52,317 nucleotides of DNA from Candidatus Heimdallarchaeota archaeon (GCA_019057375.1 DXJF01000057.1:1-52317), one strand, 5' to 3'; positions 1 to 52,317 are shown, numbered from the stretch's first letter. Numbers and translations are program-made. The notes: generated by a model from the sequence alone, not told the origin.

Positions 1-180
1 TCCAACACCTGGTAAAGACATAATTGCAAATTGTCCAGGTTTGTAATCTTCTTCTACAAGACTTTCATCTAAGAATTTAAACTTGAAGTATCTTGTATCT
101 TCTGTCAAATCTTTCATAGCAAGAATTTTTGCTGGTTGTGTTGTATATGCATGATCTCCTTCTCTGGTTGTTATTGTCAT
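1..180 (-). CDS. Sulfhydrogenase gamma / AsrB-like FAD/NAD(P)-binding subunit; N-terminal part only, continues past the left edge
   Basis: Not in the ORF track. Manual translation from the ATG at 180 gives MTITTREGDHAYTTQPAKILAMKDLTEDTRYFKFKFLDESLVEEDYKPGQFAIMSLPGVG, with the PGQF motif of the FNR-type FAD-binding domain. The start overlaps the upstream stop (TAATG). Confidence 0.8.
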   Translation of the reverse strand, partial: MTITTREGDHAYTTQPAKILAMKDLTEDTRYFKFKFLDESLVEEDYKPGQFAIMSLPGVG

Positions 181-1223
181 TATTCACAGACCTCCTGATT
201 TTCACATACTTCTTCATACAATGCTTCAGAAACTGTTATCACATTGATATCTACTGGACAGAAGGTTACACATCTGCCACAACCTACACAGCTTGGTTGT
301 CCCCATTTTCCAATGTATTCCTTTAATTTATGAGTGTAATATAATTTCAAACGAGATGTTCTGTCTGGTCTGAAATCATGGTCACCTGCAACCATGGAAT
401 AATAAGGAAGTGTGCAACTATCTAGAATCCTCTCTCTGATTCCTTCTTCTGTGTTCATACTTATTCTATCTTTTACATTGAAACAATTACATGTTGGACA
501 TACAAGACTACATGTTCCACAAGATAGACATTTTTCACCAAATTGCTCCCAGACCTTACTGTCATAATTCAAATGAATTATATCTGCTAAGTATTTGAAG
601 GAAGGTATTTCGCTTTTGAACATTCCTGACCTCTTTTGTTGCCATCTAACATAATCTTGAATATCTTCTTCTGAAATTTCTTCAGAAAGGAGGTCTTCTG
701 CTTCTATGGCAATACTGAGACCTTTATCTGATCCTACCCATACAAGATAGTACTTTTCTAATTCTGTAAAAAACAAATCAAAACCGTCTTCTACCATGTC
801 AGTGCCTGTTGATTTACAGATACAATTCTCATCAGGGAAGCACGAATGACCTATTATTATCAGATTATTTCTTCGTTTTTCATAATATGGATCTTTTATG
901 TTCCCTAGGAACAATCTATCCAGAATATTAATTCCGTGAATATCACAAGGATGTACTCCCACAACTATTTGAGGTTCATCACTGACAAATACATCAGCTT
1001 GACCAGACTTATCATAACGAAGAGTGGGATATCTAGATGGTGTAAGGAATTTTTTCGGACCTATCACAGTTCTTTGATAATCGAAATCAAGATCTTCAAA
1101 TTTCTCGATTTCTTCAAAGGAATATTTTCCGTTTCCCTTTACTGGTCCATAGAGCTGCCCTTTAGTTTTTATTAGCTCAATGAACTCTGGAAACCTATCC
1201 TTAGACATCTTATAAGTTTTCAT
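180..1223 (-). CDS. Sulfhydrogenase beta / AsrA-like Fe-S subunit
   Basis: GVHPCD motif, C-x6-C-x-C, CLSCGTCSLVCPTCNCF and CVGCGRCVTFCPVDI clusters; directly followed by a gamma-like gene. Confidence 0.85.
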   Translation of the reverse strand: MKTYKMSKDRFPEFIELIKTKGQLYGPVKGNGKYSFEEIEKFEDLDFDYQRTVIGPKKFLTPSRYPTLRYDKSGQADVFVSDEPQIVVGVHPCDIHGINILDRLFLGNIKDPYYEKRRNNLIIIGHSCFPDENCICKSTGTDMVEDGFDLFFTELEKYYLVWVGSDKGLSIAIEAEDLLSEEISEEDIQDYVRWQQKRSGMFKSEIPSFKYLADIIHLNYDSKVWEQFGEKCLSCGTCSLVCPTCNCFNVKDRISMNTEEGIRERILDSCTLPYYSMVAGDHDFRPDRTSRLKLYYTHKLKEYIGKWGQPSCVGCGRCVTFCPVDINVITVSEALYEEVCENQEVCE

Positions 1224-1499
1224 GTCAAGAGAATTTTTGACATTCTACTTATAAGGTAACCTATAGGGATATCTGCTGAAAATGGAGAATTTTAGAGACA
1301 TGTAATCAAGTAATTTTGAGTTAAACTCATAGATTTTTGACATTTACAAAATTTACAAAAAAAGTACTTATCTGTGTGATTTTTCGACACATAAATTAGA
1401 ACAAAACTTAGTTATTAATTATTTAAAATATGTATTAGCGATACGTATGATACCTCGTACAATTAGTTTAAAACTACTTTTAACAACCTATAAGTAGTG

Positions 1500-1530
1500 T
1501 CAAACGTTTGTTTAATTATTCAAACGTTTT
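1500..1530. promoter_or_regulatory. Candidate operator: palindrome CAAACGTTTG (1501-1510) and near copy CAAACGTTTT (1521-1530), 20-bp period
   Basis: Seen in the intergenic region between the two divergent hydrogenase-type operons, upstream of a TTATAA TATA-like box at ~1546. Confidence 0.45.
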
Positions 1531-1620
1531 ATTTGTAAGAAAAACTTATAACATATTGTATAGATGATTTATTTAATAAAACATCGATAAAATGCTTGAA
1601 GGAGCATCAAATATCCACTT

Positions 1621-1647
1621 TATAACACAAGTCACCTTTGTGTTGTA
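1621..1647. promoter_or_regulatory. Inverted repeat TATAACACAA-N7-TTGTGTTGTA overlapping a TATA-like box (TTTATAAC, 1619-1626)
   Basis: Arms match at 9 of 10 positions; lies ~75 bp upstream of the mvhG start. Confidence 0.4.
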
Positions 1648-1722
1648 AGCCCTATAATTTCTTAGATTCCTTTGTTACTTCATTAGATTTACTAACCTCT
1701 ATTACTTCCTAAAGGTGAATAA

Positions 1723-2733
1723 ATGAATAAAAAAGAAATTGAAGAGAAGAATAATAATAGTGATAGCAAGTTACAGTTAGCATTTTATTGGGCTGCTAGT
1801 TGTGGTGGTTGCGAAATTGCTGTTCTAGATATAAATGAAAAAATCTTGGATGTTGTTGCTATTGCTGACATTCTTTTTTGGCCTGTAGCGTTAGACTTCA
1901 AGTATAAAGATGTTGAAGCAATGGATGATAATCAGATAGACGTCTGTTTCTTCAATGGGTCAGTTAGAACTTCTGAACAGAAACATCTAGCAGAATTGCT
2001 TAGAAGAAAATCGAAGACTATGGTAGCTTTTGGTTCGTGTGCTGTTGCAGGAGGTATTCCAGGTCTAGCTAATTTAGCAAGTCGTGAGGAAATATTTCAC
2101 GTCGCTTACCTTGAAAATCCTTCCACAGCTAATCCTCAAGGAATATTACCTAAAACTGAGGTTGAAGTAAAGGAAGGAATTCTAACTCTTCCTGAATTTT
2201 ATGATGAAGTTAGGAGTCTCAACCAAGTTATAGATGTTGATTATTACCTACCTGGTTGTCCACCTCATCCTGATCTTATTATGACAGCTATTGGAGCTAT
2301 AGTTGAAAACAAACTTCCTGCTAAAGGTTCAGTAATTGGTCCATTAAAGTCCGTTTGTGATGAATGCAGATTTGAAAAAACAGAGAAGAAAATAGATTCA
2401 ATTAAAAGAATTTACGAGCTTGAAACAATAGAAGATAAGTGTCTTCTAGAACAGGGAGTTATTTGTTTAGGACCTGCTACACGAGGAGGGTGTGGTGCAC
2501 AATGTCTGGATGCTAATATGCCCTGTACTGGATGCGGAGGACCAGCTCCTAATTCCATTGATCAAGGTGCAAGTATGATGTCTGCTTTGGCTTCTATACT
2601 TGGACTAGAAGGAGAAGAGGAAATGAAAGAAGAAGAAGTAGAGAAGCTAATTGAACAAATAGTAGACCCAGTTGGTACTTTTTACAAATATGGCTTACCA
2701 ACTGCCATAATCAATAGGAAGGCGAAAGAATGA
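1723..2733 (+). CDS. mvhG: F420-non-reducing [NiFe]-hydrogenase small subunit (MvhG-like)
   Basis: WAASCGGC, FGSCA and PGCPP motifs, distal CLLEQG..CLGPATRGGCGAQC...CTGC cluster; GGTGA Shine-Dalgarno-like element upstream. Confidence 0.9.
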   Translation: MNKKEIEEKNNNSDSKLQLAFYWAASCGGCEIAVLDINEKILDVVAIADILFWPVALDFKYKDVEAMDDNQIDVCFFNGSVRTSEQKHLAELLRRKSKTMVAFGSCAVAGGIPGLANLASREEIFHVAYLENPSTANPQGILPKTEVEVKEGILTLPEFYDEVRSLNQVIDVDYYLPGCPPHPDLIMTAIGAIVENKLPAKGSVIGPLKSVCDECRFEKTEKKIDSIKRIYELETIEDKCLLEQGVICLGPATRGGCGAQCLDANMPCTGCGGPAPNSIDQGASMMSALASILGLEGEEEMKEEEVEKLIEQIVDPVGTFYKYGLPTAIINRKAKE

Positions 2734-4196
2734 CAAAAACTATTACAATTGATCCAGTAACAAGATTAGAGGGACACGGAAAGATAGTTATTTTTCTTAC
2801 TGAAAAAGGAGATGTTGATAATGTTTATCTTCAAATACCAGAGTTAAGGGGATTTGAACGTTTTTCACAAGGAAGAAGAGCAGAAGACATGCCACAAATA
2901 ACCTCTAGAATATGTGGTGTTTGTCCAGTAGCTCATCATTTCGCTTCAGCAAAAGCATTAGATAGGGCTTTTAATGTCGACCCTCCTCCAGTTGCTAAAA
3001 AACTCAGAGAATTAATGTATTGTGGATACTTTATTTACGATCATATATTGCATTTTTACTATTTAGGGGGACCAGATTTTGTTGTAGGTCCAGAAGCTCC
3101 AGCTGCTAAGAGAAACATATTAGGAGTCATTGAAAAAGCTGGAATTGAAATTGGGAAAGAAGTCATTAAACACAGAGCTTATGGACAAAAAATTACTGCT
3201 ATCTTAGGTGGTAAAGCAACTCACCCAGTCTGTGGTTTACCTGGAGGTGTATCTAAACCACTTTCTTCAGATGAAGTTACGGAAATCAAAACTATGGTCA
3301 AATCTTGTGTAGACTTTGCTCAATTCTCACTGAAACTCTTTGATGATATCGTTCTCAAAAATGAGGATTATGTTAATCTCATTCTAAGTGATCCTTATAC
3401 TTTGAAGACTTACAACATGGGTTTGGTAGACGAAAATAACAAAGTAAATTTCTATGATGGATTAATTCGTGTAACTGATACTCAAGGAAAAGAGTTTCTC
3501 AAATTTGATGTTAATGACTATTTCCAACATATAGACGAACATGTTGAAGAATGGAGTTATATTAAATTTCCATATCTGAAAAAGATTGGTTGGAATGGTT
3601 TTACTGATGGTCAAGAAAGCGGTGTTTATAGAGTAGGACCACTTGGAAGGCTAAATGCAGCAGATGGAATGGCAACTCCTTTAGCAGAAGCAGAAAACAA
3701 AAGAATGTATGAAACTTTAGGAGGAAAACCTGTCAATTCTACATTAGCTTTTCATTGGGCAAGATTAATAGAATTATTATATGCAACAGAAAGAGCTCAA
3801 GAGCTGATAAATGAACCAGATATAACTTCCAAAAAAATCAGGAACCCAGTTGGACAACCTGGTGAGGGTATAGGAGTTACTGAAGCAGCTCGTGGAACGC
3901 TTATTCATCATTATAAGCTAGATGAAAAGGGATTAATCAAAAAAGCAAATCTCGTTGTAGCTACAACCAATAATTCCGCAGCAATTAGTATGTCGATTAG
4001 AGAAGCTGCTAAAGGACTTATCAAGAAAGGAGTAGTTAATGACGGACTACTCAATATGGTAGAGATGGCATTTAGAGCATATGATCCTTGTTTTGCATGT
4101 GCTACACATTCACTTCCAGGTCAAATGCTTTTGGAAGTACAGGTTTATTCACATGATAAAATTTTACTCAAAACCATAAAAAGAGGTTCTTCATAA
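2730..4196 (+). CDS. mvhA: [NiFe]-hydrogenase large subunit, group 3c-like (MvhA)
   Basis: TRLEGHG, L1 RICGVC and L2 RAYDPCFACATH motifs, followed by a cleavable C-terminal extension; all ligands are Cys. Confidence 0.93.
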   Translation: MTKTITIDPVTRLEGHGKIVIFLTEKGDVDNVYLQIPELRGFERFSQGRRAEDMPQITSRICGVCPVAHHFASAKALDRAFNVDPPPVAKKLRELMYCGYFIYDHILHFYYLGGPDFVVGPEAPAAKRNILGVIEKAGIEIGKEVIKHRAYGQKITAILGGKATHPVCGLPGGVSKPLSSDEVTEIKTMVKSCVDFAQFSLKLFDDIVLKNEDYVNLILSDPYTLKTYNMGLVDENNKVNFYDGLIRVTDTQGKEFLKFDVNDYFQHIDEHVEEWSYIKFPYLKKIGWNGFTDGQESGVYRVGPLGRLNAADGMATPLAEAENKRMYETLGGKPVNSTLAFHWARLIELLYATERAQELINEPDITSKKIRNPVGQPGEGIGVTEAARGTLIHHYKLDEKGLIKKANLVVATTNNSAAISMSIREAAKGLIKKGVVNDGLLNMVEMAFRAYDPCFACATHSLPGQMLLEVQVYSHDKILLKTIKRGSS

Positions 4197-4648
4197 TGAC
4201 TGTAACTGAAACAAAAACTGAATTGGAAGAGTTTGAACCTAATATAATAGGCTTCTTATGCAATTGGTGCAGTTATGCTGGAGCTGATCTAGCTGGAACC
4301 AGCAGGATACAATATCCCGCCAACATTAAGATCATCAAAGTGATGTGTTCTGGAAGAGTAAATCCAATGTATGTTGTTAATGCTCTTCAACAAGGAGCTG
4401 ATGGTGTTTTAATCGGAGGTTGTCATCCTGGTGATTGTCATTATCAACATGGTAACTTGTTAGCTAGACGACGAATGGCAATTCTGAAGAATCTTCTGGA
4501 ATTCATTGGGATAGATTCACGGAGGGTTCGAATGACCTGGGTTAGTGCAGCTGAAGGTAGGAAATTTGCTGAAGTAATTAAAGAAGTTACAGAGGAGATA
4601 AAAAAGATTGGTCCAATGAAAGATATTCAGAGGGTGAATGAATGGTAG
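4196..4648 (+). CDS. mvhD: MvhD/FlxD [2Fe-2S] subunit, copy 1
   Basis: FLCNWCSYAGAD, MCSGRV, GADGV..GGCHPGDCHY motifs. Confidence 0.93.
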   Translation: MTVTETKTELEEFEPNIIGFLCNWCSYAGADLAGTSRIQYPANIKIIKVMCSGRVNPMYVVNALQQGADGVLIGGCHPGDCHYQHGNLLARRRMAILKNLLEFIGIDSRRVRMTWVSAAEGRKFAEVIKEVTEEIKKIGPMKDIQRVNEW

Positions 4649-5625
4649 ATCAGCAACTGCTTATAGATGAAGTTAAGAAAGTTGTATCACGTGATGATGT
4701 TAAATATGTTATTGGCTATAAGAAAGGAACATCTGGTTTTGCAATAAGTCCAGCATTTGCTTACTCCACTGAATATGCAGATAAATTCATCTTTAATCCC
4801 CTGTGCAAAAAGAATCTTGCTGCTTATCCCCTCTTAGAAGATAAACTTCCTTTAAAACGAGAAGAAAAAGAGGATAAAAGAAAGATAGGCATTGTTGCAA
4901 AAGGGTGTGACACTCGAGCTTTGGTTCAGATTATCCAAGAGAAAGGGCTTAAACGTGAGGACTTAGTTATTATTGGAATTCCGTGTTCGGGTATAATTGA
5001 TCACAAGAAAATTACAGCAAAATTCCCCAATGAAACAGCTTATTCTACGATAGAAGAAGAGCAAGGATTTTATAAAATCACAATTAATGGAAAGGTTCAT
5101 GAAATTGCAAAAGAGGAACTATTAGCAGATTTCTGTTCTAGTTGTATTGCTCCTAATCCTGTAATTTATGATGTACTTATTGGGGAAGAGGTTGAACCTT
5201 GGAATTTGGAAGAGCATAAGAATCTTGCTGTTCTAGAAGAAAAAGATGTTGGAGAGAGATGGGAATACTGGAAAGAACACTTTGATAGATGTATTCGATG
5301 TTATGCTTGTAGAGAAGCATGTCCATTATGTTATTGTAAGGAATGTATGGCTGATCTTCTTAATCCTCAGTGGATAAGACGATCTGTAAATCTATCAGAA
5401 AATACTGCTTGGAATATTATGCGAGCATATCATCTAGCAGGACGTTGTGTAGGGTGTGGAGAGTGTGAATCTGTTTGTCCTGTAAATATCCCTCTTATGG
5501 AACTAAACAAAGAAATTGAGAAAGACGTGAAAAAAATGTTTGAATATTCTGCAGGTATGGATTTGGAAGAAAAACCGCTGTTTGGTACCTTCCGACCTGA
5601 TGATCCTGAGGAGTTTATTATGTGA
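4642..5625 (+). CDS. FlxC-like (FdhB/FrhB-related) 4Fe-4S dicluster protein
   Basis: KGCD motif, CIRCYACREACPLCYCKEC and CVGCGECESVCP clusters; position matches the flxDCBA order. Confidence 0.75.
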   Translation: MVDQQLLIDEVKKVVSRDDVKYVIGYKKGTSGFAISPAFAYSTEYADKFIFNPLCKKNLAAYPLLEDKLPLKREEKEDKRKIGIVAKGCDTRALVQIIQEKGLKREDLVIIGIPCSGIIDHKKITAKFPNETAYSTIEEEQGFYKITINGKVHEIAKEELLADFCSSCIAPNPVIYDVLIGEEVEPWNLEEHKNLAVLEEKDVGERWEYWKEHFDRCIRCYACREACPLCYCKECMADLLNPQWIRRSVNLSENTAWNIMRAYHLAGRCVGCGECESVCPVNIPLMELNKEIEKDVKKMFEYSAGMDLEEKPLFGTFRPDDPEEFIM

Positions 5626-5631
5626 GGTGTT

Positions 5632-6663
5632 ATGATGGAAACTTTAATTTTACAAAAAGACAAACTTCCTAAACTGATTGAGAAGCTCTCTTCCAGTCAT
5701 GTTCTATATGGTCCTACTGAAGAAAATGGATTTTCATTGTTCAAGCAAATTAAGGATTTCAAGGAACTAAACCTAAAATATCTTCTAACACGTGTCTCTC
5801 CAAAATCTCTTATCTTCAAACAGACAGAGACACTATTCAAGTTTATACCAGGGCGAAAAGGTGCAGTCACTTCGTCAAAAATAAATGAAGAGAAGAGTAT
5901 AATTTTTGCAATTAGACCTTGTGATGCGCGTAGTTTTAAAATACTTGATCCAGTATTCAATGGAGATTTTGAGGATCCTTTTTACATTTCAAAAAGGAAA
6001 AATACTGTTCTAATCGGATTAACTTGTAACTCTCCAGAGAAGAATTGTTTCTGCACTTCATTTGATGATAGTCCTGGTTCAACCGAAAATGTTGACATTC
6101 TTTTTACAGATTTAGATGATAGGTTCTATGTAGAAGTAGTTACAGAAAAAGGAAAAAATCTGATAAAATCAATAGAAGATATATTTGAAAAATCTACAAA
6201 AAATGATGAAGATTCAAAGAGAAATATTGTAACCAATTCTGTTGAAAGTATCACAAGAAAAATGGATCTTGATAGTTTAGCACTTAAACTTGATAAGATG
6301 TTTGATCACGAATTATGGCATAATACTGCCCAAAAATGTATTGGTTGTGGAATCTGTACTTATTTGTGTCCGACATGTCATTGCTTTGATATGCAAGACG
6401 AGAGCACTTTGAAACTAGGTGGGAGAGTACGTATATGGGATTCATGTATGTATGAAGAATATACTCATCATGCATCAGGTCATAATCCTAGACCCTCGAG
6501 AATGAATAGAGTAAGAAATAGAGTTTATCACAAGTTCAGCTATTTCCCTAAGAATGAAGATATCTCTGCTTGTACGGGTTGTGGAAGATGTATTGATTAT
6601 TGTCCTGTAAATATTGATATAATTGATGTAATAGAAAAAGTGGGGGTCATAGCAAATGAGTAA
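5632..6663 (+). CDS. FlxB-like (AsrA / sulfhydrogenase beta family) Fe-S protein
   Basis: IRPCD, NCFCTS, CIGCGICTYLCPTCHCF and CTGCGRCIDYCP motifs. Confidence 0.8.
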   Translation: MMETLILQKDKLPKLIEKLSSSHVLYGPTEENGFSLFKQIKDFKELNLKYLLTRVSPKSLIFKQTETLFKFIPGRKGAVTSSKINEEKSIIFAIRPCDARSFKILDPVFNGDFEDPFYISKRKNTVLIGLTCNSPEKNCFCTSFDDSPGSTENVDILFTDLDDRFYVEVVTEKGKNLIKSIEDIFEKSTKNDEDSKRNIVTNSVESITRKMDLDSLALKLDKMFDHELWHNTAQKCIGCGICTYLCPTCHCFDMQDESTLKLGGRVRIWDSCMYEEYTHHASGHNPRPSRMNRVRNRVYHKFSYFPKNEDISACTGCGRCIDYCPVNIDIIDVIEKVGVIANE

Positions 6664-7495
6664 AAACCCATATAGTCCATGGTTAGCTACAATTTCTGGA
6701 ATTAAACAAGAAGCTGTTGGTGAGAGACCTATTAAGACTTTCAAATTAGTTTTGGAAGACGAAGAAATAAGGAATAATTTCTCTTTTATTCCAGGTCAGT
6801 GTATTATGGTTAGTCTTTTTGGCACTGGTGAATGTTTCTTTGCTATTTCTTCTTCACCAACTCAAAAGGAATACATAGAAGTGAGCGTTCTAAAATTGGG
6901 TAAAGTAACAACTGAGCTGCACCAATTTGAACCGGGAGATACCGTAGGATTGAGAGGTCCTTATGGTAACCACTTTGATGTGAAAGGTTGGGAAGGAAAG
7001 AATATACTATTTATTGGTGGAGGAATTGGTCAAGCCCCTCTTCGTTCTATTATTAATTTCGCTCTAGATAACCGAGAAAAATATAAGAATCTGGACATTA
7101 TTTATGGAGCTAGAAGCACTAATGATTTGTGCTACAAAGATGAATTCGCAGAATTAGGAAAGAGAGATGATGTTAATATCCATCTCTCTATAGATGTTGA
7201 AGAAGAGGGGTGGGATGAATTTGTGGGATTTGTTCCTGATAATCTAAAGAGATTGAATCCCTCTCCAGATAATACTATTGCAATAACATGCGGACCTCCT
7301 GTGATGATCAAGTATGTCATTCAAAATTTAGAGGTTCTTGGATTTAAAGACAATCAAATTTTCACGACCCTAGAAATGAGAATGAAATGTGGAATAGGCA
7401 TTTGTGGAAGGTGTAACATAGGCAATCTCTATGTTTGTAAAGATGGTCCAGTGTTTTCATATGAACAACTGAGAAATCTAGAAGGAGATATGTAA
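6656..7495 (+). CDS. FlxA-like FAD/NAD(P)-binding [2Fe-2S] subunit (AsrB / sulfhydrogenase gamma family)
   Basis: PGQC, RGPYG, GGGIGQAPLRS, TCGPP and MKCGIGICGRC...VCKDGPVF motifs. Confidence 0.85.
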   Translation: MSKNPYSPWLATISGIKQEAVGERPIKTFKLVLEDEEIRNNFSFIPGQCIMVSLFGTGECFFAISSSPTQKEYIEVSVLKLGKVTTELHQFEPGDTVGLRGPYGNHFDVKGWEGKNILFIGGGIGQAPLRSIINFALDNREKYKNLDIIYGARSTNDLCYKDEFAELGKRDDVNIHLSIDVEEEGWDEFVGFVPDNLKRLNPSPDNTIAITCGPPVMIKYVIQNLEVLGFKDNQIFTTLEMRMKCGIGICGRCNIGNLYVCKDGPVFSYEQLRNLEGDM

Positions 7496-7505
7496 GGGTG
7501 GTATT

Positions 7506-9452
7506 ATGAAAATAGGCGTATATATATGTGAGTGTGGGATAAATATAGCTGCTACAGTAGATGTACCTCAAGTTGTAGAGAGAATAAAAGCTCTTCCAAA
7601 TGTAAAAATTTGTCGTATGAATAAATACACTTGTTCTGATCCTGGCCAAGAATCTATTAGAAAGGACATAAGAGAGCTGAATCTAGATAGAGTTGTAGTT
7701 GCTTCATGTTCTCCAAGGATGCATGAATCTACCTTTAGAGGTGTTGTTGAAGAGACAGGTGTTAATCCATATTGTTTTGAGATGGTAAACATCAGGGAAC
7801 ATGTTTCTTGGGTGCATACTGATACTGAACGAGCAACAGAGAAAGCAATAGAACTTATTTCTGGTGCTGTCGCTAGAGCTCAATTTCTCGAACCCTTAGA
7901 ACGTAAGGAAGTAAGTGTTATTCCCAAATCTTTGGTAATAGGAGGAGGTGTATCTGGTATTCAAACTGCTTTAGAGATTGCTAATGATGGGTTTCAGGTC
8001 TATCTTGTTGATCAAAATCCAAGTATTGGAGGAAGAATGGCTCAATTAGACAAGACTTTTCCAACCTTAGATTGTTCAGCATGTATTCTGACCCCCAAAA
8101 TGGTGGATGCTGCAAGACACCCAAATATAGAACTTTTGACATATTCAGAAATCGAGAGAGTTGATGGTTATATTGGTAATTTCAAAGTCACTGTCAAAAA
8201 GAAACCAAGATACGTAGATATTGACAAATGTGTAGGGTGTGGACTCTGCGCTGAAGCATGTAGATTAAATGGAAGAGTTCCTAACGAATTTGACGAGAAC
8301 CTAAGTAAAAGAAGTGCAATTTATATCCCATTTCCTCAAGCTGTTCCGTTAAAGTACACAATAGATCCAGAACGTTGTAATATGTTAAGATTCGGAAAAT
8401 GTGGAGATGAGCTACTTTGTGTTAGTGCATGCGAACAAAATGCAATCGATTTTGATCAGAAAGAAGAATTAGTAGAAGTAGATGTGGGAACTATTGTTGT
8501 AGCAACAGGTTTTGATAATTTTGATCCATCAACAGAAACAAAGTATGGTTATAAGGAAAATGCAAGTGTAATAACAGGAATGGAATTTGAAAGAATAGTA
8601 AATGCAGCAGGTCCAACTGAAGGACATCTTGAAATTAATGGCAAAGAACTTGAGAATGTAGTTTTTATCCAATGTGTTGGTTCAAGGGATAAAGAAGGAC
8701 ACGAATACTGCTCAAGAGTCTGCTGCATGTATACTGCTAAACAAGCACATATGGTTAGAGATAAATATCCTGATACAAAAATAACAGTTTATTTCACAGA
8801 TGTTAGAGCTTTTGGTAAAGGATTTGAGGAATTTTATAATAGAATTAAAGACGAAGATATTGATTACAAAAGAAGAGAATTGGATGATCCAATTCAGGTT
8901 GTTGGCAATGAAGGTGGTGCAATTGTTAAAGCTGAAGGTCATCCTGATATCAATGCAGACTTGGTCGTGTTAGCAACAGGGTTGGTACCTAGAAAGGATA
9001 ACAAAGAGCTAGCTAGAAAACTTAATATCAGTTTGAGCGGAGACGGTTTCCTTTTAGAAGCTCATCCAAAGCTCCGCCCCTTAGATACTTTTACGGATGG
9101 GATTTTCATAGCAGGTTGTTGTCAGAGTCCTAAAGATATACCAGATTCAGTTGCGCAAGCAAGTGGAGCGGCAGTTAGAGCAGCTGCTCCTTTAGCTCAA
9201 GGTAAAGTTCAAGTCGAGGCTATTACTGCTATAATAGATGATGATTTGTGCAGTGGATGTCGTATTTGTGAGAAAATATGTGATTATTCTGCTTTAGAAT
9301 TTGTCAGTGATGATAAAATCATGAAGATAAATGATGTTTTGTGTAAAGGCTGTGGTTCATGTGCAGCTGCTTGCCCAACGGGTGCTATAACAATGAAACA
9401 CTATAGCAATAAGCAAGTCCTTGCTCAAATTGGAGGTATTTTAGCTAAATAG
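7506..9452 (+). CDS. hdrA: Heterodisulfide reductase subunit A, canonical size
   Basis: IGVYICECG, GGGVSG FAD motif, LDKTFPTLDCSACIL, inserted ferredoxin domain, CSRVCCMY, GCCQSPKDIP and C-terminal ferredoxin domain. Confidence 0.93.
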   Translation: MKIGVYICECGINIAATVDVPQVVERIKALPNVKICRMNKYTCSDPGQESIRKDIRELNLDRVVVASCSPRMHESTFRGVVEETGVNPYCFEMVNIREHVSWVHTDTERATEKAIELISGAVARAQFLEPLERKEVSVIPKSLVIGGGVSGIQTALEIANDGFQVYLVDQNPSIGGRMAQLDKTFPTLDCSACILTPKMVDAARHPNIELLTYSEIERVDGYIGNFKVTVKKKPRYVDIDKCVGCGLCAEACRLNGRVPNEFDENLSKRSAIYIPFPQAVPLKYTIDPERCNMLRFGKCGDELLCVSACEQNAIDFDQKEELVEVDVGTIVVATGFDNFDPSTETKYGYKENASVITGMEFERIVNAAGPTEGHLEINGKELENVVFIQCVGSRDKEGHEYCSRVCCMYTAKQAHMVRDKYPDTKITVYFTDVRAFGKGFEEFYNRIKDEDIDYKRRELDDPIQVVGNEGGAIVKAEGHPDINADLVVLATGLVPRKDNKELARKLNISLSGDGFLLEAHPKLRPLDTFTDGIFIAGCCQSPKDIPDSVAQASGAAVRAAAPLAQGKVQVEAITAIIDDDLCSGCRICEKICDYSALEFVSDDKIMKINDVLCKGCGSCAAACPTGAITMKHYSNKQVLAQIGGILAK

Positions 9453-9464
9453 GAGATGAACATT

Positions 9465-12400
9465 ATGAAAGTAGGTGTATATGTATGTGAATGTGGGATT
9501 AACATCAGTGCAACAGTTGATGTTGAGAAAGTTGCTGAAGTTGCCAATGATTTTCCAAATGTAGAAGTTAGCAGATATTACAAGTACATGTGTTCAGATC
9601 CAGGTCAAGAACTTATCAAAAAAGACATTGAAAATCTTGGTTTAGATCGTATTGTAGTAGCTTCTTGTTCTCCTAGAATGCATGAACCAACATTTAGAGC
9701 TGTTGTTGAAGAAAAAGGAATGAATCCTTACAATCTTGAAATGGTTAATATTAGAGAACAAAATTCATGGGTTCATAAAGATAAGGAAATAGGAACGGAG
9801 AAAGCAATTTCATTGGTAAGAAGTGGAGTTCTCAAAGCATCGCTTCTAAAACCTCTAATTAAGAAAAAAGTAGGTGTAACCCCAAATGCTCTTATTATAG
9901 GTGGTGGAATAGCGGGGATTCAAGCGGCTTTAGATATTGGAAATATGGGTTTTCATGCATATCTAGTTGAAAAAACACCCAGTATTGGAGGAACGATGGC
10001 TCAGTTAGATAAAACCTTTCCAACTCTAGATTGTTCAGCGTGTATTTTAACTCCAAAAATGGTAGATGTAGCTCGTCATCCAAATGTTGAACTTATGACC
10101 TATTCTGAGATAGAAAAAGTTGATGGTTATATTGGCAATTTCAAAGTTACTGTCAAAAAGAAACCACGCTATGTTGATATAAACAAATGTACAGCCTGTG
10201 GAGACTGTGTAGAAAATTGTCCTGTAATAGAGTTTGATGAATATAACGCAAATTTGATGACAAAAAAAGCAATCTACATACCTTTTCCTCAAGCTGTTCC
10301 TCAGAAATATACTATTGCTAAATTAGAGGAATACTCTCCCTGTAAAGTAACATGTCCTGCAAGTAATAATGCTCAAGGATACGTTCAACTAATAGGTATA
10401 GGAAAATATAAAGAAGCTCTTGGTGTAATCCGAGATAAAAATCCGTTTCCTTCAGTTTGTGGAAGAGTTTGTCATCATCCTTGTGAAGAGGTTTGTAAAA
10501 GAGCTGAAATTGATGAACCTGTGTCAATAATGCAATTAAAAAGATTCGCTGCAGACTATAATAGATTACATGATGAACCTCCTCCAGAGGTTATAGAACC
10601 TACAAAAGAAGAAGAAATAGCTATTATTGGAGCTGGACCTTCAGGACTATCCTGTGCTATCAGATTGCTTGAGCAAGGTTATCCTGTAACAGTCTATGAT
10701 GAAGCAGATATTCCTGGGGGAATTATGACAAGTTGTCTTCCTTCTTATCGTCTTCCTCCAGATTTAGCATTATATGATATAAACCGACTATTAGACCAAG
10801 GAATAAACCTGATTAAAAACACTAAGGTTGGAAAAGATATTTCTTTTGAAGAGATTAAGAATAAATATGATGCTGTTTTCATAGGAATTGGAGCTCAGCT
10901 CCCCGCTGTCTTAGAAGTTGAAGGTTCTAATGTTTCAGGAGTTTTAGAAGGATTAACTTTCCTAAAGGATGCGAAAAAAGGAATAAAAACACCAGAATTT
11001 GGAGAAAAATTAATTGTCATTGGTGGTGGAAACGTAGCAATGGATTGTGCTAAAGTTGCACTACGAATGGGAACAAAAGAAGTCAATGTTGTTTGTCTGG
11101 AGACAAGAGATTTAGCATTGAAAGATAGAATGCCTGCTGATGTGTGGGAAATAGAAGAATCAGAAGAAGAAGGTGTAATATTCTTTAATGAACTAGGTCC
11201 CAAAAAGATACTTAGCAAGAAAGGAAAAGTTACAGGTTTAGAAACCATGATCTGTTCTTCAGTTTATGAAGAAGATGGTTCATTCAAACCAGAATTTAGT
11301 GATGATTCCTCTCCAGTAATTAAAGGTGATACTGTTATCTTTGCTATAGGACAGAAATCTGATTTAACAGGTTTTGAAGAAATTGAAACAAATCCTGGAG
11401 GTAGAACATTAAAAATCGACACGATTACCTTTGAAACAAGTATTCCAGGAGTATTTGCCGGTGGAGATATAATTCCAGGTGTACCATCAGTAGTCAATGC
11501 AATAGGAACTGGTGCTGAAGCTGCGATTTCAATTGACAGATATTTACGAAAAGTTGACATTAAGGAAGGTAGAGTTAGAGATATAACAAAGATAGATTTT
11601 GTTAGAATTGATAAAGAGAAACGTCCTAGAGCGAAAATGAAACGCGCTCCTGTTGAGGAAAGAATAAAGGATTTCAGAGAAATTGATTTAGGCTATATTG
11701 AGGAAGAAGCTGTTCAAGAAGCACTAAGATGTATCTCCTGTTCGATCTGTTCTGAATGTATGCAATGTGTTGAAACATGTGAAGCAGAAGCTATAATTCA
11801 TGATCAAGAAGTTGAATATGTGGAACTAGACATAGGTGCAATAGTTGTTGCAACAGGATTTGACAACTATAACCCAAGTAATAAACCTGAATATGGATAT
11901 GGTCAAACTTCAAATGTTATTACAGCGATTGAATTTGAAAGATTAGTTTCTTCTTCAGGACCAACTGAAGGTCATATTGAGATTAATGGAAAAGAACCCG
12001 AGAATGTGGTTTTTATCCAATGCGTTGGTTCAAGGGATAAAGAAGGACATGAGTACTGTTCAAGAGTCTGCTGCATGTATACAGCTAAACAAGCTCATAT
12101 GGTAAGAGACAAATTACCAAAATCTAAATTAACTGTTTATAATACGGATGTTAGAGCATTTGGGAAGGGATTTGAAGAATTCTACAATAGAGTACAAGCA
12201 GAGGATATTGACTATAGAAGAAGAGAATTAGAAGACTCCATACAAGTTGTCGGAAATGAAGAAGGAGTAATCGTTAAAGCAGAAGGACATCCAGATATTC
12301 ATGCAGATCTTGTTGTATTGGCTACTGGTCTAATTCCGCGGGATGATTCAAAAGAACTATCCAGACTTTTGAATATTAATATGAGTGAAGATGGATATTT

Positions 12401-12818
12401 CATGGAAGCTCATCCAAAGCTTCGACCTGTTGATACTTTTACAGATGGTGTTTTCTTAGCGGGATGCTGCCAAAGCCCAAAAGATATACCTGATACAGTA
12501 GCTCAAGCTAGTAGTGCAGCATCAAGAGCATGCAATATACTCTCACAAGAAGAATTGGAAATAGAAGCAACAATTGCTCACGTTGATGAGAGTTTGTGTA
12601 GAGGATGTGGATTTTGTGTTGAATCATGTCCGTATTCAGCAATAGAACTCAAGATAATTAATCAATATGGATACGAAACTGAAGTGGCAAGTGTTAATGA
12701 AGCATTATGTAAGGGATGTGGAAGCTGTGCCGCAGCGTGTTTGAATGGTGCAATTAACCATTTAGGATATACTGATCATCAGATACTTGCACAAATAAAA
12801 GCATTAGGAGAAAAATAG
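9465..12818 (+). CDS. hdrA: Large HdrA with an inserted GltD/glutamate-synthase-beta-like flavin/NAD(P)H module
   Basis: All HdrA motifs plus an insert (~10335-11741) with CPA..CGRVCHHPCE, GAGPSG and GGGNVAMD. Start placed at ATG 9465 from the spacing to AGGAG; the ORF track starts at 9456. Confidence 0.9.
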   Translation: MKVGVYVCECGINISATVDVEKVAEVANDFPNVEVSRYYKYMCSDPGQELIKKDIENLGLDRIVVASCSPRMHEPTFRAVVEEKGMNPYNLEMVNIREQNSWVHKDKEIGTEKAISLVRSGVLKASLLKPLIKKKVGVTPNALIIGGGIAGIQAALDIGNMGFHAYLVEKTPSIGGTMAQLDKTFPTLDCSACILTPKMVDVARHPNVELMTYSEIEKVDGYIGNFKVTVKKKPRYVDINKCTACGDCVENCPVIEFDEYNANLMTKKAIYIPFPQAVPQKYTIAKLEEYSPCKVTCPASNNAQGYVQLIGIGKYKEALGVIRDKNPFPSVCGRVCHHPCEEVCKRAEIDEPVSIMQLKRFAADYNRLHDEPPPEVIEPTKEEEIAIIGAGPSGLSCAIRLLEQGYPVTVYDEADIPGGIMTSCLPSYRLPPDLALYDINRLLDQGINLIKNTKVGKDISFEEIKNKYDAVFIGIGAQLPAVLEVEGSNVSGVLEGLTFLKDAKKGIKTPEFGEKLIVIGGGNVAMDCAKVALRMGTKEVNVVCLETRDLALKDRMPADVWEIEESEEEGVIFFNELGPKKILSKKGKVTGLETMICSSVYEEDGSFKPEFSDDSSPVIKGDTVIFAIGQKSDLTGFEEIETNPGGRTLKIDTITFETSIPGVFAGGDIIPGVPSVVNAIGTGAEAAISIDRYLRKVDIKEGRVRDITKIDFVRIDKEKRPRAKMKRAPVEERIKDFREIDLGYIEEEAVQEALRCISCSICSECMQCVETCEAEAIIHDQEVEYVELDIGAIVVATGFDNYNPSNKPEYGYGQTSNVITAIEFERLVSSSGPTEGHIEINGKEPENVVFIQCVGSRDKEGHEYCSRVCCMYTAKQAHMVRDKLPKSKLTVYNTDVRAFGKGFEEFYNRVQAEDIDYRRRELEDSIQVVGNEEGVIVKAEGHPDIHADLVVLATGLIPRDDSKELSRLLNINMSEDGYFMEAHPKLRPVDTFTDGVFLAGCCQSPKDIPDTVAQASSAASRACNILSQEELEIEATIAHVDESLCRGCGFCVESCPYSAIELKIINQYGYETEVASVNEALCKGCGSCAAACLNGAINHLGYTDHQILAQIKALGEK

Positions 12819-12821
12819 AAG

Positions 12822-13316
12822 TTGAGATCAATAATAATAGGATTAGGTAACCCTATAGTCGGAGATGATGCTATAGCTATCAAAGTTATGGAGCATATTA
12901 GGGATACATTTTCTCCTATAAAAAATACTAAAATCTTGGCTGATATATCGATTGCAGGTTTGGGAATAGTGGAATTGATTAGAGGATATGAAAGCGTTAT
13001 ACTTGTAGATTCAATTCAAACAGGAAACAATTCAGTAGGAACAGTAATACAGCTTAAACCTGAAGAATTCTCACTTGCTTTACATACTTCACATTATCAC
13101 AATATAGACCTCTTTACAGCCTTGGAATTTAGTAATCAAATGTATGATGATGTACCAAAAGATATCAAAATCATCGGGATAGAAATCATTAATCCCATGG
13201 AGTTTAGTGATGAATTATCACTCGAACTCCAAAATAAGTTTGAAGAAATCGTTAATCAGGTTTATCAAATAATTATTCAAGAATTAAAAAAGAAAATTAC
13301 CGCAAATATCGTGTGA
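12822..13316 (+). CDS. Hydrogenase maturation protease (HyaD/HybD family)
   Basis: IGLGNPIVGDDA, VILVDS and SHYHN motifs; TTG start. Confidence 0.88.
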   Translation: MRSIIIGLGNPIVGDDAIAIKVMEHIRDTFSPIKNTKILADISIAGLGIVELIRGYESVILVDSIQTGNNSVGTVIQLKPEEFSLALHTSHYHNIDLFTALEFSNQMYDDVPKDIKIIGIEIINPMEFSDELSLELQNKFEEIVNQVYQIIIQELKKKITANIV

Positions 13317-13356
13317 AGATAACAAATTTAGTATAAATTAAAAGGAGAAAAATAAA

Positions 13357-13773
13357 ATGGCAGATTATGAACCTAATATTATCGGTTTCCTTTGTAATTG
13401 GTGCAGTTATGCTGGAGCTGATCTAGCAGGAACTAGTAGAATTAAGTATCCTACAAATATCAAAATAATTCGTGTCATGTGCACTGGGCGAGTTGATCCA
13501 GCATTTGTTCTAGAATCATTTAGAAAAGGAGCAGATGGAGTATTAATCTCTGGATGTCATTTTGGTGAGTGTCATTATAAATCTGGTAACTATAAAGCTA
13601 GTCGTCGAATAAAGCTCACAAAGAAATTTTTAGAAGAGATGGGAATTAATCCTAATAGGCTTAGATTTGAATTTGTCTCTGCCTCAGAAGGCCATAAATT
13701 TGCTGAAGTTGTAACTGAGTTTGTAGACGAATTGAAAAAACTTGGACCTCTGTCTCTTCAACTAATACAATAA
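13357..13773 (+). CDS. mvhD: MvhD/FlxD [2Fe-2S] subunit, copy 2
   Basis: FLCNWCSYAGAD, MCTGRVD, GADGVLISGCHFGECHY motifs; AAGGAG upstream. Confidence 0.93.
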   Translation: MADYEPNIIGFLCNWCSYAGADLAGTSRIKYPTNIKIIRVMCTGRVDPAFVLESFRKGADGVLISGCHFGECHYKSGNYKASRRIKLTKKFLEEMGINPNRLRFEFVSASEGHKFAEVVTEFVDELKKLGPLSLQLIQ

Positions 13774-13823
13774 CCAAAAGAATAAGCAGAAGAATTTTAT
13801 ATTACTTGTTATTTTTTATTTCG

Positions 13824-14807
13824 ATGCCAAGGATATTAGTTACTGGAGCTACCGGATGTACAGGAATAGGAGTTCTACATTACCTTAAAGCTAAAGGTTA
13901 CACCAACATTTATGGTATGGTAAGAAAAACTCCTTCAGATCCAATACCAAGTGTTAATTATCTAACTGGTGACCTAACAGATAAACAATCCATTATCAAA
14001 ATTCTAAAAGAAAATGAAATTGATACTATTTGGCATCTTGCAGCAGCTGTTCATAGAAAAGTTAAGAAGAGAGATTTTGCCAAAGTAAATTTTGAAGGAA
14101 CGAATAACATCATTCAAGCAGCTGTTGATTATGGAGTTAAGTCAATTATTTTTGCTAGCACAACTGCTGTTTATGGAAAAATTATTGAGTCTCCAGCAAC
14201 TGAAAATCATCAAATCAAACCTAAAGGTCTTTATGCAAAATCAAAATTAAATGCTGAAGTTTTGATAAAACTGATGTGTGAAGAGAATGGGATTAAAGGA
14301 AGTATCTTACGTATTCCTTTAATTTTGGGAAAACATGATCGCCATTTCTATCCAGTAGTAAGAAAGTTGGTAAAGACAAATATTATGCCTATTTTAGGAA
14401 ATAACACACATGAAGTTTCAATAGTTCATCCATATGATATAGGTCAGGCTTTTGAGATTCTAAATCAAAATGGTAAAGAAGAAATTGAATGTTATAATAT
14501 TGTTTCATGTAATAGATCATTCAAAGATTTGATACTAATTATAGAGAAACATCTTGTTGGGAAAAAGAGATTCAAATATACTCTTCCTTACCCAATAGTC
14601 TATGTAGCAGTTTGGATGTTTGAAAGGATTCACTGGTTCTTCTCACCAAGGAAGCAACCATTAATCAATCGTGAATATGCAAGAATGGTAGGGAAAGAAT
14701 GGATTTTCGCTACTGATAAACTTGAGCAGTTAGGGTATACCCCTATGATGAATCTTGAAGAAATAATAAAAGATACTGTTTTTGATGAAATATCTCCTGT
14801 TCCATAG
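13824..14807 (+). CDS. NAD-dependent epimerase/dehydratase (extended SDR)
   Basis: ILVTGATGCTG, HLAAA, STTAVYG and YAKSK motifs; start set at ATG 13824. Confidence 0.85.
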   Translation: MPRILVTGATGCTGIGVLHYLKAKGYTNIYGMVRKTPSDPIPSVNYLTGDLTDKQSIIKILKENEIDTIWHLAAAVHRKVKKRDFAKVNFEGTNNIIQAAVDYGVKSIIFASTTAVYGKIIESPATENHQIKPKGLYAKSKLNAEVLIKLMCEENGIKGSILRIPLILGKHDRHFYPVVRKLVKTNIMPILGNNTHEVSIVHPYDIGQAFEILNQNGKEEIECYNIVSCNRSFKDLILIIEKHLVGKKRFKYTLPYPIVYVAVWMFERIHWFFSPRKQPLINREYARMVGKEWIFATDKLEQLGYTPMMNLEEIIKDTVFDEISPVP

Positions 14808-14865
14808 GATACACTTAATTTCTTACTCACAAAACTTTTGAAGAAGTCAAATAGATTCCATTTTA

Positions 14866-15753
14866 ATGAGTACTGAAATAATTTCTATAACAGAAGATTG
14901 TATAGGATGTGGAAGCTGTTCCAATGTTTGTCCACGATATATTTTTGATATAGTTGATAAGAAAGCTGTAACTAACCGGAATCTTTTCCGATGTCATGAC
15001 TGCGGTCATTGTGTTACAGTATGTTCAGAGAATGCGATAGTTCAACATAGAATGATAGAGAAGTCACTAGATGAAGATTTCCCCAAGAAAGGGAAAACAC
15101 TATCTTATGAGCAGGTTCTGGAAACAATTCGACAGAGAAGATCAATCAGATATTTTTCAGATAAGAAAGTGACTAAAGAACAAATAAAACAGCTGATAGA
15201 TTTAGGGAGATACGCACCTACAGGACATAATGATAGGAAGGTTTCTTATACAATAATCAATGATAGAAACGAACTTGAGTATCTCCTCGATAATATGATT
15301 GAGCTTTTCAAGAAACTCAAGAAACAGTTGAATAGTACTTTCTGGAATGTTCTTGCTGTGTTAACTGGTAAAAAGAAGTTCTTTGATAAAGCTAAGAAAA
15401 GTCTGTATAGATTAGAGAGTCACATAGATCATTGGGAGAAGGGAATAGACAAAGTTCTACACTATTCATCAACACTAATGCTGATACATACAGATAATGA
15501 AACTTCTTCACCAATCGAAGATTGTAATATAGCAGCTCAGAATATAGCTTTAGGTGCTCCATCTCTAGGTTTGGGGGCTACATTCATTGGTTATGTCCAG
15601 AAGAGTTGGGAAAACTCAAATAGAATTAGAGAGATCATAAATCTACCACAAAATCATACTCTTTATGCATGCTTAGCTATAGGATACCCAAAGAACAATT
15701 ATAGAAGATTAGTTCCAAGACCAGAACCGTCAGTTACATGGAAAACTAGCTGA
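14866..15753 (+). CDS. Nitroreductase family protein with an N-terminal 2x[4Fe-4S] ferredoxin domain
   Basis: CIGCGSCSNVCP and CHDCGHCVTVC clusters, then RRSIRYF, APTGHN and LGLGATFIG nitroreductase motifs. Confidence 0.88.
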   Translation: MSTEIISITEDCIGCGSCSNVCPRYIFDIVDKKAVTNRNLFRCHDCGHCVTVCSENAIVQHRMIEKSLDEDFPKKGKTLSYEQVLETIRQRRSIRYFSDKKVTKEQIKQLIDLGRYAPTGHNDRKVSYTIINDRNELEYLLDNMIELFKKLKKQLNSTFWNVLAVLTGKKKFFDKAKKSLYRLESHIDHWEKGIDKVLHYSSTLMLIHTDNETSSPIEDCNIAAQNIALGAPSLGLGATFIGYVQKSWENSNRIREIINLPQNHTLYACLAIGYPKNNYRRLVPRPEPSVTWKTS

Positions 15754-15779
15754 TTCTTTTCCTCATTAACAAATTATAT

Positions 15780-16379
15780 ATGATGAATCAAGCTAAAGTA
15801 CTAGTCATGAAGTCTTCAGTAAAACACTTTTTAGCTATTACATTGTTATCTCTCTGTTTATTCTCTTTAAGCATGTCAATGGTCAACGCTGCTTCACAGA
15901 CATTTGAATATGATACTGCTTCTGGAACTATCTATGATATCATTGCTACCATTGATTCAGTAAAACTAGCAGATGGAAATAACACTTTCCAAGTTGAAAT
16001 AAAGATAAAAGACTTTGGTCCAGACTCTCAATTTATTCATGAAATACAAGTTTTCTTCAGAATAGAACCCTACATCGTAGATTATGGTTCAACAACTGAT
16101 AATCTAACGGCAAATGGAATGTCCAGCATTGCAACTTTGACATTTGAATATAATTCTAGTTGGGGAAATGTTGACTTAGACATTTTGATTAAATTCCAAG
16201 AAGAAGTCTATCATGGGGAAGAATTGATAACTCATTACTATGAAACAAATTGGATTTATATATTCACTCTAAAATCAGCAGCTGGAGCTAGTTGGTCATC
16301 ATTATCCCTAATTGTTGCTGTTGTTTCTTTAGGAAGTGGATGGTTTATTCTAACAAAGAAGCTTAAATTTAAATCATAA
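15780..16379 (+). CDS. Hypothetical surface protein with a signal peptide and a C-terminal TM anchor plus basic tail
   Basis: Hydrophobic N-terminus ending VNA, beta-rich core, C-terminal SLIVAVVSLGSGWFILTKKLKFKS. Confidence 0.7.
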   Translation: MMNQAKVLVMKSSVKHFLAITLLSLCLFSLSMSMVNAASQTFEYDTASGTIYDIIATIDSVKLADGNNTFQVEIKIKDFGPDSQFIHEIQVFFRIEPYIVDYGSTTDNLTANGMSSIATLTFEYNSSWGNVDLDILIKFQEEVYHGEELITHYYETNWIYIFTLKSAAGASWSSLSLIVAVVSLGSGWFILTKKLKFKS

Positions 16380-16442
16380 AACTGTGGAAGAAACTACAAC
16401 AGATAAATTAGATGTCTGGATACTTCGTCTATTCTTTCTGTA

Positions 16443-16494
16443 ATTGTTGGAATTGATTGTTGGAGAACTATTGTTGGAGAACTACTCTAACAAT
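16443..16494. repeat. 14-bp tandem duplication ATTGTTGGAGAACT x2 (16456-16483) with a degenerate upstream unit; the last unit pairs with CTCTAACAAT (16485-16494) as a hairpin
   Basis: Read directly from the sequence. Confidence 0.7.
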
Positions 16495-16647
16495 GCTTAA
16501 ATACTATAGTGAGAAATTCCCAGTTTGAAGAACAGAGATGATTAATTGAATTATCTATCTCCTTTTGCACAATCAAAAAAAGGTGAAATACTTAAAATAA
16601 AATTTGGTTATAATCCTAATTGTAGCGGAAATATGTAGTTAATTTGG

Positions 16648-16776
16648 TTGCTTTTAATAGGAGGTCCTATTCTAGGAACAATTGTGCTGGTCACAATAAT
16701 TGTCTTACTTGTTAAAGCAAATACAAAGCGTAGACTAAAAAAGCAACAAATTCTTGAAGGTAAAGAAATTTCTTAA
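16648..16776 (+). CDS. Candidate 42-aa single-TM small protein, or the C-terminal remnant of a decayed gene
   Basis: Manual translation from TTG: (M)LLIGGPILGTIVLVTIIVLLVKANTKRRLKKQQILEGKEIS; below the ORF-track cutoff. Confidence 0.35.
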   Translation: MLLIGGPILGTIVLVTIIVLLVKANTKRRLKKQQILEGKEIS

Positions 16777-16844
16777 AGACTATCTCTATCTAGTTAGGTT
16801 TAATCATCTGAAAGAGGAAACAGAGTAGTATTTATGTGAACGAT

Positions 16845-17996
16845 ATGTCAAAAATCCGTTATGAAGCATTTGGCGGTTTGATTCGCACAGAAGACCCTCC
16901 TGCAACTATATTTGTTGATAAACAATATATGAAAAACTTAGGTTATACTGATTCAAACCTCTGGGAAAAAGATTTTGATCACTTATCAGCACCAATTGAT
17001 GCGCATTTTGCACTAACTAATAGATGTCCATTAGAGTGTAGATATTGTTATAAGAGCTCTATGAAAGATGAGAAGGATTTACTCTCATTAAATGAAATTA
17101 AAAAAATAATTAATACCCTAGCTGATATGAAGGTTTTTAGTGTGGCTTTTGGAGGAGGGGAACCCTTTGCAAGAGAAGATATCTTCGAAATAGCAGAATA
17201 TACTAGATTGAAAGGGATAACACCAAATTTGACTACAAACGGATTTTATATTAACTCTTCAAATGCAGAAAAATGTAATATTTTTGGCCATATGCACGTT
17301 TCACTTGATCTACCTAACGAAAATTTTGATAAAATAAAAGCTAAAGGAGCTTTTAATGCAGCTGATAGAGCAATTGATCTATTGGTTAGAGAAGGAATAC
17401 ATGTAGGAATCAATTGTGTTGTCTCTCAAAGTAATTATGAACATCTAGAGGAATTGGTCAAATATTGTTTATCCAAAGACATCCATGATATAGCTATCCT
17501 TAGACTAAAACCTGTGGGAAGAGCAGATAAACTCTATGATAAAATGAGGTTGAGCAATGAACAGAACAAGAATCTCTTTCCAGTTCTGAAGAAGTTAAAA
17601 AGGAAATACAATGTTACATTTCAAGCAGATTGTTCAATGGTTCCAATGCTAGCTTATCACAAACCTAGCTTCAAATTAATCAATTTCTTTGGAGTAGAGG
17701 GATGTACTGGAGGGAATACCTTCATCGAAATTAAAGAAGATGGAGCAGTTAAGTCTTGTAGTTTTTCAAACTTCTTTGGTGATAATGCTGAGAATCTTAA
17801 AGATATCTGGGCTGATTCGGATTATTTTACAAAATTCAGGAATGTTATAGATACACCACGAGAACCTTGCAACGGATGCAAATATCTAATTATTTGTAGG
17901 GGAGGTTGTCATGTTATCTCTGAACACTTAGTAAGTGATTTTACAGAACCAGATCCAGAATGTCCCATTGTTGTAGAATATCAGAAAAGAACTTGA
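16845..17996 (+). CDS. Radical SAM/SPASM domain protein
   Basis: CPLECRYC (CxxxCxxC), FGGGEP, SPASM cysteines GCTGG...DGAVKSC and CNGCKYLIICRGGC...PECP. Start set at ATG 16845; the track starts at GTG 16836. Confidence 0.9.
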   Translation: MSKIRYEAFGGLIRTEDPPATIFVDKQYMKNLGYTDSNLWEKDFDHLSAPIDAHFALTNRCPLECRYCYKSSMKDEKDLLSLNEIKKIINTLADMKVFSVAFGGGEPFAREDIFEIAEYTRLKGITPNLTTNGFYINSSNAEKCNIFGHMHVSLDLPNENFDKIKAKGAFNAADRAIDLLVREGIHVGINCVVSQSNYEHLEELVKYCLSKDIHDIAILRLKPVGRADKLYDKMRLSNEQNKNLFPVLKKLKRKYNVTFQADCSMVPMLAYHKPSFKLINFFGVEGCTGGNTFIEIKEDGAVKSCSFSNFFGDNAENLKDIWADSDYFTKFRNVIDTPREPCNGCKYLIICRGGCHVISEHLVSDFTEPDPECPIVVEYQKRT

Positions 17997-18021
17997 AAAT
18001 CAATTGGTTTTCAGATAAAAG

Positions 18022-18990
18022 CTATTTTCCATTTTCCAGTATGAAAGAAATTAGATTTGCTATTATAGAAGAATCAGATTCTGGATAGATAGTTATTTCT
18101 TCAGCTCTTTCTCTTCCTTTAACATTCAATTCAAGTCGACCTTCAGAATTAACTTTACATGATTCTATTGCAAAAATAGGTACTGCGTAGGTGTCTTTAC
18201 CAGGAATTTTAAGGAAGAACCGTTTATTAGATATCCATAAAGTACCTTTTTCACCAAAAACAGTTCCCTCTGCATGATGAACTGAATCCAAATAGAGTAT
18301 TTTTTCTCCTTCGAGCTGTTGAATGTCAAGCATTTCTGTTGTAAGAGAACGATTTATTGAAGATAAGGCCATCAACTGATCAATTGTTTGAGCAAAGATG
18401 GGATCTTCTATTGAAACAAATTGTACTCTATCACCCTTATCAATGAGTATTATCATTCTATGACGTGCAAATGCTACTAAAGCGTCAGATATCCCCCCTA
18501 CTCTAAAGAAATTGTGAGAAGTTTCAATCCCATCAACTTTAACTTTTTTACCAGTAAAGAATTTCTTAAACAAACTATCATCTTTAGCGAAAATATAAAC
18601 AAAATCTTCTGAATTCAGCTTTTCAGTAAAGTTTCCAGCCGAATAGAAACCATATTTGTGCGCTTCACCAGCTGTCTCGTAAAACTGTTCTAATGCATCA
18701 GAAACCGTTGAAGATGCTACAGTAAACTGTTTAAGAAATTCCTTAAATCTCTTGATAGGTTTGTCTGCAAAGTATTTAGCGGGTTTAGAATCTTCATCTT
18801 TATATACAAAACCTCTATTAGAAAGATCGTCTAAAACTCCATAGATTTTTGCTTGGGGTATTTTTGTTTCTTCCGCCAGTTTAGGAGCAGTAGCACTACC
18901 CATACGTACTATTTCTAAGAATGCTCTAGATTCATATTCTGATAATCCAAACAGCTTAAGATTCTCCACTAAATCGCTTTGTTTCGACAT
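18022..18990 (-). CDS. TrmB family transcriptional regulator with a C-terminal PH/GRAM-like domain
   Basis: N-terminal LKLFGLSEYESRAF...IPQAKIYGVLDDL..RGFV...PAKY is a TrmB wHTH. The C-terminal GEKIL...GTLWISNKRFF...VPIFAIESCKV pattern is PH/GRAM-like (inferred). Confidence 0.8.
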   Translation of the reverse strand: MSKQSDLVENLKLFGLSEYESRAFLEIVRMGSATAPKLAEETKIPQAKIYGVLDDLSNRGFVYKDEDSKPAKYFADKPIKRFKEFLKQFTVASSTVSDALEQFYETAGEAHKYGFYSAGNFTEKLNSEDFVYIFAKDDSLFKKFFTGKKVKVDGIETSHNFFRVGGISDALVAFARHRMIILIDKGDRVQFVSIEDPIFAQTIDQLMALSSINRSLTTEMLDIQQLEGEKILYLDSVHHAEGTVFGEKGTLWISNKRFFLKIPGKDTYAVPIFAIESCKVNSEGRLELNVKGRERAEEITIYPESDSSIIANLISFILENGK

Positions 18991-19015
18991 TCTGTTTTTT
19001 TCTTAGTAGTCTATG

Positions 19016-19023
19016 TTTATAAA
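19016..19023 (-). promoter_or_regulatory. TATA box TTTATAAA for the TrmB gene, probably leaderless
   Basis: Lies ~26 bp upstream of the ATG at 18990. Confidence 0.6.
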
Positions 19024-19036
19024 GTTTGGTATTTAG

Positions 19037-19102
19037 TTACTACCGCAGTGGTTACAAAAGTGAACCTTTATATAGTCCTTTGATTTACTACCGTAGTAGT
19101 AA
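19037..19102. promoter_or_regulatory. Twin operators TTACTACCGCAGTGGTTA (19037-19054) and TTACTACCGTAGTAGTAA (19085-19102) flanking TATA box TTTATATA (19067-19074)
   Basis: Two 18-bp copies identical at 15 of 18 positions; the second has perfect 7-bp palindromic arms. Located between divergent genes. Confidence 0.7.
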
Positions 19103-19142
19103 TAAAAATTCGAGAAAAAACTAACTATCTCGGTGGTAAAAA

Positions 19143-20540
19143 ATGGCAAAAACACGAATTTCATATCTGAACGGTCTGGCGATTGTATGTATAGTCTTCA
19201 TCAGTATCTCAGTCGTTCCTGTTGGTGTAATTGCAGGTGTCGCATTTAGTGAAGGTGGTTATAACAACCATGAATTCACTGTCGATCCTGAAGCAAATTA
19301 TACATTTTTCCTGAACATTGAAGGAGATCTAGTCTTTTATTATGATATCTATGAATATCCTTCAAACACAAATGATTACGAGATCCATTTAGTGGATGAG
19401 ACTGATTATTTAGACTGGAACTCTTCTGTGGATCCTCGTCCTGACAATGAACTTGTAATATATGGTGCAGATGAGAACTTTAAGTGGATAAGAACTTATG
19501 GTCAAGATAAATATCTCATATTCTACAATGATGATAATGCAACAAGCTTAACTGTTGATCTTCATTACTTCACAGCTGATAGAGCTCTAATTATTGGTGG
19601 TTTAGCTGTAGGACTAATATTATCCACATTTACAACTATTCTAGCTTTACATACTGTATTTTATCTTTTACGAATACTTATCTTCATACCCATTTTTGGT
19701 TTTAGATATACAAATGGTGATGATAGAAAAAAAGGTAGAGACAGAAGATATAGTTATGATTATAGATCTCCTCCCGCAGCACCCTCAGCCCCAGCTGTTA
19801 AAGCTGCTCCAGCTGTAAAAGGTGTAAAAGCTGCACCTGCAGCCCCAGCTATTCCAGCTATTAGAAGAACTCCTTCTGCTCCTATTAAAAGAGGTCCAGC
19901 TATCCAAAACATCTCTTCAACTTATGTTGTTGCTGGTCAAGCTAAAGAATATCCCAAAGGTGATTTCAAGAGATTCTTGGTTAAAACATGGGATTCAACT
20001 TCTATAGCTGAAAGAGTCTTAGTAGTTATAGCCTTATTCTTCCTATTGACTGGAGCTGTTACAGGAACTTGGTATATAATTGTAGTATTTCCAATTACAC
20101 TACTTGGCATATCTATCATAGTCTATTTTGCAGGTCGCAATAGACGAGAAAAACTCATTAGATTAGTTGAAAGTCACAGAGCAATCTACGTTACTGAAGC
20201 TGCAAGAATTCTAAGATCAGCTTCTGAAATAATTCGCATGGATGCTTGGAAGATCATCAACCTTGGCCTTGGAACCATTGGTTTCGATACACAGAACAAC
20301 ATCTTATTTGACGCAACTCAAGTAGATCCAAGTGAACTCCAAGAAGTTTCCCCTGAAGCAAAGAAAATTCACGACGAGTTAGTATCTGAAGTCGCTGACA
20401 AAGTAGATGTAAAAGAAGAAAAGAAAGGTGAGGAAATTGTTGAAGGCGTAGAAGTAAAATGCCCATTCTGTGACAGTAATAACCCCCCTGACTCTTCATT
20501 CTGTATAAAGTGTGGTGCAAGCTTAAAGCCTGCTAAATAA
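19143..20540 (+). CDS. Multi-domain membrane protein: signal/TM, extracellular beta domain, TM, Pro/Ala-rich linker, 2 TM, PCI-like winged helix, C-terminal zinc ribbon
   Basis: Hydrophobic segments, a PAAPSAPAVKAAP low-complexity tract and CPFC...FCIKCG. Confidence 0.7.
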   Translation: MAKTRISYLNGLAIVCIVFISISVVPVGVIAGVAFSEGGYNNHEFTVDPEANYTFFLNIEGDLVFYYDIYEYPSNTNDYEIHLVDETDYLDWNSSVDPRPDNELVIYGADENFKWIRTYGQDKYLIFYNDDNATSLTVDLHYFTADRALIIGGLAVGLILSTFTTILALHTVFYLLRILIFIPIFGFRYTNGDDRKKGRDRRYSYDYRSPPAAPSAPAVKAAPAVKGVKAAPAAPAIPAIRRTPSAPIKRGPAIQNISSTYVVAGQAKEYPKGDFKRFLVKTWDSTSIAERVLVVIALFFLLTGAVTGTWYIIVVFPITLLGISIIVYFAGRNRREKLIRLVESHRAIYVTEAARILRSASEIIRMDAWKIINLGLGTIGFDTQNNILFDATQVDPSELQEVSPEAKKIHDELVSEVADKVDVKEEKKGEEIVEGVEVKCPFCDSNNPPDSSFCIKCGASLKPAK

Positions 20541-20544
20541 CCTC

Positions 20545-20584
20545 TCTTTCTTCTTCTTTTCTCATTTTTTTTATTTTTTTTGTT
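20545..20584 (+). terminator. T-rich archaeal-type terminator
   Basis: Pyrimidine/oligo-T run directly after the stop codon, between convergent genes. Confidence 0.5.
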
Positions 20585-22384
20585 TCATCTAATATGTGGA
20601 TTGGGACAGTTAATGTAATCTTCATCTAGGACTCGTTCTATAGACTCCATAAATGCACTGTCAACCAATTTACCCTTTAGGTTATAATATCGCCACCAAA
20701 TACAGGTTCTCATTTTTTCTATTATTTGTTCTTCAATAAATTTCTCTTTTAATCCTCTATTTACCATTAATTCCTTATAATCATCTATTTCTTCCTCAGT
20801 TTCAAAGATATGAAAACTTGATAGATCTGAATTCAAAATCTTATTTTTTACAGAAAATAGCCATTCTTCAAATCTTATATTCTCATCTTCAGACATATCT
20901 TTTACATTTGGTGCTACGTAGGTTACTCCATACCCCCTAGCCGTTTCACCTTCTTCGTCTTTCATTACCTTATAATCTGTTTTATTTCTTAACCAATCAA
21001 AGTAATTAATTGGTCCTTTACCAGAGACACCAATGCACATATATTGTGTACTTCTCCACAAGGACCTTTGATAGAGATGATCATGTCCAAAAATCGCAGC
21101 ACTAACACCATAATCATCAAACAAGGGTGTCAAGCATGATTGTGCAAGAGCATCAGAATTATTTCTTGCTCTCCCAAAGAAACCAATTGTGAAGATCGCA
21201 GAATGTAAGAAAACAATACAAAATTGAGGTCCTTGTTCTTCTATCGCTTTTCTTCTCCATTCTTTTAATTCTTCATCCAACCAATTCCATTGTCTACTAT
21301 CACAAGCGATACTTTCATTTCCCCAATTTAGACCAATTGAATCCAGATGAATCATGCGAACATTTCCTACATCTTGAGAGAAATAAGCTCCTCCTTTCTT
21401 TCTTGGAGTATGAATGAACATGTGAAAGTGCTTCTGAGTTCTTGCTTTACCACCAAACCACGAAGCACGACCCCAACCTCCATTGAAATAATCATGATTG
21501 CCTATTGTGGGAGTAAAAGGTATTCTTGCGAAATTTACATTACCACATGTAAAAAGATCTGCCCAGTATTCATGATATGAGCCATTATCCACATTATCCC
21601 CACTAGTTGTGAAAACTTGGTATCCTTTGTCAAAAGTATATTCTAACTCTTTGAAATGAATATTCTTCATCAGACGTTCTAGTCTTGGGTTATTCTTTGC
21701 TCTGAACCCCACAACTTTTCCTCTTTTGAATCTTGCTCTAGATCCTCCATGCAGATCTGATGCAGAAACAAAAAAAACCGGTTGTTTATTTGATTGAACA
21801 CCAGCTGTAAATTCCTTTATTTTAGATGCACCTATTAATTCATGATCATTGTTGTAACATTCGATTCTATAATGATATTCCTTGTTTTCAACTAGATTTT
21901 CAATCAAGCCCAGGAACAGCTGAGGTGCTGATGATACTGGATGGTAGGAGAAGGATGAAGAATGTTTCATAGGGATTTCTGCTAATTCACAGAGATCATC
22001 GTTAAATAATCGAATAACACAACTACCCTTAGGATTACTAAGGAAAGGTTTCTTCTTATTTACATCGACAACTTCCTTCACTCTATTTGTTTTAAGATAA
22101 CCATAATCGAGATAAACAGAAACAAGAATCTTTGAAGCGTCATTAGCGATTCTCAGCATATAATACTTATCCATAATGAATTTTACAGAAGGAATGCTTT
22201 CATCTTCTTTCTCAGTTGTTGTATAAGGTTTATATTCAACTTCATCAAAATCTTCAAGTTCTAAAGGATAGAAATTCTCTTCCTCTGCTAATCTTCTGCG
22301 AATAGTTTCACGAATTTTTATTCTATATTTTGTAGAAGGTATCCTATCTTCAGGAGGTAGGATTTTTTGTTTTTCTATAGACAT
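20585..22384 (-). CDS. Calcineurin-like metallophosphoesterase (purple acid phosphatase-like architecture)
   Basis: SDLH, GDNVD, GNHD, FLH and GHDH metal-binding motifs; no signal peptide. Confidence 0.8.
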   Translation of the reverse strand: MSIEKQKILPPEDRIPSTKYRIKIRETIRRRLAEEENFYPLELEDFDEVEYKPYTTTEKEDESIPSVKFIMDKYYMLRIANDASKILVSVYLDYGYLKTNRVKEVVDVNKKKPFLSNPKGSCVIRLFNDDLCELAEIPMKHSSSFSYHPVSSAPQLFLGLIENLVENKEYHYRIECYNNDHELIGASKIKEFTAGVQSNKQPVFFVSASDLHGGSRARFKRGKVVGFRAKNNPRLERLMKNIHFKELEYTFDKGYQVFTTSGDNVDNGSYHEYWADLFTCGNVNFARIPFTPTIGNHDYFNGGWGRASWFGGKARTQKHFHMFIHTPRKKGGAYFSQDVGNVRMIHLDSIGLNWGNESIACDSRQWNWLDEELKEWRRKAIEEQGPQFCIVFLHSAIFTIGFFGRARNNSDALAQSCLTPLFDDYGVSAAIFGHDHLYQRSLWRSTQYMCIGVSGKGPINYFDWLRNKTDYKVMKDEEGETARGYGVTYVAPNVKDMSEDENIRFEEWLFSVKNKILNSDLSSFHIFETEEEIDDYKELMVNRGLKEKFIEEQIIEKMRTCIWWRYYNLKGKLVDSAFMESIERVLDEDYINCPNPHIR

Positions 22385-22434
22385 CTTAATTACGAATTCT
22401 AATTCATTCTTTAAAATTTTACCGCAAAGGTACG

Positions 22435-23046
22435 TTATTTATCGGTAAAATGACAAACATCATTAACTAAATCGATTGAAAACTTTTCTTTTCCTTCTGA
22501 TTCTGTATAATCAATGATATTAATACAGCAATTATGTTGTTTTATATTATCAAATATTACCTCTGACGCATCTAGAATTCTAGCTATTATTGAACGAATA
22601 CACCCTCCATGTAAGACAATCAGAAGATAGTCTTTTTCTTTGTTTTCACGAGCTATATTTCTAAATTCTTCCCATACTCTGGTCATGAAATCTTCTGTCA
22701 GTTCCCCATTATGTTTAATCATCAAGTCATCAAATTCTTTAAGAGAATCCATCTCATCCAGCAATTCAGAAATACCAACTCCATCAAGATCTCCAAGAGT
22801 ATGCTCTCGGAGTTTATCGGTGTAATTAACTGGAAGATTCAATTCCAAACTAATAATTGCAGCTGTTTCAGTTGCTCGAACTAAATCTGAGCTGTAAATT
22901 ACTTGTATTCCTTTTTCCTTCAATTCATCAGCTAAAATCTTTGCTTGGTTTTTACCAGTTTCATTTAGAGGAGTGGGTAAATGGCCCATGATTATGCGAT
23001 TCTTATTGTGATCTGTCTCTCCATGTCTAACAAGGAATATTCTCAT
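22435..23046 (-). CDS. Histidine phosphatase (phosphoglycerate mutase family)
   Basis: LVRHGET, YSSDLVRA.ET, LREH and VLHGG motifs. Confidence 0.9.
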   Translation of the reverse strand: MRIFLVRHGETDHNKNRIIMGHLPTPLNETGKNQAKILADELKEKGIQVIYSSDLVRATETAAIISLELNLPVNYTDKLREHTLGDLDGVGISELLDEMDSLKEFDDLMIKHNGELTEDFMTRVWEEFRNIARENKEKDYLLIVLHGGCIRSIIARILDASEVIFDNIKQHNCCINIIDYTESEGKEKFSIDLVNDVCHFTDK

Positions 23047-23091
23047 GAAGGAAAAAAATGAAGTCCATTAAAAAAGGTTAGGGAAGGGAGC

Positions 23092-24102
23092 TTATCGTAT
23101 AACTCTAGTCAGTTTGGCTCCACATCTAGGACATGAGTAAACTCCCTTCGGAATATCTGCACCGCAGGTAGTACATTTTTTGATTTTGATTTCTTTGCTT
23201 TCATCGAGTTTCCTAAGAGGTTTTAAAAGTAGCCCATTTTCAGTCATTGTCCAAGTATACAATAAAGACCCTCTGAGTTCTGAAATAGCTTTTTCAGGTA
23301 ATGTTATTCTGTTCTGATTGTCTATAACCAAAAATCTTGAGCTATCTAAATCAGTCAAATCAAGATCCTGTAAATGCTCCCCAATAAGAATCCCATCTCT
23401 AATTTCCAAGGTTCTTTCTGAGAAATCTCCTACTATCGGATCATGAGAGCATATCAAATAGGAAGTACCCATATCCTCTTTCAATTCCTTGAAAAGCTCA
23501 AGAATTTGAGTTGAGGTTTCAGTATCAACGTTTCCTGTTGGTTCATCAGCAAAAATCAAACTAGGATTATTTGCTAATGCTCTAGCAATAGAGACTCTTT
23601 GCTGTTCTCCACCTGAGATTCTTTTTGGAGTGTGGGTTCTTCTATGCCAAATACCTAAGGTTTCCATTAATTCTTTTACTCTTTGTTTTCTTTTGGAACG
23701 ATTGAGATTAACTAACCTCATTGGCATTTCTATATTCTTTTCTGCGCTCAAGTAAGGAATCAGATTTTGTTCTTGGAAAACATATCCAATATTGTGTCTT
23801 CTATATTCGAATTGCTTCTCTTCAGCAAGTTTAGTTATATCTGTGCCATCAGAGTAAAAAATCTGACCCGCCGAAGGCTTGAGCATTCCACCGAGAGATA
23901 ATAATAAGGTACTCTTTCCTGATCCTGAAGGACCAATAATCCCTAAAATTTCACTTTTCTTGATGTCAAAACTTACACCTTTCAGAGCAACAACCTTATT
24001 CTGATGTTCCAGACCGTATACATGATAGATGTCTATGACTTGTAAGGCTAAATCTTCAGGAAGAGGTTCCATTTGAATCATTTTTGTTTTATCACCGTAC
24101 AT
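23092..24102 (-). CDS. ABC ATPase (LolD/MacB type) with C-terminal AbrB-like and zinc-ribbon domains
   Basis: GPSGSGKST, ISGGEQQRV, ADEPTGN; tail VIDNQNRITLP and CTTCG...CPRCG. Confidence 0.88.
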   Translation of the reverse strand: MYGDKTKMIQMEPLPEDLALQVIDIYHVYGLEHQNKVVALKGVSFDIKKSEILGIIGPSGSGKSTLLLSLGGMLKPSAGQIFYSDGTDITKLAEEKQFEYRRHNIGYVFQEQNLIPYLSAEKNIEMPMRLVNLNRSKRKQRVKELMETLGIWHRRTHTPKRISGGEQQRVSIARALANNPSLIFADEPTGNVDTETSTQILELFKELKEDMGTSYLICSHDPIVGDFSERTLEIRDGILIGEHLQDLDLTDLDSSRFLVIDNQNRITLPEKAISELRGSLLYTWTMTENGLLLKPLRKLDESKEIKIKKCTTCGADIPKGVYSCPRCGAKLTRVIR

Positions 24103-24111
24103 AAAATCACC

Positions 24112-26913
24112 TCAAAATGCTCTCATTTCCTCCACAACGTTTGTTTTTGCAGCTATAATCGCAGGAATTAATGTTGCAAGTATTATGATTACAAAAGCAC
24201 CAACTATTGTAGCTATTAGAATTCCAGATGGGAATATCAGTAGCCTGTTAAATGAAGATGAACTAAAGATATCAAAGAATCCATTGAACTGATACCCTAA
24301 AATGAATCCAATAAATGTGCCAAAGAGAGTAGCAAAAAGTGCCATAGATATTACTTCGCTTAGAACCAATTTGATTAACTGCCCCCGCGAAGCCCCTTCT
24401 GATATCAGTACAGCAAATTCTTTCTTCCGTTGATTAACAATCATAAACATGAAGATTGAAACCCCTATTACAGTAGCAATGATTGAGATAAGATAATTTA
24501 TTGTTAATAATCCAGGAAATCCAAAACGTAATCCTTCTCGTTGTCTGATCTCTGCTAGTTCTTCCTCATATGATTGAGCATAAACAATCCAATCAAATTG
24601 TGAATCAAATTCAAAAGCAAGATTTTCTTCCACTGGATCAACTTCAGGCTTCAGATTGATTATTGCCCTAGTAATCTCATATGTATAGGGAGCATAATCG
24701 AAAATAAACTGTTTATCAACCAGCATCGTAAAAACGAAATCAAATTCAAGGAAATCAAAAATTTCACCAAAAGATCCTGATGCTAAATCCTTTATCTCTC
24801 CTGGGGCATGATCTATAAGTATTGTTGCTTCTACTGTATACTTTGTTTGATTGAAAATTGTAAATTCAAAGGTTGGATCATTTTGTATATCTAAGGTTCT
24901 TGCTGTCTCTACTCCAACACCTACATTTCTTAGAGGATTATTTTGAAGAGTCTGTAGACCTTCCCTCCATTCAGGATAATCTTCTATTGAGTCTTTGTGC
25001 CATATTGCATTGTTTCCATATTCCGTTAAATCTACTCCATAGCATACAATTGGCGTTGACCCTACATAGAAAAATGTATAGTAAATAGGGATTATATTTT
25101 CTATCTTATCCTCAAAACCAACAAAATCAGAAGGTGATAAAGTTTGGTAACCTCCCAAGATATCTACTCTCATATCGCCTCCAATAGCATATTCAGCACT
25201 ACGGATCAATTCAACTGAACCAGTTTCGCCTTGAATAACTGCAAACACACCTAATGAAACAGATAAACATAGTAAAACAGTCATTCTTGGAAAGTTTTGA
25301 TGCCTGCGAGATAAGCTTCCTTTAAGTAAGACTCCTATATCTTTGAAGATTTTAACAAGTACTTTATCTAATTTCTCAGGTACTTTTGTTGATAGTCTAC
25401 TAACGATAGCGGCTCCTCCATACCAAAGCAATATTGGAGCAAAAATTTGAAGCAAAATAACAGCAAAACCAAAAGAAACATTTGGTCTTGTATTTTCAAT
25501 AACTGTTAGGAGCACACCAATTAATCCTATCATGAAGAACAGAACATCACCATATACTGCCTTAAACCATTTTTTCTTTTCTTTTTCAACAGTTTTGGCG
25601 ATAGCAACCTCTTCTTGAATGAAGTTATTTGTTTTCTTTCTGGTTGTTAAAAATAGAATCCCTAAAGTTACAATGAGGGTTGTTAAAATAGTCCAGGGTT
25701 TAATGTTCAAAGATGAGTAAGCATTAGAAATAGTAGGGAAATCTATAGCCATAAACCGATATGTAGATAGGACCATTGCAGCACCGAATGTACCAAAAAA
25801 GATACCTATAGCTTCCCCTAAAAATGCAATTAAGATAACCTCAGAATATATCATACTTCGTATTTGTTTTGGACTAGCTCCTTGAGCCTTCAGAACAGAA
25901 ATTTCAAATTTTCTCTCTCTTAAAGCTAAATCTGCTCCTAAACTGATAAGAATAATTGACAAAACAATTGCAGGAATATACAGAACAGTATCAATTAGCT
26001 GCATTGTGATAATCAATCCTTGATATGCGAATAAAGTCCCAGAGATTAAGTTTCTACCATCCAGATTGAGAATCTGTTCCTTCCTGTTTAAAACTATGTT
26101 AATATACTCATTTAAATCAAGAAGATTGTTTAGAGGGAATTGAGTTAGGTCTAACTTTGTAGGAAGTTGCCATAATTTGTTAACGGTTAGATTTCCAATA
26201 ATACTCGAATTAAAATTATGACTGCTAGCAATTAAAAAATCATCATCTAGTAGAAGTCCAGGTTGAAAGAATCCTTTAACTGTTAGATTTAATGTTGTGG
26301 AAATTATTATGATTTCATTATCACCAACAGTTTTATTCAACCCAAAATTAAAGGCAAGAGTGTCGTTTAATTGCACACCTAACTGTTTATATTTCTCAAT
26401 AGATAACATTATGCCATTACTCTGAAGATTGTTTTCTCCAGCAATTATTTTGATCCTATCAACAATTGAATGATTAAGTGAAGAAGAATCAATAATCAAT
26501 GGTTCAAAGGATGGTTGGTCCACTTTGAAACCAGCATATTCAGAAAAATTGAAATCAGGAGTAAAATATGAATAATATATATTATCCCTCTCTGTTAAAT
26601 CATAACGAAAATGTCTCCCATAGGTAACGATACTATCTTCAAATTCTTCTTCTTGAGAGAGTAGTTCTGCTAATTCTGGAAGAGTAACACTTAAATTCGT
26701 GTCGATTAAAGGTCTAAAACTTACTTCAGCTTCAACATTTTCTATCATATCTTGAACGGTAATTGTGTTAATTATAGAACCATAGAAGAATATACTTGAA
26801 AAAATAGCTGCTCCTAAGATCATACCAGCACCTATTGAGATACTTCTTCTTCGGTTTGAGTACATGGACTTGAATGAAAATCCAATAAAAGAGAAGAATT
26901 TAGGTCGTTTCAT
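24112..26913 (-). CDS. FtsX/MacB-type ABC permease with two repeats
   Basis: Two ERKFEISVLKAQGAS / QRKKEFAVLISEGAS motifs, each followed by a TM bundle; large extracytoplasmic loops. Confidence 0.88.
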   Translation of the reverse strand: MKRPKFFSFIGFSFKSMYSNRRRSISIGAGMILGAAIFSSIFFYGSIINTITVQDMIENVEAEVSFRPLIDTNLSVTLPELAELLSQEEEFEDSIVTYGRHFRYDLTERDNIYYSYFTPDFNFSEYAGFKVDQPSFEPLIIDSSSLNHSIVDRIKIIAGENNLQSNGIMLSIEKYKQLGVQLNDTLAFNFGLNKTVGDNEIIIISTTLNLTVKGFFQPGLLLDDDFLIASSHNFNSSIIGNLTVNKLWQLPTKLDLTQFPLNNLLDLNEYINIVLNRKEQILNLDGRNLISGTLFAYQGLIITMQLIDTVLYIPAIVLSIILISLGADLALRERKFEISVLKAQGASPKQIRSMIYSEVILIAFLGEAIGIFFGTFGAAMVLSTYRFMAIDFPTISNAYSSLNIKPWTILTTLIVTLGILFLTTRKKTNNFIQEEVAIAKTVEKEKKKWFKAVYGDVLFFMIGLIGVLLTVIENTRPNVSFGFAVILLQIFAPILLWYGGAAIVSRLSTKVPEKLDKVLVKIFKDIGVLLKGSLSRRHQNFPRMTVLLCLSVSLGVFAVIQGETGSVELIRSAEYAIGGDMRVDILGGYQTLSPSDFVGFEDKIENIIPIYYTFFYVGSTPIVCYGVDLTEYGNNAIWHKDSIEDYPEWREGLQTLQNNPLRNVGVGVETARTLDIQNDPTFEFTIFNQTKYTVEATILIDHAPGEIKDLASGSFGEIFDFLEFDFVFTMLVDKQFIFDYAPYTYEITRAIINLKPEVDPVEENLAFEFDSQFDWIVYAQSYEEELAEIRQREGLRFGFPGLLTINYLISIIATVIGVSIFMFMIVNQRKKEFAVLISEGASRGQLIKLVLSEVISMALFATLFGTFIGFILGYQFNGFFDIFSSSSFNRLLIFPSGILIATIVGAFVIIILATLIPAIIAAKTNVVEEMRAF

Positions 26914-27654
26914 TTAATTTCCCTCCTTTTTCCTTCTCTTCTTAGCAACTTTCTTAGGTTGTTCTTGAATTACTTTACCTTTCTGTAAAATCAAGATTTT
27001 ATCTGCTTCTTTTGCACATTCAGTATCATGCGTAACCATTATTACAGTAATTTTTTTCTCTTTGACAAGTTGTTTGAATAGAAGAATGATTTCTTTACCA
27101 ATATAAGTGTCTAGATTTCCTGTGGGCTCATCAGCATAAATAATTGCTGGATTATGAGCTAAAGCTCTGGCAATTGCTACCCTTTGTTGCTCTCCTCCTG
27201 ACAACTCCTCTGGAAGATGATCCATCCGTACATATAATCCAACAGATTCTAGATACTCGATTGCTTTTTGATCAGCTTCAAGTTCTGGAACTTTACGCAA
27301 TTTCATAGGGAGTTTAACATTTTCTTTAGCCGTAAGATAAGGAATTAAAGCAAAATTCTGAAATACAACAGAAGTTTTGTTTCTGCGAATTTCAAGATTC
27401 TCTTTGTAGGAAGTCTCGCTTAGATTGATTCCGGCAACTAAAACTTCACCTGAAGTGATGCTTTCAAGAGTTGATAGAATATTCAGAAGTGTAGATTTTC
27501 CGGATCCGCTTGGACCCATGATAGCTATGAATTCTCCTCTTTTTATCTTCATATCAACTCCTATAAGGACATTGACTACTTCTCCACCTGGAAGATTGAA
27601 ATCTTTTATCAGCTCTTTAGTGTTTATTGAGACAGAGCTTGCTTTCTTTGACAT
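26914..27654 (-). CDS. ABC ATPase (LolD type)
   Basis: GPSGSGKST, LSGGEQQRVAIARAL, ADEPTGNLD and VTHD motifs. Confidence 0.92.
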   Translation of the reverse strand: MSKKASSVSINTKELIKDFNLPGGEVVNVLIGVDMKIKRGEFIAIMGPSGSGKSTLLNILSTLESITSGEVLVAGINLSETSYKENLEIRRNKTSVVFQNFALIPYLTAKENVKLPMKLRKVPELEADQKAIEYLESVGLYVRMDHLPEELSGGEQQRVAIARALAHNPAIIYADEPTGNLDTYIGKEIILLFKQLVKEKKITVIMVTHDTECAKEADKILILQKGKVIQEQPKKVAKKRRKKEGN

Positions 27655-27791
27655 TACAAATAGGTTAGAAGATTCATCTAATTAAAGCTAACTGAATATT
27701 GAAATTCTACTTTAGAAAGAAATTCTTAAGATATATCTTATATTTTTCGAAAAATTACAATTATTTATAAAAAAAGAATTTGTGAAGAAAA

Positions 27792-28418
27792 TTATTTCTT
27801 CTTCTCAAGTTTTTTATCTTCTTTAGCTATTGTTTCTACAAGTTCCTTGAAATTTTTGGGTTCTTGTCCTTCCTCTATTGTAAAAACTACAGGACGTCTT
27901 TTTCTTTCAACATCAAGAGCTCTAGCTATTTTGCCAGCTTCGTATTTTTCTTTAACTTGAGATTTCTTCCCAATCCACACATAGATTTCATCGTATGCAT
28001 CGATTACGAATGAATCATTAGATTTGAGATTCTTATACTTAATAGGTATCTCTTTAGTTTGTATTGTGCCATCATCTTTCTGGATGATCTGAAGAAGTTT
28101 ATAATCAACATCAAGTTTCTTTTCAAAATGTTTTAGAAAACCAGGTGTATCCCCTTCAATAACCTCAAAACTCACTAGATTCTTGAATTCTTCAGGTTCA
28201 TCCCCGTCCATGACTGTTTTGATTAGTAAATCCTTGTTGTCTTCTTCCACAACTTTTGCTGTCCATGCGCCTACGGCTTTATCATCACAGTAAGATTTCT
28301 TACCTAGCCAAATCCAAATATGAGTAGTAGATACTACTAGATAGACATCACCATTGAGAAATTTGTAGGGTTCCTTCATTGGCATTAATCTTTTTCTAAC
28401 AACGTGGTAAACATTCAT
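27792..28418 (-). CDS. Two-domain gelsolin-like protein (eukaryotic signature protein)
   Basis: Two repeats of the gelsolin pattern: LNGDVYLV..IWIWLGKKS...GDEPEEF and LKSNDSFVID..IYVWIGKKS..EK...EGQEPKNF. Confidence 0.85.
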   Translation of the reverse strand: MNVYHVVRKRLMPMKEPYKFLNGDVYLVVSTTHIWIWLGKKSYCDDKAVGAWTAKVVEEDNKDLLIKTVMDGDEPEEFKNLVSFEVIEGDTPGFLKHFEKKLDVDYKLLQIIQKDDGTIQTKEIPIKYKNLKSNDSFVIDAYDEIYVWIGKKSQVKEKYEAGKIARALDVERKRRPVVFTIEEGQEPKNFKELVETIAKEDKKLEKKK

Positions 28419-28575
28419 AGTATAAGGAAATAAGAACCAAATTAAAAGATTTATGATTGGATTTTGTCAAGTTTTAATAGAAAACTATATGGGGAGAAAC
28501 AGGTTGGCAATATTTTTGCTCAAAAAAGTTGCTTATCTAGTAAAATTTTAATAGTTTCAAGCTTATAAAATCCTT

Positions 28576-29244
28576 ATGAGTAATTCTACTGATGAAGAAT
28601 CTATATTCGATGATAGTGAAACTGAACTTTTATGGAAGAAAATTATCGAAAAGATAAAACCTTACCTAACTCGTGAAGATATCGTAAATATGGATTTGGA
28701 CAGTTTTTCAGCGTTAGTTAATCGATTATGTACAATTAAGGAGATTACAGAGCAAGAACAGAATTATGCTAAGAAAAACAGAGATTTGATTCTAATACGA
28801 ATGGGTTTACTACACAATATTCCTGATTTGAGTGAAACTGATCTAGAACTTGCTCTTAAGCAAATAGCTGTTCGTTTAACTACACATTATTTCCAAAATA
28901 GTAATGTCAACTCTCTTGAAGAAGCAGAAAACATGGTCTTAGAGATGATGAGACTAGGTTTTGCATCTAATGTTACAGTAAGCTTAAATCCAGAAGAGGA
29001 AATTATTAAGCTTAGGGAAAAATTATCTATAATTTCTAAAGTAACTCTTGATAATGCTAAAGACATTGCTACATTACTGACAAAAACAAAAGATAGTCTA
29101 ATGAATATAGGTATATCTGGTTCTGTTTTCTATGAAATAGAAAAATTGTGTCAAATGCTAAAGAGACAGAAAGAAGAAGATCTGCCAACAAAAAATGATA
29201 TCATAGAAGCTTCTTTTGAATGGCAAGTGAAAATTCAAAAGTGA
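28576..29244 (+). CDS. Hypothetical alpha-helical protein; C-terminus may be a Vps28-like four-helix bundle
   Basis: 222-aa ORF; the resemblance is by eye only. Confidence 0.6.
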   Translation: MSNSTDEESIFDDSETELLWKKIIEKIKPYLTREDIVNMDLDSFSALVNRLCTIKEITEQEQNYAKKNRDLILIRMGLLHNIPDLSETDLELALKQIAVRLTTHYFQNSNVNSLEEAENMVLEMMRLGFASNVTVSLNPEEEIIKLREKLSIISKVTLDNAKDIATLLTKTKDSLMNIGISGSVFYEIEKLCQMLKRQKEEDLPTKNDIIEASFEWQVKIQK

Positions 29245-29249
29245 GAATA

Positions 29250-29984
29250 ATGGAAGAAGATTCAAAAATTTCTGAAATACCTAAAATCGAATCAACAGAA
29301 GAAACAACTAAAGAAGAGACTTCTAAGAAATTTGATGAACAAGTGTCAGATACTTTTCAAACAGTTACTACAAAACTAAAAGAAGTTGTAAATATTGATC
29401 TTTTTTTACCTGACATACTTGAATGGATCTTAGAAAAGCTAAAACAAGGTCCAACTTTAGTCATAGGAGAAAACATTGGAAACTTTGCTGGGGAGGTTTC
29501 TAAGTTTGTTCCAACTGTAATAGCAAGAGAAACAGTTTCTTCCTATGTAAGCCCTAAAATCGAAGTTAAAGATGAAGCAATGCTCTCTAAAATTGATTTG
29601 AAAGCATTTGATATAGATAAGCTAAAAACTCAACAGGGACCTTTTCTGAATATTATACTAATTTTCTCACTCAAAAAGTTGGAAAAACCTATCCAATATG
29701 AATTACTCAGAGAGTGTAAGAGAGTGCTTTCTAGAGAGGGGCAGTTAATTCTAGTAGGGGAGTTCTATCCTAAATCGGTTCTGCTGTATCCAGTAACACT
29801 AACAAAAGAAGGACTTAAGATTTTCAAATCTGCAATCCGTAAAAAGAAAGTTGATAGACCAATTACAAATTTCGATAAGATGGCAAATGATCTTGAACTC
29901 AAATTCTTTGATGTTAAACACGATGCAGGTGGGAGAATACGTACATACATTCTAACCAAACGTTGGGGAGCTCTTCTTACTTAA
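29250..29984 (+). CDS. Degenerate class I SAM-methyltransferase-fold protein
   Basis: LVIGENIGNFA at the motif I position and LLRECKRVLSREGQLILVGE (post-II/III pattern); acidic N-terminus. Confidence 0.55.
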   Translation: MEEDSKISEIPKIESTEETTKEETSKKFDEQVSDTFQTVTTKLKEVVNIDLFLPDILEWILEKLKQGPTLVIGENIGNFAGEVSKFVPTVIARETVSSYVSPKIEVKDEAMLSKIDLKAFDIDKLKTQQGPFLNIILIFSLKKLEKPIQYELLRECKRVLSREGQLILVGEFYPKSVLLYPVTLTKEGLKIFKSAIRKKKVDRPITNFDKMANDLELKFFDVKHDAGGRIRTYILTKRWGALLT

Positions 29985-30334
29985 TTATCCGCTTTTCCCC
30001 ATTTAATTTTCTCATCAGTAAGTGAACCAACAGGATATTTTTTCCAATTTTTGTCAATTTTCTGAAATACAGCGTCATTCAAGTTGATATCTAATTCATG
30101 AGCAATTAAGAATAAATAGATTGCAACATCAGCAAGTTCATCAGCTAAAGAACCTTGAATTTTGTGGATTTCTCCTTTAATCTCTGAATCAGTTTGCCAT
30201 TGAATTAACTCGAATAGTTCTCCAATTTCTACAATTAACGAAAGGGCTAAATTCTTGGGGGTATGATATTTTTTCCACTTTCTTGCATTTCTAAAATCTA
30301 GTATTTTTTCAGTAATTTCCTCTATAGAACTCAC
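29981..30334 (-). CDS. MazG-like nucleotide pyrophosphohydrolase
   Basis: W.KYHTPKNLALSL.VEIGELFE...DELADV..Y...K..KYPV pattern. Confidence 0.88.
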   Translation of the reverse strand: MSSIEEITEKILDFRNARKWKKYHTPKNLALSLIVEIGELFELIQWQTDSEIKGEIHKIQGSLADELADVAIYLFLIAHELDINLNDAVFQKIDKNWKKYPVGSLTDEKIKWGKADN

Positions 30335-30376
30335 AAAAATTAGAAAGAAAGAGAATAATTAACTCTTTCTCTTTAA

Positions 30377-31456
30377 TCAAGCAACTTTGTATGTCCAGTT
30401 AAATTCATCTTTAACTTTACCTGTTTGAATACCTACTAACCCATCATAAAGTCGTTGAGTTATATCTCCTACTTCATTATCATTGATCAGATATTCCTGA
30501 TTATTATAGAATATTTTGCCAATGGGAGTAATTGATGCTGCAGTCCCTACAAAAAATGCTTCTGTACACGTTCCGTTTGTAATTTGATCAACAATGACAT
30601 TTATGTCAAGATTTTCTTCATGTGTGCTATAACCCATCTTGTTTGCTATTTCGATGACAGATTCTCTTGTTATTCCACGAAGTATCGTTCCATCTAATTT
30701 GGGTGTGTAAATTTCTCCATCAATAACAAACATAATATTCATTGCACTACCTTCCTCAACATATTTTCTTTCTATTGAATCTAGCCAGATAACCATTGGA
30801 TAACCCAGTTCTCTTGCTTTTTTCGTTTCATAAAGAGTTGCAGCATAATTCCCTCCTGTTTTAGCTTCACCTGTTCCACCAGGAGCGGCTCTAACATTTT
30901 CAACTGCTACATATGCTTTAGTTGGTTGAAAACCATCCTTGAAGAAAGGGCCTACAGGAGCTAGAATAACATAAAAATAGAATTCTTCACTTGGTCTTAA
31001 ACCGATGAATGTTTCAGAAGCAATCATTGTTGGTCGGATATACAAGGAAGTTCCTGGTGAGTTTGGAACCCATTCATTGTCTACTCTAATCAGCTCTGTT
31101 ATGGCTTTAACAAAAAGATCTTTGTTAATTTTAGGCATACACATTCTTTCAGCTGAAAAATTCATACGTTCTGCATTTTCATAAGGTCTAAACATATGAA
31201 TTGATCCATCTGGATGACGAAATGCTTTCATTCCTTCAAAAATTTCTTGACTATAATGCAAGACAGAACATGCAGGATCCATTTCAAATGATTGATAAGG
31301 AATAATTCTGGGATCTTGCCATTTACCCTCTTTAAAGTGCATGAAAAACATATGATCAGTAAAATCTTTTCCAAAGGTTAAACTGGAATCTTCATGTTTT
31401 TGTTTTCTTTCTTCTTCTTTGCATAAAAGAATTGGAATATCCATAAATTCACTCAT
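30377..31456 (-). CDS. ilvE: Branched-chain amino acid aminotransferase
   Basis: LHYSQEIFEGMKAF, LYIRP, AKTGGNYA, EEGSAMN, ILRGITR and GTAA motifs. Confidence 0.95.
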   Translation of the reverse strand: MSEFMDIPILLCKEEERKQKHEDSSLTFGKDFTDHMFFMHFKEGKWQDPRIIPYQSFEMDPACSVLHYSQEIFEGMKAFRHPDGSIHMFRPYENAERMNFSAERMCMPKINKDLFVKAITELIRVDNEWVPNSPGTSLYIRPTMIASETFIGLRPSEEFYFYVILAPVGPFFKDGFQPTKAYVAVENVRAAPGGTGEAKTGGNYAATLYETKKARELGYPMVIWLDSIERKYVEEGSAMNIMFVIDGEIYTPKLDGTILRGITRESVIEIANKMGYSTHEENLDINVIVDQITNGTCTEAFFVGTAASITPIGKIFYNNQEYLINDNEVGDITQRLYDGLVGIQTGKVKDEFNWTYKVA

Positions 31457-31534
31457 TGTAGCGTTAGAATAGATGGTTAGTTTAAAAGATTTATTGATGA
31501 ACCTTACTCAAGTATATAAAAGAAGTTTAACTAA

Positions 31535-32548
31535 CTATTTCTTCTTTCTAATTTCCATCAAATCAGTGTAATGTTGTCTCATTGTTTTTCTAGATGGCCA
31601 AAGTCTTAAAGATCTCGCGATATAATATCTTCCTCCTCTTAGTAGAATCACATCAGGTTTTAGCATTGGTGCCCAGATATGAGCAATTTGGAAGGAAATG
31701 GACGCTTGCAATGATTGTTTGAATTTTATTTTATTTATCTTTACTTTATTCTTTTCCAGTTCATCAAAATAAATATCCTGTAGTTCTTCTAGAGTAAATG
31801 GTCTTTCGGAAAATCTTACTCGAAAACCCTCAGCATGAATTGGTAAAAGATCATAAAAATGGATGAAATCTAATGCAGGAGATGCTATCATACTCTCTTG
31901 CCAGTCAAGTAGATAAATCTTAGTAGATGTTTGAAGAAAGTTATATGTCCATGTTCCACCATGAACTAGAGTTCTTCCAGCAGCTAAAAATCTTTCTAAG
32001 AAATCTTTGGAGTTAATGTCTTTTCTAACAGTTTCAAGATTTGTTTTTGTTAGAGGTGTTTTACCTTTATGACTTTCTGCTATTTTCAGTGCTTTCTTAA
32101 TATTATCTTGAAGTTTTCTCTTGATATCCTTCCAATTTTCTTCATTAACATTGGGGAGATTTTCTAATGTATCAAGTATGGGGTTGTTATAGAATTTTGA
32201 ATTAATCTTTGCAACTTCCCTTAGAGCAGCTTCAATATTATCTTTTTTCCAATTTTTTGGATGGATACTTTTAGGAATTTTTTCTAGCAATATCCAGGGA
32301 ATTTCGCTTGTTTTAGAAATGGCAATTATCTTGGGAACTGGTAGCTTAAACTTCTTAACTAAACTAGAATAAATAATCCATTCTTCTTTTGTAGTATTTT
32401 GCTTAAGAATACCTTCTTTTTCTTTACCCCAAGAAATTTCAGTAACCTTAGCAGTAGAAGTTCCTGCTAGTTCTCTTCTGAATTTTATTTGATCTGAAGA
32501 TATCTTAAGTTTTTGAGCTACCTCATCTAAAATGGAAAGATTACTCAA
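31535..32548 (-). CDS. APH/choline-kinase-fold protein with a non-canonical catalytic loop (HGG in place of HGD)
   Basis: GILKQ lysine, LVHGGTWTYN and LLDWQ motifs; TTG start. Confidence 0.7.
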   Translation of the reverse strand: MSNLSILDEVAQKLKISSDQIKFRRELAGTSTAKVTEISWGKEKEGILKQNTTKEEWIIYSSLVKKFKLPVPKIIAISKTSEIPWILLEKIPKSIHPKNWKKDNIEAALREVAKINSKFYNNPILDTLENLPNVNEENWKDIKRKLQDNIKKALKIAESHKGKTPLTKTNLETVRKDINSKDFLERFLAAGRTLVHGGTWTYNFLQTSTKIYLLDWQESMIASPALDFIHFYDLLPIHAEGFRVRFSERPFTLEELQDIYFDELEKNKVKINKIKFKQSLQASISFQIAHIWAPMLKPDVILLRGGRYYIARSLRLWPSRKTMRQHYTDLMEIRKKK

Positions 32549-32684
32549 TCAATCACCGGTTAAATGTTCTTGTTCCTTACTCTTTTTAACTATTTCTGCT
32601 AAAATTTCTATTGATTTCTCCTTAGTGGCATGTGATTATTTATAAATAAGTTTGGTTTCACATAAGCTGTTAGAGGTGTTTCTT

Positions 32685-33605
32685 ATGAGTAAACATGTTG
32701 TTTCTGTATCATTAGGTTCTTCGACAAGAGATTATAAGCGAGAATATACTCTAGGGAACGAAGTTGTTATTGTTGAACGAATCGGAACAAATGGAGATAT
32801 GAAAGAATACAAAGATTTGATTGAGAGCTTAGATGGCAAAGTTGATGCTTTTGGAGTTGGGGGAGCAGACTTGTATTTAGTTAGAGGAGAAAGAAAGTAT
32901 AAAATCAGAGATGTTTGGAAGAAATTAATCAAAAATGTGAAAGACACACCTATTGTTGATGGAGGAGGGATAAAAAGCACCTTGGAAGGGAGAATTATGC
33001 AGTTTGCAGAAGAAAAACTTCCTGAAGAAGTAGAAGAAAGTAGAGCAACTTTAGTGACTGCGGCAGTAGATCGCTGGTATCAAGCAGAAAGTGCATGGGA
33101 ATTTGTTGGAAGAAAAAGGAAACTAATTACATTTGGAGATTTATTGTGGGGATTTAAGTTAGGTATTCCTTTGCACTCAATAAGAAGTGTAAATATAATC
33201 GGAACTATTCTCTTACCTATTGTCAGCAGACTACCTTTTAGTTGGCTTTATCCAACAGGTGAAAAACAAGAAGTACATAGCCCATCATTTACTAAATATT
33301 TTAAGAAAGCAAAGTGGATTGTTGGAGATTATCTTTTTATTAAAAGAAACATGCCTCTTGATGGAATGAAGAATAAAGTTGTTATAACTAATACAACCAC
33401 CGCATCGGATGTTGAACAACTGAGAGATATAGGCGTTAAATATATTATTACTTCTACACCAAGAGTAGGAGGACGATCTTTTGGAACTAATGTCTTAGAA
33501 GCAGCTATTGTAGCAATTAGTGGAGAAAAAAGAGAATTAACAAGAGATGAATATGAGGAATTTTTGAAGAAATTCAAAATAGAGCCAATTTTACAGAAGT
33601 TGTAA
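32685..33605 (+). CDS. Conserved hypothetical protein; family often auto-annotated 'quinate 5-dehydrogenase'
   Basis: VVSVSLGSS.RD, ERIGT.GD, VDGGG.K.TLE and GR.FGTNV.EA recognised from memory of the family; GAGGTG Shine-Dalgarno element before ATG 32685. Confidence 0.65.
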   Translation: MSKHVVSVSLGSSTRDYKREYTLGNEVVIVERIGTNGDMKEYKDLIESLDGKVDAFGVGGADLYLVRGERKYKIRDVWKKLIKNVKDTPIVDGGGIKSTLEGRIMQFAEEKLPEEVEESRATLVTAAVDRWYQAESAWEFVGRKRKLITFGDLLWGFKLGIPLHSIRSVNIIGTILLPIVSRLPFSWLYPTGEKQEVHSPSFTKYFKKAKWIVGDYLFIKRNMPLDGMKNKVVITNTTTASDVEQLRDIGVKYIITSTPRVGGRSFGTNVLEAAIVAISGEKRELTRDEYEEFLKKFKIEPILQKL

Positions 33606-33619
33606 GAGTAGGGGATATA

Positions 33620-34435
33620 ATGGAAAAATATAATGCAGTAATCCTGTCAGGATATACTGAAAGAGATAATGTTATTTGTGAGATGGAAAATGTTCCTAAA
33701 AAGGGGTTAGTCAAACTAGGAGAGAAGATTTTTCTAGAAAGAATCGTAAAGGCAATTTTAAAGTGTGAAAAGATTGGAGATATTTACATAAGTGGCATGT
33801 CTGAAGATGAATGGAAAACTGATCTACCAGTGATTTTCAATGAAGATACAAGTAACATGTTTAGAAAGGTTGTCAACATTTATGATAAATTTATTACTAA
33901 AAAAGAAACTTACTCAGAAATAGTTATTCTTCTTACCAGTGATATTCCTTTGATAACTCCAGAGATATTGACAAGAGCTATTGAAAGATGCGAAGCAGCA
34001 TCAGGGGGAGACTTAAATGGGGTTTTTTACTATTCAGTTGTTCCAAGAGAATTTATGGAAGCAAAATTTCCTAATTCAAACAGGACCTATGCTAAATTTA
34101 AAAACAAATTTCATGTTTGTGGAGCGGATGTATCTATCTTTAATGTTAGAAAAATGCTGAATCATGAGAAACTCATTGATGATTTAACAGATAAACGAAA
34201 GAATGTACTATCCCAACTAATTGTTCTTAATCCTTTTCTAGTTATTCGATTTTTACTCAAAAGATTAACTCTAGATAAATTTATGAGATCAATTAATAGA
34301 AGAGTGTTTAAGGTTAAGGATGGCGTTCATGCTGTCATAACTGAAGATGCAGAATTAGCAATGGATGTGGATAAACCCCATCAATTAGAGGAAGTTAGAA
34401 GATATTATAATGAGAATAAGGGTATCTATGATTAG
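33620..34435 (+). CDS. MobA-like NTP transferase (GT-A fold)
   Basis: AVILSG, KGL, SDIPLI and MDVDKP motifs. Confidence 0.75.
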   Translation: MEKYNAVILSGYTERDNVICEMENVPKKGLVKLGEKIFLERIVKAILKCEKIGDIYISGMSEDEWKTDLPVIFNEDTSNMFRKVVNIYDKFITKKETYSEIVILLTSDIPLITPEILTRAIERCEAASGGDLNGVFYYSVVPREFMEAKFPNSNRTYAKFKNKFHVCGADVSIFNVRKMLNHEKLIDDLTDKRKNVLSQLIVLNPFLVIRFLLKRLTLDKFMRSINRRVFKVKDGVHAVITEDAELAMDVDKPHQLEEVRRYYNENKGIYD

Positions 34436-34490
34436 AAATTCTTGTTGCACGAACACTCATACTTAAATACAATTTTGAAAGGTAATTTTT

Positions 34491-35057
34491 ATGGCAGAGC
34501 TATTCAAGAAAATTGATGAATGGGATAAGAGTATATCTAAACGAATAGCTCAAAAATCTCAAAAGAATCTCAAGATAGCAAGTTTTTTTGCACTTTCCGG
34601 GAATGCACAACCTTGGTTTGTAATTTCAATCTTATTTTTCTTTTTAGATGTCTTCATGGAAAGATCAGACAATTTAATTCAGATGACGTTAGCAGGAGCT
34701 GTTGGACTAACTACCACTACTATAAAATACCTTACTAAACGAAAAAGACCCAATGAACAAGTAGCTCTAAAATATATAGCAACTGGAGATTATTTTAGTT
34801 TTCCAAGTGGTCATGCTTCAAGAATGGGAAGCTTAGCAATGTTTATGACACTTATTTTTCCAACATTTGGTTGGATTTTTGCACTATGGGCAATAGCTGT
34901 TTGTTACGGAAGAATAGCATTAGAAGTACATTATTTTGGGGATATTGTAGGAGGAGTAATTTGTGGAGCAATCGTTGGTGCTATTTTTTATGCAATTAGA
35001 AATTATCTGTACATCATTTTTGATCCGATTTCAATTTGGTTTCCAACGATATGGTAA
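34491..35057 (+). CDS. PAP2 family membrane phosphatase
   Basis: KYLTKRKRP, SFPSGH and RIALEVHYFGDI motifs. Confidence 0.9.
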   Translation: MAELFKKIDEWDKSISKRIAQKSQKNLKIASFFALSGNAQPWFVISILFFFLDVFMERSDNLIQMTLAGAVGLTTTTIKYLTKRKRPNEQVALKYIATGDYFSFPSGHASRMGSLAMFMTLIFPTFGWIFALWAIAVCYGRIALEVHYFGDIVGGVICGAIVGAIFYAIRNYLYIIFDPISIWFPTIW

Positions 35058-35088
35058 ATTTAATAAAAGATTGAATTTCAGATTATTC

Positions 35089-36363
35089 ATGACAGAGGAG
35101 CACAAGATTGATCCATGGAAAATGGCAGTTAAACAGTTAGAAAAAATGGGTGAAATACTCAAGATCGATAAGAACATAATCAAAATTCTAAAGAACCCTA
35201 TCAGAATCATTGAAACCAATTTTCCTGTAGTTATGGATGATGGAAGGCTCGAAATATTCACTGGATTTCGTGTTCATCATAATGAAAACCTACCAAATAA
35301 AGGAGGGATTAGATTTAGTCCAGAAGTTACTAAAGAAGAAGTTATGGCTCTAGCTTTCTGGATGACGCTCAAATGTGCTGTTATAGGTTTACCTTATTCT
35401 GGAGCAAAAGGGGGAGTGATTTGTAACCCTCGAGAGATGTCATTAGAAGAAATAGAAAAAGTAACTAGAAGATATACTCATCAAATGATCAATGTATTCA
35501 ACCCTCGAAGCGATATACCTGCTCCAGATATCAACACATCTTCTAGAGAAATGGCTTGGATTTATGATACTTATAGCATGTGGGGAGGACACTCAGCTTT
35601 GGGAGTAGTAACAGGAAAGCCTGTTGAATTGGGTGGATCTCTAGGAAGAGATTCTGCAACAGGAAGAGGAGTATTTTTTATCACTCGTCAAGCGATGAAG
35701 AGATTGAAATTGTCCTTAGAAGGAGCAACAGTTGCAGTTCAAGGTTTTGGAAATGTAGGTTCTTGGTATGCTAGAATCATTGCTGAAAATGGGTCCAAAG
35801 TTATAGCAGTATCAGATTGGCAAGGTGGAATCTTTAATGAGGAGGGATTTGATGTTGAAGATCTTTACAAATATGTTTACGAAAATCCAGAAAATATTGA
35901 TCAATCTGTTCTTGGATATCAAAATTCAACTAAAGACATATCTAATGAAGAGCTCCTAGAATTAGAAGTTGATATATTAGCTCCTTGTGCCGTTGAAGGT
36001 GTAATTACTAAGATCAATGCCCCTAATGTCAAAGCTAAGATTATTGCTGAAGGAGCTAATGGTCCTACAACTCCAGGTGCGGACGAAATCCTAATAGAGA
36101 ATAATATCCTCATTTTACCAGACATTCTGGCAAACGCTGGTGGAGTAACCGTTAGTTATTTCGAATGGGTTCAAGGTAATGATGCTCTTTTCTGGACTGA
36201 AGAAGAGGTAAACAATAAACTTGAAGAAATCATAGTTAGAGCTTTTGATAGCGTCTTTAACTATGCTGATGAACATAGCATAAAAGACATGAGACTAGCA
36301 GCTTATGCCATAGCATCAGAAAGAATTATCAAACAATATGAATTAAGAGGTATTTATCCTTAA
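35089..36363 (+). CDS. gdhA: Glu/Leu/Phe/Val dehydrogenase, most likely glutamate dehydrogenase
   Basis: KGGIRF, GAKGG, PAPD, GKP..LGGS.GR..ATGRG, GFGNVG, EGANGP, NAGGVTVSYFEW; start set at ATG 35089. Confidence 0.92.
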   Translation: MTEEHKIDPWKMAVKQLEKMGEILKIDKNIIKILKNPIRIIETNFPVVMDDGRLEIFTGFRVHHNENLPNKGGIRFSPEVTKEEVMALAFWMTLKCAVIGLPYSGAKGGVICNPREMSLEEIEKVTRRYTHQMINVFNPRSDIPAPDINTSSREMAWIYDTYSMWGGHSALGVVTGKPVELGGSLGRDSATGRGVFFITRQAMKRLKLSLEGATVAVQGFGNVGSWYARIIAENGSKVIAVSDWQGGIFNEEGFDVEDLYKYVYENPENIDQSVLGYQNSTKDISNEELLELEVDILAPCAVEGVITKINAPNVKAKIIAEGANGPTTPGADEILIENNILILPDILANAGGVTVSYFEWVQGNDALFWTEEEVNNKLEEIIVRAFDSVFNYADEHSIKDMRLAAYAIASERIIKQYELRGIYP

Positions 36364-36389
36364 ATATCTCTACTCTTTAGTTATGCAAA

Positions 36390-37217
36390 TCACGTTATTG
36401 GACCAATTAAGTTACTTAGAATGGGTTCAATGAAATTATCTAGAAACATCATTATAACAAAGCCAATGATTACTCCAAAAGTAACCAATCGAGAATATTC
36501 TTTTCCATGCGTTTCTGGTATTATTTCATCAACAACTACAAATATCATTGCTCCAGCTGCAAAAGCCATCCCAAAACCAAGGAAAAATTGTACGGTTGAA
36601 ACTGCAGTAACACCAATAACTGCACCTAAAGGTTCTACTAATCCAGATGCAGCGGCTATCATAAATGCTTTCTTTTTTGAATATCCTTCTCTAAGTAAAG
36701 GCATTGCTACAGCAGTTCCTTCAGGAATGTTCTGAAGACCTATTGCAATAGCAACAACTGTACCTTCACCAACATTTCCACTACCATAACTCACTCCAAC
36801 AGCTAAACCCTCAGGAAAATTGTGAATTGTAATAGCTATAACAAATAACCAGGTAGCTGCTAAACGTTTGGACATTTTACCTTCAGGACCGGAAACAAAA
36901 TGCTCATGAGGTGCCCATTTATCAATTATATCTATAAAAACCGCTCCTACTACAACTCCTATTACTACAATCCAAATACTATCAAGTTCAAATTTTGAAC
37001 CAATAGGTAAAGGATCTAAATTTAGAGCTGGAACTAGCAAACTAAAAGCTGAAGCAGCTAACATAACACCTGCTGCAAAACCTAATAGAAGGTCTAAGGT
37101 TTTATCGCTTATATCTTTCTTGAAGAAAACAGGAATAGCTCCAAAAGCTGTTGCTAAACCAGCAAATAATGATGCTCCTGTACCTATGAGTATGATTTGC
37201 CATGTAGCTAAAACCAT
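36390..37217 (-). CDS. ZIP family metal transporter (ZupT/GufA-like)
   Basis: GFAAGVML, HNFPEGLAVG, QNIPEG, EPLGA and AAGAMIFV motifs. Confidence 0.92.
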   Translation of the reverse strand: MVLATWQIILIGTGASLFAGLATAFGAIPVFFKKDISDKTLDLLLGFAAGVMLAASAFSLLVPALNLDPLPIGSKFELDSIWIVVIGVVVGAVFIDIIDKWAPHEHFVSGPEGKMSKRLAATWLFVIAITIHNFPEGLAVGVSYGSGNVGEGTVVAIAIGLQNIPEGTAVAMPLLREGYSKKKAFMIAAASGLVEPLGAVIGVTAVSTVQFFLGFGMAFAAGAMIFVVVDEIIPETHGKEYSRLVTFGVIIGFVIMMFLDNFIEPILSNLIGPIT

Positions 37218-37397
37218 TAATCGATCTCCAATTATTTATTCTACTACTTATGAAATCGTTTCTAATTAATAATATATCGCTTAACCAAATGAAATTGAAA
37301 AAAAAGAGAAAATAGGTCTCTTAAAAATATTTGTCAGAATTTTGCTCTTTTTCTTTGTTCGAATAGCTTTAAATATATCCTATCTATTGCTTTGAAC

Positions 37398-38846
37398 ATG
37401 CCTTCAAGTTCTTATGATTTAGCGGAAAAAGCAATTGAAGAAGGAGAAAAACTAGGTGCTCAGTATATTGAAGCAAGATATGTTAACTCTAGGATGAACA
37501 CTAGTATTCTCAAGAATGGTGTTCCTGAATTAGGAGCAATAGCAAGAAATAATGGAATAGGAATTAGGGTCTTAAAAGATGGGGGAGTAGGTTTTGCTAG
37601 CTTCAATGAAATGACTAAGGAAGAAATGAGTATAGCTGTAGCTTTTGCTACAAAAATGGCTGAAGCTACTGGTAGAAGAAGATCTAAAAAGATAGTTTTT
37701 AGTGATGAAAAAATCCATGAAGTCAAATTTGAAGCTGTTGGAGAAAGTGGAAAAAGACCTTTTGAAGTCGATCCAGAAGCCAAAATTAATAGATTAATGG
37801 GAATGGATAAGTTACTCGCAGAGCTTAAGACAAATGCGGTTATTCCTTTCAGATTCTTCCAAATGCTAGATGAAACGGAAAAGAAATATATTATTACAAA
37901 TGAAGGAGCGAAGATTGAAAGCGAAATAGACAGATTACAATTGTTTGGTATAATTGTTGCTGTTAATCAAACTACTGGTTCAAAGGAGCAAATAATGATT
38001 CAGAAGGGTAAGACTGGAGGATTAGAATCCTTGGATTATTGGAAAATAGAAGACTTCGTTACAAAAGAAACAACTAAATTAAGCAAAATTGTAACTGAAT
38101 CAAAGGAATCACCTACAGGAGTAATAGACTATGTGGTAGGTCCGAATGTTATCGGCATTATGTGTCATGAAAACACTGGACATCCCACTGAAGGTGACCG
38201 AATTCTGGGGAGAGAAGGAGCTCAAGCTGGTGAAAGCTATCTAAAAGAGAATATGATTGGTCAGCAAATAGGCTCTGAGCATGTTACGATTATAGATGAT
38301 CCAACCTTAGAAGGATCTTATGGATATTACTTGTACGATGATGAGGGTGTGAAAGCAGGTCCAAGATATCTACATAACAAGGGTGTTTTTGAAGAAATGC
38401 TTCATAACAGAGAAAGTGCTGCATGGATGGGAACAAAAAGCACTGCAGCTGCGAGAGCAATTGGCTTCAACAGGGAACCAATACCAAGAATGGCCAATAC
38501 ATACTTAGCTCCAGGTACATTTGAATATGAAGAACTGTTTGAAGATATTAAACTTGGAGTTTTTATGAACAATTTCACTGAATGGAATATTGATGACCGT
38601 AGATATCAGTCTAAATATGTTGGTCTAGAAGCTTATCTCATAGAAAATGGAGAAATCAAACATATGGTTCGAAGACCAGTAATAGAAACTACTACTCCAA
38701 AATTATGGGGATCAGTTGATGCAGTTGCAAAAGAGAAGTATCTAGAATTTGATGCTGCTACTTGTGGAAAAGGCGATCCGATGCAAGGGGCTCCTGTTTA
38801 TCATGGAGGATCCTTTATGCGTATAAGGAATGTTGAGGTTAGGTGA
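37398..38846 (+). CDS. tldD: TldD metalloprotease subunit
   Basis: HENTGHPTEGDR zinc motif, DDEG, PRMANT and CGKG.P.Q motifs. Confidence 0.9.
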   Translation: MPSSSYDLAEKAIEEGEKLGAQYIEARYVNSRMNTSILKNGVPELGAIARNNGIGIRVLKDGGVGFASFNEMTKEEMSIAVAFATKMAEATGRRRSKKIVFSDEKIHEVKFEAVGESGKRPFEVDPEAKINRLMGMDKLLAELKTNAVIPFRFFQMLDETEKKYIITNEGAKIESEIDRLQLFGIIVAVNQTTGSKEQIMIQKGKTGGLESLDYWKIEDFVTKETTKLSKIVTESKESPTGVIDYVVGPNVIGIMCHENTGHPTEGDRILGREGAQAGESYLKENMIGQQIGSEHVTIIDDPTLEGSYGYYLYDDEGVKAGPRYLHNKGVFEEMLHNRESAAWMGTKSTAAARAIGFNREPIPRMANTYLAPGTFEYEELFEDIKLGVFMNNFTEWNIDDRRYQSKYVGLEAYLIENGEIKHMVRRPVIETTTPKLWGSVDAVAKEKYLEFDAATCGKGDPMQGAPVYHGGSFMRIRNVEVR

Positions 38847-40204
38847 TGATTATGGGAAATAAAATAGATATTGAAAATATTCTAGACTTATCAGCGAATA
38901 AACTCAATTCACTAGAATTTGATGATTTTACAATAACTGCTATTAGAGGAAACAGATCACAATTGCGATTTGCAGATAGCCAGATAACAATAGCTAAAAA
39001 TTGGGCTTCTCTAGAACTGGGTGTTTTTGCCGCTAAAGACTCCAAAACAGTTGCTATAGAAATACAAGATCTCTCAGAGAATTCGATTATTTCAGCTCTT
39101 GAATCTTTAGAAAAACTTGCTAAATCATTACCTCCAAATCAAAATTATTTTGGAATTTCTGATGGTCCTTTCAGTTATCCTGCAATAGAATATTTAGCTG
39201 ATACTGACTTTGTCGAATTTCATGATCAATCTATTGATCAGGTACAAGGAGCTATAAATGCTGCTGAAGCTGAAGGTGCGAAGAGATCAGCTGGAGTTTT
39301 AGCTTGGGAAGTTAAAGAAGAACATCTTCTATCTTCGAAAGGAGCTAGCGTCTCTGAAAACTCTACAAGTTATGAATTTAGTATAAGATCCTTCATTGAT
39401 GAAACTAGCTCTGGAGCAGATGTAGAAGTAGGAAGACTATTTTCTAAAGTTGATTTTGAAAGAGCTGGATCAAGGGCAGGAGAAATCGCTAAAATGGCAA
39501 TTGGAGGAACTAATGGGGATCCTGGGAAGTATAATATTCTACTAGAACCCAGAGTTGCAGCTGATGTTGTAGCAGCTACTCCTGGAGCAGCAAATCCATT
39601 TATGGTTGATATAGGAATGTCATGGTTAAAAGATAAAATAGGGGAACCAATTGGTCCAGAATTAGTATCTGTTTATGACGATGCACTGCTTCCAAATGGA
39701 TTAGGTTCTAAATCATTCGATGATGAAGGTCATCCAACAGGTAGAAATGTTATTGTTGAGAAGGGTATTCTAAAAGGATTTATCCACAATACTTCAACCG
39801 CTAAAAAAGCAGGAACAACAAGTACTGGAAACGCAGGTTTAGTTTTACCTCAAAACTCCAATGTTTTCTTTGAACCTGGGGAGCATACTTTTGAGGAATT
39901 ATTAGAACTAACCAAAGGAAAACCAGCATTATATATTACTAATAACTGGTATACAAGATTTACTAGCTATGCAGACGGTATATTCTCCTCCATTCCCCGA
40001 GATGGTATGTTTATCATAGAAAATGGAGAGATTTCTAAACCGGTGAGAGAATTACGAATTAGCGATACCATGGGTAATGTTTTCAAAAATGTTACAGCTT
40101 TAGGTAAAGAAATCAAACAAATTAAAAGCTGGGAAGTTAATGTACCAACATTTATTCCGCATGTTCTAATTGAAGATATAAATATCTCAGCGGCAACAAA
40201 ATAG
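38843..40204 (+). CDS. pmbA: TldE/PmbA partner subunit
   Basis: FDDEG.PT and STGNAG motifs, no HExxH; immediately follows tldD. Confidence 0.88.
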   Translation: MMIMGNKIDIENILDLSANKLNSLEFDDFTITAIRGNRSQLRFADSQITIAKNWASLELGVFAAKDSKTVAIEIQDLSENSIISALESLEKLAKSLPPNQNYFGISDGPFSYPAIEYLADTDFVEFHDQSIDQVQGAINAAEAEGAKRSAGVLAWEVKEEHLLSSKGASVSENSTSYEFSIRSFIDETSSGADVEVGRLFSKVDFERAGSRAGEIAKMAIGGTNGDPGKYNILLEPRVAADVVAATPGAANPFMVDIGMSWLKDKIGEPIGPELVSVYDDALLPNGLGSKSFDDEGHPTGRNVIVEKGILKGFIHNTSTAKKAGTTSTGNAGLVLPQNSNVFFEPGEHTFEELLELTKGKPALYITNNWYTRFTSYADGIFSSIPRDGMFIIENGEISKPVRELRISDTMGNVFKNVTALGKEIKQIKSWEVNVPTFIPHVLIEDINISAATK

Positions 40205-40352
40205 TTGTTGCTTTGTTATTTTTTAGTCTATACACCAACAATTTCATTAGAACAAAAAGGAATAGATTCTTCAGCTAGAAGAAATAAACAAAATCTTTCA
40301 AAATATATACCAATCAAATTAAAGATTAAAAAGAGTGAGAGAAGAGATATTT

Positions 40353-40547
40353 ATGCCCTCAAGAAAGAGAAAAAAAATTCAGATCGGTGCAAAAGTTTCA
40401 ATTGTTGAGAAACATAATCAACGAACTGGAAAATTGACCAAAGGCGTAGTAAAAACTATTCTCACCAAATCGGGTAGTCATCCCCATGGAATCAAGGTAA
40501 GACTGGAGACTGGGAAGGTAGGTAGAGTTATATCAATACTAGAATAA
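40353..40547 (+). CDS. YwbE family small protein
   Basis: QRTGKLTKGVVKTILTKSGSHPHGIKVRLETGKVGRV signature. Confidence 0.85.
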   Translation: MPSRKRKKIQIGAKVSIVEKHNQRTGKLTKGVVKTILTKSGSHPHGIKVRLETGKVGRVISILE

Positions 40548-40552
40548 TTTCT

Positions 40553-42409
40553 TCAAGTTTTTTTACTTCTTTTCTTTTTAAGCATAGTTTGACTCAAAAT
40601 AGATACAGAAATTAATGAGAAGAGAGTAATAATGAAAATTGTTCTATATCCTGTTTGTGTAGGTTGAAGGGTTCTACAACAACATGCTGCAAGACCTGCT
40701 TCTTTAATATATTGAGCAGCTATGTCAAAATCGCAAACATATGGATCAAGATTGCTATTATGCCCAACACAAGCTCTTGGTATGTACGAAACTGATGGAA
40801 CCCCTAATTCCCTCAAAAAATCAAATGTTATATTTTCTCTTGGAATTATATGACTGATAGCTTTTCGAATATACTTTGCTGCTGTAGGTGTTCCCAATGG
40901 CGTTAATTCTCCTGTTCCAATTACAGGATGTTTCATATTAATAGCTAATTCATAGGTAAAAGGAACGTCTATAAATTTTATATGATACGTTGGAGTAAAA
41001 TCATGAATCTGTTCTAGTAAGTACTCGGTGTATAAATTGTCCAAAATATCTATTTTACCATCTAAGAAATTAATAAAAGCATCCTCTGGATCTTCCATTT
41101 TGATAAAAGTCAAATTGCTAGACAGTTCACCTTCCAACCAGTATGGATTAGGGATTAAAAGAGTTTCATTATTATTTTTGTTTATGTATTCCAATTTGAA
41201 GGGTCCGCAAGACCTAACTAAAGCATCTGAAACATTTCCCGTAAAAGGCTGCTCATCAAAAAGGCTATACCCATAACTCGATATGAATGGTTCTAGATAA
41301 CTTTTATCAATAATACCATGAGAAAGGTAGCTTAAAGGATAATTAGAAATATCTTTGAAACAGAATTTAACCGTGGTGGAATCTTCAACTATTATAGATT
41401 CATTTGATGCAAACACTGTTGTTAAGAGATTATAATCTGTTGCTCCTACTTCAGGTGAAAGAAGCAACTCATAAGTGTATTTTACATCTTCTGCCAGTAC
41501 AGAGCTTCCATCACTAAACTTCGCTTCAGGATTAATTTCAACAGTTACATTGAATTTCCAATCAACAATTTCACTATAACTATAATTTGAAGCAAGGAAA
41601 GATTCCCAATATTTTGTCTCTTGTGCTCTTCTAAATAAGGAACCATAAACATTGTTTAACCATAGACCATCTTTTCCCTTATTTTCTGTAAAATAACTAT
41701 ATTCTTCGAAAGAAACAGGAAGAGAATAATTAAACCATCCATCACTTGAGCCATACCATTTATCAGCTCTAATTTCACTTGAATAGAAAAGGTTCTCATC
41801 AAATCCTGCAACGTCAAAGCTTAGAAAAACTAGCTCTCTTGGATTATAGATTGGAATTGAAGGAAGATCTTCATAAAGAATTTCCTGCAATTCATAACTG
41901 AATAAGGTTCGTTCATCTTGGTCAAAAGTTCTATAGTATTGTATAGCTTTTGTATCATATAATGGGTTTATGTACTGTGAGAAAAATATAGAGTCATATT
42001 TTTCTATATAACGATAGTCAAAAACTAGACCTGGTGGAGAATAATCTAACTCAAAAGGATGTTCATATGCAAATAAATCGAATCCTCCTTCTGCATAGGT
42101 TGGGATATAATCAAAATCAATTAGGGGATACTGACTAGTTCTGGGAAGTACATTACCCCAATGTGTAATATCATGAAATTCGACACCTATTCCTATTACT
42201 GGCAATTTATCTTGAATTATAATAGAGATCTCATTATTCATATCTTTTTCTTCAAAAATAGACATTAAATTTATTCTAAACACTACTTTACCAGGTATTA
42301 CAATACATTCACATGTTATATCTGATGATTCAATGAACAGAGAACTTGAAAAGAACATAATGATTATTGCTGCAGAAAAAAAGATTTTTCTTCTTTGCAT
42401 GTATACCAT
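40553..42409 (-). CDS. Family 5 (peptide/nickel) ABC substrate-binding protein with a C-terminal TM anchor
   Basis: KFSDG..V.AEDVKYT, GPFKL, NPYW and IRKAISH motifs; N-terminal signal; C-terminal TM plus KKKRSKK. Confidence 0.8.
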   Translation of the reverse strand: MVYMQRRKIFFSAAIIIMFFSSSLFIESSDITCECIVIPGKVVFRINLMSIFEEKDMNNEISIIIQDKLPVIGIGVEFHDITHWGNVLPRTSQYPLIDFDYIPTYAEGGFDLFAYEHPFELDYSPPGLVFDYRYIEKYDSIFFSQYINPLYDTKAIQYYRTFDQDERTLFSYELQEILYEDLPSIPIYNPRELVFLSFDVAGFDENLFYSSEIRADKWYGSSDGWFNYSLPVSFEEYSYFTENKGKDGLWLNNVYGSLFRRAQETKYWESFLASNYSYSEIVDWKFNVTVEINPEAKFSDGSSVLAEDVKYTYELLLSPEVGATDYNLLTTVFASNESIIVEDSTTVKFCFKDISNYPLSYLSHGIIDKSYLEPFISSYGYSLFDEQPFTGNVSDALVRSCGPFKLEYINKNNNETLLIPNPYWLEGELSSNLTFIKMEDPEDAFINFLDGKIDILDNLYTEYLLEQIHDFTPTYHIKFIDVPFTYELAINMKHPVIGTGELTPLGTPTAAKYIRKAISHIIPRENITFDFLRELGVPSVSYIPRACVGHNSNLDPYVCDFDIAAQYIKEAGLAACCCRTLQPTQTGYRTIFIITLFSLISVSILSQTMLKKKRSKKT

Positions 42410-42560
42410 CTTGAAAATACTTCTAAGCTATATTTAAACATATTCACAGCATTTTAATTATTAAAACAACTAGAGATTCCTATACTAGTTCAAATTATGG
42501 TTTCTGAAACATACTCTTCCAATTACAAAAATTCTTAAACAGCAAATTTTTAATCATTTT

Positions 42561-44345
42561 ATGCCTAAAGAAATCATAGCTTGGGATTTATCTGATCTTT
42601 ATTCAGATGTGAATGATTTTAAGATTAAAACTGATATGAAAGATATCGAAAAATTAGCTAAAGATTTTAATAAAATAGTTAAAGGAAATATCAATAATCC
42701 CAATCTTAAGCCAGAACAGTTAGAAGAATGGTTCAAAAAACATGAAGATATTCATGAAAAGAAATTCTATCTTTACTTGTTTTCGTATTTACTATATTCT
42801 ACTACTTCGCTTGATGATGAAGTCAAGAATCTTTATTCACAAGTACAAGAATATAGTTCAAGAATCAATGAACAAACTCTTTTCTTCCATCTTGAACTCA
42901 ACACAATACCTGAGGAGAAATATAAAGAACTTTTAGCATCCCCTGAATTAAAAAATTATAAACATGATCTAGAATTCAACAGAAAACAAAAACCACATCA
43001 GCTTTCTGAAAAGGCGGAACAGATAGTTCTGATGAAGAATATAACTGGAAAGAGTGGTTTCATAAAATTATACAATGAGATTGAATGTGGTTTCATTTAT
43101 GAATTTGAATATGAAGGGGAAACTAAAACTTACACAGGGTCAGAGCTTTTTGCTTTCATGTACAATAAGGATAAAGATGTTAGATACAGAGCACTAAAGA
43201 CTTTAGTTTCAGAATTTGAAAGAAATGAACTTACTTTTACTCATATTTACAATAATGTAATGAAAGATTGGGGTCTAGAAAATAAACGAAGAAATTATGC
43301 GAATCCAATTTCATTAAGGAATGTTGAGAATGAAGTTAGTGATAAAGCTGTAGAAACATTAGGAAAAGCTACTTCGGAAAGTAATCATATTGTAGAAAAA
43401 TACTACAATTTGAAGAAGAAGATTCTAGATATATCAGAATTAAAAATGTCAGACTTGTATGCTCCTGTTGGTGAAGTAAATAAAAAATATACTTATGAAG
43501 AAGGGATCGAACTTGTAAAAACAGCTAATAAACAATTCAACCCTGAATTTGCCACAATTGTTGATGAAGTATACAAGAGGAAACACATAGATGTTACTCC
43601 AAGGAAAGGTAAACAAGGAGGAGCTTTTTGTAGTTATGGAAAGCAAATGAAATATCCGTTCGTATTCGTCAATTTCACTAACGATATAGAGTCTGTCTTA
43701 ACATTAGCACATGAATTAGGACACGCTATACACCATTATTACATTCAACAAACTCAAACATTTACAAACGTAGATTCTTCTCTTACCGTGGCTGAAATAG
43801 CATCTGTTTTCAATGAAATGATTGCTTTCGATTATCTCATGAAACTTGATCTGTCAAAAGAAGATAGAATCTCCTTATTGGCTAATCACATTGAAGGTAA
43901 TTTTTCAACTTCTCATAGACAGAATGCTTTCTATCATTTTGAAAGTAGGATTCATGAATTAATGAAAGAAAAATTACCTACTGGCACTGATTACAAAGAA
44001 ATCTTTGTTGAAGAAATGCAAAAGATGTTTGGAAATTCTATGACAAATATAAAAGAAGATTATGCAAGTTACTGGAGTGTAGTAAGTCATTTCATTCATG
44101 TACCTTTCTATGTCTATGCTTACAACATGTCTAATCTTCTAGTTATAGCCCTCTATCAAATGTATTTAGAAGAGGGAGAAGAATTCGTCCCCAAGTTTAC
44201 TAAACTTCTATCTGTTGGATGTTCTAAAACACCAGCTGAAATGCTTGGAGAAGTGGGTATAGATTTAGATGATCCCAACTTCTGGAATAAAGGAATTAGC
44301 TATTTGAGTTCTAAAGTCGATGAACTTGAAGAGTTACTATCTTAA
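42561..44345 (+). CDS. pepF: Oligoendopeptidase F (M3B)
   Basis: WDLSDLY, RKGKQGGAFC, TLAHELGHAIH, AEIAS.FNE, HF...FYVYAY motifs. Confidence 0.92.
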   Translation: MPKEIIAWDLSDLYSDVNDFKIKTDMKDIEKLAKDFNKIVKGNINNPNLKPEQLEEWFKKHEDIHEKKFYLYLFSYLLYSTTSLDDEVKNLYSQVQEYSSRINEQTLFFHLELNTIPEEKYKELLASPELKNYKHDLEFNRKQKPHQLSEKAEQIVLMKNITGKSGFIKLYNEIECGFIYEFEYEGETKTYTGSELFAFMYNKDKDVRYRALKTLVSEFERNELTFTHIYNNVMKDWGLENKRRNYANPISLRNVENEVSDKAVETLGKATSESNHIVEKYYNLKKKILDISELKMSDLYAPVGEVNKKYTYEEGIELVKTANKQFNPEFATIVDEVYKRKHIDVTPRKGKQGGAFCSYGKQMKYPFVFVNFTNDIESVLTLAHELGHAIHHYYIQQTQTFTNVDSSLTVAEIASVFNEMIAFDYLMKLDLSKEDRISLLANHIEGNFSTSHRQNAFYHFESRIHELMKEKLPTGTDYKEIFVEEMQKMFGNSMTNIKEDYASYWSVVSHFIHVPFYVYAYNMSNLLVIALYQMYLEEGEEFVPKFTKLLSVGCSKTPAEMLGEVGIDLDDPNFWNKGISYLSSKVDELEELLS

Positions 44346-44403
44346 TTCTCTTTTTTCATTTTTTCAACACAAATTTGAAATAATCATAAGAATTAAACCA
44401 ACT

Positions 44404-45057
44404 ATGAAATTGGCTGATTTTCACACTCATACACTTCTTTCTGATGGAGCATTAATGCCAGCTGAACTTCTTAGAAGATTAATTGTAAGAGGTCTGGCAG
44501 CAGTCGCTATTACTGATCATGTAGATTCGTCTAATATTGATCACGTATTGAATAGTCTAGATAAAATCAGATATGATTTTGAAGAATACATCACCTTCCT
44601 TCCAGGTGTAGAAATTACTCATGTTCTCCCTTCTCAAATATCAGAATTGGCAAAAAAAGCAAAACAGAGAAATTTCTTGGTAGTAGTTCATGGTGAAACT
44701 ATTGTAGAACCAGTTATTGAGGGAACTAACAGAGCAGCGTTAAAATGCTCTGATGTTGATATTTTAGCTCATCCTGGAATATTGACATTTAAAGATGCTC
44801 AGCTAGCAAAAGATAACGAAGTATTTTTGGAGATAACTACAAGAGGAGGACACTCCCTTGGAAATGGATTAATTGCTGATTTAGCTATGAAAGCTGGTGC
44901 AAAACTCATTTTGAACACAGACGCTCATCAACCTAGAGATTTCATAAGTGAAAGTTTGCGGGAAAAAACAGCTCTAGGAGTAGGAATTCCCAGAAGCATG
45001 CTTGCGGAAGTGTTTGTGAAAAATCCAGAAGAAATAATTAAAAGAATAATAAAGTGA
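44404..45057 (+). CDS. PHP family phosphoesterase (histidinol-phosphatase-domain type)
   Basis: DFHTHT..SDG, ITDH, GVEITH, HGET, LAHPG and NTDAH motifs; ATG at 44404. Confidence 0.88.
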   Translation: MKLADFHTHTLLSDGALMPAELLRRLIVRGLAAVAITDHVDSSNIDHVLNSLDKIRYDFEEYITFLPGVEITHVLPSQISELAKKAKQRNFLVVVHGETIVEPVIEGTNRAALKCSDVDILAHPGILTFKDAQLAKDNEVFLEITTRGGHSLGNGLIADLAMKAGAKLILNTDAHQPRDFISESLREKTALGVGIPRSMLAEVFVKNPEEIIKRIIK

Positions 45058-45066
45058 GGGGAACTG

Positions 45067-45606
45067 ATGTCAGAGAAATTTAAGCTAGGAGAAAAATCTA
45101 TTGTTGCAAGACATAGAAAGAGAACTAAAAGTTTTCATAGATTCAATAAAATAATGAATGGAATTGTTATATTCCTGTATCGAATTTACCTTCTCCCTTT
45201 ATTTGGAATAGGTAAAAAAATAGTTCTAATTCATACAAGAGGAAGAAAAACAGGAAAAAGGAGAACTACTCCAGTTTTAGCACTTAAATTCTATACAGAT
45301 AAACTTACTTTCTATATTGCTAGAGGTAAAAAAGCTCATTGGTTAAAAAACATTCTAGCAGCAGAAGATCAAGCATTTAAGATACAAAAGGGTTTCAAAA
45401 GAATGAGAGTTAAAGGAACTCTAGTTACAGATAGTGATGAGAAATTTAAACATCTGAAATTTTACTTCGAAGAACTTGAAGAAGCTAGATTCATTTTTGG
45501 ATATGAAAAGGAAAAACACGGAGATGTTTTTGAAACAAAAGAATTTAGAGCAATCTTAAATATAATTGAATTCTTACAAATAGAACCAGTGGAGAAAGGA
45601 AAATAG
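45067..45606 (+). CDS. Deazaflavin (F420)-dependent nitroreductase family (DDN-like) protein
   Basis: LIHTRGRKTGKRRTTPV and W.KNI split-barrel motifs. Confidence 0.7.
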   Translation: MSEKFKLGEKSIVARHRKRTKSFHRFNKIMNGIVIFLYRIYLLPLFGIGKKIVLIHTRGRKTGKRRTTPVLALKFYTDKLTFYIARGKKAHWLKNILAAEDQAFKIQKGFKRMRVKGTLVTDSDEKFKHLKFYFEELEEARFIFGYEKEKHGDVFETKEFRAILNIIEFLQIEPVEKGK

Positions 45607-45611
45607 CGCAT

Positions 45612-46430
45612 CTAAACCAATTTTCTTGCTTCTTCTAAACACAATTTCATTACTTCGAATCCTGAGGAAATGAGTCTTCTAAGTGATTGTGAGTTAGTGA
45701 AATCTTCCATAAAAGTTATCCAACCTTCATAATAATAGTCTTTATAGCTTTCAGCGATCAGATAAAATTCTTGTTTCTCTAACTCTTTAGCTATCATTGT
45801 TCTATTTAGCTCCCAAAGATCAAGAGGTTTATCATGGTTTTGACTTAGTAATCTTATAGGAGCTGGAGAGATTCTCCAATTCATTCTTCTTACCATTATC
45901 CAAAGATCTAATCCTGTTCTGTCGATCATTGACATGGATAGTGTAGGTAAGAATTCTTCTAAATCTAGTAAGCTTTGTAAGTCAACTTTCTTGATTATTT
46001 CATCAGAAGGATTTTCTATTAAAACAGGTTTTCCAAAGAGAGGAGTTATTTCATCCTCTCTAGGATGAATGAAATCAGGTACATCTATAATTTTATTCAG
46101 TTTAACAATCTGAGTTCTTGGTATATGGAAGTACTTTGGATTCTTCTCAATATATCTTGTTTCGTACATTTCTGAAAGATTTACTGATTCATAAAATGAA
46201 GATTCATCTCCAAAGAAATTCGAATAATCTCTAGCTTTGATGTGAATATCTACGTCACTTAAGATTGGTACATAATCGATAAAACTCTCCCATTCTTTTA
46301 TAGCAGAACCCTTACTGTATGCATATTCTATCGTTTCTGAATAGTTTTCAGCAAAGAGATTCTTCCAAATATCCAAACAAAGCTCTACTTCTTTTCTGGC
46401 TTGCTTCATATATTCAGAATACTCACTCAT
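45612..46430 (-). CDS. Hypothetical protein with a Pol-beta-superfamily nucleotidyltransferase motif
   Basis: YSKGSA...SDVDIHI (GS...DxD). Confidence 0.6.
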   Translation of the reverse strand: MSEYSEYMKQARKEVELCLDIWKNLFAENYSETIEYAYSKGSAIKEWESFIDYVPILSDVDIHIKARDYSNFFGDESSFYESVNLSEMYETRYIEKNPKYFHIPRTQIVKLNKIIDVPDFIHPREDEITPLFGKPVLIENPSDEIIKKVDLQSLLDLEEFLPTLSMSMIDRTGLDLWIMVRRMNWRISPAPIRLLSQNHDKPLDLWELNRTMIAKELEKQEFYLIAESYKDYYYEGWITFMEDFTNSQSLRRLISSGFEVMKLCLEEARKLV

Positions 46431-46549
46431 CAGCTCTTATTTACTTTCCACTCTTATATCTTATTCGGAAATTAACCTTTTTAGAGATAAAAACATCTTT
46501 TTAAATGTTTAAATAATATTTTCCCTAATAATAAATAAGGTAAATTATT

Positions 46550-47863
46550 ATGAGCTCTGAAAAAGAGAAAGGCGATGAGTTTTTTTCACAATTCAAATTT
46601 CTAGATGCTTATCGTTGGTATCTCAAAGCTCGAGATGTACTTTATTTGTCTGGTAAGGAAGATCAACTTAGAGATGTTGAAATAAAAATTGCTAGATGCT
46701 GTGCTCTTTTAGGATCTAAGGCTGAATCTATTGACATTTTAGAAGAGCTAGCTGAACAAACTAAAGAGAGAATCTTAATTGAAGAGTATTATTTAGTGAT
46801 ATTAGAACTAGCAGCTACTCTATTTGCTTATGGTGATTATGAAAGAGGAAAAACATGGTTGGAAGAATTAGAAGAAGAACAAATATCTGAAGAAAATCCT
46901 CAAATCTTCTTTAGGTTTTGGCAAACGAAAGCCCAACTTAAAATCGTTTATCATCAGTTAGAAGATGCGAGAGAAATTGTTCATTTCTTAAAGAAAAAAG
47001 CAAAAGATTTGGGTAATGAGCCTTATTTCTATGAACTTCAAGTTTTGGAGGCTCAGATAGATGCAGAGGAAGGAGATGTTCTGAAAGCATACTCAAGTGT
47101 AGATGAAGCATTCAAATATTTCCAAGATTCCCCTTTTGAGAGATCAGCTTTTGAAAAGAAGATAATATTATCACAATTTGTTTCTGAACCAGAAGAGACT
47201 ATTGATTTGATGGATGAATATTTGGAACGTTATCAACCTGATGATTTTCATCCATTAATCTTTAATACACAAAGAGTTGAACTGGAACTTCGTTCAGAGA
47301 GAATCACTCCAGAAGAAGCAGTTGAAAAAGGTGAAAGGTTAATACTGACTGCAGAAAGTATTGAACATTTAGAATTAACTGCAAAAATCAAAAGACTAAT
47401 GGCAGGATTGTATCAATCTACAGGAAATCCATCGGATTCTTACAAATCCTTCGAAAAAGCAAAACAATATTTCTTAGACCAGAATTTAGAATATGAGGAA
47501 GCTGTAACTATTTTCATCTATTTACCAGCATTACTACAGTTTCATTCTGCGAGATTATTAGGACTAACTGGGTATCTAGGAGGTCCAAGAGGGAAAGGTT
47601 CTTCTCAGCTAGAACAGATGGATATACCTACAGAAATTGATAGAATTATAGATATTTTCGAGAGATATGATGATAAAATAAGAGCTAAAATGGCTCAATT
47701 TTTCCAATTATCTTATAAGATTTCATCAATAGGTATAAGCTCTGATCTGAAAAGTTCACTAAGCGAAATAAGTGATATCTATCAATGGATGTTGGATAAA
47801 GGAGAACTTCATTATTCTGAAATGATTGGTCAATTCCTTGAGCTTGTAAAACAATTTCGATAA
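46550..47863 (+). CDS. TPR-like alpha-solenoid protein
   Basis: Repeating amphipathic helices with TPR-like A/G/Y spacing, e.g. LAATLFAYGDYERGKTWLEE and MAGLYQSTGNPSDSYKSFEKA. Confidence 0.65.
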   Translation: MSSEKEKGDEFFSQFKFLDAYRWYLKARDVLYLSGKEDQLRDVEIKIARCCALLGSKAESIDILEELAEQTKERILIEEYYLVILELAATLFAYGDYERGKTWLEELEEEQISEENPQIFFRFWQTKAQLKIVYHQLEDAREIVHFLKKKAKDLGNEPYFYELQVLEAQIDAEEGDVLKAYSSVDEAFKYFQDSPFERSAFEKKIILSQFVSEPEETIDLMDEYLERYQPDDFHPLIFNTQRVELELRSERITPEEAVEKGERLILTAESIEHLELTAKIKRLMAGLYQSTGNPSDSYKSFEKAKQYFLDQNLEYEEAVTIFIYLPALLQFHSARLLGLTGYLGGPRGKGSSQLEQMDIPTEIDRIIDIFERYDDKIRAKMAQFFQLSYKISSIGISSDLKSSLSEISDIYQWMLDKGELHYSEMIGQFLELVKQFR

Positions 47864-47873
47864 GTGTTGAAAA

Positions 47874-48680
47874 ATGAAAAGATATAATCCAGATGATCGA
47901 ATTCAAACATATGCTCCTATGCATGAATTTCTGAATCTTCTAAGTAATGAAATCGAAGAAGAAATCGAATCTGGTAAGTATGAATCAATTGTTATTGATT
48001 CCCCTACATCTCGAAATCAGAGAAATATTAAGAAAAAGCTTCCTGATCCAATAGAGAGACTGTTAATTCTTACAATTACTGCTAAATACATGACAGACAA
48101 TAAGAAAACAGATGAAAGAAACATACTTTTTACTCTAGCTAGATTACCTCAATTTCTGTTTCCTAATTTCAATAAAGAAAATGTCTCTCAGTATTCACAA
48201 GCAGAATTGGAAGAAGTACTAAGTTTTGTTAATAATTTTACAGCAAATTTACCTCAATATTCACCAAGGTTTGATAATAAAATAACAATAATACTAAAAA
48301 TCGAGTTTTATATCAATGCTTATCTTTATTTTGCTAAATCAATGTTAGAAAAAAGATTTCCTTTTGGAGGAGACTATTATGATTTTGTTAGCTTCCTTAT
48401 TCATGAATATTATACAATCTTAAAACCTCAAATAAAAGAAAATAAGAAGGAAGTACAGCAAATTATGAGCATAATGGGAAATTTCCTTGATTATACAACA
48501 GTAGTATATTTTTTTGAAAATTTTCCAGAACAAGTCAGTAAAGTGTTTTTCTTTCTAAACAATTTGAAAAATCTTGATTTCTCACCTGAGGAACTAAATC
48601 TTATTTCAGAGCTTGTTGAAGGATCAATTCTTGTAAACAAAGAGAAAAAAGCTATTTTTATTGAAAAGATAAAGAAGTAA
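47874..48680 (+). CDS. Hypothetical alpha-helical protein
   Basis: 268-aa ORF 10 bp downstream of the TPR gene. Confidence 0.6.
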   Translation: MKRYNPDDRIQTYAPMHEFLNLLSNEIEEEIESGKYESIVIDSPTSRNQRNIKKKLPDPIERLLILTITAKYMTDNKKTDERNILFTLARLPQFLFPNFNKENVSQYSQAELEEVLSFVNNFTANLPQYSPRFDNKITIILKIEFYINAYLYFAKSMLEKRFPFGGDYYDFVSFLIHEYYTILKPQIKENKKEVQQIMSIMGNFLDYTTVVYFFENFPEQVSKVFFFLNNLKNLDFSPEELNLISELVEGSILVNKEKKAIFIEKIKK

Positions 48681-48733
48681 CTACAATTTTTTAGAGGAGA
48701 ACTATTAAAAATACTAACGAATATGTATATTTG

Positions 48734-49054
48734 ATGGAAGACGATTTGATTCAAGTACAAACCACAGTACTTACTGAGAAGGAAGCTAGAACTATAGCTC
48801 ATGTCATGAATGAAGAAAAATTATCTGTTTGCGTGCAATTTTACCCCATAGTAAGTATATGTACTTGGAAAGGAAAGTCAGAAGAATCAAAAGAATTTAT
48901 GATAATTATTAAATCAACTCAAAATAAATTTGAGAAAATCAAGAAGAGACTAGAAGAGATACATTCCTATGAGCTTCCTCAAATAATTTCGATAAAAAAT
49001 GATAATTATTCAAAAGAATATTCTGATTGGATTGTTAGAGAGACTAGGGAGTAG
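48734..49054 (+). CDS. cutA: CutA divalent-cation tolerance protein
   Basis: CVQ..PI.S...WKG....KE...IKS and IHSYELPQII motifs. Confidence 0.9.
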   Translation: MEDDLIQVQTTVLTEKEARTIAHVMNEEKLSVCVQFYPIVSICTWKGKSEESKEFMIIIKSTQNKFEKIKKRLEEIHSYELPQIISIKNDNYSKEYSDWIVRETRE

Positions 49055-49069
49055 ACCATTTCATTTTTG

Positions 49070-50308
49070 CTAGAAAAGAATAACGAAAAATAGAACCAAA
49101 ATTGTAGTTGTTATCAAATCTGCACTAGAGCTTAAAAGAGGGTTAACTAGATTATCTGGATCCATACCTAATCGAAAAGTAATGAATGTAGCAGATAAAG
49201 CAATAAGACCTACTAAGAGAAATGATAGAAAATTGGTTAGAAGTAATAATCCTAGTATTGAACCATACAATCCTATAGTCATTCCTTTGGGAAACATTGC
49301 CGTTCCTAGAAGACTCATTATAGTTACTACAATAAAAGCAGCTGTTATTATTCCAAAGAAATTAATTGATAAGTCTTTATCCTTAAGTGATTTAAAAGAT
49401 GCCGTCATAGTTCCCAAATGTAGTTTGGTTGTACTAGTATTAGCTAAAATTGAGCTTTGGCTACCCACAGTACTGATAATTGCAGGATAGAAGACAATAA
49501 GTACTGGAATAGAGTTTAATATATCTGGAAAGGAAGCGAGAACTGAACCAGTACCAGCAGCAATTAAACCTGTAATTGTAAGCACAGGTAAGGTTTGCAC
49601 AATTCCTTTTCTAATATAGTTTTCTTTTCTAAATTTTATTATCAAAAACACAAATAAAGTTGTAACAAAAATAACCGTTGGGATACCGAGATAATAATGA
49701 AGTTTTACTGCAGGATTCCAAGGTCTATACAACCAACAAACAGCTGCAAAAATAAGTGTTATGAGTATATCATTTATAGATGAAGTTATTGGGTAAGCAA
49801 ATACATCAGGATCACCATTTTTTTTATAGATAAAAAAGGTTAGAACGAAGGTTATAGACAATGATATAATAGCAGTAAGAGTAAATGTTGTAAGAGCTAT
49901 AGCAAAAATTTTCAAAACATCTACCAGTAATATATTCAATTTTAAAAGAAATCCAAGTATAGATGTTACGATGCTAATCAGAATAGAGTCATATATTGTT
50001 AAGATTAGAATTAGCATTATAAGATGTACGAATCTATTTGTATTATTTCTCCAAGTTGGTTTTAAAGTTCCTAGGTGTAATGCAGTACCAAGTTTTCCTG
50101 TTAGAACACCGTTGATATCTCCTCTTACTGTTAATAGTAATGGATAAATGAGGAAAATCCATGGAATATAACTAGAAAGAGATTGTAAAAAAGTTGCAGC
50201 ACTTCCAGCTGCTAATCCTCCGAGGTTAAAAATCAATCCTCCCACTACTGATAGAGTAAAACCAGCAAAAATTGAGAAGGAAGATTTGCTCTTTAACATA
50301 CTGACCAA
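49070..50308 (-). CDS. MgtE-type integral membrane domain protein (two repeats, no CBS domains)
   Basis: RGDING...LGTALHLG, DPD.FAYPI..SIND, and DPDNLVNPL.SSSAD motifs. Confidence 0.82.
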   Translation of the reverse strand: MVSMLKSKSSFSIFAGFTLSVVGGLIFNLGGLAAGSAATFLQSLSSYIPWIFLIYPLLLTVRGDINGVLTGKLGTALHLGTLKPTWRNNTNRFVHLIMLILILTIYDSILISIVTSILGFLLKLNILLVDVLKIFAIALTTFTLTAIISLSITFVLTFFIYKKNGDPDVFAYPITSSINDILITLIFAAVCWLYRPWNPAVKLHYYLGIPTVIFVTTLFVFLIIKFRKENYIRKGIVQTLPVLTITGLIAAGTGSVLASFPDILNSIPVLIVFYPAIISTVGSQSSILANTSTTKLHLGTMTASFKSLKDKDLSINFFGIITAAFIVVTIMSLLGTAMFPKGMTIGLYGSILGLLLLTNFLSFLLVGLIALSATFITFRLGMDPDNLVNPLLSSSADLITTTILVLFFVILF

Positions 50309-50364
50309 AGAAGTGTCGAAACTTAATAAAGATAATGTTCATATTTCAGTATAACAGAATCAAA

Positions 50365-50736
50365 TCATACTTGTCTGATTCCCAATCTCTCAACTATTTC
50401 TAATCTTCGTTTTGCAAGTGCAAAAAAACCATCTGCTATTTGCTTTGTTTTTTCTAACTTGGGATCTAATTCAAACATTTGTTTATAATGTTTAGAAACA
50501 GGATTAGTAGAATCTGCCATCTTCTTTCCTAATTCTTTTGCCTCTGTAAATTTATCAGACATCATTAGATATGAGAATTGTAAATTGGGATTTATGTCAA
50601 TATCATTTTTTGGGATTAAGTCTAAATTCATCATTAATATCCAGGATAGAGTATCAAATAACTCAGGGGCTATTTTATCACAAAGTTTTTTCAAATCTAC
50701 ATATCTTTCTTCTCGAACAGCACTCATTGCAATCAC
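50365..50736 (-). CDS. Hypothetical protein
   Basis: 123-aa ORF, co-oriented with its neighbours. Confidence 0.55.
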   Translation of the reverse strand: MIAMSAVREERYVDLKKLCDKIAPELFDTLSWILMMNLDLIPKNDIDINPNLQFSYLMMSDKFTEAKELGKKMADSTNPVSKHYKQMFELDPKLEKTKQIADGFFALAKRRLEIVERLGIRQV

Positions 50737-50813
50737 TTAGTTATCTAACTAAAATTAGGTGAGCTATTTATATATTTTTACCTTAATTTGTAAAAATAAA
50801 GAACAATATAGAA

Positions 50814-51761
50814 TTAATCCTGTTTTATGGCTAATACACATACAATTTCACGTAAGAAGATTAATTTTACATTTTCTTCTCCAAAAACTGAGACTACTTT
50901 TGCCTTTAGTTTATCAGGTAGAAATTGAATTAATTCTCCTGATCCTTTCTCAGGTATGAAGATTTGAAATCCATGAGTAAGTTTTTTTAATGACTCCCAG
51001 AGATAACTCTCAAATTCTATCAATTCAAAGAATGCAACTTTTCCTCCAGGTTTGAGTATTCTGAAAACTTCTGTTATATAATTCTCTGAATCATTTTTTT
51101 CTAGAAATCCTAAAGCTAATACTGACATCACTCTATCTAACAAATCATTCTTCAATGGAATATCATCAGGATTTGACCTAATATTCTGATAATAGGGTAC
51201 AACTAAGTCCTTAGCAAATGGCAAAAGAATATTAAAACGGCTTTGAGTATCTTCATCAGTTGATTGAACACAATGATTACACATCTCAGGTACAAGAAAT
51301 TCAGGATTATTGGGACTAACTACTGCAAAATTCATCTCACGAAGACATCCCATAGTTTTTACACATACTACATTCAATACTTCTATTAGTTGACTGGTCA
51401 TGCCTTCAAATATGGAACTGATCCCCCAAAATAGAGCTCTTTTAAGTTCAATTTGCCCCCTTTCTGTTATCTCTAGGAAAGTTTTGTAACCTTGTCCTGG
51501 AATAGAATTTGTTTCTATCATTTCAATTTTTTCTAGTTTATCAAAGATAGCATAGAAAGAGCTTTCTGGCTTATTTGCTATACTCTTATGTTTATCCCTA
51601 AGAACTGTGATCATTTCTCCCTTGTAAACTGGTTCTAAAGATTTTTCTAGTATTTTGAGTATCTCTAGCTCTATCCAATTAACAGTAAAGACGGTCAGAA
51701 TTCTTTTATCTGAAGCATCCACATCTACTGACAAGAAATTATTTTCTTCATCCTTGACCAT
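50814..51761 (-). CDS. PadR-like winged-helix regulator fused to a degenerate SAM-methyltransferase domain
   Basis: IELEILKIL...SFYAIFDKLEKIEMIE...LEITERGQ.EL wHTH; C-terminal PLKNDLLDRV...EVFRILKPGGKVAFFE. Confidence 0.7.
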   Translation of the reverse strand: MVKDEENNFLSVDVDASDKRILTVFTVNWIELEILKILEKSLEPVYKGEMITVLRDKHKSIANKPESSFYAIFDKLEKIEMIETNSIPGQGYKTFLEITERGQIELKRALFWGISSIFEGMTSQLIEVLNVVCVKTMGCLREMNFAVVSPNNPEFLVPEMCNHCVQSTDEDTQSRFNILLPFAKDLVVPYYQNIRSNPDDIPLKNDLLDRVMSVLALGFLEKNDSENYITEVFRILKPGGKVAFFELIEFESYLWESLKKLTHGFQIFIPEKGSGELIQFLPDKLKAKVVSVFGEENVKLIFLREIVCVLAIKQD

Positions 51762-51878
51762 TATTACACCATTTATGTTTTTGAAGGAGTTTGTTATAAA
51801 TCTTCTTTTGTGTATTGAACTAAATCAAATCATCAAATTCTAATTAAAGAAAAACGGAGAAAAAGTAAAGACAAATTA

Positions 51879-52317
51879 TTATGCCTTTGCTCTTTTCTTA
51901 CGAATAATTACTAAAGCTCCAATTGATAATAGACCGAAGAAAACCCAAGCGAATTGAATTGGAGATTCAACGATATATCCTGAGAAAGTTAATTCTATCT
52001 CACTGTCAATTTCGTTTCCAGTTTCTACACTGATAAAATGTTCATAATATCTCTTAGTGACACCATCTAGAGGGTCAATCTCAAATTCAACAAATAAGGA
52101 ATAGGGAGCATCTTCTACTGTAAAATTCACATAGAACCAAGTTCCAGTTCCTTCTGTTACATTGAATAGAGTAGGATTATCTTCAAATTCATCTCTAATG
52201 TAGACTGTATCAGTAGCATTTATTCTATGAGTATGCCAGAAGAGAGGGAATCCTTCTCCAGTGTATTTGTTACCATCAACTTTGACACTAGCATATATTT
52301 TTTCTAATTCTTCTTCA
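51879..52317 (-). CDS. C-terminal part of a TM-anchored surface protein; begins beyond the right edge
   Basis: The frame stays open from 52316 (EEELEKIYASVKVDGNKYTGEGFPLFWHTH...) to FAWVFFGLLSIGALVIIRKKRAKA. Confidence 0.7.
   Translation of the reverse strand, partial: EEELEKIYASVKVDGNKYTGEGFPLFWHTHRINATDTVYIRDEFEDNPTLFNVTEGTGTWFYVNFTVEDAPYSLFVEFEIDPLDGVTKRYYEHFISVETGNEIDSEIELTFSGYIVESPIQFAWVFFGLLSIGALVIIRKKRAKA

Follow-up and report, generated by a model that had tools for sequence, protein, structure and literature searches.

Can a hydrogenase built on HdrA dispense with the heterodisulfide reductase subunits HdrB and HdrC? The question is raised by a ten-gene operon (positions 1723-13773, plus strand) in a Candidatus Heimdallarchaeota contig of 52,317 nucleotides, the whole of which is hereafter called the window. 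Hydrogen production and consumption by Asgard archaea are central to syntrophy-based models of eukaryote origin, and published Asgard reconstructions feature an 'MvhADG-HdrABC' whose heterodisulfide substrate is left unidentified (10.1101/726976, PMC11291895). If the operon product works without HdrBC, such a disulfide would be unnecessary in at least one Heimdall lineage, and the product would be a new way of building a confurcating hydrogenase.

The order of the ten genes (mvhG, mvhA, mvhD/flxD, flxC, flxB, flxA, hdrA, a second hdrA with an insert, a protease gene and mvhD) had been given by the initial annotation, and both ORFs and coordinates agree with it exactly, each gene being backed by Pfam and NCBIfam profile searches. 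The genes are translationally packed (neighbours overlap by up to 8 nt or lie up to 40 nt apart) and are flanked by a Shine-Dalgarno-like AAAGGTGA 6 nt 5' of the mvhG ATG and by an oligo-T tract downstream of the stop codon of the last gene, mvhD no. 2.

The hydrogenase module resembles that of MvhAGD-HdrABC. The small Fe-S subunit MvhG (1723-2733) matches PF01058 (E = 1.8e-26) and the large subunit MvhA (2730-4196) matches PF00374; their top NCBIfam models are VhuG (218 bits) and VhuA (425 bits), both scores being below the equivalog cut-offs. MvhA carries the N-terminal RxCGxC (RICGVCPVAHH) and C-terminal DPCxxC (DPCFACATH) motifs, with a tail of 28 residues beyond, and the HycI/HyaD-type maturation endopeptidase encoded at 12822-13316 (PF01750; TIGR00072, 83 bits) agrees with this cleavable tail. 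Three [NiFe] large subunits were found genome-wide, among which MvhA is the only one of group 3c type. The MvhD-type [2Fe-2S] adaptor is present in two copies, MvhD no. 1 (4196-4648; PF02662, E = 2.3e-57) and MvhD no. 2 (13357-13773; PF02662, E = 1.5e-57). The latter is of hydrogenase type, scoring higher against VhuD (153 versus 137 bits) and lying within an mvhG-mvhA-hycI-mvhD block in Thermoplasmatales. MvhD no. 1, which is 78% identical to the FlxD encoded on contig C63 of the same genome versus 62% to MvhD no. 2, is read as FlxD, the adaptor of the Flx module.

This module comprises a FlxC-like 2x[4Fe-4S] protein (4642-5625; Fer4_9, Fer4_8 and Fer4_17 across residues 214-283), a FlxB-like Fe-S protein of the ShyB/HydB/AsrA family (5632-6663; PF17179 Fer4_22, E = 1.6e-34; ShyB, 222 bits) and a FlxA-like NAD(P)H:FAD/[2Fe-2S] flavoprotein of the ShyC/HydG/AsrB/PyrK family (6656-7495; PF00175, PF10418, PF00970). 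They are respectively 65%, 63% and 73% identical to their C63 counterparts, and no significant similarity was found between the FlxC-like protein and the C63 HdrC. Although FlxA belongs to a PyrK-like fold family, it scores far higher against HydG, ShyC and AsrB and has its usual partner, FlxB. All four Flx components, recognised at the domain level and by their 63-78% identity to the C63 flxDCBA products, are encoded beside hdrA.

HdrA, with its FAD and six [4Fe-4S] motifs, is likewise present twice. HdrA1 (7506-9452) is a type I HdrA whose inserted-ferredoxin domain is uninterrupted, and it matches the solved methanogen HdrA (PDB 8rvu chain a) with 763 bits over residues 2-645. HdrA2 (9456-12818) is matched by the NCBIfam HdrA2 model in two pieces (residues 5-300 and 766-1118), as its ferredoxin domain is broken, between two Cys motifs, by a GltD/NfnB-like insert of about 480 residues (approximately residues 288-764; 10317-11747), delimited by alignment with HdrA. 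PF14691 and PF07992 span residues 294-686, and the glycine motifs for FAD and NAD(P)H (GAGPSG and GGGNVAMD) and Fe-S cysteines are those of 'type III HdrA' or HdrL. Among solved structures, 9bov_A, 9n5u_A (NfnA of Nfn-Bfu) and 8oh5_C come closest to the insert through their NADP(H) modules (E from 1e-90 to 5e-100), followed by NfnI-L (5jca_L, E = 4e-73); its beta2 motif is CLETRD, versus YRRxR in homologues. As the initial annotation had noted, alignment places the EFER glutamate and the CCMYTAK lysine of the flavin site in both HdrAs, and the TLDCSAC pair and all Fe-S cysteine motifs are intact. Among them is CVGSRD...YCSRVCC, which we take to be the HA4-binding motif.

The absence of HdrB and HdrC from the window was confirmed: no CCG domain (PF02754) was detected over the 52 kb, and the only match to the HdrC model TIGR03290 is a sub-threshold one (22.9 bits) within FlxB. 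The Flx-HdrA unit of the operon is without hdrBC. However, a search of the whole genome (89% complete), which the initial annotation had called for, revealed one hdrC-hdrB pair on contig C63, in a paralogous kor-flxDCBA-hdrA-hdrCB-Fer4-FrdA operon, and an HdrD/GlcF-like gene on contig C37. HdrB-like genes are in fact present in every tested genome holding the ten-gene cluster. That annotation had named hdrBC elsewhere in the genome, if produced with the complex, as evidence against its proposal, and the C63 pair supplies the presence part of it; the claim of heterodisulfide independence is thus left unsupported or undecided.

A survey of gene order across genomes shows that the arrangement is not due to chance, since it is found again in related loci. 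At least six Heimdall MAGs carry the ten-gene set without neighbouring hdrCB (L007, L008 and L011, which are 24-kb loci, L010, L017 and L022). The order is repeated in L007, L008, L010 and L011, with 73-98% protein identity, and exists as a split variant in L017 and L022: there, the insertion site holds a NuoE/NuoF/2Fe-2S (HydBC-like) module (PF01512 and PF01257) instead of GltD, and the gene is split by it. Three further loci (L019, L024 and L026) hold the gene set in a different order, with no HdrB or HdrC match in the fetched stretch. The set recurs in Thermoplasmatota with MvhAG about 80% identical, so that horizontal transfer between Heimdall and Thermoplasmatota appears likely from sequence identity. 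HdrA1 and HdrA2 form sister clades (SH-aLRT 99) whose topologies are parallel across both groups, indicating that the paralogues are inherited as a pair; the HdrA2 clade lies apart on the tree from other Asgard type III HdrAs, to which it is 40-47% identical.

A hydrogenase, two HdrAs and two NAD(P)H modules, with no disulfide reductase adjoining, probably link hydrogen, NAD(P)H and ferredoxin. Our best explanation, which we hold with rather less than even confidence, is that the operon encodes one soluble [NiFe]-hydrogenase complex with several flavins, at whose core lies the HdrA1/HdrA2 pair, with one MvhD-type adaptor per HdrA. MvhAG would be attached through MvhD no. 2, and FlxABC, the NAD(P)H dehydrogenase, through MvhD no. 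1 (FlxD). The free inserted-ferredoxin domain of HdrA1 would be the ferredoxin site, while in HdrA2 the two [4Fe-4S] clusters of GltD would connect this domain with a second NAD(P)H/FAD site. By bifurcating or confurcating electrons at its flavins, the complex would reversibly couple H2/H+ to NAD(P)H and ferredoxin; in a peptide-fermenting archaeon it would run from NAD(P)H plus reduced ferredoxin towards H2. The potentials of H2, NAD+ and ferredoxin are the same as for bifurcating HydABC hydrogenases. In this proposal NAD(P)+ would thermodynamically replace the heterodisulfide, and a dedicated HdrBC would thus be unneeded. Paired inheritance fits the HdrA1/HdrA2 heterodimer that had been suggested initially; that part of the suggestion stands, while the dimer itself is predicted. 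The 78% FlxD identity, together with an HdrA2 core closer to Flx-type HdrA (61%, versus 53% for HdrA1), fits Flx-FlxD on HdrA2 and Mvh-MvhD no. 2 on HdrA1.

Several features weigh against this H2/NAD(P)H/ferredoxin complex, among them the hdrC-hdrB pair on C63 and the lack of HdrC-like similarity in the FlxC-like protein. Solved Hdr complexes have three exits per bifurcating FAD, namely the MvhD side, HA4 to HdrC/B, and HA3 to HA5/HA6, HA4 being the cluster that feeds HdrC (PMC13580544). The operon encodes no partner for the HA4 exit, and its GltD module sits on the HA5/HA6 branch, which is normally the low-potential one; two exits would thus be left per flavin unless another partner joins. 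A stricter version, to which we give a somewhat lower probability, is an HdrBC-free bifurcase with an obligate HdrA1/HdrA2 heterodimer and up to three bifurcation-competent flavins (the two HdrA FADs with the hallmark lysine and the NfnB-like FAD). It would connect H2, two pyridine-nucleotide sites and ferredoxin without thiol/disulfide chemistry, as an [NiFe]/HdrA counterpart of HydABC and Nfn combined in one particle; its NAD(P)H module, GltD-like or HydBC-like, would be swappable at one low-potential ferredoxin-domain site, and Heimdall would have acquired it from Thermoplasmatota.

Alternatively, the HdrA1/HdrA2-Mvh-Flx assembly may be a conventional three-exit complex that docks the C63 HdrC-HdrB in trans, perhaps with the Fer4-FrdA fumarate-reductase-like partners, the high-potential acceptor being a disulfide or fumarate and H2 and NAD(P)H being alternative donors. 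Methanogens form one complex from unlinked hdrA and hdrBC genes (PMC6085437), and both HdrAs have kept the presumed HA4 motif. The only group 3c hydrogenase of the genome is in the window, which makes module sharing between both operons plausible. The closest non-Heimdall relatives, Thermoplasmatales G201 and G202, place a type II hdrA-hdrC-hdrB directly 5' of the orthologous mvhGA. Similarly, a locus in the genus-mate G196 (L050; hdrA'-mvhDGA-flxDCBA-hdrA-hycI-hdrCB-Fer4-FrdA) shares the Mvh, Flx, two HdrA and two MvhD parts with the operon, but has hdrCB in cis. Against such docking, the only hdrCB pair of the genome sits in cis with an hdrA and flxDCBA of its own. In addition, hdrCB immediately adjoins 'solo' NAD(P)H-module HdrAs, whether GltD-inserted or split, in 10 of 11 loci examined (L035, L037-L040, L043-L046 and L051), while it is found in none of the seven Heimdall loci where HdrA2 is paired with HdrA1 and Flx (the window and the six above), so that the two arrangements look like alternatives. 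Finally, C63-type HdrA occurs in genus-mates where window-type HdrA2 was not found, and hdrCB-Fer4-FrdA follows it in both genomes checked (G097 and G196), indicating that the C63-type operon is independent of the window operon. Docking in trans is possible, and somewhat less likely than our best explanation.

Even less likely are two or more separate enzymes in which each flavin is a linear electron relay, for example a ferredoxin-linked hydrogenase, MvhAG-MvhD2-(HdrA1)2, beside an Nfn-like transhydrogenase of NADH, NADPH and ferredoxin, FlxABCD-(HdrA2)2. Thermoplasmatales do keep mvhG-mvhA-hycI-mvhD2 apart from mvhD1-flxCBA-hdrA1-hdrA2, a missing HA4 partner leaves two exits per flavin (PMC13580544), and the GltD insert has its nearest counterparts in two transhydrogenases, Stn and Nfn-Bfu, namely in their NADP(H) modules, with a CLETRD motif unlike the NADPH-type YRRxR, such that the specificity of the two pyridine-nucleotide sites may differ. 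However, HdrA1 and HdrA2 are always neighbours and co-diverge, and the mvh block of Heimdall encloses the flx-hdrA-hdrA genes in one tightly packed transcription unit.

The locus had been put forward as an undescribed system, which overstates its novelty. GltD/NfnB-inserted HdrA is already published (PMC9012536, PMC12054007, PMC2702500), and HdrA paralogues have already been proposed to form a heterodimer (PMC9012536); in the literature, we came across neither this combination of parts without HdrBC nor the exchange between GltD and HydBC-like modules. Even with a borrowed HdrCB, these loci form a useful comparative series, in which one HdrA core is combined with HdrCB-Fer4-FrdA, Flx, a GltD insert or a HydBC-like insert, i.e. 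a natural experiment on the rewiring of bifurcating modules.

FlxABCD-HdrABC is an NADH dehydrogenase/heterodisulfide reductase described in Desulfovibrio. Here, flxD(mvhD)-flxC-flxB-flxA similarly lies immediately 5' of hdrA, as judged against the C63 paralogues, but the order is D-C-B-A, a hydrogenase is joined and hdrBC does not follow. Imachi et al. list this system for Asgard archaea (10.1101/726976). With the solved MvhAGD-HdrABC of hydrogenotrophic methanogens (e.g. PDB 5ODC and 8RVU; mechanism in PMC13580544), the operon shares group-3c-type MvhAG, MvhD and an HdrA with all Fe-S motifs, the Cys pair and the flavin Lys and Glu, whereas it differs by lacking HdrB/HdrC and by having two distinct HdrAs, two MvhDs, an additional FlxABC and GltD on one HdrA.

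Type III HdrAs (HdrA9-11) of ANME-1 and Bathyarchaeota (PMC9012536, PMC12054007) and HdrL of Desulfobacterium autotrophicum (PMC2702500) also contain an NfnB/GltD-like module of about 480-500 residues inside the inserted ferredoxin domain and are associated with mvhD. The Bathyarchaeota cluster likewise includes mvhADG, and most HdrL loci have no hdrBC in cis, one of them having tandem hdrL/hdrA. In contrast, the partners here are a type I HdrA, FlxABC and MvhAG, the beta2 motif is CLETRD, and the published hypotheses retain a heterodisulfide as acceptor. Two non-identical HdrA units per core, with MvhD-type adaptors to an NAD(H) module, would also link the complex to the asymmetric one proposed for ANME (PMC9012536) and to BamE, a fused HdrA dimer of class II benzoyl-CoA reductase with a HydBC-like BamGHI module (bioRxiv 10.64898/2026.04.10.717634); the sister loci with a NuoE/NuoF/2Fe-2S module resemble BamGHI-BamF-BamE. 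However, BamE has the bifurcation lysine on one FAD only, while both HdrAs keep it here, and the HdrBC-like BamD provides a high-potential exit for which the operon has no equivalent. In the NfnAB transhydrogenase, an NfnB-like subunit is paired with a PyrK-like NfnA (FAD/[2Fe-2S]) that docks on it; of this pair the operon encodes the NfnB-like module, and an NfnA-like role for FlxA is uncertain. Finally, the proposed reaction as a whole, i.e. reversible coupling of H2 with NAD+ and ferredoxin, is that of HydABC-type hydrogenases ([FeFe] or [NiFe]), but the machinery is unrelated: none of the ten proteins encoded by the operon matches the NuoF/HydB-like FMN subunit (PF01512) or its NuoE/HydC-like partner (PF01257), and the bifurcating cofactor would here be the FAD of HdrA.

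The gene order proposed in the initial annotation is borne out by ORF positions and by Pfam and NCBIfam matches: ten plus-strand ORFs fill exactly positions 1723-13773 of the window, and neighbouring ORFs overlap by up to 8 nt or lie up to 40 nt apart. They encode, successively, a VhuG-like [NiFe] small subunit, a VhuA-like [NiFe] large subunit, an MvhD (4196-4648), a FlxC-like 2x[4Fe-4S] protein, a Fer4_22 protein (FlxB/ShyB/AsrA-like), a FAD/NAD/[2Fe-2S] protein (FlxA/ShyC/AsrB-like), a 648-aa HdrA (HdrA1, 7506-9452), a 1120-aa HdrA (HdrA2, 9456-12818) whose NCBIfam match falls into two pieces (5-300 and 766-1118) flanking a GltD-like module, a HycI/HyaD-type protease, and a second MvhD (13357-13773). 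The protease gene is explained by the large subunit, MvhA, in which RICGVCPVAHH and DPCFACATH are followed by a 28-residue tail. The sequence AAAGGTGA lies upstream of mvhG, and an oligo-T tract separates the second mvhD from downstream genes for an NAD-dependent epimerase/dehydratase and a 2x[4Fe-4S]-nitroreductase fusion (13806-15753).

The same two genes stand downstream of the operon in every orthologous Heimdall locus (48-93% identity), sometimes with about 2 kb of extra sequence between; the likely start codon of the epimerase gene is the ATG near 13825, not the TTG at 13806. On the other side, a Fer4_22 HydB/ShyB-like protein (180-1223, minus strand, divergent from mvhG) is 95% identical to the protein encoded first in a hydB-hydG-hydD-hydA-like, group-3b-type hydrogenase operon of a genus-mate (G068, L053:1890-5869). 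Here this operon runs off the contig start, and a 430-aa [NiFe] large subunit on contig C104 may be its missing end.

HdrA1 matches the solved methanogen HdrA across its whole length (763 bits). In the alignment, both HdrAs keep the N-terminal cysteines, the TLDCSAC pair, both Cys motifs of the inserted ferredoxin domain, both C-terminal CxxCxxCxxxC motifs, CVGSRD...YCSRVCCMYTAK, and EFER, which confirms the earlier claim that EFER and the flavin-site lysine are present in each. This lysine is, according to the BamE structure, the hallmark separating bifurcating from non-bifurcating FAD (10.64898/2026.04.10.717634). The two proteins, 1768 residues together, form sister clades with parallel topologies in a C-half tree, which means that inheritance has been paired.

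The HdrA2 insert (approximately residues 288-764) aligns within the inserted ferredoxin domain, with one of the domain's two Cys motifs on either side, the same place as in ANME-1 HdrA9-11 and "type III HdrA" (PMC9012536, PMC12054007). Among solved structures, the insert is closest to the NADP(H) modules of the Stn and Nfn-Bfu transhydrogenases (E 1e-90 to 5e-100), with NfnI-L next, and its glycine motifs for FAD and NAD(P)H are both intact. The stretch after beta2 reads CLETRD in every Heimdall orthologue, versus LYRRTR in the solved homologue. An acidic residue at this place usually goes with NAD(H), and the Heimdall module may prefer NAD(H). Thermoplasmatales HdrA2 (L016:11063-14701, 1212 aa) has the NADPH-type LYRRSR here, and its GltD module encloses an additional ferredoxin domain of the 2x[4Fe-4S] type.

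At this same site, the HdrA2 gene is split into three ORFs in two Heimdall loci (L017:3715-8670 and L022:10001-14938) and in several Thermoplasmatota. The first ORF fuses the N-half of HdrA to a NuoE/HydC-like [2Fe-2S] domain, the second encodes a NuoF/HydB-like FMN protein, and the third fuses a Fer2_4 domain to the C-half. Split forms branch between the L016 Thermoplasmatales GltD form and the Heimdall GltD forms in the C-half tree (SH-aLRT 95-97), and the N-half tree gives the same grouping at lower resolution. Closely related lineages have therefore swapped the NAD(P)H module at a single site. One origin for all Asgard GltD-inserted HdrAs was not assumed, as the f10, f6, and G151 forms fall outside the HdrA1/HdrA2 clade of the window in the C-half tree, whose deep branches are weakly supported. 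A further split HdrA2, in genus-mate G196 (L051:1492-6450), lies beside hdrCB and mvhDGA, without HdrA1 or Flx.

The genome, 89% complete, has MAGs labelled Candidatus Heimdallarchaeota as its closest relatives. A profile search of it with PF02754 (CCG domain) gave no match on C158, the window's contig, and two matches elsewhere in the genome. The match on C37 is a 397-aa HdrD/GlcF-like protein with Fer4_8 and two CCG domains (L005:5188-8224 with neighbours, minus strand), whose gene adjoins those of a GlcD-like FAD_binding_4 flavoprotein and a GcvH-like lipoyl carrier; these genes are a lactate/glycolate-dehydrogenase-type Fe-S pair, not HdrBC. The match on C63 lies in a complete operon (L006:5806-17492, minus strand) consisting of kor genes, mvhD (flxD), flxC, flxB, flxA, hdrA, hdrC, hdrB, and genes for a Fer4 protein and a fumarate-reductase-like flavoprotein; its HdrC is the sole credible HdrC match in the genome. 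The lack of HdrB and HdrC that the initial annotation stated for the 52 kb is thus right, but the C63 pair is, as regards presence, the hdrBC elsewhere in the genome that it had counted as evidence against its proposal. MvhD is encoded three times in the genome, twice in the window and once on C63; there are also three [NiFe] large subunits, and only that of the window is of group 3c type. The C63 HdrA (L006:9555-11522) has an N-half that groups with Heimdall HdrA2 N-halves (69% identity), a C-half that falls outside the HdrA1/HdrA2 clade, and a C-terminal ferredoxin domain with CLNGAI and an insertion of six residues, both as in HdrA2; it may be a mosaic, or a product of gene conversion between paralogues.

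Related clusters differ in their association with HdrCB. In 10 of the 11 loci with solo GltD-inserted or split HdrAs, hdrC-hdrB is directly adjacent (L035, L037-L039, and L043-L046 in other Asgard families; L040 and L051 in genus-mates G151 and G196). Family-mates provide a series: hdrA-mvhDGA-hycI-hdrCB-Fer4-FrdA in L052, the same arrangement with a second hdrA in L049, and hdrA'-mvhDGA-flxDCBA-hdrA-hycI-hdrCB-Fer4-FrdA, the window's parts list plus HdrCB, in L050. Similarly, Thermoplasmatales super-clusters of about 30 kb (G202 C3, L047 and L016; G201 C19, L048 and L028) carry Fer4-FrdA, kor, type II hdrA, hdrC, and hdrB, then mvhGA-hycI-mvhD, then mvhD-flxCBA-hdrA1-hdrA2, which is the union of the C63 and C158 operons. 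They also encode a 356-aa HdrC-like+Fer4+MvhD fusion between the latter two blocks. The hdrC-hdrB-Fer4-FrdA (FAD_binding_2) module closes the family's Hdr operons (C63, L049, L050, L052) and occurs in Thermoplasmatota (L025, L047, L048). The module resembles a split, thiol:fumarate-reductase-like terminal unit, and these Hdr complexes may accordingly use fumarate or succinate, not a free heterodisulfide, as their high-potential partner.

In solved complexes, MvhD hands electrons to the FAD of the partner protomer, the high-potential electron exits via cluster HA4 to HdrC/B, and the low-potential electron, carried by the shuttle cluster HA3, reaches HA5/HA6 of the inserted ferredoxin domain and finally ferredoxin (PMC13580544). 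Homology suggests that HdrA1 would provide the ferredoxin site, while HA5/HA6 of HdrA2 would lead to the clusters and FAD of the GltD module instead of ferredoxin; for type III HdrA, the insert is viewed by its authors as blocking ferredoxin access and bringing in NAD(P)H (PMC12054007). The two adaptors would place hydrogenase and Flx on the two arms. The Hdr of M. maripaludis is described as an asymmetric complex of this kind, and ANME HdrA paralogues have been proposed to form one (PMC9012536). Our tentative preference, held short of probable, is reversible H2 : NAD(P)+ / ferredoxin coupling without HdrBC, given the either/or pattern of HdrCB versus HdrA1 plus Flx, and given that the genome's sole hdrCB pair comes with an hdrA and flx genes of its own. 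Against it, no gene is present for the HA4 exit, which leaves only two exits per flavin, and the GltD module is attached to the low-potential branch. HdrCB may instead be supplied in trans, a somewhat unlikely but serious alternative: L050 and the Thermoplasmatales clusters pair the same architecture with HdrCB, and hdr genes at separate loci are nothing unusual in methanogens (PMC6085437). For all these reasons we also retain separate sub-complexes, which we consider rather improbable. Phyletic distribution yields no genome with the cluster but without a CCG-domain HdrB, HdrB-like ORFs being found in 7/7 non-Heimdall genomes tested; within the Heimdall genus, the comparison is confounded by the near-universal C63-type operon, and the test as a whole is uninformative on HdrBC independence. 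FlxC as an HdrC stand-in at the HA4 exit was rejected, as it matches the C63 HdrC at a BLASTP E of 0.06 with one Cys motif only, and as the C63 FlxC, 65% identical to it, occurs alongside a genuine HdrC. A chance arrangement or pseudogene is ruled out, all ORFs being intact and conserved.

Surveyed across other genomes, as the initial annotation had suggested, the gene order recurs in Heimdall loci L007, L008, L010, and L011 (73-98% identity), and no HdrB/HdrC match was found in the 24-kb loci among them (L007, L008, L011). An MvhA search places the operon in 10 of the 26 family genomes covered; C63-type HdrA occurs in most genus-mates, some having no window-type HdrA2 in a phylum-wide HdrA2 search. 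The first MvhD is 78% identical to the C63 FlxD versus 62% to the second MvhD, and identities to the C63 paralogues are 63-73% for FlxC, FlxB, and FlxA. These identities suggest that an mvhG-mvhA-hycI-mvhD block encloses, between its mvhA and hycI, a Flx block (D-C-B-A) and two hdrA genes; the un-nested form of this block is found in Thermoplasmatales (L016, L028). The MvhG and MvhA of these two loci share 77-83% identity with those of the window, against only 50-60% for other group 3c MvhAs within the same Heimdall genus. As Heimdall HdrA sequences are also nested inside Thermoplasmatota diversity in both paralogue clades (C-half tree), inter-phylum horizontal transfer of the cluster is likely, probably into Heimdall.

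Our literature search found no description of the ten-gene combination without HdrBC, of GltD-to-HydBC module exchange at one site, or of the cluster's spread between Thermoplasmatota and Heimdall, and a full-text phrase search for HdrBC-independence wording gave no match (wording only). Asgard papers give MvhADG-HdrABC and FlxABCD-HdrABC at a coarse level only (10.1101/726976, 10.1101/2025.02.26.640444, PMC11291895). Every part of the operon is nevertheless a member of a known family. Heterodimers of HdrA paralogues have already been proposed (PMC9012536), and class II benzoyl-CoA reductase provides a solved HdrA dimer joined to a HydBC-like module (10.64898/2026.04.10.717634). GltD/NfnB-inserted HdrAs have been published as HdrL (PMC2702500), HdrA9-11 (PMC9012536), and type III HdrA (PMC12054007), and the Bathyarchaeota type III HdrA cluster includes mvhADG, as does the operon described here.
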